From IMG/VR virus record IMGVR_UViG_3300041956_000050, positions 32,001 through 96,000 of that record: a stretch of 64,000 nucleotides of DNA, one strand, 5' to 3'. Positions within the stretch are counted from its first letter, which is position 1. Every line of letters starts with the position of its first letter. The notes beneath the pieces were generated by a model, which saw nothing but the letters and a program-made list of their open reading frames with translations, was not told where the DNA came from and searched no databases. Position numbers and translations under genes: made by a program. Positions 1 to 64,000 of the stretch are shown here, piece after piece. The DNA comes from a virus.

Positions 1-525
1 TGCGACCCGCACGGCAACCTCGTGGGGTTCAAGGGGCGCGCGTGGAGGAAGCACGCCAGGCCGAAGTACCTCGTCATGGGCAACAAGGGTGAGCGCAAGC
101 GCTACGACTTCAACGTCTATGACAAGTCGCTTGTCGTCTTTGGCCTGGATCGGTGGGGCGAAGTAGATCGCTACGTGTTGGTCGAGGGCGAGCTAGACGT
201 GATCGCGCTGTGGTGCATGGACATCCCGGCGATCTCCTGCGGCGGCAGCACCATGAGCGTGGAGCAGGCCAAGCTGATCCGGCAGTATTGCGACGAGGTG
301 GTCCTGTTTTTTGACAACGATGCTGCCGGGAAGATCGGAGTCTACGGGCGCGAGGACAAGCACGGCGAGCACCACCCTGGAATCCTCGAACTGCTGGAGC
401 CGCACCTGCGCGTCCGTGTCGTCGGCAAACACCGCTACGACGCCAACGACTACCTGCGGCGCGGTGAGCAGGCTCGGTGCCGTGATCTGATCGCTAGCGC
501 AAAGTCCAGCCATGCGCTAGTATGA
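1..525 (+). CDS. dnaG: DNA primase, TOPRIM domain (5'-truncated by window)
   Basis: VLVEGELDVIAL and LFFDNDAAG TOPRIM motifs, YDANDYL; frame 1 is open from base 1. Confidence 0.85.
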   Translation, partial: CDPHGNLVGFKGRAWRKHARPKYLVMGNKGERKRYDFNVYDKSLVVFGLDRWGEVDRYVLVEGELDVIALWCMDIPAISCGGSTMSVEQAKLIRQYCDEVVLFFDNDAAGKIGVYGREDKHGEHHPGILELLEPHLRVRVVGKHRYDANDYLRRGEQARCRDLIASAKSSHALV

Positions 526-539
526 TCGCAGCGCTACGG

Positions 540-596
540 AGAGCGACCAAAGCGACCAGAGCGAACAGAGCGATGAAAGCAACCAACAGCAAGGAG
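540..596 (+). repeat. Five imperfect 9-nt tandem repeats (ARAGCGACC-like) in the SSB leader, ending at the SD AAGGAG
   Basis: AGAGCGACC/AAAGCGACC/AGAGCGAAC/AGAGCGATG/AAAGCAACC at 540-584; TATGAT -10-like hexamer at 521-526. Confidence 0.75.
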
Positions 597-598
597 CA

Positions 599-1501
599 GT
601 GATGGCAGCGCCAAGCAGGCGTCGGCGTACCTCCAGCAGCGGCGGACGCGGCCTCGGCAACGTCGAGGAGAACATCAAGAAGTCCGCCCGCAAGTTCAAG
701 AAGCCCGACTGGGTGACCATCGAGGACGGCGGATCAACGGTCGTGCGCGTCGTGGACGTGGGCGACGACTTCCGTGATGGATTCGTGCATCCGGTCGAGT
801 TCTCGCCCAAGCGGGGCAAGAGCTTCACACGAGATGTCATGTGTCTTGACCAGAACGACGACGGTACGCCGTGTCCCGGCTGCCGCGACGATCTGGAGCG
901 CCGGTACAAGTTCTGGTGCCGCGTGATCGAGCGCGAAGCTGAAGTCCAGAACGACTCCGGCAAGACCACCGGCTACGAGGATCGCGTCAAGATTCTTTCC
1001 AGCGGCAAGCGGCTGGCCGGTGCGCTGAACAAGAAGCAGAAGAAGCACGATCTGTCTGAGCGCGATGTCGAGATCGAGCGTGAGGGCACCGGCTGGGATA
1101 CCGACTACGCTGTCGAGTGGGTTGATGACAAGGATGTTCCGCTCACCGACGAGGAAGTCCAGATGATCGAGGACTCCGACATCGATCTGGACCGATATGC
1201 CAGCATTCCTGACTTCGACGACTTCTACGAGTTGCCGGATCGGGACAGCGACAGCGATGACGAAGACAAGCCGAGCGCCAACGCGCGGCGGCGTGGCTCG
1301 GCGTTCGCCGGTCGCAAGGGCCGTTCCCAGCGAACTAGCAGGAATGGCGACAGCGATGACGACGACGATGACGACGATGACGAGCGTCCGCGTCGGCGTC
1401 GGGCGGTAAAGCCTCGGGGCGGGCTTGCCGATATCAAGAAGCGCAAGCAAGCGGGTGGTGGCGACAGCAAGCCCGCGATTCGTCGTCGGCGCTCACGCTG
1501 A
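599..1501 (+). CDS. Single-stranded DNA-binding protein, T4 gp32-like
   Basis: H..C..CPGC zinc motif, RYKFWCRVIER, REGTGWDTDY, acidic tail; lies between primase and DnaE. Confidence 0.7.
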   Translation: MMAAPSRRRRTSSSGGRGLGNVEENIKKSARKFKKPDWVTIEDGGSTVVRVVDVGDDFRDGFVHPVEFSPKRGKSFTRDVMCLDQNDDGTPCPGCRDDLERRYKFWCRVIEREAEVQNDSGKTTGYEDRVKILSSGKRLAGALNKKQKKHDLSERDVEIEREGTGWDTDYAVEWVDDKDVPLTDEEVQMIEDSDIDLDRYASIPDFDDFYELPDRDSDSDDEDKPSANARRRGSAFAGRKGRSQRTSRNGDSDDDDDDDDDERPRRRRAVKPRGGLADIKKRKQAGGGDSKPAIRRRRSR

Positions 1502-1536
1502 CGTATACTCTCACGCTCTCTGAAAGGAGCACCGAA

Positions 1537-1989
1537 GTGGCCCAGTCAAACATCTACGCACAGAAGGAGAACGGCGATCTCCGGCTCATCGCAGAGATCG
1601 AAGGTCTGAGCGATCCCGCGATGGCCGTCGATGCCCTGCTCGATGAGATGCCGCGCCTCAAGCAGCGCGAGTTCATCGTCATCGATCTTGACAACGTGAT
1701 GCTGGTCGAGGCGGGCGACGAGATCGTCCAGCCGCGTCGGCAGATCGTCGTCAGCAATGGCGGCAATATCTCAGGCGCTGCGGTGGCTGCGCCGGAGGAG
1801 GACGAGACGGAGCCGGAGGAGGAGCCGGAGGCCGAAGCTCCCCCGAAGCCCGCGCCCAAGCGCCGTCAGAGCGGGCGTTCGCGCGCCAAGCCCGCCAGCA
1901 ATGGCAAGACCACGGCTCGACGCGGCAGTGGCAGCCGTCGCCGGGGCGGTGGGTCGGCGTTCAAGAAGAACGCGGCCTCGGCTGACTGA
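1537..1989 (+). CDS. Hypothetical protein with acidic then basic tail
   Basis: ORF with GAAAGGAG SD. Confidence 0.65.
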   Translation: MAQSNIYAQKENGDLRLIAEIEGLSDPAMAVDALLDEMPRLKQREFIVIDLDNVMLVEAGDEIVQPRRQIVVSNGGNISGAAVAAPEEDETEPEEEPEAEAPPKPAPKRRQSGRSRAKPASNGKTTARRGSGSRRRGGGSAFKKNAASAD

Positions 1990-2009
1990 TCGTCGTCAAC
2001 ATGGCTGAC

Positions 2010-2041
2010 AAGGGCGTTGCTTCTCAGGAGGCAGCGCCCTT
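2010..2041 (+). terminator. Intergenic hairpin (terminator or processing site)
   Basis: AAGGGCGTTGCTTC-TCAG-GAGGCAGCGCCCTT, with G.U pairs on the + strand. Confidence 0.45.
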
Positions 2042-2062
2042 CGTCGTTCTGAAAGGGATGAT

Positions 2063-2401
2063 ATGGCAACACGCTTGCTAGAAACGAAGAAACCAACGCC
2101 GCTGAGCACGCACGCGCTGGCAGCATTCATGACGTGGAAGCAGTTCGATCTCCTCCTGCTGCTCAAGACCGAGGGTCCGGCAGTGACAGGGCCGTTGTCA
2201 GAAGATCTGGAGGAGATCCTGAAGTACGACCAGAAGCACGGTGGTGCGTTCTACGCGAGCGCTTCCTGGGACTCCACGTACTCGTGCCTGTCAACACTGC
2301 ACAAGCGCAGGCTCGTTGACAAGTACATCAATGATGCCACGAACTACGTCGAGTGGGCGATCACCGACCGTGGCCGCAAAGCGCTGGCGGGTCTGGAATG
2401 A
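2063..2401 (+). CDS. Winged-helix DNA-binding protein (PadR/MarR-like)
   Basis: YSCLSTLHKRRLV...WAITDRGRKAL wing motif. Confidence 0.6.
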   Translation: MATRLLETKKPTPLSTHALAAFMTWKQFDLLLLLKTEGPAVTGPLSEDLEEILKYDQKHGGAFYASASWDSTYSCLSTLHKRRLVDKYINDATNYVEWAITDRGRKALAGLE

Positions 2402-2565
2402 GTGAGCGTCATGAGGTGGCAGTCAAGCTCGACCGCGAGGAGCTTCACTTGCTCGTTACGTGGGGCTATGCCATCCGTAGTGCTGACACTGACAGTTTCA
2501 GTGAGGCTGAGCACAAGCTGCTTGGTAAGCTCAAGGCACTGCGGGACGAGAGACTGGTGCTCTGA
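2398..2565 (+). CDS. Hypothetical protein
   Basis: ATGA-coupled small ORF. Confidence 0.5.
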   Translation: MSERHEVAVKLDREELHLLVTWGYAIRSADTDSFSEAEHKLLGKLKALRDERLVL

Positions 2566-2783
2566 TGATTGAGGAACCGACCCCTGACGGTGTTCCTTGT
2601 CGCCACTGTGGACAACCGATCTTTTGGGATGAGGTCTGCTGGGTCCATGACAATGGCTTCGCTGACTGTGGCCTGGTGATCCAGGGCGGGATGCGCTTCG
2701 GCTCGGTCATACTCGACCCGCAGATGGACGTGCAAGGCCCTCACGCCGGAAAGCGTGCAGAGCCGGTGGGGGATTGGTCATAA
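2565..2783 (+). CDS. Hypothetical zinc-ribbon protein
   Basis: CRHCG..WVH..C; TGATG coupling. Confidence 0.5.
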   Translation: MIEEPTPDGVPCRHCGQPIFWDEVCWVHDNGFADCGLVIQGGMRFGSVILDPQMDVQGPHAGKRAEPVGDWS

Positions 2784-2930
2784 TGCGCGCATGCAGTCCA
2801 ACGGAAAGCCCGAACGAACCCTAGAATCCAAGATCGAGACGCACGTCTTGCCCTTCCTCTACGCTGTTGCAGTAGTGTTGGCATGTCTGTTGTTGCTGGC
2901 GCTCGTCGTGATGGCGTGGAAGGAGGCGTT

Positions 2931-3179
2931 GTGAGCGGAGTTCCCTACCATCTGCTGCGCTGTCCAACCTGCGGCGGCATCATGGGTCATGAGGTGCGGT
3001 GGTACGAGGACAACGACGAGTCGTGGATGCTTGTGGGTGCGCTCTCCAGAGAGGTGATCACGTCACACAGGTTCCCATACTTGACATGTTGTCACGGACA
3101 CCGTTGGACGATCAAGCAGATCACTCGATCTGACAATGCTCCTGACGAGGTTCTACTGGGGGAACTGATCTTTGATTGA
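2931..3179 (+). CDS. Hypothetical zinc-ribbon protein
   Basis: CPTCG..CCHGH; AGGAGG SD. Confidence 0.55.
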   Translation: MSGVPYHLLRCPTCGGIMGHEVRWYEDNDESWMLVGALSREVITSHRFPYLTCCHGHRWTIKQITRSDNAPDEVLLGELIFD

Positions 3180-6100
3180 CTACGCCGGTCACTTCCACAC
3201 GCACGACGAGTACTCGCCGCTCGACGGCGCTGGTACGCGCAACCAACTGACCTACCAGGCCGCTCGGCACGGCCAGACCCATCTCGGCATCACCAACCAC
3301 GGCAGGCTCGGCGGCGTGCTGGAGCACGTGGAGGCGTGTCGTCATCCAGAGAAGTACGAAGACCCGCTTGAAGGCGGGCAAAGAAGTAAAGAGGAGCGAC
3401 TTATCCCGATCCTGGGGATGGAGGCGTTCTACCGGCCGGATCGCTTCATGGAGTGCGATTCCACGTGGGCCAACCATCTGTGCCTGCACGCGGCCTCCCT
3501 GCGCGGCTGGCGCACGCTGATGCGGCTGAGCAGCAAGTCGTGGATCAAGCGCGAGAAGGGTGGCGGTTTCTACGGTAAGGCTGTCATCGACCTTGACATG
3601 CTGGAGTGGGATTGCGAGGACATCATCATCTCGACAGCATGCTTGGCATCACCGTTGTCGCAGTTGATCCTGGCTGGGGATGAGAGCGGCGCTCGCGCAT
3701 GGATCATGGACATGAAGGATCTGACTGGCGACCGGCTGTGGCTGGAGATCATGCCGCACGATCTGGAGGAGCAGCGGATCGTCAACATCGGCCTTGCCAA
3801 CCTCGGGGAAGATACGTCAACAGGATTGATGGTCACTGGCGACGTGCATATCCCGTTCCGTAACTGGAAGCGCACGCACGCTGTCCTGCGGATGGCGAGC
3901 TACAAGCAGACGTTCTCCAAGCGCGACACGAAGAAGCTGGCCGGTGAAGATGTCTACACGGAGGACATCGATACGGTGTTCCTGTCGTCGGCGGACGAGT
4001 TGATCCAGATGTTCGGTGAGTATCACCCGGATCTGCCGAGCGACATCGTTGCGGAGGCGCTTGGCAATACGCGCGAGTTCGCCCGTCAGGTGCGCTGGTA
4101 TGTGATCGGCAAGACCACGAAGGCCCCGAAGGTCGGCGTCGATGCCGTCGCCATGGTCGAGAAGTGGATGGACGATGGCTGGGAGGAGATTCTTGACAGC
4201 TATCCTGACAGCCATTGGGAGAAGTGGCCGCAGGAGCAGTACCTGAGCCAGATGGAGTTCGAGTTCGGCGTGCTCAAGGAGAAGGATGTCCTCGACTACT
4301 TCTACATCGTCGGTGACTTCGTGCGGTGGGCCAAGAGCGATCTACCGCTTCCTGTCAGGATGCCTGATGGATCGCTGTACTTCCCGCCTGGCGAGAAGAA
4401 GAAGCCGATCCGAGTGGGCCTGGGGAGGGGCAGCGCCGCAGGCTGCATCATCTCGCGGCTGATCGGCATCACTGCCATCGATCCGATCCCGCACAAGCTC
4501 AGCTTCGAGCGCTTCATGAACCCGGATCGTGAGGGCTACCCTGACATCGATATTGACTTCGCTTCCGGTGGCCGCGATCTCGTCAAGGAATACCTGCGCG
4601 TCGTCTACGGCCATGACCACGTGGCCGACATCATTGCTTACCAGACGTTCGCACCGAAGATCACGATCCGCGACATCGGCGTCGTCTATGACGTGGACTA
4701 CGGCAGGCTGAACACGATCACTGAAAGCATTGGCGACACCGAGCGCGGCCTGGAGAAGATCGCAGAGAACAACGAGCTTGTCGCCGCCTTCAAGCGTGAC
4801 TTCCCAAAGCCGTGGCGCGACATGTGCCGTCTGGAGCACCAGATCCTGCGCGACACCCGGCACGCTGGTGGCGTCGTAATCACCGACCGGCCGATCAACT
4901 ACTACGCGCCGACACAGACCGGCAAGGATCAGGAAACAATTGTGACAGCTTGGTCGGACAGGATCGAGTTCCCGATCATGTCCAACTACGGCTTCCTCAA
5001 GTACGACATCCTAGGTGTCACTAGCCTCGACAAACAGGATTACGCCATCGATCTGATCCGTGAGCACTACAACGAGGACGTAGAGCCGAACGATCTGCCG
5101 TTCCTGCGCGATCCCTACGATGTGGACGGCCCGGTGATGGACGCCTTTGTCAAGGGCCTGACGTGGGGCATCTTCCAGTTCTCCGGCCGGGGCATCACGC
5201 AGTTCCTCCGTCATGTCAAGCCTGAGAATACGGTCGAGATCGCCGCCTGCAATGCGCTCTACCGGCCGGGTGCGATGAAGTACGCCTTCGAGTACGGCGA
5301 CCGCAAGAAGGACCCGCGCAAGATCACCTACGCTCACGAGTCGCTGGAGCCAGTGTTGTCAGAGACGCTGGGGCTGATCGCCTTCCAAGAGCAGGTGATG
5401 GAGATCTGCAAGGTCGTCGGCAACTTCACCGGGGCGCAGGCCGACTTCATGCGCAAGGCCGTCAGTAAGCTTTACCGTCTCGGCAAGGAAGAGGCGCAGG
5501 CCGAGATGGCTCCGTTCAAGGAGCAGTTCATGCAGGGCTGCCGCGACAACGGTATCAAGGATGCTGACGGCGAACTGATGTGGAGCTACATCCTTGAGTG
5601 GGGCGGCTACGGATTCAACCGCAGCCACAGCGATTCCTACGGCCTCCAGGCATGCCAGGACATGTGGCTCAAGATCAACTTCCCGCTCGCGCTCTACGCA
5701 TCGGTGCTGACGACGGACAGCAAGGCCAAGAAGGAGGAGCAGCGCCGGTTCCTCAAGAATGGTCTGCGCGAGGCGGCATACTTCGGCATCGAGGCGCTCG
5801 GTCCTGATGTAAACAGAAGCGACGTGGGGTGGACGATTGACAATGGGAAGCTTCGCTACGGACTCGTATCGGTTACCGGCATGGGAACTGGACTGGCGCA
5901 CGACATCATCGACAACCGTGCATACAACGACTACGACGATTTTATCGAGCGCATGCCGACCGGATTTGGTGCTGACAAGATGGTTGCCTTGGCCCAAGGT
6001 GGAGCGTTCGATGGCATCGAGGATCGGGAACTACTTCTTTCGCTGACTCGCCAGTGGGGCGATAACGTCTCCAAGCTCAAGGCCACGATGTCGTGTGGGT

Positions 6101-6771
6101 GTGTCAAGCATCGCACCGTCAAGGCCAAGAAGCCGGAGGACGTGCTGGAGAAGATGGTCGAGGAGGTGATCGCCAAGCTGAACTGCCCCAACCATCCCGA
6201 TGCGACTGTCGAGAAGCTTGTCATGCTTGACGATCTGTACCCGGTGGCACGGTACTTCAAGGACCACCAGAACGGCCACGTGCCGGATATTGTCAGCACT
6301 CCTTCCAAGGCCGAGATCTCCGACATGGAACTGAACGCGCTCAATGTCTCCCTGACACAGAGTGCGTGGTTGCTAAAGTTCAAGCCATTCCTAGACGAGC
6401 GGATCTTTACCGACGAGGAGATCGAGGCACTGCCGGAGCATCCGCAGCGCAAGGGCAAGAAGCATGGCAACTACTGCGATTGCAGCGCGTGTGTGAAGGC
6501 GGCGTGTGTCGTTGGCGGCGAGATCATCGATCTGAAGGTGATCAAGACCAAGAAGGGCGACTCCATGGCGTTCGTGGATCTCGCCTACGAGGCCAATCAA
6601 TACTCTTGCACGTTTTTCCCTCACACATATGAGGAGTATGAGGAGCTTCTGAAGGGACAGTCGCTAGTGATGATCGGTGGGTACAAAGACGACCGAGGTC
6701 AGATCGTGGCAACAGAGATGGCAGACGTGTTCAGCGTGGCGGAGGAGCAGGGATGGACGCCGACGACATGA
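3172..6771 (+). CDS. dnaE: DNA polymerase III alpha subunit
   Basis: PHP motif HFHTHDEYSPLDG, GRGSAAG, FERFMNPDR, PDIDIDF, HAGGVVI, KYDILG, GYGFNRSHS, C-terminal OB fold. Confidence 0.96.
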   Translation: MIDYAGHFHTHDEYSPLDGAGTRNQLTYQAARHGQTHLGITNHGRLGGVLEHVEACRHPEKYEDPLEGGQRSKEERLIPILGMEAFYRPDRFMECDSTWANHLCLHAASLRGWRTLMRLSSKSWIKREKGGGFYGKAVIDLDMLEWDCEDIIISTACLASPLSQLILAGDESGARAWIMDMKDLTGDRLWLEIMPHDLEEQRIVNIGLANLGEDTSTGLMVTGDVHIPFRNWKRTHAVLRMASYKQTFSKRDTKKLAGEDVYTEDIDTVFLSSADELIQMFGEYHPDLPSDIVAEALGNTREFARQVRWYVIGKTTKAPKVGVDAVAMVEKWMDDGWEEILDSYPDSHWEKWPQEQYLSQMEFEFGVLKEKDVLDYFYIVGDFVRWAKSDLPLPVRMPDGSLYFPPGEKKKPIRVGLGRGSAAGCIISRLIGITAIDPIPHKLSFERFMNPDREGYPDIDIDFASGGRDLVKEYLRVVYGHDHVADIIAYQTFAPKITIRDIGVVYDVDYGRLNTITESIGDTERGLEKIAENNELVAAFKRDFPKPWRDMCRLEHQILRDTRHAGGVVITDRPINYYAPTQTGKDQETIVTAWSDRIEFPIMSNYGFLKYDILGVTSLDKQDYAIDLIREHYNEDVEPNDLPFLRDPYDVDGPVMDAFVKGLTWGIFQFSGRGITQFLRHVKPENTVEIAACNALYRPGAMKYAFEYGDRKKDPRKITYAHESLEPVLSETLGLIAFQEQVMEICKVVGNFTGAQADFMRKAVSKLYRLGKEEAQAEMAPFKEQFMQGCRDNGIKDADGELMWSYILEWGGYGFNRSHSDSYGLQACQDMWLKINFPLALYASVLTTDSKAKKEEQRRFLKNGLREAAYFGIEALGPDVNRSDVGWTIDNGKLRYGLVSVTGMGTGLAHDIIDNRAYNDYDDFIERMPTGFGADKMVALAQGGAFDGIEDRELLLSLTRQWGDNVSKLKATMSCGCVKHRTVKAKKPEDVLEKMVEEVIAKLNCPNHPDATVEKLVMLDDLYPVARYFKDHQNGHVPDIVSTPSKAEISDMELNALNVSLTQSAWLLKFKPFLDERIFTDEEIEALPEHPQRKGKKHGNYCDCSACVKAACVVGGEIIDLKVIKTKKGDSMAFVDLAYEANQYSCTFFPHTYEEYEELLKGQSLVMIGGYKDDRGQIVATEMADVFSVAEEQGWTPTT

Positions 6772-6930
6772 TTGTGGGACCGGCCAGCCTGCCCTGCGAG
6801 CTAGGCTGCAAGGTGCCCGATGGCGCGAAGCTTGTGCCGGTGCCGATGCCACGTCATACTTGGAGCGATGTTCTGGTTTGTCCTAACAAGGGGTGTGGTC
6901 GAGCGTGGCTCGTGATCGTGGAGGACGACG

Positions 6931-8148
6931 GTGCCGGTGAACCCTGAGAATCGTGCTGAGTTCCGTGAGTGGGTGGTCGAGCGCGGCAGCGGCACGAAGA
7001 TCTACGATGGCGAGGATGGTGTTGCCCGCATCCCTTTCCTGTCACCGCTGATGACATGGGCGACAACCGGAGGAGTGCCGGTCGGCCATATCGCTCGGTG
7101 GTATGGACCCGAGGGAAGTGGCAAGAGCCTTTCCAATTGGGGCTTGACCTACTGCGCACAGAACTATCCGCGCATCATGTCCGAGTTGTACGAGCTTGAG
7201 ATCAAGTTCTACGAGGCTCGCCGACAGAAGCTCAAGGCTGTTGTCGCCAAGCGCAAGCTCAACCGCGCACTCAAGCGCTTCCCGGACGGCATGAGCGTTC
7301 TGCTGTTCGACACCGAGCAGCGTGCTGAGCTTGACTTCGCAGCCAAGCTTGGTGTCAACACTCATCCCGACAACCTACTGATCCTCGAAGAGAACATCAT
7401 CGAGGAGATCATCGAGGAGATGATCGGCGCTGTGGACGCCTACCACATCCACATCATTGACAGCGCCAGCAACGCGCAGAGCTACGCCGAGGCCAACCTT
7501 GATCCCGGCGAGTACGAGCGCGGCACGGCAGCGGCGGCGTGGAAGCGTCTGCGCAAGGTGCGCAAGCAGATGGACCGGCAGGAGAACACGATCATCATCG
7601 TGGATCAGGTGCGCACGCAGGGCCTGGGTGGCGCTGGTAAGTACTCCGGCCCGGAAGTCGCTCCCCCGAACATCCGCTTCCTCCGTCACAATGCCAGCAT
7701 TGCTGTCGCATACTCAGGCGGCAAGCGCATGTATCTCAACGGTGAGGGACAGCTTGTCGATGACCGCAAGAAGGCGAGTCACGACTTCATGGCGCTCGGC
7801 TCAGACGGCCCGGAGGTGGCCGGGATCGAGATGCGCTGCAAGATCGACAAGAACTCGACCGGTAAGCCGTTCCGCAACTCGATCAGCCGCTTCAAGTTCG
7901 ACGTTGCCGATGCGCGCAGTGGCGAGATTGTGCAGGAGATGGGCTTCGACCAGGGCTTCGAGCTACTAGTGACAGGTGAGCACTTCCACATCATCGAGTC
8001 AGCCGGTGGCGGCATGTTCTACGCGCTCGATGAGAAGTTCCAGCGCACCAAGCAGAAGTGGAAGGGCGAATGGCGGGCCATCGAGGGCATCCTTGACGAC
8101 CCCGGCCTGTCAGAACGGATTCTGTCAAGACTAAGGATGGCTACGTGA
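6931..8148 (+). CDS. recA: RecA-like recombinase
   Basis: GGVPVGHI..YGPEGSGKS Walker A, FDTEQ, IIDS, IIVDQVR, KIDKN. Confidence 0.85.
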   Translation: MPVNPENRAEFREWVVERGSGTKIYDGEDGVARIPFLSPLMTWATTGGVPVGHIARWYGPEGSGKSLSNWGLTYCAQNYPRIMSELYELEIKFYEARRQKLKAVVAKRKLNRALKRFPDGMSVLLFDTEQRAELDFAAKLGVNTHPDNLLILEENIIEEIIEEMIGAVDAYHIHIIDSASNAQSYAEANLDPGEYERGTAAAAWKRLRKVRKQMDRQENTIIIVDQVRTQGLGGAGKYSGPEVAPPNIRFLRHNASIAVAYSGGKRMYLNGEGQLVDDRKKASHDFMALGSDGPEVAGIEMRCKIDKNSTGKPFRNSISRFKFDVADARSGEIVQEMGFDQGFELLVTGEHFHIIESAGGGMFYALDEKFQRTKQKWKGEWRAIEGILDDPGLSERILSRLRMAT

Positions 8149-8396
8149 AGGAGAACCCATGGAGGAAGAAGGTCGCCCGCTCTACTGCGCCTTCTCCAAG
8201 CCCTGGCCTGGCGCAGATGCGCGAGAGCCGCGATCCGGACAAGATCAGGGAGAAGCTGTTCGCAGCGGGGTGGAAGCCGAGCATGGCGGGCCTGCCGGTC
8301 ACAGACGGGAAGATCCGCAAGCTGCTGCTGGAACTGAACGAGGCCAACCGCCAGAAGACAAGGCGCGCGATACGGCGGTATGAACGATCTCGTTGA
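8145..8396 (+). CDS. Hypothetical protein
   Basis: GTGA-coupled ORF. Confidence 0.5.
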   Translation: MKENPWRKKVARSTAPSPSPGLAQMRESRDPDKIREKLFAAGWKPSMAGLPVTDGKIRKLLLELNEANRQKTRRAIRRYERSR

Positions 8397-8533
8397 CACG
8401 CTCCCCTGGCCACAGACGCCGGAGGACATGCATGCGCTGCTGAAGGTCGAGAGCTTCATCAAGGGCATTGACGGCTTCACGCATCGCAGCATTCATGGAT
8501 ACGTGTACTCAATAGTGTTGGAAGGAGGTGAAC

Positions 8534-9646
8534 GTGGGTCTTTCAAGGGGCGAGTTCTTTTCGCGCATCGGAATGATGCGGGAGGTGGAGCCATTGACGG
8601 CTGCCGCCTATCGGTTCTCCGAGCTTCTGGAGGCAGAGAAGCCGCGACAGGGGCATCAGCATGACGCGCCATGGCATGTGTCTTTCCATGGCTCGGCGTT
8701 CCCTGGCGACAATGAGCGAGCCTGCCCGCGCAAGGCGCTCTACACGATGATGGACATCCCGCGCGGCGGATTCTCCCGGCGAGCACGCCAGCGAATGGAC
8801 GCAGGCAAGGATCTGGAGCGCCAGCTAGTGACCCGCTGGTGGCAGGCGGGCATGCTCCTGAGCGCGCCTCCGGACGCTGAGCAGCAGACCCAGTTCGAGG
8901 ACCCGGAGCACTGGCTCACCTGCACTGTTGATGCAGTTCTGCTCAAGCCGCGCTCGATGCGCCCGTTCGTGGCGGAAGTCAAGAACATTGACTGCGACAC
9001 GCTCGATGAGATGCTGCGCCTGATCAGAGGCCCGCACGAGGATTACGTGCGCCAGGTCAAGACGGAGATCGCGATGGCGCACGAGCATGGTCCGTGGACG
9101 GTCCTGCGTTGTGTGAACAGCGGGCGGCTGGCGCTCAACATGGGTCCGGGTGCGAACGGGCACGCCCACACCCTGAATCTGATGATGTGCCCCGAGCACG
9201 GTGGCGACAAGTGTCTTGAGGCGCAGACGATCCCGCCCGTCGAGTACGGATACCTGTACTACGCCTCGCGCAACGACCCGGACATCACGCGCGAGTTCTA
9301 CTTCGAGTACGACCCCGCGTTCATGGAGGCAGGGCGCAAGCGTCTTGCCATCTGGCGGGAGTACTGGGAGCAGGGGCTACTCCCGCAGACGCACTTCGAG
9401 GGCAAGCATCCGTTCGGCTGGAACTGGACTACTGATGACAGTCCGTGCAAGTGGTGCGGCTATGGCCCTGCTGGCAGCTATGTTTGCAGGGAGGACCACC
9501 AGGAAGCTGTCAAGCGCGGCGAACAGATCACGCTGGCCGAGAGCCTGGCGGTCGAGGAGGCAGAGCAGGCTCGGCCGGAGTACAATCTGGATCTAGTCCG
9601 AGCAGCCGTGGCGGCTCGCTGGGGAGCAGACCGTCTAGAGTCTTGA
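8534..9646 (+). CDS. Cas4-like PD-(D/E)xK exonuclease
   Basis: ACPRK, VDAVL..AEVK, YVRQ, CKWC; GGAGG SD before the GTG. Confidence 0.75.
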   Translation: MGLSRGEFFSRIGMMREVEPLTAAAYRFSELLEAEKPRQGHQHDAPWHVSFHGSAFPGDNERACPRKALYTMMDIPRGGFSRRARQRMDAGKDLERQLVTRWWQAGMLLSAPPDAEQQTQFEDPEHWLTCTVDAVLLKPRSMRPFVAEVKNIDCDTLDEMLRLIRGPHEDYVRQVKTEIAMAHEHGPWTVLRCVNSGRLALNMGPGANGHAHTLNLMMCPEHGGDKCLEAQTIPPVEYGYLYYASRNDPDITREFYFEYDPAFMEAGRKRLAIWREYWEQGLLPQTHFEGKHPFGWNWTTDDSPCKWCGYGPAGSYVCREDHQEAVKRGEQITLAESLAVEEAEQARPEYNLDLVRAAVAARWGADRLES

Positions 9647-9761
9647 CGGCCCTGTACCCCCTCCGGGGGTAATCTCCAGCTTGATCCCAGCGGCTAAAGC
9701 TGCTAGGCTGCCTGGCCGACAACTGGGGAGAACCCCGACGACAGCCCAAAGGAGGGCACAA

Positions 9762-10685
9762 GTGGCACAGCAGTTGGAAGGACTCAAGCTCAGCGAGGAC
9801 CAGGCTGAGGCGATCATCGAGAAGGGCATCGAGTACGGCGCGTACAGCGACGAGATGCCCGACACGAAGAAGGCCAAGCTCGCGGCAGCGGACGAGATCG
9901 TCGCGTTCTCGGTTGACGCCTACGTCAACGACGAGATCAGGAGTGATGACGACGACCCGCAGGTGGCCGAGTCTGGCGAGCAGATCGAGGAGATCCTCGA
10001 AATGGCCGGTGTCGAGATCGATGACGACGGCACCGTGACCTATGGCGAGCCGGAGGAGCCGAAGGGCAAGAAGTCCGGTGGCAAGAGTGGCGGCGAAGCC
10101 CCCTTCGACCCGGATGACTACATCGAGGGCTACTCCGAGCTTTCGGTCGTGACCAAGCTCAAGAAGGTCAAGGAGCTTGACCCCGAGGACGACGACGACG
10201 CCGCGATCCTGAACGCGCTGCGCGACTGGGAGAACGAGCAGGACAAGCCGTCTTCCCGCGTGCTCAACTGGATCGATGAGGCGCTGCCGGAGGGCGAGGG
10301 CGACGACAACGGTGGCGACGAAGGCGAGGCCACCGAGGAGCCGTGGGAGGACTACGACAAGGCGTCGGCGGCGGACATCCGCAAGATCCTCAAGGGTGCC
10401 CTGGAGGACGAGGAGGACCCGCTCACGGCCGATCAGGTCCAGTACGTGCTCGACTACGAGCAGGGCCGCAAGGCTCCGCGCAAGCGCGTCATCGACTACT
10501 GCAACACGCTGCTGGAGGAGTTCGGCAACGGTGGCAAGGCCGATGACGAGCCGGAGGAGAAGCCCAAGCGCGGGCGTGGCGCGGCGAAGAAGGAGGAGCC
10601 GAAGTCCGAGAACGGTGTGATCGTGCTCACCCGCGAGCAGATCCTGACCGCGCTCGACAGCGGCGAGGTCACCATCGAGGTCTGA
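9762..10685 (+). CDS. Very acidic protein with two related internal repeats
   Basis: AAAGGAGG SD; repeats IEGYSELSV..WENEQDKPSSRVL and PWEDYDKASA..YEQGRKAPRKRVI. Confidence 0.7.
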   Translation: MAQQLEGLKLSEDQAEAIIEKGIEYGAYSDEMPDTKKAKLAAADEIVAFSVDAYVNDEIRSDDDDPQVAESGEQIEEILEMAGVEIDDDGTVTYGEPEEPKGKKSGGKSGGEAPFDPDDYIEGYSELSVVTKLKKVKELDPEDDDDAAILNALRDWENEQDKPSSRVLNWIDEALPEGEGDDNGGDEGEATEEPWEDYDKASAADIRKILKGALEDEEDPLTADQVQYVLDYEQGRKAPRKRVIDYCNTLLEEFGNGGKADDEPEEKPKRGRGAAKKEEPKSENGVIVLTREQILTALDSGEVTIEV

Positions 10686-11344
10686 TGGCACTACCGGCCA
10701 AGCGTGTTGACAGGCGCGGGGGTGGCAACGCTGCCCCTGCGTCTGACGGCGCGCTGAGCGATGACGATCTCCGCAGGCTCGTTCCATCAGGGCTTGCGGG
10801 GTCGCTCGTCAAGAGCAAGCTTCATGACAAGAGGCTTGCTATTGCTGGTTTGGGGGAGCCAGAGGACTGGTCCGGTGCGATGCCGGATCTGCCCCGCGAC
10901 ATCGCGGCGTTCGATCACAGCCAGATGTCAGCACTGTTGGGAGACTTCGCGAATGCGCTGAGCACGTCGTTGTGGCAGGCGAGCAAGGCGTACATCGAGG
11001 CAGATGCCTACGACCAGATCGCGGAGTACCTTGAGGATGTCGCTACTCTTGATGCTGATGAAAGCAACGAGCAGAAGCGCAAGGCGCAGGCTCGCACCGA
11101 CGAGCGGGTGGTTGCTGCGCGTGCGCTCCAGCGGCAGTCCTACCACGACTACGTGCGCTTTCGCGACCTGGCGAGAACCATTGAGGTCCGCTGGCGCACG
11201 ATCAGCCGCATCGGTGGCTTCGTAGGCGACGAGGTGGAAGCTGAGGCGGCAGGAGCGATCAAGGCCAGCACGCGAGGGAGCGCGGCTGGCAATGCGCGAG
11301 GTACTGGCCGGGGAGAGATTCGCCGGTCACGCCGTAGTAAGTAG
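10685..11344 (+). CDS. Hypothetical helical protein, possibly a UvsY-like recombination mediator
   Basis: TGATG coupling; long amphipathic helices; located in the recombination cluster (function is inference). Confidence 0.45.
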   Translation: MALPAKRVDRRGGGNAAPASDGALSDDDLRRLVPSGLAGSLVKSKLHDKRLAIAGLGEPEDWSGAMPDLPRDIAAFDHSQMSALLGDFANALSTSLWQASKAYIEADAYDQIAEYLEDVATLDADESNEQKRKAQARTDERVVAARALQRQSYHDYVRFRDLARTIEVRWRTISRIGGFVGDEVEAEAAGAIKASTRGSAAGNARGTGRGEIRRSRRSK

Positions 11345-11541
11345 TAGTGACAGGCCAGGGGCGGGATAACGGTGGGCCGCGCCCTGGTCTGTTTCAATCA
11401 GGTGGTGAGACTCTTGTCACTTTCCTGATCTGGTTAGTCTTGGCTGTGGCGTTCGCTCCTGTACTGGGAGCTTGGGGCCACGTGATGTATCTACTGTTCA
11501 AACTGGGATGGGACCTGATCTGATGGAGGACAAAGATCGTC

Positions 11542-11919
11542 ATGAATGACGAAACAACCTGGCAGGAAGACTGGGATCGAGATCCGCAGACTCAGGCATA
11601 TGTGCAGCACTTCATTGACAACGTGCTGCCGGAGATCGACAAGTCAGCGATGGCGGTCAGCGTCGTACCGAACAAGAAGCGCAGCCAGCATGGCAACGGT
11701 GATGTCAAGTACTGGGTCGAGCTTGGCGCGATGATCATGTTCGACAAGCCCATCATCTGTGTTGTCGATCCCGGTATGCGCAGTGAGATGCCGGAGCACC
11801 TTGTGCGGGTGGCCGACTACATCGTGGAGGGCGACATCACGACGCTGGAGGGCCAGACGAAGATCGCTGAGGCGATGTCGGTGATCGTCACGAAGATCGA
11901 GGAGGGCGAGGGGCCATGA
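11542..11919 (+). CDS. Hypothetical protein
   Basis: ORF with GGAGG SD. Confidence 0.6.
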   Translation: MNDETTWQEDWDRDPQTQAYVQHFIDNVLPEIDKSAMAVSVVPNKKRSQHGNGDVKYWVELGAMIMFDKPIICVVDPGMRSEMPEHLVRVADYIVEGDITTLEGQTKIAEAMSVIVTKIEEGEGP

Positions 11920-12599
11920 AGGAATGGATCGCGATCCTGCTGTGGTCGATCACCAAGAAGCGCAGCATCGCTGTCAAGATGCTTGGCGAGAAGCGCGTCA
12001 AGGAGATCGAGGAGAGCCAGGGCCTCTTCTCGTGATCGAGTACAGCGACCTACGCAGGGCGCGCTCAAGCGTGATCAGGCAGGCCGGTGCAAAGGCACCG
12101 GGGCGCGGCTCGATGGACACCACGACGCCGATGGTCAGGCTCGGACTTGAGGTGGTCGAGTTCGACGTTTCTGACACAGTGCAATTCGCTGGCGAGATCA
12201 CTAGCAAGAATCTTTACAGGATCAAGGTGGCTCAAGGCAACTATGCAATCGATCTCTTCACCGCCGCAATCTGCTCCGGAATCACCTACGGAGCCGCCGC
12301 CGAACGACGGCGATAAGCGATGGGCCGTCATCGCTATTGACTGGAGCAGGCCGAACGTGATCGCCTGGTTCTTGTCCGAGGAGGATGCCGACAAGGCGGC
12401 AGACGGCTACGACTCCCTGGCATTACGCGCGATAGCGGTGCCCGAGGGGCACCCGATGATCAAGGAGTAACCATGGATGACGAACTGAAGGAAGCTGCCG
12501 ACAACTTGGCAGCCAACGTGAAGTCATTCCTGTCGTCGCTCCCGTTCGTAGCTCCAGAGCAGATCGAGTTCCAGGCTCAGGTCAAGCTACGCGAGCCGC

Positions 12600-13091
12600 T
12601 TGAGGAATATGAGAACGTGCGGAATTGACATCGGTAGTGCTAACTACAGGGCTATAGCGCTCGTCGTCAATGGCGCTCCAGTTCGCGCTGCTGTTTGGAA
12701 GCCACCCGACAAACGTGACAGCAGGGCTATCATCTTGGAGCACTCGTTCAAGTGGTTTCAACGGTGGCTACATATATTCAACCCTGATGTAGTCAGTGTT
12801 GAGCAACTTGTGGTGTTCCACAACAAGAAAACGATTCGCGCACTGTCGCACCATGAAGGCGTTGCCCTGCTCGCGGCGAAGCGCAGTGGGGCCATAGTGC
12901 TGAATCCGTCACCGAGCCAGTCGCGTGCTGTAGTCTTCGCCAACGGACGACTCTCCAAAGACGACGCATGGGTGGCCTTCAAGAAAATGTACCCCGATCT
13001 CAAGCTGCTCGCCAAGAACAGCGGAGGGTCCGACCAGATGGATGCGTACACGCACGCACTGGCGGCTCCGACTGTTCTTGAGCGAAGGTGA
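12600..13091 (+). CDS. ruvC: RuvC-like Holliday junction resolvase
   Basis: CGIDIGS, VSVEQ, LSKDD, DQMDA acidic tetrad; start may be 12609. Confidence 0.75.
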   Translation: MRNMRTCGIDIGSANYRAIALVVNGAPVRAAVWKPPDKRDSRAIILEHSFKWFQRWLHIFNPDVVSVEQLVVFHNKKTIRALSHHEGVALLAAKRSGAIVLNPSPSQSRAVVFANGRLSKDDAWVAFKKMYPDLKLLAKNSGGSDQMDAYTHALAAPTVLERR

Positions 13092-13738
13092 CAAGACGCA
13101 AGGCGAAAAACCCGCAAGGGCCGTTGCCCCTTGTCTGGCGCGGATATCGCAACTGCGACCGCTGCACGGCCTGGCGTCCTGTTAGTGACTTTACTGTTTA
13201 CCAGACGCGCACCGGCTACGAGCAGATCAAAGGGACGTGTGATGCGTGTAAGCGCCAGGTCGAGCGCGACCGCTACAACAAGCTGTCTCCGGCGCAGAAG
13301 AAGCTCAAGGGAGTCAAGGCCAACAAGCAGGCGCAGAAGCGCCGCGACAAGGCACTCATCTACATCGAGAGACAGCGCGCCATTCTTGACAAGCAGAACG
13401 ACAAGATCGAGCGGCTGGAGAAGAAGGTTGAAGTCGCTCGTTCGCGGGTTCTACATGAGGAGAATGGCAGCGAAACGTATGTTGACGCAATACCGTTCAG
13501 GATGTGGCTGCTGCGCCGACATCGCGAGAGTGGTTACAACGTCTCTGATCTGGCCGACGAGATCGGTTTCGATCACTCTCAGGTGACCAGTTGGCTCAAC
13601 GGATACAAGTGGAATGGAGCCGGTCGTGATCCTGCGCCGATGCGGTCAATCAAGCTCAGCACTGTTGACGAGGTAGCAGTGGCGTTGGGTGACCCCGGCC
13701 TCGTGGAAAGACTGTACCCACTGCTGGTAGAGGACTGA
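13088..13738 (+). CDS. Zinc ribbon + coiled coil + HTH protein
   Basis: CDRC..CDAC; SDLADEIGFDHSQVTSWLNG. Confidence 0.65.
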   Translation: MTRRKAKNPQGPLPLVWRGYRNCDRCTAWRPVSDFTVYQTRTGYEQIKGTCDACKRQVERDRYNKLSPAQKKLKGVKANKQAQKRRDKALIYIERQRAILDKQNDKIERLEKKVEVARSRVLHEENGSETYVDAIPFRMWLLRRHRESGYNVSDLADEIGFDHSQVTSWLNGYKWNGAGRDPAPMRSIKLSTVDEVAVALGDPGLVERLYPLLVED

Positions 13739-13758
13739 TCCGGTAGAATGCCCTGCAA

Positions 13759-14451
13759 ATGGGTGGCACAGATATCGCCAGGGCTGACGAAGTTGGCCTC
13801 ACAGACCGCCAGATAGGCGCGCTGGGCCGATTGCACCGGCTCGGAGCTAAGCCTCGCATCGAGGGCGAGGTGTACGACTCAGACCCGCAGATTCGCGCTC
13901 TGCAACTGGTCTACGAGGGCAAGATGGGTGGCAAGGGCCTGGGGCAAGGTCGGCCTCGAACCGGCGTGGATCGCAAGGCTCGCGCGGCTGAGGTGATTGC
14001 GGCTGAGATCCGCGAGCGCTTTACCGGCAGGATGATCAGGGCTATTGACAGAGCCTTGAAGAAGGACGCCGGAACCCGCGCTAATCTTGATGCAGTGAAG
14101 CTGGCGCTCGACATCGAGAACCGCGAGGCAGCGCTGGCACTGAAGGAATACGAGGCCGAGTTCGACACCGCCACAAAGGAGCAGCTAATTGCCACCCTCT
14201 TCGAGCTTGTCGCGGAACCGCAGACAGCGGCAGCTATCGAAGGAACAGCCTGGGACATCACAGACGCGGAGGTCGTTGAAGATCCATCCGCTTCTGGAGA
14301 GAGTGGGGGTAACGGAAGTGCCCCCAGTGTTGGCAGCAATGGGGATCACTCCGGAGACTCTGGATCAGTTAGAGCCGTCCGACTTGCGCGACATCGTAAG
14401 CAGAGTGAAAACCCTTTCACGAAGGCTGCAATACGAAGGGCCGAGCAATGA
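13759..14451 (+). CDS. Putative terminase small subunit
   Basis: Immediately upstream of TerL; GQGRPR motif, helical, DAEVVED near the C-terminus. Confidence 0.5.
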   Translation: MGGTDIARADEVGLTDRQIGALGRLHRLGAKPRIEGEVYDSDPQIRALQLVYEGKMGGKGLGQGRPRTGVDRKARAAEVIAAEIRERFTGRMIRAIDRALKKDAGTRANLDAVKLALDIENREAALALKEYEAEFDTATKEQLIATLFELVAEPQTAAAIEGTAWDITDAEVVEDPSASGESGGNGSAPSVGSNGDHSGDSGSVRAVRLARHRKQSENPFTKAAIRRAEQ

Positions 14452-16213
14452 CGATGAGCTTCACGCCTGGATCAAGAAGAACATCGGTGTTGACATCCCT
14501 CGTGAGCCGGTCTGTGAAGATCACGTAGCACCCTTTCAGTTCCTGGCAGATCTCTTCTTCGAGCGCGTGCCCTCGGCGCTTGCGCTGGCGAATCGTGGTG
14601 GCTCCAAGACTTTCATCGTCGCGCTGCTCCACTACCTCAACTGCACGTACAAGGCCGGATGCGGCTGCCTGACCTTCGGGGCGACGGAGGCTCAGGGCAA
14701 TCGCTGTTATGGCAATATTGAGGACTGGTGCTACGTCCACGACGAAGATACTGGCAGGCGTACTGACACAGTTCTGCCGTTCATCAGGGAAAAGCCGAAG
14801 AAGTCACAGACGGTGTGGAAGACCGGCTCGGTGGTCGAGGTCGTGGCCGGGTCTGAGAATGCCGTCTCTGGCCCGCACCCGGCGAAGGCGCATGCCGACG
14901 AGATTGATCAGATGGAACGGCCGGTGTGGAACCAGAGCCGTGGTATGGCCGTCACTAATCGTGCCACTGGGCCGTTGCCGCTGTGGATGCAGAAGTACGA
15001 GGGAATGATCCCGCCGCAGGACATCGCTACGAGCACGCGCAACTCGACCAAGGGGCTGATGCAGGAGCTTCTGGATGAGATCGAGCAAGATGTCAAGGAT
15101 GGAAACATCGCACAGTTTGCGCTCTACACGTGGTGCATTTGGGAGACGATCAAGGAAGTCCCGAACTGCCGCTGTGTTGACAAGCGCCTGCGGCGGAAGC
15201 GCCTCAAGCAACTCGACATGGATGTTGACTCCCTCTGCGAGTGCAACCGCGTTGTGAAGGGCCGTTTGCCAAGTGGCAAGCCGAGGACCCTGGAGTCCAT
15301 CTGTAAGGGCAAGGCGTTCCGCTCGCGCGGCTGGAAGCCGTATGTAGATCTCGTGATGACGTTCAAGCGCAACACTCCTGGCACGTGGACGTTGCAGCAT
15401 GAGTGCCGCCACGGCATTGACGAGAACAACTACATCCAAGACTGGTCGCTGAACCTGTACGGCATCCGCCACTACGAGCCGCATCCGATGTACGGGCCGA
15501 TCTACCGGGGCGTTGACTGGGGATCGACGCACCCGGCCTGTGTGCTCTACTTCCAGTACCTGACAGCAGAGGTGCCAGCACTCGGGTTCGACTACGAGCC
15601 GATCTGGCTGGAGTCCGGGATCTATGTGCTGTTCCACGAGATCTACATCGCGGGCAGCGACAGCCAGACGCTCGCCAAGCGTGTCGTCATGGTTGACGAG
15701 CAGTACCGCAAGGAGTACGGCGGCGCTTGGAAGGTCAAGGCTACGTTCTGTGACCCGCAGGGAGCCGGTGACCGGATCATCTTCAACAATCACGGCATCC
15801 CTTCCATCTGGCCCGTCAAGACGCGCAACAAGATCCGCTTCATCGAGACAGTGCAGAACCTCGTCATTGATGACAAGTTCGCCGTCGATGTCGATGCCGC
15901 TCCGATGTTCTGCGAAGAGGTCGAGGGCTGGCAGAAGGACCCACGTACTGGCAAGGAGCTTGACAAGTACAACCACGCGATGGCGGCATGGCGCTACGGC
16001 ATCTCCAACGCCGAAGTGATCGAGAGCCACCGCAGCCAGAAGAAGAACAAGGCAGTCCAGTCCAATGGCGCACAGCCTCAGCGGCAGGCAGTAGTGAGCC
16101 GTCGCACACCGATGGCGGCTGAAGCTGGCGAGATCGTCTACGGTTCGATAGCATCGCGCGGAGGTTCGGCAGTTCCGCTCGACCCGCGCTTCACCCTCAA
16201 CGTGGACAAGTGA
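14189..16213 (+). CDS. terL: Terminase large subunit (true start probably 14276-14339)
   Basis: ANRGGSKT Walker A, HADEID Walker B, TST motif, GVDWGSTHP nuclease motif, FCDP, NHAMAAWRY. Confidence 0.88.
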   Translation: MPPSSSLSRNRRQRQLSKEQPGTSQTRRSLKIHPLLERVGVTEVPPVLAAMGITPETLDQLEPSDLRDIVSRVKTLSRRLQYEGPSNDDELHAWIKKNIGVDIPREPVCEDHVAPFQFLADLFFERVPSALALANRGGSKTFIVALLHYLNCTYKAGCGCLTFGATEAQGNRCYGNIEDWCYVHDEDTGRRTDTVLPFIREKPKKSQTVWKTGSVVEVVAGSENAVSGPHPAKAHADEIDQMERPVWNQSRGMAVTNRATGPLPLWMQKYEGMIPPQDIATSTRNSTKGLMQELLDEIEQDVKDGNIAQFALYTWCIWETIKEVPNCRCVDKRLRRKRLKQLDMDVDSLCECNRVVKGRLPSGKPRTLESICKGKAFRSRGWKPYVDLVMTFKRNTPGTWTLQHECRHGIDENNYIQDWSLNLYGIRHYEPHPMYGPIYRGVDWGSTHPACVLYFQYLTAEVPALGFDYEPIWLESGIYVLFHEIYIAGSDSQTLAKRVVMVDEQYRKEYGGAWKVKATFCDPQGAGDRIIFNNHGIPSIWPVKTRNKIRFIETVQNLVIDDKFAVDVDAAPMFCEEVEGWQKDPRTGKELDKYNHAMAAWRYGISNAEVIESHRSQKKNKAVQSNGAQPQRQAVVSRRTPMAAEAGEIVYGSIASRGGSAVPLDPRFTLNVDK

Positions 16214-18861
16214 ACATGGCTGATGTGAATGTCAAGATAGATGAGGGCGGCGTCGAAGAGGAAGACGTTGCCAAGATCGAGAAGTCCGTCAAGGGTCTTG
16301 ACCAGGCCCCGACGACTGCTCAGCAGACACCGACTCAGGATCAGTGGACGGCGTTCAGTACAGCGCTCGGCCCACCGTTCGACTCTGAGCGCGTCACGCT
16401 GTATCAGATGCGGCAGATGCGCAAGGATGCGATGATCGCCTTCGGCCTGCACTACATCAAGGTGCCATTGGTAAGGGCAGAATGGCACATCGAGGCGCGC
16501 GACAAGGACGGCCCGAACGCACAAGTTGCCGCGTTTGTTGACGCCGCGCTGCGTCCGATCTACGCCAGGTACATGTTCCAGCGGATGCTCGCGCTCGACT
16601 TCGGCTTCCAGGCGATGACGAAGCGCTTCATCATGAAGAACCCCGGAGGGATCTATAGCGATCCCACAGAGGCCGACGAGACGCGCCAGATCAAGCCGAT
16701 TTGGGACGAGGGCAGCATCGATCCGGTGATCTGGAAGGCTCCTGTCCCGCTGCGCCCCGAACTTGTCAAGCCTGTTTTCGATGACAAGACTGGTGAGTTC
16801 GCCGGGATGACCTACGACGCTCCGCAAGTGCAGCGCCAGTCCACGAAGACGAGCCGTGGCAAGTCCAAGGGCCTGATGGAGATGGACGTGTACCACAGCC
16901 TGTGGGGCACGAACGCCAAGGACGACGAGCACGGCTCGATCTACGGCTTCCCGCGCACCGGCCATGCGAGGGACTACTGGTGGGCCTACAAGTTCCTGTT
17001 CCAGCTTTCCAACCGTGGCTACGAGCGCGTGGCGATCCCGCCCGTCGTGGCCTACCACCCCGAAGGCAGCAGCGTCATTGATGACACAACCGGTGAGACG
17101 CAGCCGAACTGGCAGATTGCGCTTGAGATGGCAGACCGGCTCCGCAGCAACGCGGTCGCGGCCGTGCCGTCAACAATGGCGGAAGCCGGACTGGGGGAAG
17201 CGTCCAACTCGCAGCGTGCGTGGGACTTCAAGTTCCTAGAGACGCCGTGGCAGTCACTGTCATCATTCGATACGCGCTTCAATTACCTGAACGTGATGAA
17301 GCTGCGCTCGGTGTGGGTGCCCGAGCAGGCTTTCATCGAGGGCGAGGGCGGCACAAGCTCGCGCAACGTCGCTTCGCAGATGGCCGAGATCTTCCAAGAG
17401 TCGCAGGCACTGTTGATGGAAGAGGCCGACGACGAGATCAATCGCTACATGATCCCGCAGCTTCTGATCGTCAACTTCCCGGAGTTCATCAACAATGGCG
17501 GCATTGCTCGCAAGGTGTCACACGGCTTCCGCAAGGAGGACATCGAGTTCTACAAGCAGGTGCTCCAGTTGATCGGCCAGAGCACGCCGGAGAAGCTGGC
17601 CGACGAGGTGGACGTGACCGAACTGCTGCGCCGGATGGGAGCGCCCCTGCGTGACGCCCGCGTGCTGGAGCGCGAGCGCCAGAAGCTCCAGGCACAGAGC
17701 GCGCTCGGATCGCCGCCTCTTGTCAACGGTGGTTCCGGCAACGTCAGCGTGATCGCCAATCCGAACGTCAACCCTGGCTTCCAGAATGGCGGCTCGGTTC
17801 CGTCACCGCGTGGCGGCGGCGCTGCGTCGGCGGCGGCTGGGTTCGCAGACCCGATGTATCAGCAGGCCACGATCTACATGCAGCCGCCGCCCCACATGGA
17901 CGCCTGGCTCGGAGACGCCGACGACTTCATCACGTCGCTACCTGTCAGCAAGCACTACACTGACAAGACGATTCGCTCGCTGTCGCTGCAACTGCGGCGT
18001 GTGTGGGAGGCCCACTTCCGGCGTCTGTATCCCGACTTCGCCAAGTACGTCAATGGGCTTGACACGCTCGAACTGGCCGATGGCAAGCGCGTGCGCATCA
18101 CCAAGAAGACGGCTGAGGCAGCGGCGCGCAAGATCATGGACAAGTGGGGCGTGGCCAGCGAGGAGATGGACAAGCTGGCCAAGCGCTCGGCAGAGATCAT
18201 CCGCAAGATGGTTGACAGGGGAGCCAAGCTCGATCAGAAGCGGACGCGGATCGATGCCGACCTTGACGAAGATGACATCGAGAGCTTCGTCGGAGAACAG
18301 GTGGGGCGATTGATCCGGCTCACAGATCGCACGTTCAAGGAGGAGATGCGTGGATTCGTCACCGACGCCATCCGAGATGGCCAAGGCCCTGGCGAGATTG
18401 CAGACGGCATTACGGCACATTTCGAGGGCTTTCCGACGACTCGCGCGGATCGTATTGCGCGTAGCGAGACTCGTGATGCGGTCAACGCTGCCACACTGTT
18501 GTCTGGTCAGGCATCCGGTATCCGCTACGTCCGGGCGACGGACGGCGAGGAGTTCGATGAGGACTGCAAGAATCGCAATGGGCGGCTATACACCGTTCGC
18601 GAGGCTTGGCGTGAGATGCGCAAGGAACACCCCAACGGCACGCTCGGGTTCGATCTCATCCCGCGAGCGAACTTCTCGGTCGAGTACGTGGCGCAGATGC
18701 CTGACGGAGCGCCCGATGACTCCCTTGCCTTCTACGATTCGGACTCAGAGACGGCCTTCGTAGTCTTCAACAGTGATGGCACTGACCAGTACCTGTCGGA
18801 ACTGGGCGAGTGGTTGATCCGCGAGGGCAGCAATGGCAACGGGGCGCATGCCAACGTATGA
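16210..18861 (+). CDS. Portal protein (Mu gp29/DUF935-like) fused to a MuF/SPP1 gp7 head-morphogenesis domain
   Basis: Follows TerL; portal-like N-terminus (ALDFGF, SIYG, INRYMIPQLLIVNF); C-terminal RADRIARSET..DEDC..NGRLY..HPNG. Confidence 0.8.
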   Translation: MNMADVNVKIDEGGVEEEDVAKIEKSVKGLDQAPTTAQQTPTQDQWTAFSTALGPPFDSERVTLYQMRQMRKDAMIAFGLHYIKVPLVRAEWHIEARDKDGPNAQVAAFVDAALRPIYARYMFQRMLALDFGFQAMTKRFIMKNPGGIYSDPTEADETRQIKPIWDEGSIDPVIWKAPVPLRPELVKPVFDDKTGEFAGMTYDAPQVQRQSTKTSRGKSKGLMEMDVYHSLWGTNAKDDEHGSIYGFPRTGHARDYWWAYKFLFQLSNRGYERVAIPPVVAYHPEGSSVIDDTTGETQPNWQIALEMADRLRSNAVAAVPSTMAEAGLGEASNSQRAWDFKFLETPWQSLSSFDTRFNYLNVMKLRSVWVPEQAFIEGEGGTSSRNVASQMAEIFQESQALLMEEADDEINRYMIPQLLIVNFPEFINNGGIARKVSHGFRKEDIEFYKQVLQLIGQSTPEKLADEVDVTELLRRMGAPLRDARVLERERQKLQAQSALGSPPLVNGGSGNVSVIANPNVNPGFQNGGSVPSPRGGGAASAAAGFADPMYQQATIYMQPPPHMDAWLGDADDFITSLPVSKHYTDKTIRSLSLQLRRVWEAHFRRLYPDFAKYVNGLDTLELADGKRVRITKKTAEAAARKIMDKWGVASEEMDKLAKRSAEIIRKMVDRGAKLDQKRTRIDADLDEDDIESFVGEQVGRLIRLTDRTFKEEMRGFVTDAIRDGQGPGEIADGITAHFEGFPTTRADRIARSETRDAVNAATLLSGQASGIRYVRATDGEEFDEDCKNRNGRLYTVREAWREMRKEHPNGTLGFDLIPRANFSVEYVAQMPDGAPDDSLAFYDSDSETAFVVFNSDGTDQYLSELGEWLIREGSNGNGAHANV

Positions 18862-18959
18862 CGGAAACCTCTTGACGCTGGACCTCGACATCACTGTATT
18901 TGGTGTTGTCATAAAAGTCGCTGGCACCATAGAGGTGCTGAACGTCCGAAGGCGTGTCA

Positions 18960-19223
18960 ATGCGCCCACGTAGGACACACAACACCACCCGCACACTGTC
19001 GCTCCGGGGAGGCACGGAGGACAACGATCTGTGGGTGTACGACCTCCCTGACGGCGACGGTCGGCATGTGATCGCCTCGGTGTGGGAGCCATCCGACGAG
19101 GAACGCAAGGCCATCGCTGAGGGCGAGAACGTGCGTCTGCTGGTGTGGGCCATCCGGGGCACCCAACAACCTGTCGCTATTGACACCACCGACGAGCTAC
19201 TGGGGAAGCCGCCGAATGAATGA
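18960..19223 (+). CDS. Hypothetical protein
   Basis: SVWEPSDEER..IAEG, a common phage small-protein motif. Confidence 0.6.
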   Translation: MRPRRTHNTTRTLSLRGGTEDNDLWVYDLPDGDGRHVIASVWEPSDEERKAIAEGENVRLLVWAIRGTQQPVAIDTTDELLGKPPNE

Positions 19224-19938
19224 GATCTGGCTGTCAGACAATGGCGAGCCGCCGATCATGCTCGCTGTCAGAAAACCTGGCCAGGTGGCGGCGCAGCCTG
19301 ATGCCTCCGGCGCTGTTGTCAGGCGTGGTGCTGCCTCTGGCAACCCGAACTTCGATCCGGTCACCGGCAAGTTTGCGGGCAAGAAGCTCAGGGCGCTCAA
19401 GGATGGCCTGGAGGTGGTCGCTCAGACTGTGCAGCAGGGCGCGCTTCCAACGCAGAGCGGCGTCCCTACCGGCGTCGATGCCGATGCGTGGGCGCGCAGG
19501 CTGGCGGCAGTGCGTGACGCTGGCCGGACACTCGATGACCTGACGGCTGAGACGCTGACCGCATTCCTGCGGGCAAGGGTGCTGGATGTCAATCAAGTTG
19601 ACATTGGTCAGTTCCTGTCAGACGTGCAGTGGCAGCGGATCGCGGATCTGGCAGACGCGCTCCAGCAGAAGCACAAGGAGAAGGGCTTCGTCCGGATCGA
19701 TGCGACGAGTGGCTGGATCAAGAAGGTCTTCAACAACCTCGACGGCCCGATGGCCGGACATCTTGTCAAGATTCTTGAAGGAAGGGGATGGAGCCAGGAC
19801 GAGATCAAGAACAACATCATCAAGCGTGTCAAGAACAAGGAGATTCGGGGCTACCTCGAAACCCTCTATGGCACGCCGCTAGAGCAGGGCAAGGAAGAGA
19901 AGCCCCAAAAGGAAGAAGAGGTAAAGAGTGGCGTCTAA
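19216..19938 (+). CDS. Hypothetical, possibly head-associated protein
   Basis: GNPNFDPVTGKFAG motif; lies next to the portal gene. Confidence 0.55.
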   Translation: MNEIWLSDNGEPPIMLAVRKPGQVAAQPDASGAVVRRGAASGNPNFDPVTGKFAGKKLRALKDGLEVVAQTVQQGALPTQSGVPTGVDADAWARRLAAVRDAGRTLDDLTAETLTAFLRARVLDVNQVDIGQFLSDVQWQRIADLADALQQKHKEKGFVRIDATSGWIKKVFNNLDGPMAGHLVKILEGRGWSQDEIKNNIIKRVKNKEIRGYLETLYGTPLEQGKEEKPQKEEEVKSGV

Positions 19939-20605
19939 CGGTAGGCTCCCGGCTAGTTCACTAGGGGCGATCCCTGGTGGTCGGCTGGAGAAGCATGCAG
20001 CCAATTCGTGGCTACGGCTGCGCGCATACATCGGCAAGAAGGCGAACGTCTGGATCTGTCCTACATCCAGCAGGACTGCTTACAGGACGTATGCAGAGCA
20101 GCAGTACTTCTGGAACCTCTACATCCATGGCCACGGCGCTCTCGCCGCACGGCCTGGCACGAGCAACCACGGCTGGGGCGTTGCTGTGGATGTTCCGCAA
20201 ACAGTGATGGCGGCACTGATCAACCGCTACGGTGCGGACTTCGGATGGCAGAAGCGCTGGAGTGATGCGCCGAGCGAGTGGTGGCACTTCAAGTACGCGC
20301 CGCAGTACGACAAGCACAAGGGCGAGAAGCCCGGTGGTGTCAAGCCCAAGCATCCGGCTCACTACCTGATGCGAGACGAGAAGCACTGGCGCGCGGTGCT
20401 TCGGCGCGAGCGCAGGCTGGCCAGAAAGGCTGGCGGCTGGGACAAGGTTGGTGATGATCATCGCACCATGGCCAAGCGCGCAAAGGCATGGCTGCGTCGG
20501 CGCATGACGCATATCAAGAAGGCTGCCAACTCCGAGAGTGGCGGCTGGAAGAAGCATCACCGCCGTGTCCGCTACAACTACATCAAGAAGGTTGTCGATG
20601 GCTGA
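19928..20605 (+). CDS. Endolysin, M15 (VanY-like) peptidase with a basic C-terminal tail
   Basis: AYRTYAEQ, AARPGTSNHGWGVAVD, EWWHF. Confidence 0.85.
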   Translation: MASNGRLPASSLGAIPGGRLEKHAANSWLRLRAYIGKKANVWICPTSSRTAYRTYAEQQYFWNLYIHGHGALAARPGTSNHGWGVAVDVPQTVMAALINRYGADFGWQKRWSDAPSEWWHFKYAPQYDKHKGEKPGGVKPKHPAHYLMRDEKHWRAVLRRERRLARKAGGWDKVGDDHRTMAKRAKAWLRRRMTHIKKAANSESGGWKKHHRRVRYNYIKKVVDG

Positions 20606-20930
20606 GAACGAAGTCACTGAGTCGCCGGTCATGCAGACCGAGGACCATCTGGAAGAAGCGGTCCCCACCACAGAGGTGACAACAACGGTGTCAGACATCC
20701 CGGTGGACTACGGGAACCCTGGCGTTGCCGACATCGCTGACCCGGCGTTCGATGACGTGGAGGACGAGGACGACATGCCTGGTCCCGGCGAGCCGAAGGA
20801 CGACGACGAAGAGATCGAGGACGACGAGGACGAGATGGACGAAGAAGAGGAGCCGGTCGTTCCGCCTGGCATCGAGGAGGGCCAGACGGCCGAGCCGGAT
20901 TCCGAGTACGACCACGACCCGCAAGACTGA
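20598..20930 (+). CDS. Highly acidic protein within the lysis cassette
   Basis: Overlap-coupled to both neighbours; D/E-rich. Confidence 0.6.
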   Translation: MAENEVTESPVMQTEDHLEEAVPTTEVTTTVSDIPVDYGNPGVADIADPAFDDVEDEDDMPGPGEPKDDDEEIEDDEDEMDEEEEPVVPPGIEEGQTAEPDSEYDHDPQD

Positions 20931-21670
20931 TGACTCTTCCTCTGACTCCGAACAAGACGATCCCGTCATCGCTCCGCAGGGGTGATATGGGATGGCCGGT
21001 GTATGGCCTCCAGACGGGCCTCGACAAGCTCGGCCATGACTTGACGTTCGATGGCGACTTTGGGCCTGCAACCGATCTGGCTGTGCGCAACTTCCAGATC
21101 AAGCAGAAGCTCACCGTCGATGGCATCGCCGGTATTACTACCCAAGCTCGGATCGTCACGCTGATCGATGCCAAGACTCACGACAATCACCCTAGGCTGC
21201 CAACCGGTCTGCTGCGTGGGTTTGCGGAGTCAGAGGGAGGCAACAACCTCGGCGCTGTCAACTGGTCTGTCAAGGGTGGCGTCGATTGCGGAGTTGTGCA
21301 AATCCGCTGCTATGGCCCGCCGTACAAGTCGGAGGAGATGTACGCCGCCTATCACCCCGGCGTGGCGATGGAGCGGGTGGCAGTCACGTTCCTGGCGCGG
21401 ACGCTCAGCTATAGCGAGATGAAATACGCCAAGAAGCATCCCATCGCTTTCTCACAGCGGTGTGCAGCCTTGTCATGGAACTGGCCCTTCGCAGCACAGG
21501 AGTACGCCGTGAATGGCGCGCTCCCCAACCCCAACAGGATTGCTGACTGGGCGGTCGGTATCAAGTTCCCCGATGGAACACCTGTCCGGACATGGAAAGA
21601 CTGGGCACAGTTTTACGCCATGGGAGGCCCACACGGCGAGGGCAGAGTCACTCGCTACGTCCGCTGGTGA
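20930..21670 (+). CDS. Peptidoglycan-binding protein, probable second lysin with a lysozyme-like C-domain
   Basis: LRRGDMG..DGDFGPATD..FQ..LTVDGIAG PG-binding repeat; AESEGG..DCGVVQI. Confidence 0.75.
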   Translation: MTLPLTPNKTIPSSLRRGDMGWPVYGLQTGLDKLGHDLTFDGDFGPATDLAVRNFQIKQKLTVDGIAGITTQARIVTLIDAKTHDNHPRLPTGLLRGFAESEGGNNLGAVNWSVKGGVDCGVVQIRCYGPPYKSEEMYAAYHPGVAMERVAVTFLARTLSYSEMKYAKKHPIAFSQRCAALSWNWPFAAQEYAVNGALPNPNRIADWAVGIKFPDGTPVRTWKDWAQFYAMGGPHGEGRVTRYVRW

Positions 21671-21681
21671 AAGGAGTATTG

Positions 21682-22080
21682 ATGGGAGGACTCACACAAG
21701 GAGAGCGCCCGGCGATCACGCCGCCACAGATCGTGGCGATGATCATCGCTGGCATTCCCCTTGCCGCGCAGTTCCTGCATGGTTTCGGGATCTACGATCT
21801 CTCGGCCGAGTCGCAGGAAGCCCTCAACAATGCTGTCACGTGGGCTGGTGTGTTTGCTGGCTCGCTGATCGGCGGCGATGCGGTGCTGAGGACAGGCCGC
21901 AATCTGCGCAAGGGCAAGGTCGAGGCTGTCCTGGCCGAAGGCGGCGAGGCTCACACGCTGGAGATCGTGCAGGACAGCATGCTCGTTCCGGCCAGCAAGC
22001 CGGTTGTCGCTACTGGCGGCACCCTCCAGGGCGGTGATCCGTCAACCAAGACCGGGTTCGAGGAGCCTCCGAAGCTATGA
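21682..22080 (+). CDS. Putative holin
   Basis: Two hydrophobic segments; follows the lysins; AAGGAG SD. Confidence 0.6.
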   Translation: MGGLTQGERPAITPPQIVAMIIAGIPLAAQFLHGFGIYDLSAESQEALNNAVTWAGVFAGSLIGGDAVLRTGRNLRKGKVEAVLAEGGEAHTLEIVQDSMLVPASKPVVATGGTLQGGDPSTKTGFEEPPKL

Positions 22081-22319
22081 CTCTGCGCGGGCACGAAGAT
22101 CTCAAGCCAAAGGCCATCGTCGGCTTCGACATGGGGTTCGCCCTGGTTGACTGCGGCGGTGAGGTGAAACGCTACCGGCTCGCTGTCGGGGCCATGGGCA
22201 ACCTGATGGCAGCGCCGGTCGATGAGGCGGCGCTGAATGGAGTCGATCAGCTAGGATCACTGACCGATCCCGGTCTTCGTGCCCCGCGTAGGCACACCAC
22301 AGTAGACCAACGGATGTAA
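22077..22319 (+). CDS. Hypothetical protein
   Basis: ATGA coupling. Confidence 0.5.
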   Translation: MTLRGHEDLKPKAIVGFDMGFALVDCGGEVKRYRLAVGAMGNLMAAPVDEAALNGVDQLGSLTDPGLRAPRRHTTVDQRM

Positions 22320-22328
22320 GGAGTATTG

Positions 22329-22631
22329 ATGGCAGATAACCACCCACGGCTGGTGCAGAACTCGAAGGGAGTGCGTTGTCAGCGCTGCACCGGCATTCAT
22401 GAATACCTGACACGCCTCAGTGACGACACCCGAGACTGCTCCACCCCAGTCGCCTTCGGTCCAGACAAGGCGCTCAAGATGGCAACCCTACTCGCCAACG
22501 GCGCTGAAGATGTGGTTCGTATTCCTGATGACACTATTGTCGTTATGGATGACAGCGCTCGTCGGCTGCCACGGTCAGGCACAGGGACCATCCGGCTCGC
22601 ACAGTTCACCACCGTCACACGTTCAGCGTGA
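22329..22631 (+). CDS. Hypothetical protein
   Basis: AAGGAG SD. Confidence 0.55.
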   Translation: MADNHPRLVQNSKGVRCQRCTGIHEYLTRLSDDTRDCSTPVAFGPDKALKMATLLANGAEDVVRIPDDTIVVMDDSARRLPRSGTGTIRLAQFTTVTRSA

Positions 22632-22754
22632 GCACTGAAGCAGGTGGATGATGTCGTTATTCTTTTCGTCTGCCTGCTGTGTCTCTTCCTCATCGCCATC
22701 GTCTGGATTATCACGGCGCTGCCTGGGATCTAGCTAGTCGGGTATGATCGCGTC

Positions 22755-23297
22755 ATGAGCTTCCTATCTGACCGCGATCTGATGGTGCTCGGGCCGACGC
22801 TCGTGACGCCGTTCGATCCTGAATGCGTAGGTCCGGCGAGCATCGACCTCCATCTGTCCGAGGAGTTCGCGGTGCCGGACATGAACGCACGGCTGGCCTA
22901 CATCGATCTCGATGGCCCTGCCTCCTTCACCCGTCCTATCGTGCGGGCGTCGGCTGAGGACGGCTTCGTCTTGCACCCCGGCGAGTTCGTGCTCGGCGTC
23001 ACCGTTGAACAGGTCAGCCTTCCCGACAACATCGTTGGCAGGATCGAGGGCAAGTCATCGCTCGGGCGGCTCGGCCTGATGGTTCACATCACGTCGGGCT
23101 TCATCGATCCCGGCTTCAAGGGCTGCCTGACGCTACAGATGACAAACGTCCTGCGCATCCCCATCGTGCTGCGACCTGGCAAGCGCATCTGCCAGGCGGT
23201 GTTCGCCTACCTCACCAATCCTGCCATGAATCCTTATGACAAGGGTCGTGTCTACAACTCCGAAAGTGTTGTTCCCTCGAAGGGTGTGACGGCATGA
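22755..23297 (+). CDS. dcd: dCTP deaminase/dUTPase family protein (catalytic Glu replaced by Gln)
   Basis: LSDRD, PASIDL, FVLHPGEFVLG, EGKSSLGRLGL, FIDPGFKG, RICQ. Confidence 0.88.
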   Translation: MSFLSDRDLMVLGPTLVTPFDPECVGPASIDLHLSEEFAVPDMNARLAYIDLDGPASFTRPIVRASAEDGFVLHPGEFVLGVTVEQVSLPDNIVGRIEGKSSLGRLGLMVHITSGFIDPGFKGCLTLQMTNVLRIPIVLRPGKRICQAVFAYLTNPAMNPYDKGRVYNSESVVPSKGVTA

Positions 23298-23506
23298 TCT
23301 ACTGCGGGAAGTGCGCAAACTCGCGCAACTACCCCACGTCGTCAATGCGGACAAGTCGTGGCTCGTGTGAGATCTGCGGTGGCTTCGATCAGATCCAAGT
23401 CAAGAGTCGCGACGGAATCTCGACCCGCAACCTGCCGAATTTCTCCTACCCCGACAACCTGTTGCCGTCAATGGTCGAGACAGAATCGGAGGAAGAAGTT
23501 GGCTAG
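23294..23506 (+). CDS. Small zinc-finger protein
   Basis: CGKC..CEICG; ATGA coupling. Confidence 0.55.
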   Translation: MIYCGKCANSRNYPTSSMRTSRGSCEICGGFDQIQVKSRDGISTRNLPNFSYPDNLLPSMVETESEEEVG

Positions 23507-23697
23507 GGTCCTCGTCACTTACTCCAAGCCGGTGCCAGGCTGGCGGGATCTCGACTGCTCGGAGCCGTTCCTTGAGCGCGGCACGACGTTCTCGTTCTAC
23601 GGCGCGGTGCCGGAGCTAGGCATCGAGGAAGTCAAGTGTGACGACATTCCTGTCGAGCACGCCTACATCAAGGATGAGGTGCTGTACGTGGAGGGGT

Positions 23698-24102
23698 ATG
23701 CCAACTTCGGGTGAGATCGGGCGGGGCCTGGAGGAACGGATCGCGAAAGCGCTCGGTGGCACGTTCGTCAAGCAATCCGGTGGCGGCAGGTTCGAGAAAC
23801 TCGATGTCAAGGATGCTGCCAAGTTCGTGTACTTCGCCAGAGCGACGACCCGGATGAGCGATGCCGGGTTTCGTGCGCTGTGGAAGATGTGGTCAGAGAC
23901 GATCCGTGGCACGCGGGGACCGGCTGGCCACGGCAACGATGCGAAACCGGCGATGGTGTTCGAGATGAACGGTGAACTGCTAGTGACAATGCGCTTGGCA
24001 GATCACGTGGCGTTGGCGACTGAGGAGATTGCCCCCTACGTCCAGACAACCAAGGCCCAAGAGCGAAGGGCGCGGGCATTACAGAATCCGAGGGAACGCT
24101 GA
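23698..24102 (+). CDS. Hjc-like PD-(D/E)xK resolvase-fold protein, degenerate
   Basis: GRGLEERIAK..SGGG..KLDV; the ExK position reads FAR. Confidence 0.5.
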   Translation: MPTSGEIGRGLEERIAKALGGTFVKQSGGGRFEKLDVKDAAKFVYFARATTRMSDAGFRALWKMWSETIRGTRGPAGHGNDAKPAMVFEMNGELLVTMRLADHVALATEEIAPYVQTTKAQERRARALQNPRER

Positions 24103-24425
24103 TGCGCGCATTCATCACGATCAACCTCAAGAAATCCACGAACGACAAGCCGGAGAGTCCAGTGCGGAGCATCGAGCTTCCGTACCTGACAAAGAATGGA
24201 TTGCCTGTCTTCACCCTTGACACAGAGGAACCGTTCTTCATTGGCACCGATTTCATCCAGATCGATGCGGTTCCCGGCATGATCGGTATCGCTCAGAAGG
24301 GTGACCAGATCTACTGTGTTGACAGCCATGAGGAGGTGCAGGCTCTCCCCCTCCGCATCATCACACAGAAGCAGTACGAACGCTTCCAGCACCTCGAAGA
24401 GTCGTTCGTGAAGGAGACGGTCTAA
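24102..24425 (+). CDS. Hypothetical protein
   Basis: TGATG coupling. Confidence 0.55.
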   Translation: MRAFITINLKKSTNDKPESPVRSIELPYLTKNGLPVFTLDTEEPFFIGTDFIQIDAVPGMIGIAQKGDQIYCVDSHEEVQALPLRIITQKQYERFQHLEESFVKETV

Positions 24426-24426
24426 A

Positions 24427-24717
24427 ATGCCCAGGCGTAAGCGAAAGTCAACATCATCGTCAAGGAGGAGAAAGCGCGGGACGCCGAGGCCGAAGAAGCG
24501 CTCGACGGCCAAGGGCGTGAAGAAGCTCAAGGCGAGCAGCTTCGCGTATCCGAAGACCCGCAAGTACCCGATCAACACCAAGAAGCGCGCTCGTGCGGCG
24601 CTGGCTTACGCGGCACGCAGCGACACCGCTGGCAGCTACTCACATGTCGCCAAAGCTGTCAGAAAGAAGTACCCCGGCATCAAGATCGGCGGAAAGAAGA
24701 AGACAAGGAGGAAGTAA
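24427..24717 (+). CDS. Small K/R-rich protein (DUF6582-like FAYP..RKYPI motif)
   Basis: FAYPKTRKYPINTKKRARAALAY. Confidence 0.65.
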   Translation: MPRRKRKSTSSSRRRKRGTPRPKKRSTAKGVKKLKASSFAYPKTRKYPINTKKRARAALAYAARSDTAGSYSHVAKAVRKKYPGIKIGGKKKTRRK

Positions 24718-24720
24718 GCA

Positions 24721-24876
24721 GTGCCGACAAAGAAGCCACTCCACCCCAAGCTGCGCGAGAACTCCGAGCGCCTCAAGCGCGGAGAACCACTGCACAGCAA
24801 GCGCAACGCGCCCACATCGGCCGGTGCCCCTCCGGCGCGGCCGAAGATCCGTTCAGCCAAGGCCAGAAAGGGGTAG
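24721..24876 (+). CDS. Small basic protein (51 aa)
   Basis: GTG start directly after the previous stop, AGGAGG upstream; translated by eye. Confidence 0.45.
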   Translation: MPTKKPLHPKLRENSERLKRGEPLHSKRNAPTSAGAPPARPKIRSAKARKG

Positions 24877-24880
24877 AGAC

Positions 24881-25042
24881 ATGCCTGGTGCCGCGAGCAA
24901 GATGCGCAGCCACCTGTCAAGGCAGGGCAAGAAGGGCAATCGCAAGATGAAGAAGAACTCCAGCCGCAAGCAGAACGCTGCCAACAGTCGTGTCGGCGGC
25001 TATGCCGGGGCGAACTTCAGCAACGACATTGGCCGTCGCTAG
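24881..25042 (+). CDS. Small basic protein (53 aa)
   Basis: ATG with GAAAGGG SD. Confidence 0.5.
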   Translation: MPGAASKMRSHLSRQGKKGNRKMKKNSSRKQNAANSRVGGYAGANFSNDIGRR

Positions 25043-25300
25043 ATGGACGACGCCGACCTTGAGCGAATTACGCGCATCGCCAAGGGCGGGCTTGAGAGCG
25101 CGAGAGAGGAGCCGGACGAAGACGAGCACGATCTGCACCTAGATACTTTCGCCATTGTTGGCGTGTGGGCCTGGAAAGACGATGAGGGCAATGACTGTGA
25201 GGGGTACAGCATCTGGTCTGAAACGCGCCGGACCCACGTACAGGCAGGAATCCTCGTCGCTGGCTTGCAGCGCTTGTCAGAGGGCGGGGGAAAGAACTAA
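25043..25300 (+). CDS. Hypothetical protein
   Basis: Abuts the previous stop codon. Confidence 0.55.
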   Translation: MDDADLERITRIAKGGLESAREEPDEDEHDLHLDTFAIVGVWAWKDDEGNDCEGYSIWSETRRTHVQAGILVAGLQRLSEGGGKN

Positions 25301-25322
25301 CAACAATCACGACAGGAGCATC

Positions 25323-25562
25323 ATGGGAGACGAGGAGAAGGACGAGGGCCAGGAGCAGGAGCAGGGACCGATCCGCGAAGGTTCCGATCAGGTCGCGGGC
25401 GACCCGCGTGGCAACGCCATCGAGGGTGGCGCTGCCCCGAGCATCGGCGGCGGTGTCGCGAGCAGCGGCACGCCTGCCGGAGAGGACGTTCCCGAGCCTG
25501 GTGAGGGCCAGGGACCAGGGCAGGGTGAGGGTGCCCGAGAGGGCAAGTCCTCGCAGGAGTAG
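25323..25562 (+). CDS. Small acidic Gly-rich protein
   Basis: AGGAG SD. Confidence 0.55.
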   Translation: MGDEEKDEGQEQEQGPIREGSDQVAGDPRGNAIEGGAAPSIGGGVASSGTPAGEDVPEPGEGQGPGQGEGAREGKSSQE

Positions 25563-25574
25563 CGACACCGGCCC

Positions 25575-25931
25575 ATGGCTGAGATCGTCATACGCATACC
25601 AATCGAGATCCCCGAACTGGAGGTACTGATGGCACAGATCGATGACGTTGCCGCACAGGTCCAGCAACTGACCGAGGCGGTGCGTGGCTTCATGAACAGG
25701 CAGGCCGACATCATCGGCCAACTCAACGCCGAACTGTCAGCACTGAAGGCTGACGACGACGTGGAGAACTCCAAGCTGGAGGGCCTGTCCGGCGTCATCC
25801 AGAGCCTCACTGACGAGGTGAACAGGTTCGGCCAGAACACCGAGGTGCCGGTCGATCCCGCCGATCCGGGAGGCGAGGTGGAGCCGATCCAGCCGGACCC
25901 GGTGCCCGAGCCGGAAGAACCGGCCGAGTAG
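25575..25931 (+). CDS. Coiled-coil protein with an acidic Pro-rich tail
   Basis: Heptad pattern; good codon usage. Confidence 0.6.
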   Translation: MAEIVIRIPIEIPELEVLMAQIDDVAAQVQQLTEAVRGFMNRQADIIGQLNAELSALKADDDVENSKLEGLSGVIQSLTDEVNRFGQNTEVPVDPADPGGEVEPIQPDPVPEPEEPAE

Positions 25932-25965
25932 AACTGTCAACACTCAGGACCAAGGAGGGATAGAA

Positions 25966-26772
25966 GTGCTACGGCCTCTCGCAGCCACGGCGCTGATCGC
26001 GCTATCGGTGCCGCTGGCTGCGTATGCCGGTGGAGGGACGACATCGGAACACAAGGTGGCGATCTGTCACAAGGGCATGACGCTCTCCGTGGACAAGAGC
26101 GCGGTTCAAGCGCATCTCAACCATGGTGACACGTTGGGTCCGTGTGAGTGCCCGAAGTTCAAGCACAAGCATTCGTCGCATCACCACGGCAAGCGCGTTC
26201 ATGGCCATGGGCACCGCAAGCACCACAAGCCGCATTGCCCGAAGCCACACCCGACGCCAACACCGACTCCGACACCAACGTCAACACCGACGGCAACTCC
26301 AACGGCAACACCCACAGCAACACCGACGGCAACGCCAACAGTGACGCCAACTCCGACACCGACGCCAGTGGTTGGGCCTCCCGGACCCCCTGGTCCGCCT
26401 GGCCCTCCGGGACCGCCTGGACCTCCCGGCCCGCCTGGTCCTCCTGGCAAGGATGCACCCGTCTCATGCCCGAAGGGAAGCATTCGAGTCGCCAAGTGGC
26501 GCGTTGTTGTCAATCGTGGTCACAGAGTGACCTCGTTCAAGGCGACGTTCAACGGTGAGAAGGCCCAAGTCAAGCGCACACGCACCAAGAGCGGTCGTCG
26601 GATGTTCGTCATCCGTATTGACATGCGCGGACTGACGAAGGGCATCTACAACGCGCGCATCCGTTACAAGTTCGCCGGAGAGACGCGCAAGTTCCCGCAC
26701 AGCAAGGTCCATCTGTACCGGGCCTGCGGTGGCAAGGACTCGCTCAACGAGAAGTCCATCATCACCATCTAG
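25966..26772 (+). CDS. Secreted protein with His-rich, (PT)n and collagen (GPP)8 segments
   Basis: Signal peptide; KVAICHK..AHLNHGDTLGPC; AAGGAGG SD. Confidence 0.8.
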   Translation: MLRPLAATALIALSVPLAAYAGGGTTSEHKVAICHKGMTLSVDKSAVQAHLNHGDTLGPCECPKFKHKHSSHHHGKRVHGHGHRKHHKPHCPKPHPTPTPTPTPTSTPTATPTATPTATPTATPTVTPTPTPTPVVGPPGPPGPPGPPGPPGPPGPPGPPGKDAPVSCPKGSIRVAKWRVVVNRGHRVTSFKATFNGEKAQVKRTRTKSGRRMFVIRIDMRGLTKGIYNARIRYKFAGETRKFPHSKVHLYRACGGKDSLNEKSIITI

Positions 26773-26786
26773 GAAGGAGTAGTGAC

Positions 26787-27050
26787 ATGGCCGGACTCAC
26801 TGTCAAGCAGACGCCGCTCAAGAAGGCAGGCGGTTACACAACCACGACGCCGACGCTCTCGCCGGGAGCGGGGCACCTCAAGCCGTTCGGCGGCGGTGTG
26901 CCCGACAGGCGTCCGGCCAGCCACGCGGTGGCCTCCCCCTACCACCGTGGGCGCAAGGGCCGCAACAAGGACACGGAGGCGCTGCTCAAGAACGTCCCGC
27001 GCACCGTCGTGACCGACGCCGCCCCGCCGCCCCCGGAGGAAGAGGAGTAG
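26787..27050 (+). CDS. Hypothetical basic protein
   Basis: AAGGAG SD. Confidence 0.6.
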   Translation: MAGLTVKQTPLKKAGGYTTTTPTLSPGAGHLKPFGGGVPDRRPASHAVASPYHRGRKGRNKDTEALLKNVPRTVVTDAAPPPPEEEE

Positions 27051-27060
27051 CAGTTGTCAT

Positions 27061-27109
27061 GTAGCTGACCAGGCGGATCGAGTTAGCGCAAGATCCGCCT
27101 GGCGGCTGC
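27061..27109. terminator. Hairpin at the convergence of the + and - gene blocks
   Basis: CCAGGCGGATC (27069-27079) / GATCCGCCTGG (27092-27102). Confidence 0.6.
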
Positions 27110-27437
27110 GTTCTGGCTCTCCAGCGTTATGGAGAGCGCTCGCGCCCGGAGCGGAGCATGGACGGTGACCCGTCTGCTCCGGGCATTCTCAGTCGCAACA
27201 CGACTGCACTGTTGTCATGCAGCGTGGACACGTCCAGTGTCCGTGGATGCGGATCAGCGTCACGTGGTGTAAACATGCAGGACACTTCGTCACGTCTTCC
27301 CCCTGCCATTCCCTCTCGCATGGACATTCCGGGTCGATCTCTCCCAAGATGCAGGCCCTGGTGTGCGTGTAAACAGTAGCGCCCGAAGCAGAAGGAGAGG
27401 GGAAGGGATTCTGCTCCGGGCGCACCGTTAGAGGGTA

Positions 27438-28058
27438 CTACTTGCTGCGCATCTTGACGCGCCCGGTGCTGCGGCGCGTCGAAGCGGCGGGCTTGCTGGC
27501 CGCGCCACGGCGGGTGCCGGTCGAGCGCGTGCCCCGCGTCGAGGGGCGGGTCGTCGCCTTCGCGCCGGACGCGCGCTTGGCGGGAGCCTTCTTGGTAGCA
27601 GTCTTGCCGTTGCCGCTGGTCACGCCCTCGCGCTCCGCGAACTCGCCCATCTTGTAGAGCCACTGGCGGGAGATGCCGGACTCGTCGGCCACCTTCGCCA
27701 TCGAGACGCCTTCTGCGATGGCCTCACGCGCGGCGTCGTGGAGAGCGTTGATCGACTCCTTGTGCTCGATCTCGGCCTTCGTGCGGCGCTCACCCGCCTT
27801 GGCGACGGCCTTGAGCAGACGCGCCTCGGTGCGAGGATCGACGCCCTTGCTCGCACGCCGGACGGGACCGTCGCCGTTGCCATTGGTCTTGGCAGCAGCA
27901 GCGGGCTTGCTGCGGGCAGGAGCACGCTTGGTAGGAGCGGTGCCCTTGCGGGTCGTGGCCTTGCGTCCAGCGGGCTTGGTGCTGCGGGTGCTACCGCGCT
28001 TGGCGGGAGCGGGCTTGTCCTCGGTCTTGGTGCCTCGGACCTTGATCTTGACTGGCAT
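27438..28058 (-). CDS. HTH protein with K/R/A/T-rich histone-like tails
   Basis: GVSMAKVADESGISRQWLYK; AGGAGG SD. Confidence 0.75.
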   Translation of the reverse strand: MPVKIKVRGTKTEDKPAPAKRGSTRSTKPAGRKATTRKGTAPTKRAPARSKPAAAAKTNGNGDGPVRRASKGVDPRTEARLLKAVAKAGERRTKAEIEHKESINALHDAAREAIAEGVSMAKVADESGISRQWLYKMGEFAEREGVTSGNGKTATKKAPAKRASGAKATTRPSTRGTRSTGTRRGAASKPAASTRRSTGRVKMRSK

Positions 28059-28277
28059 GTTGTTTGACCTCCTGGGTCGGGTTGTTGTGCTTGTTGCCGT
28101 CATGATAGCAGACGGCAAGAGGGTTGTCGGCAGGAATGCTGCCGGACTTGAGCTAGAAGGCGATGATGATCGCGAGTACGATCAGAATCAGCGGGAACAC
28201 CTGGATTTTGCTCAAGGCGTGATCCCTTTGCTCCTTGCGCTTCTTTCCTGCCAGGTACTCCTTGTATTCCTCGGTCG

Positions 28278-28820
28278 TCATTCGTCGCCTTCCTTGTCGT
28301 CGATGTTGTCGTTCTTCTTCTCGCGCTTCTTACGGCGCGCTTCCTTCTCGGCCTCCTCCTGCATGCGAAGCTTCTCGTCATGCGTGGGGATGCCGCGTGC
28401 CTTCATCTCGATCTCGACTCGGGCGATCAGGTTGCTAGCCATCTCGACCTGGCCGATATGCGTACCGAGCGCGAGAGCCACCCACGCCGGTTCCTTCATG
28501 TACCCGCTGCGCCCTTCCACGTCGTGCATCCACGAGCCGTAGCGGTTGTGCATCGTGTACGTGATGTCGTTGTTGCTGACATCGATCATCCAGTAGCCGT
28601 TCTCCTGCACCACGTTGCCGTAGCGCAGACCCCCGACCGTGAAGTCGCGGGTGGCACTCTGCTTAGCGAGCTTGCGAGCCTTGATCCCGGCAAGGCTGTT
28701 GTCGGGAGGCTCAGGCGCGAGCACGATCACCTGCGCTTGCTTGCGTGCGCGAAGTTCGGCAAGCGTCTTGGGCTTGCTGCGTTCCCGCCGACGCTTGTCG
28801 CGCACATCCCGCAATCCCAT
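28278..28820 (-). CDS. Hypothetical protein
   Basis: ORF in operon. Confidence 0.6.
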   Translation of the reverse strand: MGLRDVRDKRRRERSKPKTLAELRARKQAQVIVLAPEPPDNSLAGIKARKLAKQSATRDFTVGGLRYGNVVQENGYWMIDVSNNDITYTMHNRYGSWMHDVEGRSGYMKEPAWVALALGTHIGQVEMASNLIARVEIEMKARGIPTHDEKLRMQEEAEKEARRKKREKKNDNIDDKEGDE

Positions 28821-28823
28821 CTG

Positions 28824-29252
28824 TCATCCCTTCTGGTAGTAGCCGTAAACACACCTGCTACCGTCACGGCTTGGGTTGTGCATGTCATGTATGACGCCAT
28901 CGATCACGGCTGTCACGTGCTTGCTTACGGCGACGACCAACCGGCCACCCGGTAGCTCGTCCTCGCGCAGATGCACGGTGCAGCCCTGGCCGATCTGCAT
29001 CGTCGGCGTCCACACCCAGCCGAGATCGATCAGGTACGGCTCGTAGACGTTGCGGAACACACCGCTGCGGGCGCTCCTGACACCGCGTGTGCGATGCTTG
29101 CCACGGCTGAGCTTCATGCCGAGCGCGAGCGCTTCGTAGACATCCCCATATGGGACGCCAGTGGCAATGGCAATGCTGCGCGTCACGCAGTCGCCAGCAG
29201 TGCCGACATAGCCAGCGTCGGCGCGGCCACCGTCGTCCTGCACGAACTTCAT
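28824..29252 (-). CDS. Conserved phage protein, possibly a papain-like (C39) fold
   Basis: GDCVTRSIAIATG..KHVTAVIDG (Cys-His-Asp). Confidence 0.55.
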   Translation of the reverse strand: MKFVQDDGGRADAGYVGTAGDCVTRSIAIATGVPYGDVYEALALGMKLSRGKHRTRGVRSARSGVFRNVYEPYLIDLGWVWTPTMQIGQGCTVHLREDELPGGRLVVAVSKHVTAVIDGVIHDMHNPSRDGSRCVYGYYQKG

Positions 29253-29479
29253 CCCTTGTCCTTCCGTGGTTGCTTGACGTTGGGCTTGGCCTTGCGCTGG
29301 AAGCGGCCGAAGCGGTTGAGGATGTAACCGCTCTCCTGCATCTCCTTGTGGATCGTCTTGTCGGAGTGGAGTCCGGCAGTGACGACGGCTGCGTCCAGCG
29401 CTTCCTTGCGCTTGGCGTTCTGCGCCTCGACGTGCTGTTGGCGGCGGCGCTTGCGTTGGCGCTGTTGACGGCTGTTCAT
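29249..29479 (-). CDS. Small basic protein, probably leaderless
   Basis: TATAAT lies 6 nt upstream of the ATG. Confidence 0.55.
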   Translation of the reverse strand: MNSRQQRQRKRRRQQHVEAQNAKRKEALDAAVVTAGLHSDKTIHKEMQESGYILNRFGRFQRKAKPNVKQPRKDKG

Positions 29480-29485
29480 CCTGGG

Positions 29486-29491
29486 ATTATA
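29486..29491 (-). promoter_or_regulatory. Consensus -10 element TATAAT
   Basis: ATTATA on +, in the intergenic gap. Confidence 0.55.
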
Positions 29492-29502
29492 CAGGATCTC
29501 CG

Positions 29503-29814
29503 TCAGGAGTCCTGGCGACCCGCGTGCAGCCCGATGGTCATGCCGTCGATGGACAAAGCCGTCAGCGCAGGCATCAGGTTGTCGATCTCCGGTGACAGGC
29601 GGATCGCCGTCTTCTCGGTGCGCGAGAGTGCTCGCGGGTCTTGCCCGTCAAGAATCATGGCGGCTCGTAGCGCACGCTGCTGAGCGACGTACACCAGGCC
29701 CTCGGGGTCGGTGTTGAGCAGGTTGGCTACCCAGCCCTGGTCGTCGCCTGCATACTCGTCGCTGAGCGCATCCATGTACCTCGCGGACAGGCTCAGGTCG
29801 TCTTGTCCGATCAT
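29503..29814 (-). CDS. Hypothetical protein
   Basis: GAGGAG SD; coupled. Confidence 0.6.
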   Translation of the reverse strand: MIGQDDLSLSARYMDALSDEYAGDDQGWVANLLNTDPEGLVYVAQQRALRAAMILDGQDPRALSRTEKTAIRLSPEIDNLMPALTALSIDGMTIGLHAGRQDS

Positions 29815-30329
29815 CCGTTCTCCTCGGTTGTGTTGTCGCTTGTATCGACACGAAGGCCAACTTCCTTTAGCGGCGGCGTCGTGCCATCCTCCTCGGCCAT
29901 CTCGCGGATCTCGCGGATGACCTCCTCGTGGTTGTGGAACCGCTCGGGCAGATCCTCCCGGTTCATCTCCTCCAGCCGTCCGGCGTTTTCCTCCATGAAC
30001 TTGCGGATCTCCGGATCATCCTGATCGAAGATCTCCTCGGTCGCAAAGAATGGCGACACGAAGTCCATGGCCACGTCGATGTAGCGCTCGACCGCCTTGT
30101 GCTGGCCGAGCAGCTTGATGTGCGCGAACATCCGCACGTGCTCCTCGCACGGCTCCTCGTCCTTGTGGCGGTGCATCAGACGCACACCGAGAATGTGCGT
30201 GCCCTTGGGGTCCAGCAGCTTGAACTGCGCGGGGGTCAGGTTGCGGTTGTAGCCACGACGGTGCGTATCGCGACAGATCTCGCGAAGCTCCCTCGTGTTC
30301 ATGACAAGCGTTCTGTCACTTCGTTGCAT
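29811..30329 (-). CDS. Hypothetical protein
   Basis: ORF in operon. Confidence 0.6.
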   Translation of the reverse strand: MQRSDRTLVMNTRELREICRDTHRRGYNRNLTPAQFKLLDPKGTHILGVRLMHRHKDEEPCEEHVRMFAHIKLLGQHKAVERYIDVAMDFVSPFFATEEIFDQDDPEIRKFMEENAGRLEEMNREDLPERFHNHEEVIREIREMAEEDGTTPPLKEVGLRVDTSDNTTEENG

Positions 30330-30890
30330 TAGTTCCCCATGTGGTTGAGTTCATCACGCAGAAGCGCCCCGTCAAGCTCACGCTCTGCTTCGTACAGCGG
30401 GCCGTCAATGATCTCGCTCGCGCTCACTGATGCGCCAACGACTTTCGTGACGGCTTCCAGTTGTTCGCGGGTCAGATCGACCCTGATCTTGTCACTCATT
30501 GTGCTCCTTGTCTTTGTCAATCATCTTGCGCCAGCGATCCTCCGCTTCAGCGCGGCGATGGTCTGGCCAGGTATCGCCTACACCGGGCTTGCGCTCGGGA
30601 GGCTCAGGGTGTCGCCGCTTGTTCCACCAGATCTTGAAGTCGAAGATCTCGACAACGAGATAGACAATAGCAGCGACAAGCGGAATGCCTACTACTGCCG
30701 CCTCGATCACTGGTAGGGCGGTTCAGGCTGCGGGTTCATGCCGGTGACTTTCATGAAGCAGTCCCAGCAGTAACCGTTGTCAGCGGCCTTCTCCTCGGGC
30801 GGGAACCCGGAGGGGTGGAAGTAGTCCTCGTTCGGTGTGCATTGGTACTCCTTGCAACAGTCTGCACACTTGACATCTGCCCAGCGTAGA

Positions 30891-31352
30891 TCAATCGCCA
30901 TTTGCTTTCGCCATTCTGTCGTAGAGCACGACGTTGACTGCTGCACCCAGGTTCAGGCAACGCACCACTGGGATACGCACGAAGCGATGACACACCGTTC
31001 GCACGCCCTTTGGCACCTCGCCATCCTCCGGGCCGAACACGTACAGCGCTCGCTCGGGATGCTCGAACTCGATCAGGTTCTCGGCTGAGTCAAGAACCTC
31101 GACACATACAGGAACGAATCCCTGCGCCGTGAACAGTTCAACAGGGCGGTCAGGATCATTGGCTGCGCCGAAGTCAACACGCCTGCGATATTCGCGCAGA
31201 CGCTCCTCGCGTGGCAACCGAGCTTCGGCATCGCGCGCACCGCGCCAGCCGGTCCACCGAACCTGCGGCACGCCGAACTCAGCAGCAGCACGCACGACTG
31301 CGCCCAGGTTGTGGCCGTACTTGGGGTCGATCAGCAGGACAGCAGCACTCAT
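30891..31352 (-). CDS. SpoU/TrmH-family (SPOUT) RNA 2'-O-methyltransferase
   Basis: IDPKYGHNLGAVVRAA, VFGPEDG, VRIP..CLNLGAAVNVVLYDR. Confidence 0.85.
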   Translation of the reverse strand: MSAAVLLIDPKYGHNLGAVVRAAAEFGVPQVRWTGWRGARDAEARLPREERLREYRRRVDFGAANDPDRPVELFTAQGFVPVCVEVLDSAENLIEFEHPERALYVFGPEDGEVPKGVRTVCHRFVRIPVVRCLNLGAAVNVVLYDRMAKANGD

Positions 31353-31355
31353 GAC

Positions 31356-32318
31356 TCACCTCGTGAACTCGAAGGCACGCTTGACCGGCTTGATCGGTGC
31401 GTCCTCCGGCCCCTTCATATACGGACTGATCCAGATCTGCCGGTAGGCATTCGGATCACCGACCTCACCGAGCGTGCCGTAGTATTGATTGCGCCAGTGC
31501 CCGCGCACCACCCACTGCCACTTGTACTCGATGTCGCTTTCGCCATGGTCGAGTTCGTGCGGCTGGCGTTGTCTGCGAAGAGTGATGACAGTCACGTCTT
31601 CGGTGCGGTAGTGGCGCTTTCGGTCACGCCGTAGCTGCCGGGGAAGCGTCTCCTTGACCGGCACGATTTGTCGTGATAGACGCCAGAACGACTGGAGTAG
31701 GAGCCACGTCCTGGCCCGAAGGTCGATCTCGTTCTCGTGGTCGGGATCATTCTTGGCCATCGCCTGCCAGTCCTCCAGCATGCCGAACGGGATGTAGCCG
31801 GAGAACAGGATGACCCACGTTCCCAGCGCTTCCCAGGAGGCGCGCTCTCGGGCATCCATGTCAGGGCGGTTGAAGTCGTCCATGTCATCGATGTGCGACC
31901 ACAGTGTGTACCACACGCCGTCTGGAGCCTTGTCCTCGCTCCACTCGACCTCTCCGGTGCCAGCCGGAATCCACGAGATCCCTCGGAACGAGATCTTGTT
32001 GCCATCGATGTCATTCATGATGACTTGATGCGGCAGCAGCGCGAAGCTGATTGGGCAGGGGAGATCCCAGGCGTGCAGGACTTCCGCCTTGAATGACTCG
32101 CGGGCATAGTCCCACATGTCCACCACTTCTGATGACACGTACATCGGATCTGCCTCTTGCAGCAGATGCTCGTGAAGTGTCAACATCATTCCCTCGGGGA
32201 ACTCCTCGTCGTATGCCTGCTCTTGGAAGTCCCGCAGGTAGTCGCGGAAGATCGGATTGTGTTTGATATTGCCTAGCAGCCTCTCTTGCTCGAAGGCTGC
32301 GTCACTCCATCTCTGCAT
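31356..32318 (-). CDS. Hypothetical phage protein
   Basis: C-terminal WVVRGHWRNQ..IWISPYMKG motif. Confidence 0.7.
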   Translation of the reverse strand: MQRWSDAAFEQERLLGNIKHNPIFRDYLRDFQEQAYDEEFPEGMMLTLHEHLLQEADPMYVSSEVVDMWDYARESFKAEVLHAWDLPCPISFALLPHQVIMNDIDGNKISFRGISWIPAGTGEVEWSEDKAPDGVWYTLWSHIDDMDDFNRPDMDARERASWEALGTWVILFSGYIPFGMLEDWQAMAKNDPDHENEIDLRARTWLLLQSFWRLSRQIVPVKETLPRQLRRDRKRHYRTEDVTVITLRRQRQPHELDHGESDIEYKWQWVVRGHWRNQYYGTLGEVGDPNAYRQIWISPYMKGPEDAPIKPVKRAFEFTR

Positions 32319-32577
32319 TGATTACCTCCTTGGTCAGACGTTCAGGGCGCACGCCAAGTATCTTGGCAATGGCCATCCCTTCCTTGAACTTCAGCGACCG
32401 CTTCCCACTTTCGATCCTCGAAAGCTGTGACTGATTGATGTCAGCGAGCTTAGCCAGGGTCCGCTGTTCGATCTCCGCGACGGTACGCAGGTATCTAATG
32501 TTGACACCCACGTTCCAATCGAACTTGTCGTGAGATGTTTTACGGTCGCTATCCAACGTTGGCATCCACCGCCTCAA
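32302..32577 (-). CDS. XRE-family HTH regulator
   Basis: QRTLAKLADINQSQLSRIESGKR. Confidence 0.8.
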   Translation of the reverse strand: MRRWMPTLDSDRKTSHDKFDWNVGVNIRYLRTVAEIEQRTLAKLADINQSQLSRIESGKRSLKFKEGMAIAKILGVRPERLTKEVINAEME

Positions 32578-32920
32578 TCGGGTTGTAAACGCCGAACTCT
32601 GCTAGCGCCTCGCGGACGGCAGTGATGATGCCACCGGCCATCTGGTCGGCCTTGTCGTACTGCCGGGGCGTAACGTCGCCAATGACCTGGCGCATTGTGC
32701 CGCGACTCTTTGCAACTACTGTCCGAGCGATGGCGTCAACATCGTCGCCGTCGAACAGCCTGTCGCTATCGGCTTGCAACGCCAGGTAGGCGTTCTTGAT
32801 GTCGCCCTGAATCTCGGCACCGATGGGCAGAGCGCCCAGCGCCTCGGCGGTCTTGTAGTCAGACCGCAGGGCGGTGATGATCGTCTCGTGCTGCTCATCG
32901 GTCAGCTTGACGTATTTCAC
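32549..32920 (-). CDS. Hypothetical protein
   Basis: ORF in operon. Confidence 0.55.
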   Translation of the reverse strand: MKYVKLTDEQHETIITALRSDYKTAEALGALPIGAEIQGDIKNAYLALQADSDRLFDGDDVDAIARTVVAKSRGTMRQVIGDVTPRQYDKADQMAGGIITAVREALAEFGVYNPIEAVDANVG

Positions 32921-33122
32921 TTCGTCCTCACAATCGATTGGGAGTCGAGCTTGTCACCAATGAAGACGGTGACTCGCACTGTCGTTGACGATCCGATCCC
33001 TGGTATGTCGTTCGTGTCCTCGGTGATGAGCACGTACACGCCTTCGGTCAGGAACACCCTGTCAATCACCTTGACAGAGCGACCGAGATTTTCTCGGACC
33101 ATCTGTACTGCTGTGCGTTGAT

Positions 33123-33365
33123 TCAAATGATCCTCCTCGTCTTCGGCGGATTGTCCTTGGCTTGGATGCGCGCGGCGATCCGCTCCACCTGCTGGCGACG
33201 GCTACCACTGACGACATCTTCGATGGTCGCCCACAGGCCGTCATCCTGCTTGTAGATGACGTTGCCGGGAGCCTTGTCCTCGTGGGCGATCTGTATCTGA
33301 GCGCGGATGTATGACTGCTCCGATCCCATCAGTTCGCCCCATGCGCGGATAAGCACGTAGTCCAT
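33123..33365 (-). CDS. Hypothetical protein
   Basis: GAGGGAG SD. Confidence 0.55.
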   Translation of the reverse strand: MDYVLIRAWGELMGSEQSYIRAQIQIAHEDKAPGNVIYKQDDGLWATIEDVVSGSRRQQVERIAARIQAKDNPPKTRRII

Positions 33366-34002
33366 GTCACTCCCTCATGTCTCGTGTAATGACACTGATG
33401 TCCTGCGACAGCACCCACGGTAGTTCGTTGGCTCTGTTCTCCAGCACAGCGCTCGCGAGCATTGCCGTCAGATCTTCGACGGTTGCATCGCGTGTGATGC
33501 CATCGTTCTTGATCTCGACGGCGACGAGGAACTCGAACGTCATAGCGCCACCGTGTCGGTCAGGATCAGGGCAACCACGCCCCCGATCAGCAGTATCACC
33601 AACACTAGCGATGCTACAGCGAACCAGAAGCGGCGTCTGCCAGCGGCCTGACGTGCGCCATCAGCCCATTCCTGAGAGATGGCGCACGCCTCCTGCCACG
33701 TATCAATCGACGGAGTGTCGCCGCCGTTGACGTAATCCGGCCGCTGCATGGCTACTTCTTCACGACCGCGCGGGCGCGGGCGAAGACAGCGGGCCGCATC
33801 TTCCTGGCGATCTTGCGGATCTCCCGCGTCGTCTCCGGGCTGAGGTTCGTAGCCGTGTGACTGCGGGCCTTGCGGCCGTCGCCGGTTGCCAGGTATCCGA
33901 GCGCGTAGCGCACGATGTCTCGCTCGCGCACATTCATCGTGCGTCCTCCGAGCTTTGCCATCAGTCCTTGCTCCTCTCGTCGTCGGTGAACTTCGCCATT
34001 GC

Positions 34003-34425
34003 TTACGCCGCCGCCACGCTTCGGGGGTAGGCGATCCGGCCGGTCAGCACGAAGTCGAGCACCTTGCGGAACTCGGTCTGCGAGCACTCCGCACCGAAGC
34101 GGTAGTTGAAGCCGCTGATCATGTTGGCCACAGCGTCAACGGAGTTGACATCGTGCATGTAGATGAGCGGCTGCCACTGGACGGGGATGCGGTGGTGATA
34201 GGAGCCAGCGTCATCCTCGCGTTCCCACTCGCCAGTCACGATGCCGACCAGATACAGCCCACGGCCACCGTGGCTGCCCATGGCGATCATCAGCGTCCCG
34301 ATGTCGATCTGCGGGCGATTCGACTTCTTCCAGTAGTAGCCCTCTCCGATGATCACAGCCATGTCCTTCATGGCGTCAGTTCTCGCGGGCATGGCTGGAG
34401 TGTTGACACGAACAACTCGGTACAT
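34003..34425 (-). CDS. Hypothetical protein, possible PUA/EVE-like domain
   Basis: GIVTGEWE..HHRIPVQW; GAGG SD. Confidence 0.45.
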   Translation of the reverse strand: MYRVVRVNTPAMPARTDAMKDMAVIIGEGYYWKKSNRPQIDIGTLMIAMGSHGGRGLYLVGIVTGEWEREDDAGSYHHRIPVQWQPLIYMHDVNSVDAVANMISGFNYRFGAECSQTEFRKVLDFVLTGRIAYPRSVAAA

Positions 34426-34745
34426 CACCTCTCCTCCAGCTTGCGTAGCGCCCGCTCGGTGGCCCGAGCCGCCTGCGTCCGGACCACGTTGCGGATAAAG
34501 CCCTGGTAGTCGCCCGCGTCCCACAGCCAGATGTCGGTGTGCGTCTTGCTGGTCGGCATCCACGTGGCCCACACGATGCTGCCGTCGCTCAGGTGGTACT
34601 CGCCAATGCGGTCGCCTGCCATCCTGAGGTTGGCGGGGCGCATGCCGACCGGCTCGTGCCACTTGCTGTAGCCGGGAGCGAACACCACTCCGGCCTCGAC
34701 CACGATGCCATCCACGACACCGGGCTGGTTGATAACTGTCGTCAT
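34425..34745 (-). CDS. Hypothetical protein
   Basis: AAGGAG SD. Confidence 0.55.
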   Translation of the reverse strand: MTTVINQPGVVDGIVVEAGVVFAPGYSKWHEPVGMRPANLRMAGDRIGEYHLSDGSIVWATWMPTSKTHTDIWLWDAGDYQGFIRNVVRTQAARATERALRKLEER

Positions 34746-34748
34746 TAC

Positions 34749-35321
34749 TTACTCCTTCTCGTTGTCGGTGAACTTCTCTTCGCCGTCAGGATCGGTGAGG
34801 ATACTGACAAGGAAGCCGCCTGGCCAGCGATGTGCGCTGACCATGCGTGACTCGTCCTTCTCGCTCTCGGCCACGATCATTCCGCGACCGGCGTCACGCG
34901 CCATTGTGAACACGCCCTGGCCCTTGACCTTGCCAGCACTGTTGAACTGACGCACGTCGATACAGAAGTGACGATTCTCCTTCTCGCCTTCGTAGTCGCC
35001 AGTGGCGAAGTCGAACAGGTTGAGCCAGATGACACCTCCTTCCCACTCGATGGCGACATGACGCTGGTATTCACGTTGCCCCGGACCATGCGGCGGCGTC
35101 TTGGGATCACCCAGCAGGTTGATCAGCGTGTCGGGCACGAAGCCCATCGCCTCGATGGCCGTAGCCATGTTCTCCGAGACGGCCGGAGTGGCGTCAAGGT
35201 TGACAACCTGCTCCAGAATGGCGGCAGCTTCATCGGCCGCGCCGGACGGATCGTCGGCCACCTGGCACCGCTCCAGCGCGCGAGCGGCGGCGTCACGCAG
35301 ACGCTCCTCAGATGTCGTCAT
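34749..35321 (-). CDS. Hypothetical protein
   Basis: GGAGG SD. Confidence 0.6.
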   Translation of the reverse strand: MTTSEERLRDAAARALERCQVADDPSGAADEAAAILEQVVNLDATPAVSENMATAIEAMGFVPDTLINLLGDPKTPPHGPGQREYQRHVAIEWEGGVIWLNLFDFATGDYEGEKENRHFCIDVRQFNSAGKVKGQGVFTMARDAGRGMIVAESEKDESRMVSAHRWPGGFLVSILTDPDGEEKFTDNEKE

Positions 35322-35722
35322 GCTTGTTGACCTCCTCCTCGACCGCCGACCGCTCGATGCCGAACGCATCGGCAGCGGCGATGATCGCGTTCTCTCGGGT
35401 GTAGCCAGCCTTGAACTGGCTCGGATCGCCCGCCGTCAGTTGGCGGACGAATTCCCACACGGCGTCCTTGCCGTACAGGTTCTGGTACTGCTGTGCGATG
35501 GGGTATGTCATTGCGTGATGTTTCCTTCCTCGATGACGTAGAAGAGTCCTTCCTCGTCCACGTCGATGGTCATCATGGTGATCTCGTCGTCAAGAACGAC
35601 GACATATCGACCGGCCTGCTTCGGAGTATCGAGCAGCCACTGGATGAGCCTGATCTCCTCCTCGCGCTCCTCGCGCCCCAGCAGAATGGCGTCGTCCGGC
35701 GTGTAGCCGATGATCGTTGCCA

Positions 35723-36202
35723 TTACGCCTGCGCCTCCACGGCCTCGCGGATTGCATCCTCGACAGCGTTGCCGAGATTGAGTTGCCACTCCTTCAAGAG
35801 CGCACGCTCCTCGCTGTCGAGCTTCTTCTTCTCCTCACCGAGATCCTTGAGGTGCTGGATCACGTCGTTGGGCGTGTCGGCCTTGAGCACCTTGGTGTAG
35901 GGGTCAAGCTGCGGCTTCTCGCTGCCAATAGTGGTGAGGATCTTGCTGCCTCGCGCGTGCTTGCCGTTGGCAACACCCTTGCGTCCGTCAGGCATCCGGA
36001 AAGGCACAGTGACCTTCACCTGCTGGCGCTTGATCGTCTGTCGCGCCTTGTTGACGGCGTTGTCGAGCGACTTCTCGTCGTTGCCCAGGAAGCGCTCGTT
36101 GGTCGGTGCATCCCCGGTGCGGTAGATCGTCCACGAACCGTTCACAGCGGCGTGGACCTCGCACTCGATGTTGTTGATCTCTCGTGTACCCAGTAGTGCC
36201 AT
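35723..36202 (-). CDS. Hypothetical protein
   Basis: AAGGAG SD. Confidence 0.65.
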   Translation of the reverse strand: MALLGTREINNIECEVHAAVNGSWTIYRTGDAPTNERFLGNDEKSLDNAVNKARQTIKRQQVKVTVPFRMPDGRKGVANGKHARGSKILTTIGSEKPQLDPYTKVLKADTPNDVIQHLKDLGEEKKKLDSEERALLKEWQLNLGNAVEDAIREAVEAQA

Positions 36203-36212
36203 GTTGGCTCCT

Positions 36213-36488
36213 TTAGTTGTTGTGGGCCTGTGCCTCGACCCATTTCTTCGTGCCCTCGCGGGCCTGCCGGATCAGTGACTGCATCTCCATATCAGGGTTG
36301 TCAGCCTTGACGCTGTAGATGTGCTCCCCAGCCTTACCGTCCTTGACCATGATCTCATGAATCATGACAAGATTCTCGCGCTCCATCAGCATCTTGCCGA
36401 CTTCGCTGTGCTCGCCGGACCAGATGTCACCGATGTTGGTGCCATACGGGCCACGACGACCGAGCGACATGTGATCGAAGGCGCTCAT
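36213..36488 (-). CDS. Hypothetical protein
   Basis: ATGA coupling. Confidence 0.55.
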   Translation of the reverse strand: MSAFDHMSLGRRGPYGTNIGDIWSGEHSEVGKMLMERENLVMIHEIMVKDGKAGEHIYSVKADNPDMEMQSLIRQAREGTKKWVEAQAHNN

Positions 36489-36901
36489 GCCACCTTCCTG
36501 ACATGAGGCTTGACGGGGATCTCGCGGCCGTCAGGGAGTCGGCGGACGTGGCCCTTGATCTGCCACTCACCGCGCGCCCGCTGGAGCGCCTTGGGAGCCT
36601 CCTCGTCCAGCTTGTCGAACAGTTCGTAGATGCGCCCCCACAGATCCCTGACGCGCTCGTCGCCAGTGTCAAGGGCGGCGGCGACGAGATCGGGGTTGAA
36701 CTGGAGCCGGTGAGTGTTGTAGTACGTCGTCCACCCGCCGCCGATTGCCACGGTGGCGCAGGTCTTGCCATTCCGGTCGTCGTAGTCAACAGTGATGCGG
36801 CTGTCGTAGCTCTGCGCGTACACACGCAGGCCGGATGCCTTGCTGCCCTGTCGGGTGGCAGGACCGCGAGCACCTTCAACGCCGCCGTAGAACGTAGCCA
36901 T
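36485..36901 (-). CDS. Hypothetical protein
   Basis: AAGGAG SD; C-terminal IKGHVRR..VKPHVR motif. Confidence 0.6.
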   Translation of the reverse strand: MATFYGGVEGARGPATRQGSKASGLRVYAQSYDSRITVDYDDRNGKTCATVAIGGGWTTYYNTHRLQFNPDLVAAALDTGDERVRDLWGRIYELFDKLDEEAPKALQRARGEWQIKGHVRRLPDGREIPVKPHVRKVA

Positions 36902-37415
36902 TGTTACTCCTTGTCGTCTATGTTGTCATACCGTCAGGCAGAAGTGGCACGTGGGTGGGCCGGGATGCGGCTCCCACGGCAGATCTGCCCAACGGGTTGT
37001 AACGATGAAACAGTCTTGACGATGAACCTTGCCGTGGCCTAGCTCATCGAGCGCGACTACGCACGGCCCATGCGAGCGGTGCGGGCGCGGCGGCAGCGTG
37101 TAGCTGTCCATCTCCAGCAATACGCCGCCAGCGCCGTAGATGCGGATCTCCATCTTCATGTCGCGCTTGATCCTAGCGAACTATATGCCAGATGGCAACT
37201 GCGCCTGGCAGAAACAGCAGATGTACGCCATCGCTCCCGAAGCGCACTCGTGCTCGCGCACGGTGATCCTCGTCCGGCCCTGGAAGCGAATGCTGCGAAG
37301 CTCCTCGTTGCGGTCGCCAAGCTGCCGGTTGGCGTCAGCGCGACAGTCGGCCTCAACCGTGTCGCGCAACTCGTCGTCCACGAACAGGTCGAAGACGGCG
37401 GTCGGGGTGGTGTAG

Positions 37416-37814
37416 CTAGTCACGATTCCTCAATTCTGCCAACGCGGCGTCGATGCGCGCACGCTCGTCCTCGATCATCTGCTGGCGCGCGATGATCTTC
37501 TCGTGCTCGATGCGCAAGTCCTCAGCCTCCTCGCCAAGCTCCCTGATCAGCGTGTCCTCGAAGTCAGAGGTGAGCGCGTCCGGGTTGACCGGCGGCTGCT
37601 CCGTCGTCTCCTCGGCGGCGGCATACAAGCGCTTGCTACCGTGATAGTTGACGATCAGGTCGCCGCTGCGCACCAGAGCGGCGAGCACCGGGCCGATGCC
37701 CTGCGGCTTGACGCCGAGCAATGCGGCAGCCTCGCCTCCGGTGAACTCGCCGTGCTCACGCGCATACTGCTGAAGCTGCGTGGCACGATCTGCGTTGTAA
37801 ATAGTAACGTCCAT
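37416..37814 (-). CDS. wHTH + coiled-coil protein
   Basis: FTGGEAAALLGV..LAALVRSG. Confidence 0.6.
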   Translation of the reverse strand: MDVTIYNADRATQLQQYAREHGEFTGGEAAALLGVKPQGIGPVLAALVRSGDLIVNYHGSKRLYAAAEETTEQPPVNPDALTSDFEDTLIRELGEEAEDLRIEHEKIIARQQMIEDERARIDAALAELRNRD

Positions 37815-38110
37815 TGATCTACCTCTTCTTCCCGGTGTCGTTGTCTTCTTTGATCCGCTGGGCGCGGAGTAGCGCCTCGACCGCCCACTCCTTGATCGAG
37901 TCGCGATGAATCGGTGAGTCGAGATCCCACGTCTTGTCAACGTCAAGAGTCTCGACAAGTTCGCCGTCGTCGGTGACGATATGAATCCTGGGCATGTGTC
38001 CTTCTGTCGTCGGTGTTGTTGGGACCGGGGCGCTCCTCCCAACACCCCGGTCCCGCTGACCCCCTCGGCCCGAAGAGGCCAGGCGGGCGACTATACCAGC
38101 TTGATCCCAC

Positions 38111-38419
38111 CTAGTAGCAGTACGGCTGCCGGATGCTCCGGTCGAACAGAACCCCGGCGTAGCGGCTCCTGTACCACTGATAGGTCGCCTCGCAGGTGGC
38201 ATCGTCTGTGTAGAAGACGACCGCGCAGCGGACCTTGTTGCGCGACCGACGCCAGCAGGACATGTCGTAGTCGCCGTAGTCGGAGATCTGGTTCAGATCG
38301 ATGCGGGCCTTGTGCTTCGCGGCCTTCATCGACAGGAACGGAGCAGCGCTGGCCTGCGCGGGGGCAGTGGCACCAGCGAACAGCAGAGCCGCGAGAGCGG
38401 CGAGGATGAACTTCTTCAT
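38111..38419 (-). CDS. Small secreted Cys-containing protein
   Basis: MKKFILAALAALLFAG..AQA signal peptide; 4 Cys. Confidence 0.7.
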   Translation of the reverse strand: MKKFILAALAALLFAGATAPAQASAAPFLSMKAAKHKARIDLNQISDYGDYDMSCWRRSRNKVRCAVVFYTDDATCEATYQWYRSRYAGVLFDRSIRQPYCY

Positions 38420-39062
38420 GGTTACTCCTTGGTTATGTTGTTGGTGTTGACAGGCAGCGTCATGACGACGATGCCGATGCAGATGCCGAAGGCGAGCGAA
38501 GCTTCGTCCATCGCGGGGTAGTTGTCGAAGACGCTCTCCCCGATGAACTTCTCGATCTCGGCACCTTCGGGGTAGGTGTCCATCATGGCGACCAGATCGG
38601 CCGCGTCATGCAGGCGTTCGGCGCTAATCATCGTCGCGGATGACCTCGATCTTCCAGCCGTCCGAGAGCACGATGGTTCCGCCCTCATCCGGCATGTCCA
38701 GCGCCTCGGCCTCAGCACGGTAGAAGCCGTACTGCGTCAGCGCCTCACGGTCCTCACCGAACGCTTCCATGCGGTCGTGAACAACCTGCACAGCCACGTC
38801 GCGCGCCTCCTGCAAGCCTTCGCAGGCGGTGGTGAAGCATACTCCTGCGGCGCTGGCCGGGTACGCCTTGACAAGATACCTCACGACTGCGGCTCCCAGT
38901 CCACCGTCCGCGAGAAGTTGCCCTCGACGTAGAACACGCCGATCTCGAAGTCGCCCAGCTTGGCGTCAAGCTCGTCGGCATGGGCGTCCCATATCTCCTG
39001 AGCGACACCAGTGATGTCGCCTTCGGTCACGTCTTTGACATCAATGATGATGCGGTAGTTGC

Positions 39063-39953
39063 TCATCGCGTCTCCGTTCCGCGTGCGTTCCACTCTGCAC
39101 GCTCGTTGTTTTCTGCCAGCCGTGCCTCGATGGCGTGCTCCAGTGATGCGTAGCACTCATCGACGGTGTGCTTGTGGTCACCGACGAAGCCGAAGCAGGA
39201 GTCGTGGTAGCCCGTCTCCTCGTCCTGCACGCTGTAGTAGGTCACGTCGCCCTCCAGATAGGAGGCGTAGACCTTCACCTCGTCGCGCAGCGCAGCCTCG
39301 ATCTGCTCATCAGTGGCGTCATCACCGATGCACGCCTTGACCATCTCAGGCGTGTCGAAGACGAAGCCGACGAATGAGGTGTCCCATCCGGCGCTGTCAC
39401 CCATGAAGCGATCCGTCGAGCGCACGTCGGACTTCTGGAGCACGTCGCCCACCCTCGGTCCTGCCGACATCGTGATGCCGGAATGCTCGTACACGAACAG
39501 ACCGATGACAACACGCGCGCCATGCTCAGCCTTGAAGTAGCGTGCCGGGTCCACCGTGAAGCGACCGTCGCCGTTGCAGACGTGACAGTCATCGGCGGTG
39601 CCGAGAGGATCGCCCTCGACAGGATGCTCGATCACGCCGCTGCCCTTGCACTCGTCGCACTCGATCTCGAAGTCGATCTCCGAGATGTCCTCGTCACCGA
39701 GATTGTAGCCACGATAGCTGACGGCCATCGTGCCGACGTTGCTCCAGTCGCGCGGATTGGCATGACTGATGTCAGATTCCTCGTAGGCGACGGTGCCCTC
39801 CAGACCATCGAACGGGAACACCCAGTCGTTGGTCGTCAGGTCGAACTCCTTGATCGTGTACGTCGTCTCGGGGTGGCCACGATCCTCCACCGCATGGACG
39901 TTGTAGACAACATCATTGACGGTGATCGTGCCCTCATCCATGTTGTAGCTCAT
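39063..39953 (-). CDS. Hypothetical protein with a DnaJ-type zinc finger insert
   Basis: CDECKGSG..CHVCNGDG; YEHSGI, WDTS..G. Confidence 0.7.
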   Translation of the reverse strand: MSYNMDEGTITVNDVVYNVHAVEDRGHPETTYTIKEFDLTTNDWVFPFDGLEGTVAYEESDISHANPRDWSNVGTMAVSYRGYNLGDEDISEIDFEIECDECKGSGVIEHPVEGDPLGTADDCHVCNGDGRFTVDPARYFKAEHGARVVIGLFVYEHSGITMSAGPRVGDVLQKSDVRSTDRFMGDSAGWDTSFVGFVFDTPEMVKACIGDDATDEQIEAALRDEVKVYASYLEGDVTYYSVQDEETGYHDSCFGFVGDHKHTVDECYASLEHAIEARLAENNERAEWNARGTETR

Positions 39954-40929
39954 TGATCCTCCATTGGGTAGCGGTCTGCGATTTCCTGATCAGCATGGCT
40001 GTCAGTGTCTTCTGTGAACAGATGAACAAGACGGCCGTCGCCGGAGGCCGCATGATCGGCGGCGCAGACGGGGCACATCAGGTTGGCACTGGTGATCTCG
40101 GCCTTGTCGCCATACATGTCAGGCAAGACGTACAGAGCCGGGGCACCGCAGTCATAGCAGTTGCCCTTGCTGTCGTCCCACGTGAACTCAACCTTGACAA
40201 GACTCATGCTGTCTCTTTCTCGTGTTGTTCTTTGGCCTCTATCACGGCGGTCTGCATCCAGCCGTCACCGATGTAGTCCTCAACGATCTCGTAGATCAGC
40301 GAAGCCACGTCGTTGTGACCGGCGTCGGCGTAGCGCAGCGCCAGCACCAGATAGTCGCGACCCCACTTGAGTGGCTTGACCTTGCCATTGCGCAGCGAAG
40401 TCACGTCGATGTCCAGTACGTTGACGATCCCGAAGGTGTTGATCTCGTTGTCGTGATCGGGATCGCGCACGACCACGACAATCGGCTTGCGGATCTTGCG
40501 CGCCGTCATGACAGAAACTCTCCGTTCCAGTGCTTGACGATGTTCTCGACGCTGACCCAGGCGAAGTCCGCCCGCTTGCCATCCGGTATCTGTGCCACCG
40601 TGGCAAAGTCGTTCTTGATCCCGCAGATGACAGCACGCTTGCCGTCGAGTGTGACCTCGTTATCCGCAAGCTCGCGTCGTCGCTCGATGGGCATGATGTC
40701 AGTCACTTCTTCTGTTCCTCCACGGACAGGACTTCCTCGATATCGGCATTGCCTTCGGTGAACTTGGCGATGTTGCCGGAGGTGACCATCTCCTCGGCGT
40801 AGACCTTGCGATCCTCGTCGTCCACCTGATTGACGGGGGTGTCGTTGTAGGTGGCCACATCCTTGTCAGTGAACTCGACAAGGTAGCGGCGCTCTGTCCT
40901 CTCGACAGTGTTGACTTCGTACACGTACC

Positions 40930-42441
40930 TCATGACTGCTCCTTCTCAAGCTCTCTGCGCATCCGGCGCTCGCGAGCGATCCTGATGCCTCGGGGGATGC
41001 TTTTCTCGGCCGGAGCCGCGACGTAGTTATCGATCCACGACAGCGACCCACGGTCGAGTCGCTCGATGGCGCGGGTGACGCTGACGTAGCTCAGCATGCA
41101 CTCGCTCTTGACAGGTCCGGACGGCGTACCGTCCTCGTTCATCGGCTCGCGGAAGTCCGGGCCGATCTTGACCGACTGCCACTCACGGCCCTTGGACTTG
41201 TGAGCGGTGCTGACGATCACGCTGGCGTAGCGCTCATCGACAGCTTTGTTGGCCACGTCCATCACCGTCTCGACACCGTAAGTGTCAATCAAGTTGACGA
41301 ACACCTTCAGGTCGGAGCCACCCTCGCCATGCACGTACTGACTGACCTCGGTCCAGTTCTTGAAGCCGATCAGTTCGGGGTGGTAGGTCTGCTCGCCGCG
41401 CATCAGATCGCGCGCTGCCTCAGCGAATGCGCGGATCTCGCCAGTGCCACCGACGATGGCCACCTGCTGATTGGCCTGCTGCTGATGCAGTGCCTCGGCC
41501 ACCACGCCTGCGTTCGTGCGGCACAGGATCGCCTTCGCCGTGTCAAGCATGGCGATCTCAGACGGGATCTCCTTGAAGCCCTTCAGCCGCAGCGGTGCGT
41601 CGATCTGGTCGAGCCACTTGTTGGCCTCGTCCGCAATGGCAGGGCCGAAGCGGAAGCTCTGTGACAGCGTGAGCTTGTGCGGGGCATCGAAGCGGTCCAT
41701 CGCGTCCTCAGCACCACGCCAGGCGTAGATCTGCTGCGCAGAGTCACCGACCATGATGATCTGTGCGTCCTGATTCTTGACAACTCCCTCGATGCAGGGA
41801 TTGGCGTCCTGCGCCTCGTCAAGAAGCACGACATCGAACGGCAGCTTCGGGTTGGACAGCGCCCACAGCTTGAGGTAGATGTCGTGCTGGAAGCGCAGCT
41901 TGCCGTTGGTGTCGATCAGGTCGTGCCACGCCTTGACGGCGTAGGGGGCGACCATCTCGGCAAGCTCGCGGAAGTAATCCTCCGCACCGGGAATCCACGG
42001 TACGTGCCGGGAGGTGATCTGTGCGTCGGCTGAGTAGCAGAACTTCTTCACCGTCTCCAGCGCCAGCAGCGCCAGCTTGACGGGTCCGTACTGCGCCTCA
42101 CCCCACGCCACGCCCTCCTTGATGCCAAGGATACTGGCACTTGCTTTGGCTGACACACGCGGTGCGTCGAGCCGGGACTTGAACTGCACGCCAACTGCGC
42201 GGAAGGCGAAGCTGTGCGCCGTAGCGGCAGTAGTGTTGCCGCCGAACTTCTTCTTGGCGTCACCAGCGATGGCGCGGTTGTAGGCGATGTAGCCAAGCTG
42301 CTCGTACTTCGGCTTGGCCCTGGCGATCTGCGTGAGGTTGGTCGTCTTACCGCAACCTGCTCCGGCCTGCACGACGATGTTCTCGCCGGTCAGACTGGCC
42401 TCGATGATCGCTTCCTGCTCGGGTGTTGGCTTGTTTGCCAC
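40930..42441 (-). CDS. UvrD/Rep-family SF1 helicase
   Basis: AGAGCGKT, DEAQD, VGDSAQQIYAWRGA, SFRF, STAHKSKGREW, YVSVTRA. Confidence 0.92.
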   Translation of the reverse strand: MANKPTPEQEAIIEASLTGENIVVQAGAGCGKTTNLTQIARAKPKYEQLGYIAYNRAIAGDAKKKFGGNTTAATAHSFAFRAVGVQFKSRLDAPRVSAKASASILGIKEGVAWGEAQYGPVKLALLALETVKKFCYSADAQITSRHVPWIPGAEDYFRELAEMVAPYAVKAWHDLIDTNGKLRFQHDIYLKLWALSNPKLPFDVVLLDEAQDANPCIEGVVKNQDAQIIMVGDSAQQIYAWRGAEDAMDRFDAPHKLTLSQSFRFGPAIADEANKWLDQIDAPLRLKGFKEIPSEIAMLDTAKAILCRTNAGVVAEALHQQQANQQVAIVGGTGEIRAFAEAARDLMRGEQTYHPELIGFKNWTEVSQYVHGEGGSDLKVFVNLIDTYGVETVMDVANKAVDERYASVIVSTAHKSKGREWQSVKIGPDFREPMNEDGTPSGPVKSECMLSYVSVTRAIERLDRGSLSWIDNYVAAPAEKSIPRGIRIARERRMRRELEKEQS

Positions 42442-43000
42442 TGCTTCGCTCCTTAGTTTCGGTCTATACGGGGCGTACTTCGGGGTGATCCTAGCAGGTT
42501 TGCTAGGCTCGGGGATCGCTGCCGTAGCCGTACCGCTCAGCGATGTGGGGCGGGATCATGCGGGCGAGATCCCAGTCGCCGTGGGCATCATCGAACGTGT
42601 CGTGATTGCCGTCATCCAGATCGACGCTGTACCACGTCGTATCCGGCAGCGGCTCACCGGTCACGCCATGCTTCTGGTCGCGATAGGTGTTCGTGGCGTG
42701 CAGCACTGTGCCCCACTGCATCGCGTAGTGGGAGAAGAACCTGTCGCCAGGCTTGAACTGCGGTTGCGTCTGTGTTGTCATGTCACCACTTGTTGAGGGG
42801 TCGGGGTTGCGCTCGAACCGGCGGTACATCAGGGAACGATGGAGGAGACGCTTGTCTCGAAGTTGTCGAGCGCGACGTGAGCCTCGTCCAGATGGCCCTC
42901 ATTCGCTTCGTCACTGTTGTCATCTTGCGCCGCTTGGACGGCATCAAGGGCAACGCGGACATCGTTGATCTTCTCCTCCAGCGCGTTGAGCAGATCCTCG

Positions 43001-43300
43001 TTACTCATCGTCTTCGCCCTCCTCGTTCTCCTCCGGAGCACCGTCAAGCAGCACACCGGGGAAGTACACAATCGTGTTCTGGCCCATCCCGTCCATGTTC
43101 AGACGGTCGGCCAGTTCGTGCGCGTTGATGCCCGCCTCGTTGAGATACAGCAGGATGTCGAACGCATCACCGATCATGTCAACACAGAAGCCGAAGCCCT
43201 CGCGGGCGAAGCGGCCGGTGTACTCGGTGCGGATCACCTCGTCCGGATCAAGGTCGGCCTGCTCAACGGCGTTGGCCACGTCTTCGTATGACAGCTTCAT
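43001..43300 (-). CDS. Hypothetical acidic protein
   Basis: AAGGAG SD; YTGR..DGMG..IVYFP. Confidence 0.6.
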   Translation of the reverse strand: MKLSYEDVANAVEQADLDPDEVIRTEYTGRFAREGFGFCVDMIGDAFDILLYLNEAGINAHELADRLNMDGMGQNTIVYFPGVLLDGAPEENEEGEDDE

Positions 43301-44247
43301 GTTTGCTCCTTGATTGCTTTCTGAATTGCGTCCCAGGTCAGTGGCGACGGCGAGAACGTGACGCCTTCGAGGTAGTCGCCATCAGGGTTGACCATTGCTT
43401 GTAGCGTGCCCATGTCATCGATCACGGTGACGAAGTTCCAGCCATCGTCGCCCGCTTCTTGTAGCTCGATCTTCACAGGCCCAGGATGTCGCCGTGCCGG
43501 ACATCCGACTCGACCTCACTGCACACCTCAGAGATCTCGCGCGCATCGAGGTAAGAGTAAGCACCGTTGTCAATCTCGTGGAGCACGTTGCCGAAGTGGC
43601 GGTCGTGCCACTTGTCCCACGCGCTGTCGTCATGACGGTCGGGCTTGCCATCGTCCTTGTTGACGAGCGCTGTCGCCTCCTCCACGGCAAGGCGCTGCAC
43701 GTAGTCGTACTCTTGCTCGTTGAGGCTCATCAGATCTCCTCGAAGAACTCACCGTCGTTGCCGATGGCGATCAACTCGTCAACTAGCTTGTCAGGAGCGA
43801 CATCATCAATGCGCTCGTTGATGACCTGGCCGACCATCGAGCCGTCGAACGCCTCGCGCATCGCGTGGCTCATGTCCTGCGGCGGATCGTCGGCGGTGTG
43901 ATAGACGACGTAGGTGTAGGTCGTCTTCTGTACGTGGGTCATCGCGCCAGCCTCACGTCAGCACGCTTGAGCATGTCCTCGTAGGCGCGCTCCTTGGTCA
44001 TGTCGTAGTGCCCGATGGAGCACATCGACTCGCCACGGTTGTTGATGTTGACACGATGCGTGCCACACTGATCATCGCGCTCCCAGGCGACGATGTAGAT
44101 GCGCTCCCAGTAGCGCGGGCCGGTCACCCGCACGTCCTCGTCAGTCATGACAAGGGCGTACACCTGAGCACCGCGCAGATTGTCACGGACGGCCTGCTCG
44201 ACGCGGGCCAGGTAGTCGTTCATCTCGAAACGTGTCATTATTCCTCC

Positions 44248-44745
44248 TTAGTAGTAGATGATCTGACCGTCGCTGGTGACGGTCGAGAAAACTGCGCTCA
44301 TCGACGTGGCGATGTCGTGCGCCGCTTGCTCAGTGCAGGGAAACTCGTTCTGACCACCACGGCCAGTAACGATGACAGTACCCTTGACTTGCTGATACTG
44401 CACCTGTGGCGGCTCAGGCAGCGCACCACTGGTGACGATCACCCGCCCATAGACCTTGCCGATATGGGGCCGGATCTCAGGCATCTTGTCAAGCAGGCCG
44501 TCCTCCGGCTCGATCCGCCAGGCTATGTCGCCACACTCGACACCATCCTCGTTCATGTAGTCGGATCGACGGGCGAGCGTCATGTTGTAGTCCGGCTCGG
44601 GATCGGTATACGGATAGATCGTCAGTGACGAGTAGTCCAGATCGAAGCCGAGTGCGTCGATGCTGAAACCGTTGTCAAACGCGCCTCTCCCTTGCGGATT
44701 GCGCTGCTCGTTGAAGTCAGCGCCCTGAAATATGACGGTAATCAT
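44248..44745 (-). CDS. Hypothetical protein
   Basis: ORF in operon. Confidence 0.55.
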   Translation of the reverse strand: MITVIFQGADFNEQRNPQGRGAFDNGFSIDALGFDLDYSSLTIYPYTDPEPDYNMTLARRSDYMNEDGVECGDIAWRIEPEDGLLDKMPEIRPHIGKVYGRVIVTSGALPEPPQVQYQQVKGTVIVTGRGGQNEFPCTEQAAHDIATSMSAVFSTVTSDGQIIYY

Positions 44746-44753
44746 GTTGTCTT

Positions 44754-45062
44754 CTATCGGGACCGCTGGATGTGGGCGTCGAACGTGTTGTAGACGTGGC
44801 GCATGGCCTGCGCGCACTCGTCCCAGGTTCGGATGCCCCTCGGGAACACCTCAGAGGCGAACCAGTCAAGCTCGTACTTCTCGACAAGCTTCTTGACGGT
44901 CGGGCGCAGCTTGCCCACATTGGGCAGGAACATGCCGTGGTTCGCCTTGAACTCAGCGTTCTGCGTCTCCACGAGCATGATGATCATGTTGACGGTGCGC
45001 GTCTCCCCACTGGGAAACGTCACGTCAAGGTCTGCCATGGGCAGGTTGCCGATGGTCGGCAT
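44754..45062 (-). CDS. Hypothetical protein
   Basis: GAGGAG SD. Confidence 0.6.
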   Translation of the reverse strand: MPTIGNLPMADLDVTFPSGETRTVNMIIMLVETQNAEFKANHGMFLPNVGKLRPTVKKLVEKYELDWFASEVFPRGIRTWDECAQAMRHVYNTFDAHIQRSR

Positions 45063-45065
45063 TTG

Positions 45066-45566
45066 TCACTCTCCTCGCTCGCGAGCGCTCTGCTCGCGGA
45101 CTTCGTTGATGGTTTCCTCGTCCAGCCACTCGCTCGGATCGAACTTGTCACCGAACGTGATCTCGCCGTACTCCACGATCATGTAGGCCACGTCGTCGTG
45201 ACTGTTGACGACGATGCCCATGTCGGAGTCGAGCGCGTAGTAGGTGATCGAGTCACCTGAGTTGTAGGACATGATGTGTGCCAGCATGATTGCCAGGCGA
45301 GCGCACGTCCGGGTGTCACTGCCGTAGCGGCCACCCGGTACACCCAGGTTGCCGTCCTGCATCAGAAACGCCATGGCGTGATCCATGAACACCTCCTCCC
45401 CGCCTTCCTCCTGGCCGGGGATCTCGGTCAGCATCGCGTTCAGGTTGTTGTCAGGACCAACGACAGGCACCGTGAAGCTCTTGTTGTTCCACGTCACCTG
45501 CGTCCACCACTTGGGGTTGTCCATCAGCCTCTCCAATTGCTGTTCTCGGTGTCGCGCCAGTCCCAC
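45066..45566 (-). CDS. Hypothetical protein (start uncertain)
   Basis: ORF in operon. Confidence 0.55.
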   Translation of the reverse strand: MGLARHREQQLERLMDNPKWWTQVTWNNKSFTVPVVGPDNNLNAMLTEIPGQEEGGEEVFMDHAMAFLMQDGNLGVPGGRYGSDTRTCARLAIMLAHIMSYNSGDSITYYALDSDMGIVVNSHDDVAYMIVEYGEITFGDKFDPSEWLDEETINEVREQSARERGE

Positions 45567-46333
45567 ATCATGGGCGGGCGCTCATCCTCGTCTTCGTCCT
45601 CATCCTCGTCGTCGTCATCACCGTTGAAGTGAGCCTCGACGCACTGCTTGAGCGCATCCAGGGTGAAGGGAATGCGCGAGCGATTCTCGGCATGATCCCA
45701 CACGTTGATTACGTCAACAGCATGGAAGTCATCCTCGTACATGCCGGACTGACCCTGCGGCTGTATGTAGCCGATGTCGATGTACTCGCCACCGTGCCAG
45801 CGGGCAACGATGCCCTCGTCCTCGTTGACGTACTGCATGTAGGCGTCACTCATGCTGACTCCTTCTGTGCGTAGTTGATTGGATACCAGCGGGAGCCGAG
45901 CGCGGTGAACTCCTCGGGCGGGTTGACAACCTCGTCGGTCCAACCCATGATCTCCTGCGTGGCCTGCCACTTGCCAGCGGCAAAGCCCTTCCAGAAGCCG
46001 TCCTCGGCTCCCTCGTGGTAGGCGTCGTTCTCACTGTCGATGGCGATGTCACTAATCCTGCGCATCAGTCATCACTGCTTCCATCGCGCTCGGTGATCTC
46101 CACGTCAAGCGGGACGAGGTGCGGCTTGGCGTTGCGGTGATGCGGCCACATCTCGAAGAACCGCTCCTTGTGCGCTGCCAGAAGCTCGCGCACCTTGTCC
46201 GGCGTCGGCGGCATGGCGATGGAGAACCGGTGGTCCTCCGTGTAGGTCAGCAGGTTGCAGGACGGGTCGCGGTCAGCGACCGCCGTGATACGGACGTTGA
46301 TATACATGATGATCCTTGTGTCGTCGTTGTTGT

Positions 46334-47443
46334 CTAGTAGAACCAGGGCTGAAGCTCGCCGGTTCCGCACACCGGGCAGTAGACCTTCGTGCCCTCGCTC
46401 GTCGGGTACTGACCCGGCTGCTCGATGACGATCCAGGGCTTCTCGCCCGGTGCCAGCACGCCGGTCGAGGCGTTCAGGAAGGCGGCATCGATCTTGTCAC
46501 CCTCGCGAGCGTTGTACTCGCTCAGCGCCAGCACCTCGTGGTCGGCGTAGTCGGAGCCGTTCCACTCGGCGCTCTCCTCGTAGCCACCGTTGCCGGACCA
46601 CATCGCCTGGCAGTCATGGTTGTCACAGCAGATGCCGTAGCGGCTCCAGTCGAACCATGACGGCGAGTCGCCCTCGATCCAGGCGGTGAAGGCGCGCGGC
46701 CGGGTGAACCCACCGCGAGCGTCAGCGCCACCGTGGATCATGATGAGCGCGATGCCCTCACCGTGGTCGATGGACTCATGCTCGAAGTAGATCCAGTGAA
46801 TGTCCTGCGACAGACAGTTCTCCTCGTTGTAGGTGTAGCCCTCGGCGTAGTCGCCGTCGCCATAGATGCCAGTTGCCGGATCGTAGCCGTGCATCTCGAC
46901 CCAATCCTCGGCCGTCATCTCGGACTCACCCTCCTCGCGGGTGGCGTTCCACTCGATCCGCTCCTCGTTCTCCTCGGCAGCCTTGATCGCCATCTGGCGA
47001 GCGTAGTAGTCGGGGAACTCGCGGTAGATCTCGAACCATGACGGACGGTCATAGCGGTCCTTGCCCTCGTCCATCTGCTCGGCCAGCTTGTCAAGCATGG
47101 CGTCAGCCTCGGCGTTGTACTCAACGGCTTCCTTGAGCCAGTGGTACACACTGTGGTTGACCCACAGTTCGGCCTGCGTGCCACCGTTCACCTTGTAGTC
47201 AGGGTCGCGGTGGCTCTCGTGCGGGCCAACGCACGGCCAGCCGAACGTGCTGACCGGCTGCGCCTCGAAATACTCGACGGCGGTCATGCGCGACGCACCG
47301 ACGGCGGCTCGGTTGCGCTGCCACATACGGCCGTTGGCCCCACCGCTGTCAAGCATGTGGGTGCCAGTGTTCTCCATCAGCATGTCTGCGATCACGCGAG
47401 CGTTGATGAAGTCGCGGACCTTGGTCTTCTTGATACGGGGCAT
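46334..47443 (-). CDS. Hypothetical phage early protein
   Basis: ENTGTHMLDSGG..R.WQRN, IHGGADARGG, C-terminal CPVCG. Confidence 0.75.
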   Translation of the reverse strand: MPRIKKTKVRDFINARVIADMLMENTGTHMLDSGGANGRMWQRNRAAVGASRMTAVEYFEAQPVSTFGWPCVGPHESHRDPDYKVNGGTQAELWVNHSVYHWLKEAVEYNAEADAMLDKLAEQMDEGKDRYDRPSWFEIYREFPDYYARQMAIKAAEENEERIEWNATREEGESEMTAEDWVEMHGYDPATGIYGDGDYAEGYTYNEENCLSQDIHWIYFEHESIDHGEGIALIMIHGGADARGGFTRPRAFTAWIEGDSPSWFDWSRYGICCDNHDCQAMWSGNGGYEESAEWNGSDYADHEVLALSEYNAREGDKIDAAFLNASTGVLAPGEKPWIVIEQPGQYPTSEGTKVYCPVCGTGELQPWFY

Positions 47444-47475
47444 CCCTTGTTCCTCGTCGTCGGTGTTGTCAGTTA

Positions 47476-47841
47476 CTAGGCGGCGTCGTCAGACTCGATC
47501 TCGTACAGACCGAAGTCGCCGTCGAACCACTGCCACGCATATCCCTCCGGGATGACCGGCGGGTTGTTCTGGCCCTTGATCGGACGGTCGATGCCGTCGT
47601 TGTCGCCACAGTTGAGCCAGTTCAGAGCCTCCTCGGAAAGCTCGATCACCGACTCGTGCGGGTACTCCTCCTCGTGGTTCCACTCGTCATACATGCCGAG
47701 CGTGAACTTCTCGAACGGGCCGATGATGAAGCCGAACTCAACAGCTACATCAATCATGTCGCGCACGATGTAGTGGCCACGGTGGTTGTCGAGCCAGCAG
47801 CCAGCCTGGTCGATAGTGATGATCGGTCGAATCTGTGCCAT
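47476..47841 (-). CDS. Hypothetical protein
   Basis: GGAGG SD. Confidence 0.6.
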   Translation of the reverse strand: MAQIRPIITIDQAGCWLDNHRGHYIVRDMIDVAVEFGFIIGPFEKFTLGMYDEWNHEEEYPHESVIELSEEALNWLNCGDNDGIDRPIKGQNNPPVIPEGYAWQWFDGDFGLYEIESDDAA

Positions 47842-47843
47842 GG

Positions 47844-48266
47844 TTAGGCGACCTCCTCCTTGGGATTGCTGCGGCGGAAGCTGCGGGCGAACTCCTCCGT
47901 CGCACTGGTCTGAGCGTTGACGAAGATGCGCCGCGCCCACGCGGTGCGGCTCTCGTTGGACACGTTGCACACCAGGCCGATGTGCGCGATGAAGTCCTCG
48001 TCGCTGACGAACCAGTCAACAGTGCCGGGACCATCGGGGTTCGGCTTGTAGAGCATCGCGCCGTGGATCTTCTCGATCACGCGGAAGCGGGCGACGAACT
48101 CGTCAATGTTGCTCTCGGTGATCGCGCCCAAACCGACGCTGATCGTGCCCCAAATGAGCGCGTTGGTCACCGGGTTCATGCGGCGACCGTGCGGCTCGCT
48201 GTCGTCCTTGATCCAGCAGACGCTCTCGTAGTCCTTGATCTTGTCGAAGCTGAAGTTGAGTGACAT
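47844..48266 (-). CDS. Hypothetical protein
   Basis: AAGGAG SD. Confidence 0.65.
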   Translation of the reverse strand: MSLNFSFDKIKDYESVCWIKDDSEPHGRRMNPVTNALIWGTISVGLGAITESNIDEFVARFRVIEKIHGAMLYKPNPDGPGTVDWFVSDEDFIAHIGLVCNVSNESRTAWARRIFVNAQTSATEEFARSFRRSNPKEEVA

Positions 48267-50472
48267 GATTGTTGTCTCCTTACCAACCGGGGCGACCCCA
48301 AATGGGGTTGCCGTTGTGATAGATGCATTGCAGTTGCTCGCGAGTGAACTCCCACTCGCCACGTCCGGCGTTCGGCTCACCGCGCCGGTACGCCTCGATG
48401 CTCCGGCACGTGACGATGCGGACCTTGCCGTCTTCCTCGTCAATTGCGATGACGTTCTGCATCGTGTCGAAGTGCTCACCCTCCATCCAAGCGAGATCGT
48501 GCTCGCGGATGACCTCCCACGTGGCCTCCAGGGTGATCGTCGCCGGTCCTGTACCCGGCACCATGATTTGTGTCAGCATTAGCGCTCCCTTCCGTCGTGC
48601 GTGCATCCAACCTGTCCGCACTGATGGCAGTAGTCGTCGTCTCCGATCACGGTCAGTTCGTCCACGTCCACGAAGTGAACAATGTCGTCACCAACCATGA
48701 TCGCCTGAACCATGTTGTCATTAGTGACAGTCTCCCACACGTACTCGAACTCGCCGTCGATCTCGTGCTCGACCTCACGTTCCTCCTCGACGTACCCGGC
48801 CAGCCAGAAGGCGATGCCGGGACCGAAGCGCTCGACCGTGTAGCGAGCGTCGAAGTCAATGTCAGTCATGATGATGCTCTCTCCATTCCTGTTCGATATC
48901 TCGAAGTGTTTGTAGTGCTGTCTCGTCCTCGGCCATCACTAGACCGACGGCCAGCCCGAGCAACATGCTGCCGCTACGCTCGGCGGACATGCCCCACACA
49001 TCGCACTGGTCGATGATGAGGCCGTGGTTGGGTAGCAGTCGCTTGACTGCCTCAGCCGGACCCCCACCCAATTCGCGGCCTGCCACCCCCACCAGATCCC
49101 ATGCCTGACGGAAGGTCATCGCTCAGGGTGATTGTCGCGAGCAGCAGCGTCGAGTGCGGCGATGCTCTCGTCACTGAGCCGGAAGCACGACGGCAGGCTG
49201 ATGCGACCGACGCCACGCTTGATACCGAACAGCGGCTCCCATGCCTCACCGTCATGCTGACAGTGAACGGCAACCTGTAGGTCGGCAGTGTTGACGACGA
49301 AGCCCTGTAACGGGCGCGTCTGTGTGATGTGTGCTATGTGAAGCATGTTTCCTTTATGGGTGGCGGGTGTAGCCGTAGGCGGCAGCCATGTCGCGCTGCT
49401 CCGGCGATGCTTCCAGCATGTTGACACACAGGAAGCAGAAGCTCAGCCCGTTGGGATACTCCCCATCCGGGCCGGTGCGGTGCGGTTGGCCAGGAAGCCA
49501 GCGGTCGCAGCCGTCACAGCACCAGTCGGCAGCGCGCAGATCCTTGCTGCCGCACATCCAGTCGCCACCGTTGGGCCAGTGCTGATGGGCGACAAGATCA
49601 ATGACATACTGTGCCTTGCGCTTGCCGCCGACAGTGACGTAGTTCGCCTCAGTGACGGTGCCGAGCGAGTCCAGCGACTTGCACCAGACGCGCTGGCCGA
49701 TTGCGTACAGGCTCATGATTCCTCCTCGGGTGCGTAGCACTGGTCGCTGCCGCACGGTGCGTAGGGTTCCACCGGCACCCCGCAGCGAGGGCACGGTTCC
49801 ATCTTGACAAGCTCGTCGTTGTCCATGAAGACAACTTCGTCGTGGCCATCTGGCAACGCCATTGACATTCGCGCTCCGGCCAGGATGATCGTGTAACAGC
49901 GCCCGCCGAGATCGGCAGCGCGGTCGCCATACTTGAGTGACGCCATCGCTAGAAGGGGATGTCGTCGCTGCTGACAGGAAGTGGTGCAGGCACCGGACGG
50001 CTCGCGCGGTCGGCATCGATGATGCGCTGAGCCTCACGGTACATCGGGTCGTCGGCGCAGCGGTAGCCGTCATACGCGGCGCTCCAGTCGCCAGGGTCGT
50101 AACCCATGGAGACAGCACCCATGCCATACTCGGCGCGCTGCTCACCTTCACTCTCGTGAGCCATGCTCACGTATTCGTATGCTTCGTCAAGAGTCATGCT
50201 GTCTCCGTCGTCGTCGGTTGTCGGGGTTGATACTACCAGATTTCAGGACAGGTCGTCCGGCTCGCTGTGGTACTCGTCGTTGAGCGCGATGCACTCCCAC
50301 AGCGTGCCCTCCCAGGCGATGAACCAATCGCCCTCGCGCTCGTCCTTGACCATCCACATGAAGCTGCTCGACAAGGTGCTGTCATAGGCGACCTTGCTCG
50401 CGGTGTCGGCGGGATACATCGTCCGCACCGTGTTCAGTGCGACCAGCATCTCGTGGGTTAGCGTTACTATTG

Positions 50473-50934
50473 TCATGCGTATGTGTCCACCTTCCTGACG
50501 GCGGCGTACATCTGGAATGAGCCGCCGACGCTCGCGTTGAAGTAGCCAAGATCGATGATCCGGCCATCGGCCAGCATCGTCTCAAAGACGGCGGACGGAT
50601 CGGTGCAGCCGTGCTTGGACAGCACGCCCTCGATGAGTCCGCGCCCGTAGCCGGTGCCGTTGGGGTAGCGGTTCTTGCCGCGTGCCTCAAGGTGTGCCCA
50701 ATCGGTGAACTGCTTGACCGGGCACTCATCGAGCAGCACTTCGTGAAGGAACGTCATCTGTCCATGATCGTCACCGATGTCCTCCAACTTGAACTTGCGG
50801 ATCGTGATGGTTCCGTCGTCATAGCTGACAAGTGTGACCATCTCGTCGGCGTAGCACACCCCCTTGGGGGAGGCAGCCGCCTCTTCGATGGCCTCGATCA
50901 GCAGCTTGCGACCCATCGGATGCAGGCTAGCCAT
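50473..50934 (-). CDS. Hypothetical protein
   Basis: AGGAG SD. Confidence 0.6.
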   Translation of the reverse strand: MASLHPMGRKLLIEAIEEAAASPKGVCYADEMVTLVSYDDGTITIRKFKLEDIGDDHGQMTFLHEVLLDECPVKQFTDWAHLEARGKNRYPNGTGYGRGLIEGVLSKHGCTDPSAVFETMLADGRIIDLGYFNASVGGSFQMYAAVRKVDTYA

Positions 50935-51337
50935 GGTAACTCCTGTTGTCGTTGATGTAGGCGATGATCTCGTCATCGTCACGGCCAAAGACCGGATTCT
51001 CGGTCAGGTCGGCGTGGCCGTCGTGGTGACCCCACACCTCACCCTTGACGGGCAGCACGGTGAAGTGCCGACCAGTGTCAAGATAGACGATGATGCAGTC
51101 ACCGTCGTGGTCGAACGGGCCACGGTTCTGCTCGATCTGTAGCAGGGTGACTCCGGCGACCTCGGCCTTGATCCGCGCAGCGAACGCCTCGACGTGCTCG
51201 CGGCGGGCGATCCGCAGCTTCACACTGTCGAGCATGGAGAGGGCACGCTCGCGCGCATTGTTCAGTAGCTCACGTTCCTCGGGGATGGCGCGAGCCTCAA
51301 GCTCCTTGACGAAGCTGTCAAAGCTGTTGTCAGTCAT
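50927..51337 (-). CDS. Hypothetical protein
   Basis: GGAGG SD. Confidence 0.6.
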   Translation of the reverse strand: MTDNSFDSFVKELEARAIPEERELLNNARERALSMLDSVKLRIARREHVEAFAARIKAEVAGVTLLQIEQNRGPFDHDGDCIIVYLDTGRHFTVLPVKGEVWGHHDGHADLTENPVFGRDDDEIIAYINDNRSYHG

Positions 51338-51668
51338 TGGCACTGCCTCCGATCTTGTTGAGGATGTGCGTCGGCTCGTCGCGCAGGATCTCGCGGTAGT
51401 GCAGCAGCGTGCCGACCGGATAGGTGGCGTAGTCGCTGGTCGTCTCGCGGTGCGAGCTACCCTCCACGAACCACTCCCCGAGCACCGTCTGGAAGTTGCG
51501 CTTGCTGTCGCCACTGACGATGACCACAATCTCGTGGCTCAAGCGAGCGTGCGTGTGGTACAGCACGTCCGGCCCGAACCGGCGCGTCAACTCACGGTTG
51601 ACAAGCGCGTCCTGAGCGAAGCTGTCGCCATCGTCACTGGTCTTGACGATCAGGTTGTACGAGTACAT
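51330..51668 (-). CDS. Hypothetical protein
   Basis: GGAG SD. Confidence 0.6.
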   Translation of the reverse strand: MYSYNLIVKTSDDGDSFAQDALVNRELTRRFGPDVLYHTHARLSHEIVVIVSGDSKRNFQTVLGEWFVEGSSHRETTSDYATYPVGTLLHYREILRDEPTHILNKIGGSAND

Positions 51669-51669
51669 G

Positions 51670-51942
51670 TCACACTCCGTAGTTGAAGATGTTGCCCGGA
51701 ACGGTGCAGTACGTACCGTCCTGCGAGCCGGTCTTGCGCAGCCATTCGCGCACGGTGGGGTGAAGCTCGACCGGGACAGTGAACCACTCCGTCGGGTCGG
51801 ACACGCCGTAGCGCATCTGACCGTGCTCCAGCGCGAAGATCATCGCCTCGTCATCGCGCATGTAGCTCGGCACGTCCACGCGGTAGATCCGCGAGTACGG
51901 CCCGTCACAGTCCGGCTCCCAGCTTGCGAGGAATTGCAGCAT
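51670..51942 (-). CDS. Hypothetical protein
   Basis: AAGGAG SD. Confidence 0.55.
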   Translation of the reverse strand: MLQFLASWEPDCDGPYSRIYRVDVPSYMRDDEAMIFALEHGQMRYGVSDPTEWFTVPVELHPTVREWLRKTGSQDGTYCTVPGNIFNYGV

Positions 51943-51947
51943 TGTTG

Positions 51948-52190
51948 TCAGTCTCCTTGTGCGATGTGGGCATCGAGCTTGTCAATGAGCAAGCAGACTG
52001 CCTCGGTGTTGAGATTGATCGCGTCGATCATCGTCTGATCGCGCGCCTTCTGTGATGAGCCGACCTTACCGGCCCACTGCATGAAACCGTGAGCCTTCTT
52101 GCGGATAGCGTCAGTGTTGGCGAAACGCTCACGCCGACGGTCGGCCTTCTCAGCCTGCTTTTCATCGTAGCTTTTGAACATTGTTGTCAC
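51948..52190 (-). CDS. Hypothetical protein
   Basis: ORF in operon. Confidence 0.55.
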   Translation of the reverse strand: MTTMFKSYDEKQAEKADRRRERFANTDAIRKKAHGFMQWAGKVGSSQKARDQTMIDAINLNTEAVCLLIDKLDAHIAQGD

Positions 52191-52373
52191 ACTCCGGAGG
52201 AATTGGGGTGGGAGAGGGATGCGCCCATCTGCCAGAAGGCATCGGCGAGCGCGTCATCGCCACTGTCAGCGGCAATGTCAGCGGTGTTGAAGCTGACCTC
52301 AGCGGCCAGCATTCGTGCGAGGTTCGCGCCAGTACCGACGCGCGGATCGAACAGGAACATGTGTCTCCTTTGT

Positions 52374-52535
52374 TTACCAGTCACCGCGCCGGAGAGACTG
52401 GCGCGCTGAGCGGCGGTCGTGGCGATTGGCGCGCTTGCCGGACTTGCCGTGCGAGCCACCCTTGCGGTCGAACGATGCGCGAGCGACGGCAGAGCCGCCA
52501 GCCTTGGCATCAGTGACAAGCTTGTTACGCTTCAT
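52374..52535 (-). CDS. Small basic protein (53 aa; not in the ORF track)
   Basis: AAGGAGG SD; MKRNKLVTDAKAGGSAVARASFDRKGGSHGKSGKRANRHDRRSARQSLRRGDW. Confidence 0.65.
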   Translation of the reverse strand: MKRNKLVTDAKAGGSAVARASFDRKGGSHGKSGKRANRHDRRSARQSLRRGDW

Positions 52536-52544
52536 GATTCCTCC

Positions 52545-53090
52545 TTACCAGGGACAGGCAACGTCGTCGCGGTGGAGGGCACCGCAGCCCTTACAGTCGA
52601 TCAGGCGACTGTCATCCGTCTTGCACTCGCCGTTGGCACGGCGCTCCCGAGCGCGAGCGATCCCATCGTGGATCGTGTGCTTGTGCTTGGGCTTTTCTGA
52701 CACAGTGGGGAGCGGCTGCTGCGGGTTCGGCTCCAGCGGAGACTCGACCTCCTCGCCCTCCTCGACCTGGCTATGCCAGTAGTGATGGCAGCGCCGACGG
52801 TCATCGTCGGTCTGCTGGCCGGTGCCACGGCAGGCATAGCACGGCCCGGTCTTGCCGGTGTACTTACCGTTGACAACCGCGCCGCCCATATAGAACAGCC
52901 CGGAGCCAAGGCACTTGAAGCACTTCTCCTCACCGGCCACTTCGACGGTGAACCAGTCCACCGGATACCACTCGGCGCGATCCTTGCCGTAGCGGTAGAT
53001 GTTGGCCCGCGTTCCGTCCTTACGGACGGCCAGCACGATGCCGCTGTCGCCATCGCGGACGTTCTTGACGATGTTTCCCTTGACCATCAT
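52545..53090 (-). CDS. Protein with a DnaJ-type zinc finger
   Basis: CFKCLGSG..CYACRGTG; AAAGGAG SD. Confidence 0.65.
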   Translation of the reverse strand: MMVKGNIVKNVRDGDSGIVLAVRKDGTRANIYRYGKDRAEWYPVDWFTVEVAGEEKCFKCLGSGLFYMGGAVVNGKYTGKTGPCYACRGTGQQTDDDRRRCHHYWHSQVEEGEEVESPLEPNPQQPLPTVSEKPKHKHTIHDGIARARERRANGECKTDDSRLIDCKGCGALHRDDVACPW

Positions 53091-53112
53091 GTCTCCTTTG
53101 TTGACACAGTGA

Positions 53113-53173
53113 GGATGGCTGCTGGACGCCGGAAGTACACACACCAGAGACTCCCGACGCCCAGCAGCCACCC
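53113..53173 (-). other. 24-bp RNA hairpin (RNase III-like site or terminator)
   Basis: Fully paired only on the - strand, using four G.U wobbles; 13-nt loop. Confidence 0.65.
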
Positions 53174-53202
53174 ACTCTGTGAGTGAGTGACTGTTGACTG
53201 TT

Positions 53203-53838
53203 TTAGTAGCTGACCGAGTTGACGGTGATGCCAGCCTTCGGCACGCAGAACGCCCACACGTTGACGGCCATCGGATCGACCGTCGAGTGACCGCCAGCGT
53301 TGCCGCCGAACTGGACGATCCAACCGTCAAGACGGTTGTCCTTCGGCGTGTTCGTGTTCCAGTCCATGCGACCGGGGAAGGACGACGACACCGGAGTGTT
53401 ACGGTTCCAGTCGCCAGTCTGGACAACCTGCACGCCGCCACTGATGGCAACGTAATCCTGCGAGCGGCCCTGATCGGCGGGATCGCACGCGACGGTGGCG
53501 ATGGCACCCTGATTGGCGTTGCTGTACTTGGCAACGCTGTAGAAGCCACCCATGACACCGGGGTGACCGTTCTTGCCAGCGGGACCGGTGTCACCCTTGA
53601 CACCCTGCGGACCCTGCGGGCCACGCGCACCGGTCGCGCCAGTGGCACCCTGCGCACCGGGCACACCCGGCTTGCTGAGCAGCTTCTGGACGCCGGGGGA
53701 GAGGTCACGCTTGTGGACAGCGCCGTTCTGGATGTTCTTGCCGGTGATCATCTCCGGCACGCCAGCGGCGTTGGCAGCCGGGACAGCGAGAGCGATGGCA
53801 GCGGTCGTTGCGATGGCGATGGTACGAATGCGCTTCAT
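53203..53838 (-). CDS. Secreted collagen-like protein
   Basis: Signal peptide; ITGKNIQNGAV; about 14 GXY repeats. Confidence 0.8.
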   Translation of the reverse strand: MKRIRTIAIATTAAIALAVPAANAAGVPEMITGKNIQNGAVHKRDLSPGVQKLLSKPGVPGAQGATGATGARGPQGPQGVKGDTGPAGKNGHPGVMGGFYSVAKYSNANQGAIATVACDPADQGRSQDYVAISGGVQVVQTGDWNRNTPVSSSFPGRMDWNTNTPKDNRLDGWIVQFGGNAGGHSTVDPMAVNVWAFCVPKAGITVNSVSY

Positions 53839-53924
53839 GTGATGTGTTCCTTGTGTTGATAGTTTCGGGACGGGTACTGCGTGGGCCTTTTAGTGTCATG
53901 CCCAGGACATGTCACTGTTAGTGA

Positions 53925-54230
53925 CTAGAGCGCCTTGACGGTGACGCGGATCTTCTGCGGCTTGCCGAGCGCCGCATCCTGCTCCTGCGAGAGATAGACC
54001 GGCGAGGAGCCGTTGTCGCTGATCTCCTCGAAGCGGACACCGCCGCCCGACTGCGGCTCGTGCGGCTTGATCTCGCGGGTCGTGCGGTCGCGCTTGCCGC
54101 GCTGCATCGTGATCGTCACGCTGTCCTGCTCGCGCTTGGGGGTGCGCGTGCGGGTGGCAGCGGGCTTCACCGTCGTCGTGTTCTTCTTGACGGTGGACTT
54201 GCGGGTACGACGGGTGGCGGTGGTCGCCAT
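53925..54230 (-). CDS. Hypothetical protein with a basic N-terminal tail
   Basis: AGGAGG SD. Confidence 0.65.
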   Translation of the reverse strand: MATTATRRTRKSTVKKNTTTVKPAATRTRTPKREQDSVTITMQRGKRDRTTREIKPHEPQSGGGVRFEEISDNGSSPVYLSQEQDAALGKPQKIRVTVKAL

Positions 54231-54286
54231 GATTGATCCTCCTGTGGATCGGTGAGTGGCAGTCACTATGACTGGCACATACTGTG

Positions 54287-54378
54287 TACCGACAACCCTT
54301 GCGGTCGTCAGCGCGAGCACACACTCGCGAAGCCGCCAGTGTTGGCGGACTTTCGGCTGTTTTCAGCCGTTGTCGGTA
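54287..54378 (-). ncRNA. Hammerhead ribozyme variant, five-way junction (copy B)
   Basis: UACCGACAAC-[GGCUG AAAA CAGCC]-GAAA-G(U)CCGCCA ACAC UGGCGG-CU-U-[CGCGAG UGUGUG CUCGCG]-CUGACGA-[CC GCAA GG]-GUUGUCGGUA. Confidence 0.82.
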
Positions 54379-54551
54379 TTGACAACGATCACCCAGTTGG
54401 CATCGGGGTGCATTCCCCAGCGCGCCATGAACAGCGCGGCCGACAGCGTGCCGTCGTCATACTTGTTCATGTCAAGCCCGACCTCCAGTGCCTCGTCAAC
54501 GGAGTTGACAGTAAGCTCGGGCCAGTCGGACGAATATATGACACTTGTCAT
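54363..54551 (-). CDS. Hypothetical protein; stop codon lies inside ribozyme copy B
   Basis: AAAGGAG SD. Confidence 0.6.
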   Translation of the reverse strand: MTSVIYSSDWPELTVNSVDEALEVGLDMNKYDDGTLSAALFMARWGMHPDANWVIVVNTDNG

Positions 54552-54573
54552 ATGTGCTCCTTTGCAGGGGTTT

Positions 54574-54846
54574 TCAGTTGCAGCAGACGGGACCGTGATC
54601 AGTCTCGATCACGTCCGGCCACCAGCTAGGCCGCACGCGGATACCGCAGCGCTCGCGCCCGCCGATCTTGCCCGAGGGCATTACCGCGCAGCCGATGATG
54701 TCAATTTCGACATCATTCATGTCCGCGAAATGCTCCGCATCGCGCTCGATGACATCGTACATGTCATCATGCACCCTGTAATAGCGGCGAGCGATGAAGC
54801 GGCCAGTGGCGAAGTCGGTGAACTCGAACGGGAATGTGTTACGCAT
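54574..54846 (-). CDS. Hypothetical protein
   Basis: GAAAGGAG SD. Confidence 0.6.
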   Translation of the reverse strand: MRNTFPFEFTDFATGRFIARRYYRVHDDMYDVIERDAEHFADMNDVEIDIIGCAVMPSGKIGGRERCGIRVRPSWWPDVIETDHGPVCCN

Positions 54847-54874
54847 AATGACATGCTCCTTTCAGGGTTTGATA

Positions 54875-55120
54875 CTAGCGCCAGCTACTGCGGCGACGCT
54901 GATTGTCAGCGAACCACGCCTCGTAATGGCGCTCGGACAGTGACAGCGGCACGACATTCGCGCCCGAGCCGATGGCCGGATCGACCATCAGCGTCTCTGC
55001 CGCCATTACTGACAGCGGCGGCTGCTTGGGTGTGCGCTTGCGAGCCGGACGCTTACGCGGCGGCTCAACGGTGACGACAGCGGTCTGGACAGCCGCAATC
55101 GCGGCATCGAAGTCGAACAT
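54875..55120 (-). CDS. Hypothetical protein
   Basis: GGAGG SD. Confidence 0.55.
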   Translation of the reverse strand: MFDFDAAIAAVQTAVVTVEPPRKRPARKRTPKQPPLSVMAAETLMVDPAIGSGANVVPLSLSERHYEAWFADNQRRRSSWR

Positions 55121-55121
55121 G

Positions 55122-55340
55122 TCAGCATCCCTCCGGACGCGAGTAGGTGACAAAGCCATCGGCCTGGACGTGAGCGTCAAGCCAACGGCACCCAACGGGG
55201 CGCGTGAGAATGGCGTCACCGTTGACGGTATCGTCAGCGATGTGCTGCCAGTCGTCGCCCATAAGGGCGATACGCGCCTTCTGCGCATCGGTGAGCGGAT
55301 TCATGTCACGGAACGCTTCCCGTAGGGCCATGTCACGCAT
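55122..55340 (-). CDS. Hypothetical protein
   Basis: GAAAGGG SD. Confidence 0.55.
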   Translation of the reverse strand: MRDMALREAFRDMNPLTDAQKARIALMGDDWQHIADDTVNGDAILTRPVGCRWLDAHVQADGFVTYSRPEGC

Positions 55341-55371
55341 ATTGTTCACCCTTTCCTTGTTTGATCCTACC

Positions 55372-55668
55372 CTACGCCACGTAGGGGTCGTAGTTGTAGA
55401 ACGTTCCGACCTCACTGTCAGTGATCGGAGCGCACGCCTCAGCGTCCGCCTCCAGTCGCCGGAGCGTGCGCTCCAGCGCAGCCAGCGCACGGCCGGAGCC
55501 AACGCGAGGGTCGGCGGTGCCGGAGAAGACCTCGATCTTCGCACGCTTGGCACCCTGAGCCTGCGACTCTCCGAGCCAGACCTGACGCCCATTGGGCAGG
55601 ATCGCGGCGATCACCGTGGTGCCGACATTCGTCGGAATGGCAACCGTATCGAGCGTAGTGGTGAGCAT
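55372..55668 (-). CDS. Hypothetical protein
   Basis: AAGGAG SD, just downstream of ribozyme copy A. Confidence 0.65.
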   Translation of the reverse strand: MLTTTLDTVAIPTNVGTTVIAAILPNGRQVWLGESQAQGAKRAKIEVFSGTADPRVGSGRALAALERTLRRLEADAEACAPITDSEVGTFYNYDPYVA

Positions 55669-55690
55669 TACTGTTTACTCCTTACTGGAA

Positions 55691-55777
55691 GTGTCTGATC
55701 CCCCGTAGGGTCATCAGCGAGGGCACACACCCTCGAACGCCCGTAGGCGTTTCGGCCGTTTTCGGCCGATCAGTCAC
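55691..55777 (-). ncRNA. Hammerhead ribozyme variant, five-way junction (copy A)
   Basis: CUGAUC-[GGCCG AAAA CGGCC]-GAAA-CGCC UACG GGCG-U-U-[CGAGGG UGUGUG CCCUCG]-CUGAUGA-[CCC UACG GGG]-GAUCAG. Confidence 0.82.
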
Positions 55778-55812
55778 TACTGTTTCACCCCTATGGGGTG
55801 GCCGGAATTGGC

Positions 55813-55992
55813 TCAGCCGCAGACCGAGCTACGCTGCCCGAAACCGAGCGCACGCATATCGCGAAGCCGGATGGAATCCTCACGCTCACGCTCATCGGCG
55901 AGATACTGCTCACGGACCCAGGTGAAGTCCTGCGAAGCGGACGCGACGAGGTTGGAACCGGTGCCCTCGGAGGGATCGAAAATACGCTGCAT
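55813..55992 (-). CDS. Hypothetical protein
   Basis: GAAAGG SD. Confidence 0.5.
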   Translation of the reverse strand: MQRIFDPSEGTGSNLVASASQDFTWVREQYLADEREREDSIRLRDMRALGFGQRSSVCG

Positions 55993-56024
55993 TTGACTAC
56001 CTTTCGTGTGGAGAGACAGTGTAA

Positions 56025-56217
56025 ACACTGTCATTGATATGAAATATGACAAGTGGAATATGACGTTTCGCTACCCTTGACATTCCACTCCCTTCCCGGC
56101 CTCTCCCGCTTCTTCCTTCTTGCGCGAGAGGTCCGTGTCAGCATTAGTGACACAGTGAAGCGGGGAATCTGCCCCGCAGCGGCGAAAATGTGCGCCCAGG
56201 AGCGTTCACTGTGTCAA
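56025..56217 (-). ncRNA. Candidate structured leader or sRNA
   Basis: 12-bp TGACACAGTGAA/TTCACTGTGTCA enclosing two hairpins; AGTGGAAT/ATTCCACT stem; palindrome GACAGTGT-AA-ACACTGTC; starts just after a TAGGAT -10-like element. Confidence 0.45.
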
Positions 56218-56222
56218 TAATC

Positions 56223-56504
56223 CTACCACTTCGTGCGCTGCGTACCGCGCGCCTGACGCCTGCGGGCGTGACGGCCGTTGATCGGCTTCTGGTGGAAGAC
56301 CATCGGCTGCACATCGGCCTCGGCCACGCGGCCTCCAGTGACGCCGACACGAGTCTTGACATTCACTGTGTGACCGTTCTGCTTCGGTGAGGTGCGCAGA
56401 CCCTTGACAGAAGTCAAGCCGGTGTAGCGCATATCGCCAGCGCCGTAGCCGGAGACGCCAGTGCAAGCGGTGCTGATCGGTGCTTGGGTGATTTCTGACA
56501 GCAT
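56223..56504 (-). CDS. Hypothetical basic protein
   Basis: AAAGGAG SD. Confidence 0.6.
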   Translation of the reverse strand: MLSEITQAPISTACTGVSGYGAGDMRYTGLTSVKGLRTSPKQNGHTVNVKTRVGVTGGRVAEADVQPMVFHQKPINGRHARRRQARGTQRTKW

Positions 56505-56572
56505 TTTGACTCCTTTGGAGGGATGGTGGGGTGACAGTCATCTGTGCTGCCACCCCGTAGGGGTTGTTCGGC

Positions 56573-56857
56573 CTACAGCGAGGCGTAGTAGAGCGAGGCG
56601 TCGAGCATGGTGGGGAAGATGCGGCAGAAGTCGCGCATCGTGCGGTAGGGGCGAAGCCCGCTGTCACGGTGAGCGGAGTTGATCCGCTGGAACTGCCCGC
56701 TGCTCGGCTTGAGCGTGGCCATCTGCGCATCGCGCTTGGGGTCGCGCATGGTGGGGGCGCTCGTCTGCGCCTTACGCGGGAGCGCGATGGGCGCAATGGT
56801 GGTGCCCTCAAGGAGAGCGTTGACTTCTTCGATGGTGGCGATCATGGTGGCGGTCAT
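56573..56857 (-). CDS. Hypothetical protein, first gene of the - block
   Basis: GGAAAGGG SD. Confidence 0.6.
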   Translation of the reverse strand: MTATMIATIEEVNALLEGTTIAPIALPRKAQTSAPTMRDPKRDAQMATLKPSSGQFQRINSAHRDSGLRPYRTMRDFCRIFPTMLDASLYYASL

Positions 56858-56896
56858 TTTGACCCTTTCCGACAGCGTAGCTGTCAATGGTGGTGT

Positions 56897-56967
56897 GTGT
56901 TTCGGCCTTCCCGAAGGGCCATCCTCAGGCACTTTGTCAGCAAAGCTGACAGGGGACTGTGCGACAC
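56897..56967 (-). ncRNA. Type III hammerhead ribozyme with one extra U after A9
   Basis: GUGU-C^GCAC..(UGUCAGC UUU GCUGACA)..GUGC-CUGAGGA-U-GGCC CUUCGGGAA GGCC-GAAACAC; GUC cleavage triplet. Confidence 0.8.
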
Positions 56968-57550
56968 TGCGCAGATCGAGTTTCCAGACCCCGTAGGGGT
57001 CAACGAGTTGCTGCGCTTTGTCCGTGAGGCTTCGCTCCCGGTTTCTGCCGGGTTGGCTGCCCTGAATCCGTAGGATCACGACTCCCTACGGGAGGATGCG
57101 AATAAGCGCTCCGTCGTGTCGCTTGTCTCCCCTACGGGGAGGGTTGCCATGTGGGCCAGCGTGATCTACCGCCTCGGCGCTATCTGGACGCATCCTCGCA
57201 TGATTGTTCCGTGCCCTCACGATTATTGGGCACATCCCTACTTCCCGGCGCTGCGATGCCTGCTAGGCGACAACGCACACGACGGTTTTCGACCGCACTG
57301 TTCACGCAACCGTAAGCCCCAAAGGGACGGCCCTCACGCACGCCTAGCCGTGAGGAGGGAGATTGCGCACCGATCCGGCTCATGCGAGCGTGTTCTCGGA
57401 CGGATTTGCACTGGGCACTAGCCCACACATGCCTATGTGGGTGCCCGCTGTGTGTCGGCGTCGTGCGCTGCCCGCTGTGGGCCTTAGGCGCTGCGCTCCG
57501 GTTATGTGGGAGCGGCCTGTGTCGGGAGCGGACGGCTCGACCGACGCCCC
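56963..57550 (-). ncRNA. Candidate large structured ncRNA (about 590 nt)
   Basis: No credible ORF; more than 10 hairpins and long-range helices, plus an 8-bp loop-distal pairing. Confidence 0.45.
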
Positions 57551-57559
57551 AAAGATCGG

Positions 57560-57900
57560 CCGGGTTCCTAAAGAGAATCTAAAGAACCCCTCTCGGAGCG
57601 GATCAAAAAGTGCCGTTTTGCAGGGAAGATAAAGTTAGATAAAGATGTCTCAAGACCCCCAAATTGGCCAATAGTCAGGATTGTTGGCATTGGGAAAAAC
57701 CCGCTATTTGCGGGATTCTCAAAAGGTCGCTATTTGCGGACTTTCTCGCGAGGGCAAAATGTCGCTATTTGCGACATCTCGACAAGGGTGTTTTCACCGT
57801 GTTTTTCAACGGTGAAAAGCTGTCGTGAATGCTTACTGTGAAAGCTGAGGTGACATGTGAGGTGACATGTCACTATGACTGTTACTTACCCCCACCCAAT
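57560..57900. promoter_or_regulatory. AT-rich divergence point with iterated hairpins (possible origin, pac site or control region)
   Basis: CGCTATTTGCG x3 (57702, 57728, 57763); 10-bp inverted repeat 57791-57818; GAGGTGACATGT x2; palindrome GTGACATGTCAC. Confidence 0.55.
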
Positions 57901-58276
57901 TTCCTGTCACTAATGGCGCGACTTACGGTGAAGCGGATGTACGAGAGTCTGCCACCGGCAGAGAATGCTGACCCCTGAGGAGGCTGATTCATCACTCTTG
58001 ACGTAGGCCCGGAAGCCCGAGTTGCCCTCAGGGTGCCGCTCTGTGCCCTGCCCCTGGCCCATTCCTACCATCCCCACCCAGTGTTTCAACAGTGTTGACA
58101 CAGATACGCGGCGTAAGTCGAGCGTTCCGCTGCTGATCTCAGTGCGGGAGCGTGGCTCGGGTTGACCCCTACGGGGTACAACCCTGAGATTCCATACTGT
58201 TGGTACAGATTTGCTGGGATCAGGCGGGGATGCTAGCCTGTGCGGGACAACCCGACGACCCCAGGAGGTCAGCCCC

Positions 58277-58495
58277 ATGAGGGCGATGTTCTACGAGTAC
58301 AACGATGTGCGGTCAGATCCGGAGCTTCCGCTGTTTGCGGTCATGGTCGAGAACCAGGCGGCGGGGCTACGGCTGGGACTACAGCGCGAGTCCGAGCGCA
58401 AGGGCAGCGAACGCCGGATCGTGATCGAGCCGCTGACCGCCGAGCAGGCGCAGAAGGAACTCGCGGGCGGCACGAAGTTCGTGGAGGTGAAGTAA
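58277..58495 (+). CDS. Hypothetical protein
   Basis: AGGAGG SD. Confidence 0.6.
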   Translation: MRAMFYEYNDVRSDPELPLFAVMVENQAAGLRLGLQRESERKGSERRIVIEPLTAEQAQKELAGGTKFVEVK

Positions 58496-58498
58496 GCA

Positions 58499-58759
58499 AT
58501 GGCTACACGCAGAGTGACCCCGCACGAGTTGGTGGTCGGCTCGGACGGCACGGCCTGGCAGGTGTTCCGGATTCGCCACGACGATGGCGCGTACACGGCG
58601 GTCACCGTGATGCAGAGTGCTCCGGCGCAGCGCGGGCCGAAGGCGACTGAGGAACGGCGGGTCGGCTACTCGTCCGCGCTCAACGTCCACACAGTGATGA
58701 CAGAACCGCTGGTGTGGATCGAGGACTACGCGGAGCGCCACAAGCCGAGGGCGGCGTAG
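58499..58759 (+). CDS. Hypothetical protein
   Basis: GGAGG SD. Confidence 0.6.
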   Translation: MATRRVTPHELVVGSDGTAWQVFRIRHDDGAYTAVTVMQSAPAQRGPKATEERRVGYSSALNVHTVMTEPLVWIEDYAERHKPRAA

Positions 58760-59458
58760 CGAACGACCGGAAAATGCGGAGTGATCGGCTGCTACGGTCA
58801 TTCCGCTGACCGGTCTGTGCCAGCTATCTGGTTTTCGGGGTAGAGGGCGCTAAGCTGCCCTGCGGCGCGGCCGGTGGCGGACCTCCAGACTCCCATCCGG
58901 CCGGTGCCCTACTCGGCCACACTGATGACATGTCTCAGGCGCAAGGATGTGCTGTTGCCGGGTATGCTAGGGTGGCGCTCGCCGTCCCGGTGCTGAGATC
59001 CCCTCGACGCCGGGGCGGCGACCTACATAGCACCCGCCGTTCTAGACCCTGCCTTTGGCGAGTGCGCCTAGCCTCCGGCCTCCGCTGTGCTTCTGCTCAT
59101 ACGGGTTGAAGGGACACGCAGCGGGGGCCGGTCCCTATCTTCAGTGTTGACACTAGAAGACTATACGAAGGTCTAGGTCATGGCGGCGGCGATTCTGCTA
59201 CGGTCGCCTGCGCTGAGCCGGTGGTGGTGGCATGTCGAGAGCGTTCCGGCGAACACGCGACATGACTCTTTACGTATCTGCGTGTCGGGCCGAGACGCGG
59301 GTGCGGCACCGGCTCAGCGCCCTAGCAGCCCGTCCAGGCCATTCGTCCAGTCGGGGTTGACACGGCGTTGAGAGCCGGTATAGGGTCGCCCCGGCGCTCG
59401 GATAGCGCTCGGGGGCTAGGAAGCCCTCGACCTCAATACCACACAAGGAGGGACGCGC

Positions 59459-60838
59459 ATGCAATTGCGCCTCCGTCTCGCGCTCGGTGTGGGCGCGATC
59501 CTGACTCTGGCCCTGCCAGCGTCTGCCCTAGCGGTCCCAGGTGACCGCGCCATCTCGAACCCCGCTCCGGGCGTCTTCCGACTGGACGACGACAACCTTG
59601 AGCCGGGGTGCTTCATCCCCGGTCGGCGTGCGCCGGTCGAGATCGACTCGCACCTCGACCTGACGTTCCTGATGGCGGGCGAGATCGCCCGTGAGCTTCA
59701 CGTCACGAATGACGACAACTCGCCCATCAACGTCGATCAGGTGCTCGTGCCGTCTGTCATCGATGGCTACAAGATCTACAACACGTTCGAGAACACCGGA
59801 CGCGCTGCGGACATCGGCCCGAACTTCACGGCCGTTGACATGTTCGCGCCGGACTCGAATGGTGTCGATGGTCCTGACGGCATCGATTCCCGCGACGTGA
59901 TCGTCTGCGTCTCGGATCACGGCACGCCGCAGAACGAGCCGTATGCGCAGGAGGACGACGGACTGGTGTCGGCCAAGAACCGGCCGATCCTGGCTCCGAA
60001 GCTGACTGCCCTCGGTGCGTCGGCCGTCGAGCCGCTGAACACCTACAAGGCCGGATTCGGCTACGACACGGAGCGTTGGTACACGCCGCCGAGCTACGAC
60101 GGCGCGAACACGTTCCCGTTCCACCCGACCGTGACCGATCCGGAGGCGTTCCCGTCTCCGACGTTCGGTGGCGATCTGCCGTTCCTCGTCCGGCTCAAGC
60201 CGCGTGCGGATGACTTCCCGTATGACGCGCGTCGAGTCAACGATGTTGACGGTGCCGCTGAGGCGTGGTACGGACCCGATCTCGAAGGTGATGTTGACGG
60301 GTTCGGCCAGGATGCCTGGTTCCGTCAGTCCGGCGACGATCACGACTGGATCGCGGGCGATCCGCTGGGCGGCACGCCGCTCCGGCTGATTGCCACGCTC
60401 ACCCAGGGCGATCTTCCCATCGAGTGGACCCTGCGTCCGTCGCTGGGAGCGCCTGACACGCAGCGCAGCACGGAGTTCACCGACGACGATCTGCGCGCAT
60501 GGGATGCCGAGTGGCAGGACTACTACGACTGCAAGGGTCCGAAGCCCTCGCTGCCGCTCCTGCCTGGCACCAACTCGCCCGCCTCCGACGACAACACTGA
60601 CTGCAACCCGCAGTTGTCGATGCCGCCGGTCACGGTCGTCAACCCGACGCCGGTCGTCCGCGTCAACCCGACCCCGGTCGTCGTCAACACGCCTGTCAAC
60701 TCTTCGAGCACCGGCAAGAAGCACGCCAGCAAGAAGCAGAAGAAGGCGTACCGCAAGTGCGTCAAGAAGGCCAAGGCCAAGCACGGCAAGAAGGCCAAGC
60801 GCCGCGCGATGAAGCGCTGCAACCGGATGAAGCACTAG
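59459..60838 (+). CDS. Secreted acidic protein with a Lys-rich Cys-paired C-terminal tail
   Basis: Signal peptide ..PASALA; VVNPTP repeats; KKAYRKCVKKAKAK..RRAMKRC. Confidence 0.8.
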   Translation: MQLRLRLALGVGAILTLALPASALAVPGDRAISNPAPGVFRLDDDNLEPGCFIPGRRAPVEIDSHLDLTFLMAGEIARELHVTNDDNSPINVDQVLVPSVIDGYKIYNTFENTGRAADIGPNFTAVDMFAPDSNGVDGPDGIDSRDVIVCVSDHGTPQNEPYAQEDDGLVSAKNRPILAPKLTALGASAVEPLNTYKAGFGYDTERWYTPPSYDGANTFPFHPTVTDPEAFPSPTFGGDLPFLVRLKPRADDFPYDARRVNDVDGAAEAWYGPDLEGDVDGFGQDAWFRQSGDDHDWIAGDPLGGTPLRLIATLTQGDLPIEWTLRPSLGAPDTQRSTEFTDDDLRAWDAEWQDYYDCKGPKPSLPLLPGTNSPASDDNTDCNPQLSMPPVTVVNPTPVVRVNPTPVVVNTPVNSSSTGKKHASKKQKKAYRKCVKKAKAKHGKKAKRRAMKRCNRMKH

Positions 60839-60890
60839 CGACAAGTTCGCAAGCTCGCACAAGCTACAAGCCGACGCGAGCGGCGAGTAG

Positions 60891-60926
60891 AGGGGAGAGG
60901 CCCTGCTTCGGCGGGGCCTTTCCTTT
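60891..60926 (+). terminator. Rho-independent terminator
   Basis: AGGGGAGAGGCCCTGC-TTCG-GCGGGGCCTTTCCTTT. Confidence 0.7.
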
Positions 60927-61084
60927 GCCCGCTCAAGCTCGGGGCAGCTTCTGCCGATGCCTGGTAGAATCATCCGGCTGCCGGTGCCTGGTGGCTTCCA
61001 GCGCTTGACCCTCCGTCGTTCGCGCCCCAGCATCCAGACACACCGGGTATCGGCAGCGACAACACAGACGACAAGGAGTAAGGG

Positions 61085-61462
61085 ATGCGATCTATGGTGA
61101 TCGCCGCAGTGGCACTGCTGGCGGTCGGTATCGCCAACATCGATGTTCAGCCGACCGAGACGAAGACTGTCAAGGTTCCTGTCACGAAGACCGTGACCAA
61201 GACGAAGGTCAGGACCGTTTACAAGGAGCGGCCAGTCGGCAGTGGCGTGATGACGCGCGCCGATTGCAAGAGCCTTGCGCATACGCGCGAGGACTTCCGC
61301 GTCATCGTCAACCGCTATGGCTGGCCGACCGGGCAGAACGGTGAGGACTCCGGCTCAGACACGCTCTGGTACAAGCTCACTGACGCCAGTGGCGACGAGT
61401 GCGAGCTTGACTTCTGGCAGGGCAAGCTCGATGACGTGCAGATCGAGGAAGATTGGTTGTAA
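61085..61462 (+). CDS. Secreted or membrane-anchored protein
   Basis: N-terminal hydrophobic segment; AAGGAG SD. Confidence 0.65.
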   Translation: MRSMVIAAVALLAVGIANIDVQPTETKTVKVPVTKTVTKTKVRTVYKERPVGSGVMTRADCKSLAHTREDFRVIVNRYGWPTGQNGEDSGSDTLWYKLTDASGDECELDFWQGKLDDVQIEEDWL

Positions 61463-61580
61463 TGACAAGAGCAATGAAGACCCGGCTGATCTTTGCATCA
61501 CTGTTGGCGGTAGGCGCTGCGGTGGTGGCATATCTGCTTGGCTACAGCGACGGCTTCGACTCAGGAAGGACGGAGTTCTG

Positions 61581-61868
61581 ATGGCGATTGATCTCGTTCT
61601 GGCTGCGCGCTTGCTGGAGCAGCGGCGCGAGGCCAACGTTGGCAAGCAGCTTGACAATGCGAGCTTGCCTGCTGGCTCCAGCATGTACTACTACTGCCAC
61701 GGCTGCGGTGTCCAGACGGATGTCAAGCCGGAGGGCTGGTGGCAAGATCCGCCGCCGCCACGGCACTGTGAGGACTGCAAGGTGCTGATCGAGGCCGGTC
61801 TGCTCGATTCCGGCGAAACCTACGACACCTGGCTGCGCGAGCACGATCACAAACCGGTGCCGCGATGA
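61581..61868 (+). CDS. Zinc-binding hypothetical protein
   Basis: CHGCG..CEDC. Confidence 0.6.
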   Translation: MAIDLVLAARLLEQRREANVGKQLDNASLPAGSSMYYYCHGCGVQTDVKPEGWWQDPPPPRHCEDCKVLIEAGLLDSGETYDTWLREHDHKPVPR

Positions 61869-62146
61869 TGTCCATTATGCCAGCACACTTGAAAGAAATC
61901 TCTCCTCCGGCTGGCATGTCGAACTTCGACAACGAGATCGATGAGGGTGTCGAGGAGGCGTTGAAGGCTGGTGATTGGTATTGTCACCATGCTGCGTGGG
62001 ATTTCAACGGCCTCGTCTGGTACGACGCCGAGTTGGGCATGTTCATCGAGGAGATCTGGCGCTACAAGACGCAGGTCGGCACCTATCAAGCGCCGACGCT
62101 GCGAGAACTGATGGATCTGACAAACGACGACTGGGGATGGTCATGA
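61865..62146 (+). CDS. Hypothetical protein
   Basis: ATGA coupling. Confidence 0.6.
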   Translation: MMSIMPAHLKEISPPAGMSNFDNEIDEGVEEALKAGDWYCHHAAWDFNGLVWYDAELGMFIEEIWRYKTQVGTYQAPTLRELMDLTNDDWGWS

Positions 62147-62439
62147 ACGACAACACTGCTGAACACGATGTGCTGAAGGGCTACGCCAAGGGCCAGGGCT
62201 TCACGGTGCGCGGATTCCGTGACGACGAGGAGAACGGCCTCACCGCTGAGCTTGGCCGCTTCCGTGTCATCGAGGACGACGAGGACCATGGCCTGTACGC
62301 AGACGACGAGGGTGTGCTGGAGGCGTGCATCGTCGGCTCGGTCGAGTACCGCAATCAGCGCGTCTCGCTGTCGTTCATCCCGGACGGCTACGACGGTGGC
62401 AACGAGGTGTATGACCCCAGCGTTCTGGAGGAACTATGA
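62143..62439 (+). CDS. Hypothetical acidic protein
   Basis: ATGA coupling. Confidence 0.6.
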   Translation: MNDNTAEHDVLKGYAKGQGFTVRGFRDDEENGLTAELGRFRVIEDDEDHGLYADDEGVLEACIVGSVEYRNQRVSLSFIPDGYDGGNEVYDPSVLEEL

Positions 62440-62690
62440 CAACACAGTTGAAGAACGTTGTGCGTCAGAACCCTGACTGGCTGACGCTAATCGGCGCGCT
62501 GGCGATGGTGCTCGGGGTCGCGGTGATAGCGTTGCTGGCCGATGCCGTCCCTGTGCTGGCGCTGGCAGTTGCCCTGGTGCCCCTCTGCGGGGGCGCATGG
62601 GCGCTCGGAGCAGCCTCTGCCATCCCGCAGCGGCGTGCGGAAAGGGCCGCAAAGACCGCGCAGATCGAGCGCGAGCTTGAGATCGGATGA
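62436..62690 (+). CDS. Membrane protein (2 TM)
   Basis: Two hydrophobic helices. Confidence 0.6.
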   Translation: MTTQLKNVVRQNPDWLTLIGALAMVLGVAVIALLADAVPVLALAVALVPLCGGAWALGAASAIPQRRAERAAKTAQIERELEIG

Positions 62691-62739
62691 TCCCAACGTG
62701 TAAGGTGCCTGCGAGAGACAGCGAGAGGGAGTCTGGAAG

Positions 62740-63183
62740 GTGGCGAGGATGAGCGAGCCGGAGAGCCGGAAGTGTCCGGCATGCGACTTCGTGGCCGCGA
62801 ATGTGGCTGAAGAGGTCGCCCACATGGAGGCCAACCACCGCGATCTGGTCGAGGAACGCTTGCGTCAGGCAGGAATCTCCTTCGTGGACTACCGTACTGG
62901 TCCTGATCTGCCATCAATCATGACGCTAGCTGAGTTCCGGCAGATGATGGTGTTCATCGAGCACTACGCCGCCAAGTTCCCCGGCGAGGACATCGAGATC
63001 GGCGTCCTTGTCAGGGACCGTGGCCGTCCTGCTCCGGAAGCGCTCTACCCTCCGCTGATGGCACCGTGGATCGAGTTCTCGGTTGGCAAGCGCGCGTTCG
63101 CCATGTGGCGGGCGACGATGGATCTCTACGAGGTCGATCCGGTGACCGGCGCAGTTCATGACGAGCCGCTTCATAAGTCATGA
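62740..63183 (+). CDS. C2H2-like zinc finger protein
   Basis: CPACDF..HMEANH. Confidence 0.6.
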   Translation: MARMSEPESRKCPACDFVAANVAEEVAHMEANHRDLVEERLRQAGISFVDYRTGPDLPSIMTLAEFRQMMVFIEHYAAKFPGEDIEIGVLVRDRGRPAPEALYPPLMAPWIEFSVGKRAFAMWRATMDLYEVDPVTGAVHDEPLHKS

Positions 63184-63530
63184 ATGACGACGAAAAGACG
63201 GAGGCCGAGAGACTCGATCCGCGTGAGTTCGTGGATCAGGACGATCCGCGCTACAACGGCTTCCGCATCCGCGAGTGGTGGATGGCGACGGCTGTCGATC
63301 CCGCCGACAATACAGAGGGTCCGCTATTTGTGTCAGGACTGATGGCGCAGATGTTCAACCTGATGCCTGGTCCGGCGATGGCGGCTGACGAGCGGCGACT
63401 GCACAATCTGCGTGACTTCGCTGCCTGGTCGGCCGCGCAGTATGGCACCACTATTTGCATCCGGCACTTCAAGCCGGAAGGCGACCCGGAGATCATCATT
63501 CCCCAGTCAGGAGGAATCGGAAGTGACTGA
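63180..63530 (+). CDS. Hypothetical protein
   Basis: ATGA coupling. Confidence 0.55.
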   Translation: MNDDEKTEAERLDPREFVDQDDPRYNGFRIREWWMATAVDPADNTEGPLFVSGLMAQMFNLMPGPAMAADERRLHNLRDFAAWSAAQYGTTICIRHFKPEGDPEIIIPQSGGIGSD

Positions 63531-63792
63531 GCGGTACGGGCTGTACGGCGTCATCCCTGTCGAGCGGGACGCCAACCCCACACCGATGACGCTGGCAGAG
63601 CAGAACATCGGTGACACTGGCGATACCTTGCTGTACGAGACGAGCGATCCCGGCGAGGCGCGGGCGATCTACGAGGCCGGGGGCTTCGAGCGCAACGGTG
63701 TCTGGCATGCTGTCACTCGCGTCGAGGATCGCCAGAAGCGCTCCGGCACGCAGCGCACCAGTGTCCCTTCCAAGCGTGACTACCGGTCATGA
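63523..63792 (+). CDS. Hypothetical protein
   Basis: AGGAGG SD. Confidence 0.55.
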   Translation: MTERYGLYGVIPVERDANPTPMTLAEQNIGDTGDTLLYETSDPGEARAIYEAGGFERNGVWHAVTRVEDRQKRSGTQRTSVPSKRDYRS

Positions 63793-64000
63793 CCGATCTA
63801 GACGCCATCTATAGCGACATCCAACGCTTCATCGAGGCCAACTACGCCAGCCAGATCACGCTCTCTGACTTCGCCCACGCGCGCCAGATCCCCAAGAGCG
63901 ACGTGCAGGCGGCGCTCAGCTACCAGGCGACCAACTGGGTGCGGATGCTGCTCAACGAGCGCATGAAGCACGCGAGGGAGCTTCTGGCGTTCTCCGGCGA
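63789..64000 (+). CDS. AraC-family HTH protein (3'-truncated)
   Basis: FIEANYASQITLSDFA..LLNERMKHARELL. Confidence 0.7.
   Translation, partial: MTDLDAIYSDIQRFIEANYASQITLSDFAHARQIPKSDVQAALSYQATNWVRMLLNERMKHARELLAFSG

Follow-up and report, generated by a model that had tools for sequence, protein, structure and literature searches.

We identified two RNA elements, A and B, between early genes of an uncultured phage that are probably active, cis-acting hammerheads opened between A9 and G10.1, with the chain ends leaving through an inserted closing helix; their catalysis, geometry and role are inferred. Neither hammerhead types I-III nor the six block permutations nor Rfam cover their connectivity. 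We are highly confident that the elements are real, conserved RNAs built on a hammerhead core. Activity as ribozymes is a likely reading for which there are no cleavage data, and catalysis is deduced from the core. The window, meaning the whole stretch of DNA analysed (64,000 nucleotides), comprises bases 32001-96000 of a 108,063-bp IMG/VR virus record that is ~96% complete.

Layout of elements A and B

Element A (55773-55695) and element B (54378-54287) are both intergenic among early genes on the minus strand. An earlier note on this DNA had described two minus-strand elements with the full hammerhead core in an identical order, and the sequence reads as described at both sites. For element A the note gave the limits 55777-55691; the junction-proximal closing helix (55773-55768 with 55700-55695) stands, but the outer GUG/CAC pairs are not conserved in other copies. 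Both elements have, from 5' to 3', a closing strand, the stem II hairpin, GAAA, the stem III hairpin, U17 and the stem I hairpin, followed by CUGANGA, a small tetraloop hairpin (2-3 bp) and the complementary closing strand. Stem II is 5 bp with an AAAA loop and stem I is 6 bp with a UGUGUG loop, and the outermost pair of the stem III hairpin is A-U. The features are as follows.

Element A
55768..55773, minus strand: closing helix, 5' strand CUGAUC; pairs with 55695-55700; 5/6 pairs compensatory among the four copies
55754..55767, minus strand: stem II hairpin GGCCG-AAAA-CGGCC; G10.1 at 55767, C11.1 at 55754
55750..55753, minus strand: G12 A13 A14 A15.1 (GAAA), invariant in 4/4 copies
55737..55750, minus strand: stem III hairpin (A)CGCC-UACG-GGCG(U); A15.1-U16.1 plus CGCC/GGCG, loop UACG
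55735..55736, minus strand: predicted cleavage site, U17 (55736) / C1.1 (55735), inferred from hammerhead numbering
55718..55735, minus strand: stem I hairpin CGAGGG-UGUGUG-CCCUCG; 5/6 pairs covary
55711..55717, minus strand: core C3-A9, CUGAUGA, from sequence and pattern
55701..55710, minus strand: small extra hairpin CCC-UACG-GGG, immediately 3' of A9
55695..55700, minus strand: closing helix, 3' strand GAUCAG; alternative partner is core CUGAU

Element B
54287..54378, minus strand: whole element, UACCGACAAC at its 5' end and GUUGUCGGUA at its 3' end; closing helix 54378-54369 with 54296-54287
54368-54355, minus strand: stem II, GGCUG-AAAA-CAGCC
54354-54351, minus strand: GAAA
54351-54331, minus strand: stem III, with one U bulged
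54330 / 54329, minus strand: predicted cut, U17 / C1.1, by numbering
54329-54312, minus strand: stem I, CGCGAG-UGUGUG-CUCGCG
54311-54305, minus strand: core CUGACGA
54304-54297, minus strand: small hairpin, CC-GCAA-GG

By hammerhead numbering the core is complete in both elements (C3 U4 G5 A6 N7 G8 A9, G12 A13 A14, A15.1-U16.1, H17 = U and G10.1-C11.1). In the MFE folds and by covariation, stems I, II and III abut it in canonical register, with G10.1-C11.1 beside G12. The cut positions that the earlier note had predicted (55736|55735 and 54330|54329) are correctly placed between U17 and C1.1; this concerns placement only. Loops cap all three stems and the chain ends exit via a fourth helix. 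The note's proposal that all stems are closed and that the ends leave through a two-helix insertion at A9/G10.1 agrees with the MFE folds and with two copies found on a related contig. In all four copies A9 is followed by a hairpin of 2-4 bp and the closing helix, and G10.1 lies ~60 nt upstream.

In the proposed geometry, four helices would meet at the junction: the A9/G12 core stack, the small hairpin, the closing helix and stem II. Linkers are absent in element A between A9 and the small hairpin, between the small hairpin and the closing helix, and between the closing helix and G10.1, so four helical ends meet there. Within a four-way junction, the unbroken C11.1-G12 strand would let stem II stack on the core, as it does in ordinary hammerheads, and the small hairpin would sit coaxially on the closing helix. 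A9 and G10.1 may thus stay spatial neighbours despite the gap in sequence. The hairpin ribozyme, another small nucleolytic ribozyme, in its natural form has a perfect four-way junction that positions its catalytic elements; the analogy extends only to a junction that holds two segments together, and the catalytic cores are unrelated. A reversed-orientation C-G pair at 10.1-11.1 is another stacking option. Separately, the 5' closing strand of element A (CUGAUC) resembles the first five bases of the core.

Fold stability, related copies and covariation

The RNAfold MFE of the exact intervals is the five-helix structure, at -46.0 kcal/mol for A and -47.4 kcal/mol for B (fold z = -5.8 and -5.0), and 0/200 shuffles were as stable. 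A strict pattern matched only A and B, both in the window and in the 108-kb genome, with 0.00 matches expected from dinucleotide shuffles. When a covariance model was built from A alone, B (54 bits, E ~1e-12) was the only other place in the window that it matched.

A covariance-model search of metagenome contigs had been put forward in the earlier note as a check, and the model built from A and B returned two more copies on one contig. This contig, Ga0105091_10003317 (L141, 6.9 kb), was reached by a metagenome pattern scan. The copies are M1 (405-317) at 63 bits and M2 (989-899) at 39 bits; M2 was not picked by the pattern that brought in the contig. M1 retains the AAAA and UGUGUG loops and has a stem I of GGGUGA/UCAUCC and a small hairpin CUCC-AUUU-GGAG; its stem III and closing-helix sequences differ from those of A and B. 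The loops differ too in M2 (stem II GGCUU-CGCUA-AAGCC, stem I loop UAACGCG), which has single-nucleotide linkers at the junction.

A collagen-like secreted-protein gene adjoins the elements in both loci (53838-53203 in the window and 875-411 on L141), and the two proteins match in their N-terminal part (BLASTP, E 1e-7). Homologues of the collagen-like protein and of the window helicase occur on metagenome contigs of ~107-112 kb, once both on a single contig of 108,829 bp. Judged from such sequence comparison, L141 is a relative of the source phage. The 108-kb source phage itself, which is uncultured, is probably actinobacterial. Neighbour-protein and helicase queries of IMG/VR returned no close relatives, and among cultured phages there was no DNA match and no further element, the window helicase being ≤38% identical to theirs.

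In the four-copy alignment 23/23 modelled pairs are standard in every copy, and 16/23 exhibit compensatory changes, which are present in each of the five helices. The earlier note had reported covariation between A and B in stems I and II, in the closing helix and in the small hairpin, and the sequences bear this out. The three stem II pairs nearest the junction (GGC/GCC) never vary; covariation in this stem is confined to its two distal pairs. Column shuffles never reached any of five covariation measures (0/500), and pairing fell to 32-48% in the control in which partners were slid by 1-3 columns. Thirteen core positions are invariant in all four copies (N7 is U or C; H17 is U); the bases that never vary are C3-A9 except N7, G12-A14, A15.1-U16.1, U17 and G10.1-C11.1. 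Fitting the alignment to the model biases it towards the structure. With only four copies, all of them from two related phages, the covariation counts do not represent independent events and are inflated by shared ancestry. The helices are legible by eye in the sequences of all copies. Because the layout is shared with a related phage, a working variant is the probable reading, with cutting inferred.

Loops I and II change together: AAAA occurs with UGUGUG in three copies, and CGCUA with UAACGCG in the fourth, where a 3-bp CGC/GCG contact is possible. Such a joint change, seen in sequence only, is what docking between loops I and II, as in natural hammerheads, would lead one to expect, but four sequences are too few for proof.

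Further members were not found in IMG/VR scans by DNA patterns and by proteins, in 151 Actinomycetes genomes searched with model R3, or in six IMG/VR loci with collagen-like genes (L241-L246) and their whole records. A pattern scan of one genome per prokaryote species gave 11 chance matches and no member. These negatives say little about the rarity of the layout, because the patterns need fixed bases and cannot express structure. Among individual candidates, L003 and L004 were AT-rich coding chance matches, L144 was without stem I, and the GAAA of L375 was a hairpin loop. A match at 6467-6539 of L277 (19 bits, z -0.2), possibly a weak type II hammerhead with 2 nt after A9, was not counted.

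Connectivity relative to known hammerheads

The Rfam hammerhead models (clan CL00010) matched none of the four copies at the gathering threshold or at E≤10. Across Rfam there was no match to a ribozyme family and only chance-level matches (DUF3577 RNA, 18 bits, E 2.2). As a positive control, RF02276 (type II) gave 40-50 bits on four ordinary phage hammerheads in two other loci, L030 and L031, the first of which has three type II copies.

Eckert et al. 2023 (PMC10085705) described the hammerhead as blocks C, G and S, which gives six possible permutations. The CUGAnGA-stem II block was assumed to be uninterruptible, and known inserts beside CUGAnGA are ≤1-2 nt (PMC10085705). The layout lies outside all six permutations because block C itself is split at A9/10.1. 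A contiguous block C (≤1-2 nt after A9) is not met by the four copies, and the layout meets neither an exit via stem I, II or III nor membership in the six permutations. The core insertions reported by Perreault et al. 2011 (PMC3088659) are A6a, U13a and 2a/2b, none of the two-helix kind at A9/G10.1. The earlier note did not recall the topology as described, and we found no such connectivity in freely searchable full-text literature, subscription-only papers excluded.

The closest known form is the type II hammerhead of bacteria and phages (GSC; RF02276; PMC3088659). The core is the same, as is the order GAAA, stem III, H17, stem I and CUGANGA; both are clustered between phage genes, and in both G10.1-C11.1 abuts G12. 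Type II hammerheads leave stem II open and have its 5' strand directly behind A9. In the new layout this 5' strand is found upstream, a loop closes stem II, and A9 is followed by the small hairpin and a separate closing helix.

The elements could accordingly be supposed to be ordinary type II hammerheads drawn incorrectly, or a chance resemblance, and the shared order speaks for such a reading; a descriptor for that order also finds the true type II copies in L030 and L031. Against it, the bases after A9 (CCCUAC, CCGCAA, CUCCAU and CCCAUC) are unable to pair with the CGGCC, CAGCC or AAGCC before GAAA, and the strand before GAAA already has a partner 5' of it, closed by a loop. RF02276, which matches the controls, matches none of the four elements even at E≤10. 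Chance is excluded by the 0.00 expected pattern matches together with the model E-values, and we regard the whole explanation as scarcely credible.

The SGC, CSG and GCS permutations (PMC10085705) resemble the present elements in that blocks are connected unexpectedly, the core is kept and the evidence came from environmental covariation. There, the blocks are intact but reordered, pseudoknots form and the multi-stem junction is lost; the new layout, in contrast, has the GSC order, a split block C and a fully nested five-helix multiloop. Hammerheads with one extra nucleotide after A9, such as the element at 56967-56897 in the window, are interrupted at the same A9/G10.1 step. The insert is 1-2 nt in those hammerheads versus ~16-24 nt of inserted helices plus the chain ends in the new layout.

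Hammerhead descriptors and Rfam models assume that stem II comes directly after CUGANGA, as does the 2023 block model. If a natural opening at A9/G10.1 is true, this assumption is too strict, a topology exists beyond the six permutations and phage ribozymes have been undercounted. It would also mean that a four-way junction can replace a covalent link beside the catalytic metal site. Ribozyme engineers would gain a scaffold with three closed stems in which the products are held only by an exchangeable helix.

Genomic setting, predicted action and a competing fold

Genes from ~57,000 down to ~28,000 lie on the minus strand, and a promoter-like site occurs at 57653-57626. Three hammerhead-like elements are found within the first 3 kb of this leftward unit. 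The third, of type III, was one further match of the genome scan for CUGANGA-hairpin-GAAA, and its presence nearby speaks for the hammerhead reading of A and B. Other features near A and B are listed here.

56967-56897, minus strand: type III hammerhead-like element, C3 at 56928, extra U after A9; 1.1 kb upstream on the same strand
55372..55668, minus strand: 98-aa ORF; ribosome-binding site AAGGAG and AUG, starting 27 nt downstream of A
53925..54230, minus strand: 101-aa ORF; AUG 57 nt downstream of B
53838-53203, minus strand: collagen-like secreted-protein gene, following the 101-aa ORF

The 98-aa ORF (55372..55668) belongs to no PHROG family. Each of the four copies occupies the gap from a stop codon to the following ribosome-binding site, and the AUG is reached 24-57 nt past the element. 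The upstream stop codon is 39 nt (A), 5 nt (M1) or 0 nt (M2) before the element; in B, the UGA stop (54365-54363) of ORF 54551-54363 falls inside stem II and its loop. Clustered phage hammerheads share this placement between genes (Perreault 2011, PMC3088659; L030), and their purpose is still unknown (PMC3088659, PMC10085705).

Were the elements active, a cut after U17 would divide the early polycistronic RNA, which is transcribed leftward, shortly upstream of the next ribosome-binding site. From there the message is predicted to begin with a 5'-OH and the GC-rich hairpin of stem I. The A9 phosphate and the N7 of G10.1 form a known hammerhead metal site, and for this reason the two-helix insertion could impair catalysis. 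U17 is slower than C17 in minimal hammerhead constructs. We counted the U at H17 in 4/4 copies against activity.

These RNAs may instead derive from hammerheads and have lost catalysis, serving as stabilising 5' or 3' structures, protein or RNase sites, or translational insulators. Such a loss would be consistent with an insertion at a link held to be uninterruptible (Eckert et al. 2023, PMC10085705), with a nearly isoenergetic fold that hides the core, and with the lack of any Rfam match or cleavage evidence. It leaves unexplained why 13 unpaired or junction bases of the core stayed fixed while 16/23 helix pairs changed on both sides, and why U17, A15.1-U16.1 and G10.1-C11.1 were retained. 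Loss of catalysis appears improbable to us, and an active hammerhead opened at A9/G10.1 remains the preferred reading.

The fold that hides the core arises from the closing helix. The 5' closing strands (CUGAUC, CCGACAAC, UUGAUC and CUGACU) resemble the core CUGAYGA, so the 3' closing strand can pair either with the 5' strand or with the core. A hairpin between the core and the 3' strand forms in 4/4 copies. Folded as model-aligned intervals, three copies (A, M1 and M2) show a difference of ~1-2 kcal/mol or less between the competent fold and the one that sequesters the core. Element B keeps 6 of its 10 closing pairs in that interval, and there the unconstrained prediction, in which the 3' strand pairs with the core, comes out more stable by 6 kcal/mol. 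All fold energies are nearest-neighbour values that ignore tertiary contacts and docking. Covariation of the alternative core:3'-strand helix was not significant, since 73/500 shuffles reach it.

Since all three core stems are hairpins, only the closing helix would hold the cleavage products together. In the energy calculations the separated 3' product refolds into stem I plus the core:3'-strand hairpin, and the combined energy of both separated products comes to within 1-4 kcal/mol of that of the uncut RNA. This computed refolding hints at an on/off switch or at a programmed release of the products; a mere leftover from the origin of the layout is just as possible. One conjecture, which we consider unlikely but not negligible, is a built-in device: the 3' closing strand either holds the ribozyme together or, when paired to CUGAN, switches it off, and re-pairing after the cut ejects the 5' product and blocks religation. 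If true, this would be the first natural hammerhead with strand exchange at the core junction programming its product release and possibly tying it to translation upstream.

Another reading takes the switch itself as the functional state, with the 3' closing strand toggling between the core (off) and the core-like 5' strand (on). Cleavage would then depend on a free 5' strand, which a ribosome terminating upstream could occupy, and the same re-pairing would expel the 5' product after cleavage. The core-like 5' strands, the alternative hairpin in all four copies, the small energy cost of separating the products and the position of the upstream stop, 0-39 nt ahead of the element (within it in B), all accord with a switch. 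The shuffle result for the alternative helix does not, the resemblance to the core could be inherited from the layout's origin, and the energies leave out tertiary docking; we give this reading only a slim chance. With 3-4 flanking nucleotides included, the hammerhead-competent fold is the MFE in 4/4 copies.

Core-like closing strands and stop codons

In every copy of the new layout, elements A and B of the window and the two copies on L141, a metagenome contig of a related phage, the 5' strand of the closing helix is similar to the core CUGAY:

Window 55768-55773, minus strand: core-like 5' closing strand, element A
Window 54369-54376, minus strand: core-like 5' closing strand, element B
L141 400-405 and 983-989: core-like 5' closing strands

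Because of this resemblance the 3' closing strand is able to pair with either the 5' strand or the core. In a modelled fold, the 3' product of the predicted cleavage would refold as stem I plus a hairpin between core and 3' strand.

Element B contains the UGA stop (54363-54365, minus strand) of a 62-aa ORF (54551-54363). The stop lies within stem II and its loop, so that a ribosome terminating there would open up the predicted ribozyme's 5' portion. On L141, upstream stop codons are located 0 and 5 nt 5' of the two elements.

Type II controls and weaker candidates

Ordinary type II hammerheads on two control loci served as the positive control of the Rfam search; the three on L030, a single IMG/VR contig, are spaced ∼570 nt apart.

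L030 281-348, 849-915 and 1419-1485, minus strand: type II hammerheads (RF02276, 40-50 bits)
L031 2462-2526, plus strand: type II hammerhead (RF02276, 40-50 bits)
L277 6467-6539, plus strand: weak candidate with full core (19 bits with R3, the covariance model of the new layout; z -0.2)
Window 56897-56967, minus strand: third hammerhead-like element, type III layout, from core and stem pattern

Two folds are possible for the candidate on the IMG/VR scan locus L277: type II, A9 being followed by 2 nt (GGC/GCC), or a local hairpin, GGC-AAC-GCC, together with an outer helix, CCAA/UUGG. This candidate might represent an intermediate form or chance. The third element of the window reads GUGUC|GCAC ... 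GUGC CUGAGGA U GGCC..GGCC GAAAC ACAC, with one additional U 3' of A9, stems I and III of 4 bp each and a 7-bp hairpin in loop I. It had no Rfam match even at E<=10, and its type III fold is absent from the MFE structure (z -0.3). A sub-threshold match to the Rfam DUF3577 RNA motif at 54307-54381 of the window (minus strand; 18 bits, gathering 42.6; E 2.2), covering the stem II hairpin-GAAA-stem III portion, is probably due to chance.

Phage affiliation and the adjoining gene

Window 40930-42441, minus strand: superfamily I helicase (protein homology)
Window 53203-53838 and L141 411-875, minus strand in both: secreted protein containing a short stretch of collagen-like Gly-X-Y repeats

Helicase homologues occur at 67-85% identity on metagenome contigs of ∼107-112 kb; cellular homologues (Micromonospora, Actinoplanes, Nocardia) are ∼50% identical, and the top matches among cultured phages are Streptomyces phages (38%). 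This pattern of sequence matches suggests that the phage belongs to an uncultured clade of actinobacterial phages.

The gene of the collagen-like protein adjoins the predicted ribozymes in both phages, and the protein's N-terminal motif ITxKNIxNG is conserved. A search of cultured phages found no homologues of this protein; metagenomes contain 96, several on contigs of ∼88-114 kb. Its PHROG matches are tail-fibre families, reached via the collagen repeat only.

Follow-up and report, generated by a model that had tools for sequence, protein, structure and literature searches.

Two of three hammerhead-core motifs near the start of a minus-strand operon in an uncultured soil phage have a wiring that is not described for the hammerhead class and that departs from the rule given in 2023 for all known hammerheads (PMC10085705). 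This wiring matters more than the array itself. The motifs lie within a 64,000 nt stretch of the phage genome (the window), and the three are probably self-cleaving hammerhead-class ribozymes built into the first ~3 kb of the operon. More tentatively, and short of what we would call probable, the two unusual members and their relatives could be active hammerheads of an unseen topology: a permutation opened within the core at A9/G10.1, with three capped stems and a fourth, closing helix that would double as a strand-exchange switch, either linking cleavage with upstream-ORF translation or driving product release. The 108-kb record includes terminase, portal and endolysin genes, the genome is 96%-complete, and the only sequencing runs holding the sequence are soil DNA runs. 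No DNA match to a phage was found among GenBank phages, and the terminase shares only 25% identity with a protein of a Microcystis phage.

The initial annotation of this region described three same-strand hammerheads, and reading of the minus strand confirms core motifs at site 1 (56897–56967), site 2 (55691–55773) and site 3 (54282–54376; all features are on the minus strand). These are all that descriptor and model scans found in the 108-kb genome, and they span no more than 2.7 kb. Predicted cuts fall between 56963 and 56962 at site 1, 55736 and 55735 at site 2, and 54330 and 54329 at site 3, and the arithmetic of the earlier cut positions and of the resulting pieces (1227 nt between sites 1 and 2, 1406 nt between sites 2 and 3) is correct. 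The motifs end 39, 22 and 51 nt ahead of a start codon (sites 1, 2 and 3), in agreement with the reported gaps of 20–60 nt, although site 3 is not wholly intergenic and overlaps the stop of the ORF at 54363–54551. The three motifs flank blocks of three and five small ORFs, as do the members of clustered prophage arrays (PMC3088659). The array as such is ordinary, one more small example of a known phage habit, because hammerhead arrays cutting phage transcripts to gene-sized RNAs were published in 2011.

Judged by the core nucleotide criteria of PMC3088659, all three sites carry C3, U4, G5, A6, G8, A9, G12, A13 and A14, together with a 15.1–16.1 pair and an H17 that is not G. The closing pairs (1.1–2.1, 10.1–11.1 and 15.1–16.1) are G-C, G-C and A-U at site 1, and C-G, G-C and A-U at sites 2 and 3.

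The earlier description was silent on the form of sites 2 and 3, which is non-canonical. Site 2 starts with one strand of a helix that we refer to as P1 (5′ strand CUGAUC, 55773–55768), followed by a stem II hairpin (GGCCG-AAAA-CGGCC, 55767–55754), GAAA (55753–55750) and a stem III hairpin extending to U16.1 at 55737, with U 55736 as H17. Beyond the predicted cut are a stem I hairpin with the loop UGUGUG (55735–55718), the core segment CUGAUGA (55717–55711), an extra hairpin D (CCC-UACG-GGG, 55710–55701), the P1 3′ strand GAUCAG (55700–55695), and a tail (ACAC, 55694–55691) that pairs with loop I. Site 3 has the same arrangement, with the P1 5′ strand CCGACAA (54376–54370), a stem II hairpin (GGCUG-AAAA-CAGCC, 54368–54355) that holds the UGA stop (54365–54363) of the upstream ORF, GAAA (54354–54351), a stem III hairpin to U16.1 at 54331 and H17 at U 54330. 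It continues with a stem I hairpin, again with the loop UGUGUG (54329–54312), CUGACGA (54311–54305), hairpin D (CC-GCAA-GG, 54304–54296), the P1 3′ strand UUGUCGG (54295–54289), and the loop I-pairing tail UACACAG (54288–54282). Both assignments draw on sequence, fold and descriptor, and the sites score 94 bits (site 2, model R1) and 92.4 bits (site 3) against models of the variant.

All of the core nucleotides are thus present in type II order, yet all three stems are closed hairpins, and the strand has both its entry to the core and its exit at the A9/G10.1 step, by way of the small hairpin D and the 6–7 bp closing helix P1. G10.1 is ~60 nt upstream of A9 in the chain, A9 leads into hairpin D and P1, and on either side a hairpin stands between P1 and the core. 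Loop I is the partner of the tail 3′ of P1, an arrangement shared with type II hammerheads, and each copy has at least four such pairs (UGUG/ACAC(A) at sites 2 and 3, UGCG/CGCA in a metagenomic relative, L127). The three-helix organization is complete if the GGCYG-AAAA-CRGCC hairpin is taken as stem II. However, a type II hammerhead has an open stem II formed by the strands beside G12 and A9, and direct pairing of these is impossible at sites 2 and 3 because both flanking strands are CC (they are CC and CU in L127). We also rejected a type I reading of CUGAUC, stem II and GAAA at site 2, in which G8 and A9 are missing and stem I has no partner; the equivalent place in site 3 reads CCGACAA. Nor is CUGAnGA joined to its stem II strand, as continuity of block C would have it (PMC10085705), and the order is G-S-C with three nested hairpin stems, which is none of the non-circular permutations SGC, CSG and GCS. 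Read from their sequences, sites 2 and 3 fit none of types I, II and III as these are defined.

The arrangement is rare by chance and is passed over by existing models. The genome has exactly two occurrences of GAAA, hairpin, U-H, hairpin, CUGAYGA, versus 0.1 per shuffle, and the complete descriptor, which requires stem II to be closed, matches sites 2 and 3 and the L127 ortholog only, besides background hits (three weak spurious matches in 2.05 Mb). Folding z-scores are −5.0 for site 2, where the minimum free energy structure is the described fold, and −5.8 for site 3. A scan of the whole window with Rfam at gathering thresholds made no calls, including for RF00008, RF00163 and RF02275–7. The best score was a local match of Hammerhead_II to site 2 (14.8 bits versus a threshold of 37), which aligns GAAA-stem III-UC-stem I-CUGAUGA to model positions 4–56 and leaves stem II unaligned. 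In a 3.6-kb region searched at E ≤ 10 there is a single weak match, to DUF3577 RNA at site 3 (18.3 bits versus 42.6), which we read as a chance hairpin-GAAA-hairpin resemblance. Canonical type II hammerheads of other phages share GAAAACAGCC-GAAA with the variants, and score 12–27 bits with the variant model versus 92–101 bits for the variants themselves. Searches of viral and genome contigs for further rewired members, by DNA patterns and through proteins, gave noise or canonical type II hammerheads among the matches listed; no relatives were found through the 387-aa protein, and the terminase led to six fragments of 4–11 kb, all of which lack the ribozyme.

L127 is the only relative found by the metagenome scan, and it contains an ortholog of site 3 (L127:5810–5905) in which each helix and also the pseudoknot show compensatory changes. 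Sites 1 and 2 are missing from L127, site 2 as a clean indel of ~100 nt. L127 manages without sites 1 and 2, and these are therefore dispensable; the comparison shows gain and loss of these elements as modules situated between conserved genes. The L127 ortholog retains all core positions except for a U15.1-A16.1 flip, a form that is active but slower according to Perreault et al. (PMC3088659). Over sites 2 and 3 and L127 together, 92.5% of cells are paired, versus 37–48% with slid partners, and 13 of the 32 pairs are changed on both sides; none of 500 shuffles reaches this. The changes include six of seven pairs in stem III, three of six in stem I, and a pseudoknot pair that is U-A in one copy and C-G in another. 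In a fourth, partial relative from a soil metagenome, positions 54274–54381 are replaced by 109 other letters, beginning GCUGAUC-GGCGG-AAAA-CCGCC in a 30-nt fragment; its stem II (GGCGG/CCGCC) supplies a third pair type at 10.4–11.4. The comparative set is tiny, consisting of two paralogs, one ortholog and the one 30-nt fragment.

The P1 5′ strand mimics the CUGAYGA core, and as a consequence the P1 3′ strand has two possible pairing partners. The contiguous pairs between the P1 3′ strand and the core number 5, 7 and 5, with chance values of 0.043, 0.0005 and 0.061 per copy, and at the free core position N7 (U, C and U in site 2, site 3 and L127, respectively) the P1 5′ strand matches each time. 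The active and core-pairing folds are within about 1–8 kcal/mol of each other; with wider flanks, nearest-neighbour energies slightly favour the inactive fold, in a calculation that does not count pseudoknot and tertiary energy. Pairing of the P1 3′ strand with its 5′ partner would give the active fold and pairing with the core an inactive hairpin, and the two could constitute a built-in switch. After cutting, the role of such a switch could be to free the products and to cap the downstream RNA. Another possibility is a link between cutting and ribosome traffic, given that at site 3 and in the relative the end of the upstream ORF falls within the ribozyme.

The same alternative pairing bears on whether sites 2 and 3 cut at all. 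They could be structured RNAs that are conserved, derive from type II hammerheads and have lost cleavage, serving between genes as stability, folding or protein-binding elements, with the core kept for structure or through recent descent. A break in the core strand between A9 and G10.1 has no precedent (cf. PMC10085705), the fold hiding CUGAU is as stable as the active fold or more so, the U15.1-A16.1 pair in L127 is a weakening one, and the Rfam hammerhead scores are far under threshold, all of which would be consistent with loss of activity. We nonetheless think this rather unlikely: every catalytic position is kept in copies that differ at 13 stem pairs, as would be expected if catalysis were under selection, and the pairing of loop I with the tail, needed for fast type II cleavage (PMC3088659), is maintained by compensatory change. 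One extra base at the A9/G10.1 step is also tolerated in the CChMVd hammerhead, as reported through PMC1636495. A different doubt applies to site 1, which could be a chance or decayed match, in which case the real elements are sites 2 and 3 only, a pair and not an array; we consider this somewhat unlikely.

Site 1 reads as a type III hammerhead in which A9 is followed by one extra U, and both its sequence and a descriptor scan identify it. Its parts follow the type III order of stem III 5′ strand, cleavage site, stem I, CUGAnGA, stem II, GAAA and stem III 3′ strand. Stem III is formed by GUGU (56967–56964) and an ACAC whose end is at 56897, and C17 (56963) completes a GUC cleavage triplet. Stem I (56962–56929) comprises 4 bp, a 7/2 internal loop and a 7-bp hairpin, and is followed by CUGAGGA (56928–56922), the extra U (56921), stem II (GGCC-CUUCGGGAA-GGCC, 56920–56904) and, directly after it, GAAA (56903–56900). 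The single U falls within the block C rule, which admits at most 1–2 inserted nucleotides after CUGAnGA. Chance or decay would fit with several observations. There is no match to the Rfam Hammerhead_3 model, even in a 121-nt search, the folding z-score of +0.4 gives no fold signal, stems I and III are short at 4 bp each, and no homolog was found; L127 has a weak tRNA-like element in its place (ARAGORN found no tRNA in the window or in L127). However, the type III descriptor matches site 1 alone in the 108-kb genome, finds nothing in 2.05 Mb of unrelated loci, and matches in one of 400 dinucleotide-shuffled genomes. The site is on the same strand as site 2, 1.2 kb away, in a gap 39 nt ahead of a start codon; GUC is the commonest cleavage triplet, the G10.1-C11.1 pair is present, and UCCC in the stem I internal loop could form 4 bp with GGGA in loop II.

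The cargo of the first piece (55813–56857) is three small ORFs of 94 aa (56857–56573), 93 aa (56504–56223) and 59 aa (55991–55813), the last of which is conserved in L127, and that of the second (54363–55668) is five of 98, 72, 81, 90 and 62 aa. No family match was found for any of these, and the 98-aa protein has six metagenomic relatives with 58–86% identity. The first gene after site 3 (53925–54230; 101 aa) codes for a product with a Lys/Arg/Thr-rich N-terminus, and the 5′ UTR of the gene is kept in L127 along with a hairpin (GAUCC, 54250–54246; GGAUC, 54239–54235) that overlaps the ribosome-binding site. A promoter-like site (TTGAGA, 16 nt, TATCTT; 57626–57653) is located ~650 nt upstream of site 1 and is preceded by a terminator-like hairpin (57714–57700). 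The consensus scan found two such sites versus 1.3 expected, which is not evidence of function, and the assumption of a single transcript depends on this one weak promoter-like match.

Hammerhead cleavage leaves a 5′-OH and a 2′,3′-cyclic phosphate, ends that can be joined by RtcB. Each ribozyme would cut 3′ of H17 as the transcript forms, and it is plausible that the operon is cut in this way into defined pieces: an ORF-poor leader, the three-gene piece of 1227 nt, the five-gene piece of 1406 nt, and the remaining operon. If the promoter-like site is used, site 1 would remove the ~650-nt leader from the first gene. Each upstream piece would have two GC-rich hairpins (stems II and III) and a cyclic phosphate at its end, and each downstream piece would begin with a 5′-OH at the base of the stem I hairpin, 67–105 nt ahead of the next start codon. 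Resistance to 3′ exonucleases and to 5′-monophosphate-dependent RNase E/J is expected of such ends, and each piece could therefore have its own lifetime; a stabilising role is thus suggested by the end chemistry and the terminal hairpins of the products. The anatomy fits the earlier proposal of operon-start processing by self-cleaving ribozymes, although the idea is not new, the same having been put forward for prophage arrays (PMC3088659).

A further possibility is circular polycistronic mRNAs, made when host RtcB or a reversal of the ribozyme reaction seals the excised pieces end to end. The product ends are those that RtcB joins and each piece is flanked by two ribozymes, but we regard circles as very improbable. 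The check for ligase genes found neither the RtcB nor the Rnl2-type family in the 96%-complete phage genome; there was also no match to the T4 Rnl1-type family, an uninformative search because that family matched none of 14 control genomes. The half-ribozymes at the piece ends cannot pair: the P1 strands CCGACAA and GAUCAG are non-complementary, so that halves of different ribozymes cannot reassemble for self-ligation, and site 1 is of a different type, which leaves nothing to hold the two ends in proximity. Perreault et al., who had already raised circles, detected no circles or spliced products in comparable arrays (PMC3088659).

If sites 2 and 3 are active, the hammerhead core tolerates a whole transcript threaded through A9/G10.1, a step assumed to be uninterruptible in the 2023 enumeration of permutations (PMC10085705). 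The search space for ribozymes would also widen, because current models and descriptors miss both sites. Engineers would gain a hammerhead with all three loops free for aptamers or tertiary contacts, and the core-mimicking closing helix would provide a natural, testable ribozyme with a built-in alternative pairing.

A functional analogy is provided by the early transcript of phage T7, in which intergenic structured RNase III sites give stable gene-sized RNAs with hairpin ends. The analogy extends to function only, as the T7 sites require a host protein enzyme and yield 5′-phosphate and 3′-OH ends. The closest parallels to the array are the clustered prophage hammerheads of Perreault et al. 2011, which cleave in vitro and in E. 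coli and were proposed to cut long phage transcripts to gene- or operon-length RNAs (PMC3088659). As here, hammerheads of mixed type are arranged on one strand over a few kb, with small phage genes that vary in identity lying between them. However, those are canonical types I–III with demonstrated cleavage, whereas here cleavage is predicted and two of the three members are non-canonical, and a three-member array is small. Sites 2 and 3 share with type II hammerheads (RF02276) the G-S-C block order (GAAA, stem III, cleavage site, stem I, CUGAnGA) and the tail-loop I pairing, but the type II stem II is open and built from the strands after A9 and before G12, whereas here the strand before G12 pairs with its own 5′ side as a closed hairpin. 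The SGC, CSG and GCS permutations of Eckert et al. 2023 (PMC10085705) are likewise unexpected connections missed by standard models. In those, blocks C, G and S are uninterrupted and reordered to give pseudoknotted cores, whereas sites 2 and 3 keep the ordinary order and have block C split between CUGAnGA and its stem II strand. The CChMVd (+) hammerhead, as summarized in PMC1636495 from De la Pena and Flores 2001, tolerates an additional A10 at the A9/G10.1 step, its rate falling moderately; the U at site 1 is comparable, but at sites 2 and 3 it is not one nucleotide but the whole remaining transcript that is inserted, bridged by hairpin D and P1. Finally, a pseudoknot hammerhead's crystal structure (PMC11300833) also illustrates that the helix II side tolerates radical rebuilding with core and mechanism unchanged. 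There, helix II is replaced by a loop-loop pseudoknot helix and helix I has an extra stem-loop, whereas sites 2 and 3 have an ordinary hairpin as stem II and are novel in the point at which the strand enters and exits.

The window covers bases 32001-96000 of the source record, an IMG/VR virus of 108,063 bp rated 96% complete; GC content is ~61%. The record carries genes for terminase, portal protein and endolysin, together with a UvsX-like recombinase gene and one for a DnaE-type polymerase. No close relative was found among GenBank phages, and near-identical DNA is present only in soil metagenome runs. The hammerhead array opens a block of small minus-strand ORFs for which no Pfam or PHROG match was found. 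A 98-aa protein of the block has six metagenomic homologs, so this ORF, at least, is a genuine gene.

All three minus-strand hammerhead motifs described in the initial annotation are present (site 1, 56967-56897; site 2, 55773-55691; site 3, 54376-54282), each with its core in the proper helical frame as read from the sequence. The cut positions had been correctly placed (between 56963 and 56962, 55736 and 55735, and 54330 and 54329), giving predicted pieces of 1227 and 1406 nt. Using one descriptor per topology, we compared the genome with dinucleotide shuffles and with unrelated loci from phages and bacteria (2.05 Mb). The type III descriptor has one match in the genome, is matched in one of 400 shuffled genomes, and has none in the unrelated loci. 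The succession of GAAA, a hairpin closed by A...U, H, a second hairpin and CUGANGA occurs exactly twice in the genome versus 0.1 times per dinucleotide shuffle, and the full descriptor with a closed stem II matches sites 2 and 3, the ortholog in the related contig L127 (see below), and three weak spurious sequences in the 2.05 Mb. Folding z-scores are -5.0 for site 2 and -5.8 for site 3; no fold signal was found for site 1 (z +0.4). There is no Rfam match at gathering thresholds. In a 131-nt search Hammerhead_II gives a local alignment to site 2 (model positions 4-56 of 66; 14.8 bits versus a threshold of 37) that spans GAAA through CUGAUGA without stem II, and Hammerhead_3 does not match site 1.

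Site 1, on the minus strand, is placed in type III by its descriptor match alone. Stem III is GUGU/ACAC, the cleavage triplet is GUC, and stem I consists of 4 bp, an internal loop and a hairpin of 7 bp. One extra U follows the core CUGAGGA, and then comes stem II with the G10.1-C11.1 pair; a passage in PMC1636495 describes the CChMVd (+) hammerhead as tolerating one extra base at the A9/G10.1 step, the same step as the extra U here. A further pairing may be possible between UCCC of the internal loop in stem I and GGGA of loop II.

Sites 2 and 3 share a different plan. The 5′ half consists of the 5′ strand of an extra closing helix (P1), a hairpin GGCYG-AAAA-CRGCC, GAAA, the stem III hairpin, and U-H, after which the cut is predicted; the 3′ half consists of the stem I hairpin (loop UGUGUG), CUGAYGA, a small extra hairpin (D), the P1 3′ strand and a tail ACAC. 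The open stem II usual in type II cannot form and was ruled out, because the nucleotides next to A9 and those next to G12 are both CC. When the first hairpin is instead taken as stem II, it supplies the canonical G10.1-C11.1 pair and agrees with all of the core criteria of Perreault et al. (PMC3088659). On that reading the ribozymes would have three capped stems, with the chain passing in and out of the core between A9 and G10.1. We adopted it because canonical type II hammerheads in unrelated phage contigs of IMG/VR have the same GAAAACAGCC-GAAA strand; there (L128, L131, L233) the strand is paired to GGC 3′ of A9. The pairing of the tail with loop I in sites 2 and 3 corresponds to the pseudoknot that most type II hammerheads have and that is needed for fast cleavage (Perreault et al., PMC3088659). 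Among the canonical elements, the one at L128:11970-12073 has the loop I/tail pseudoknot and is present in 13 further loci (L130, L133, L134, L136, L138, L140, L141, L145, L147-L149, L151 and others); that at L233:192-282 also has the pseudoknot, with the strand GAAAACUGCC-GAAA, and two elements ~550 nt apart in L131 (273-368 and 841-925), likewise with the pseudoknot, constitute another small array.

Comparative evidence comes chiefly from one relative, L127, a 7.3-kb metagenome contig whose homolog of the 98-aa protein is 86% identical; together with the two window sites it brings the full sequences of the rewired form to three. The site 3 element is retained in L127 (5810-5905), ahead of the same basic-protein gene, with P1 GCUGAUU/AGUCAGC, stem III UUGCAGG/CCUGCAA, stem I GGAGAG/CUCUCC, hairpin D CUCC-AUUC-GGAG, loop I UGUGCG and tail ACGCA. 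In the three-sequence alignment 92.5% of cells are paired, versus 37-48% with the partners slid, and both sides have changed in 13 of 32 pairs, including one pseudoknot pair (U-A to C-G); none of 500 shuffles reached the observed pairing values. The L127 core differs at one place only, by having U15.1-A16.1, and this variant is reported to be a slower self-cleaver (Perreault et al., PMC3088659). A soil-metagenome contig of a further relative has 109 other letters in place of 54274-54381, and their visible start, GCUGAUC-GGCGG-AAAA-CCGCC, adds a third pair type in stem II. A covariance model of the three copies has sites 2 and 3 as its only matches in the genome (94 and 92 bits), versus 12-27 bits for canonical type II hammerheads.

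Conservation of the array in L127 is partial, in that site 3 is kept and sites 1 and 2 are absent, site 2 by a clean indel of ~100 nt. The ribozymes thus behave as optional modules, set between genes that are conserved. The site 2 insertion or deletion, with its flanks, spans 55683-55796 (versus L127:4973-4984) and is bordered on either side by short AGTA repeats, a hint that such ribozyme cassettes are mobile as whole units. At the equivalent of site 1, ~50 nt ahead of the first gene, L127 has a weak tRNA-like element (3820-3898), whose acceptor-like stem UGAUCCG/CGGAUCA has 7 bp and whose T-arm is GCAGG-UUCGAUU-CCUGC; it scores 22.5 bits (E 0.67) with the tRNA-Sec model, ARAGORN finds no tRNA, and the element could serve for processing by RNase P/Z, with the same job as site 1. 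The 5′ UTR between site 3 and the start codon of the following 101-aa gene is conserved throughout in L127. A hairpin GAUCC...GGAUC (minus strand, 54235-54250; L127:5937-5952) overlaps the ribosome-binding site of that gene, and the UTR has a UGUGC(G) stretch that repeats the loop I sequence and might therefore rival loop I in pairing with the pseudoknot tail.

In every copy of the rewired form the P1 5′ strand is similar in sequence to the catalytic strand, a feature absent from the initial annotation: CUGAUC and core CUGAUGA in site 2, GCUGAUU and CUGAUGA in L127, and CCGACAA and CUGACGA in site 3. The core is therefore an alternative partner for the P1 3′ strand, through five, five and seven contiguous pairs (G-U wobbles included) in site 2, L127 and site 3, with chance probabilities per copy of 0.043, 0.061 and 0.0005, respectively. 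N7, the one core position that is free, has its match in P1 every time (U, U and C). By constrained folding, with pseudoknot energy left out, the active fold with P1 formed and the core-masking fold are ~1-8 kcal/mol apart, and wider flanks slightly favour the masked fold. The dual pairing may have been left by a duplication or may be a switch under selection, and its survival through P1 divergence argues for selection. Two modes of switching would fit: the 3′ product might refold onto its own core after the cut, freeing the 6-7 bp P1, with two hairpins at the 5′ end; or the ribozyme could be kept inactive by ribosomes ending the upstream ORF, as the stop codon of that ORF lies inside stem II (site 3) or P1 (L127).

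A transcript start is weakly suggested by a promoter-like site at 57653-57626, which is preceded by a terminator-like hairpin and would place the start ~650 nt ahead of site 1. The intervening leader (minus strand, 56964-57625; ~650 nt) is GC-rich with few ORFs and no similarity found to L127, and its 3′ end would be set by the site 1 cut. Within the 230-nt gap ahead of a 59-aa ORF, palindromic TTGTCATA...TGACA sequences accompany an inverted repeat of 11 bp, GACACAGTGAA/TTCACTGTGTC (minus strand, 56149-56215); an internal promoter or operator may lie here, and if so the region is not one simple transcript. Short CCCC-UAC/AUA-GGGG hairpins recur in intergenic gaps (56550-56563, 56985-56999, 55787-55801, and others near 57066-57141), one just 5′ of site 1 and another just 5′ of site 2, the latter belonging to the indel missing from L127.

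The array would most likely serve to cut a long phage transcript into gene-block RNAs, the role proposed in 2011 for clustered prophage hammerheads, which cleave in vitro and in E. coli (PMC3088659). [quoted passage not shown] Such hairpin/cyclic phosphate and 5′-OH ends are expected to protect against exonucleases and RNase E/J. The suggestion that the array is a source of circular polycistronic mRNAs has nothing in its favour: the RtcB and Rnl2-type ligase families were not found in the 96%-complete phage genome, neighbouring sites show no complementarity between their P1 strands, and circles were looked for in comparable prophage arrays and not found (Perreault et al., PMC3088659). A search for T4 Rnl1-type ligase matched neither the phage nor any of 14 control genomes.

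As such, the array belongs to a known kind, the clustered phage hammerheads, and is a small one. No description of the rewired form was found in the full-text literature, nor were further members found among the matches listed in DNA pattern scans of public collections of viral contigs and of bacterial and archaeal genomes. As wired here, sites 2 and 3 would belong neither to types I-III nor to any of the six block orders in Eckert et al. 2023 (PMC10085705), and if they are active, it is this wiring that would be new. Eckert et al. assumed CUGAnGA to be inseparable from its stem II strand because the inserts known there did not exceed one or two nucleotides (PMC10085705), whereas in sites 2 and 3 CUGAnGA is set apart from that strand.
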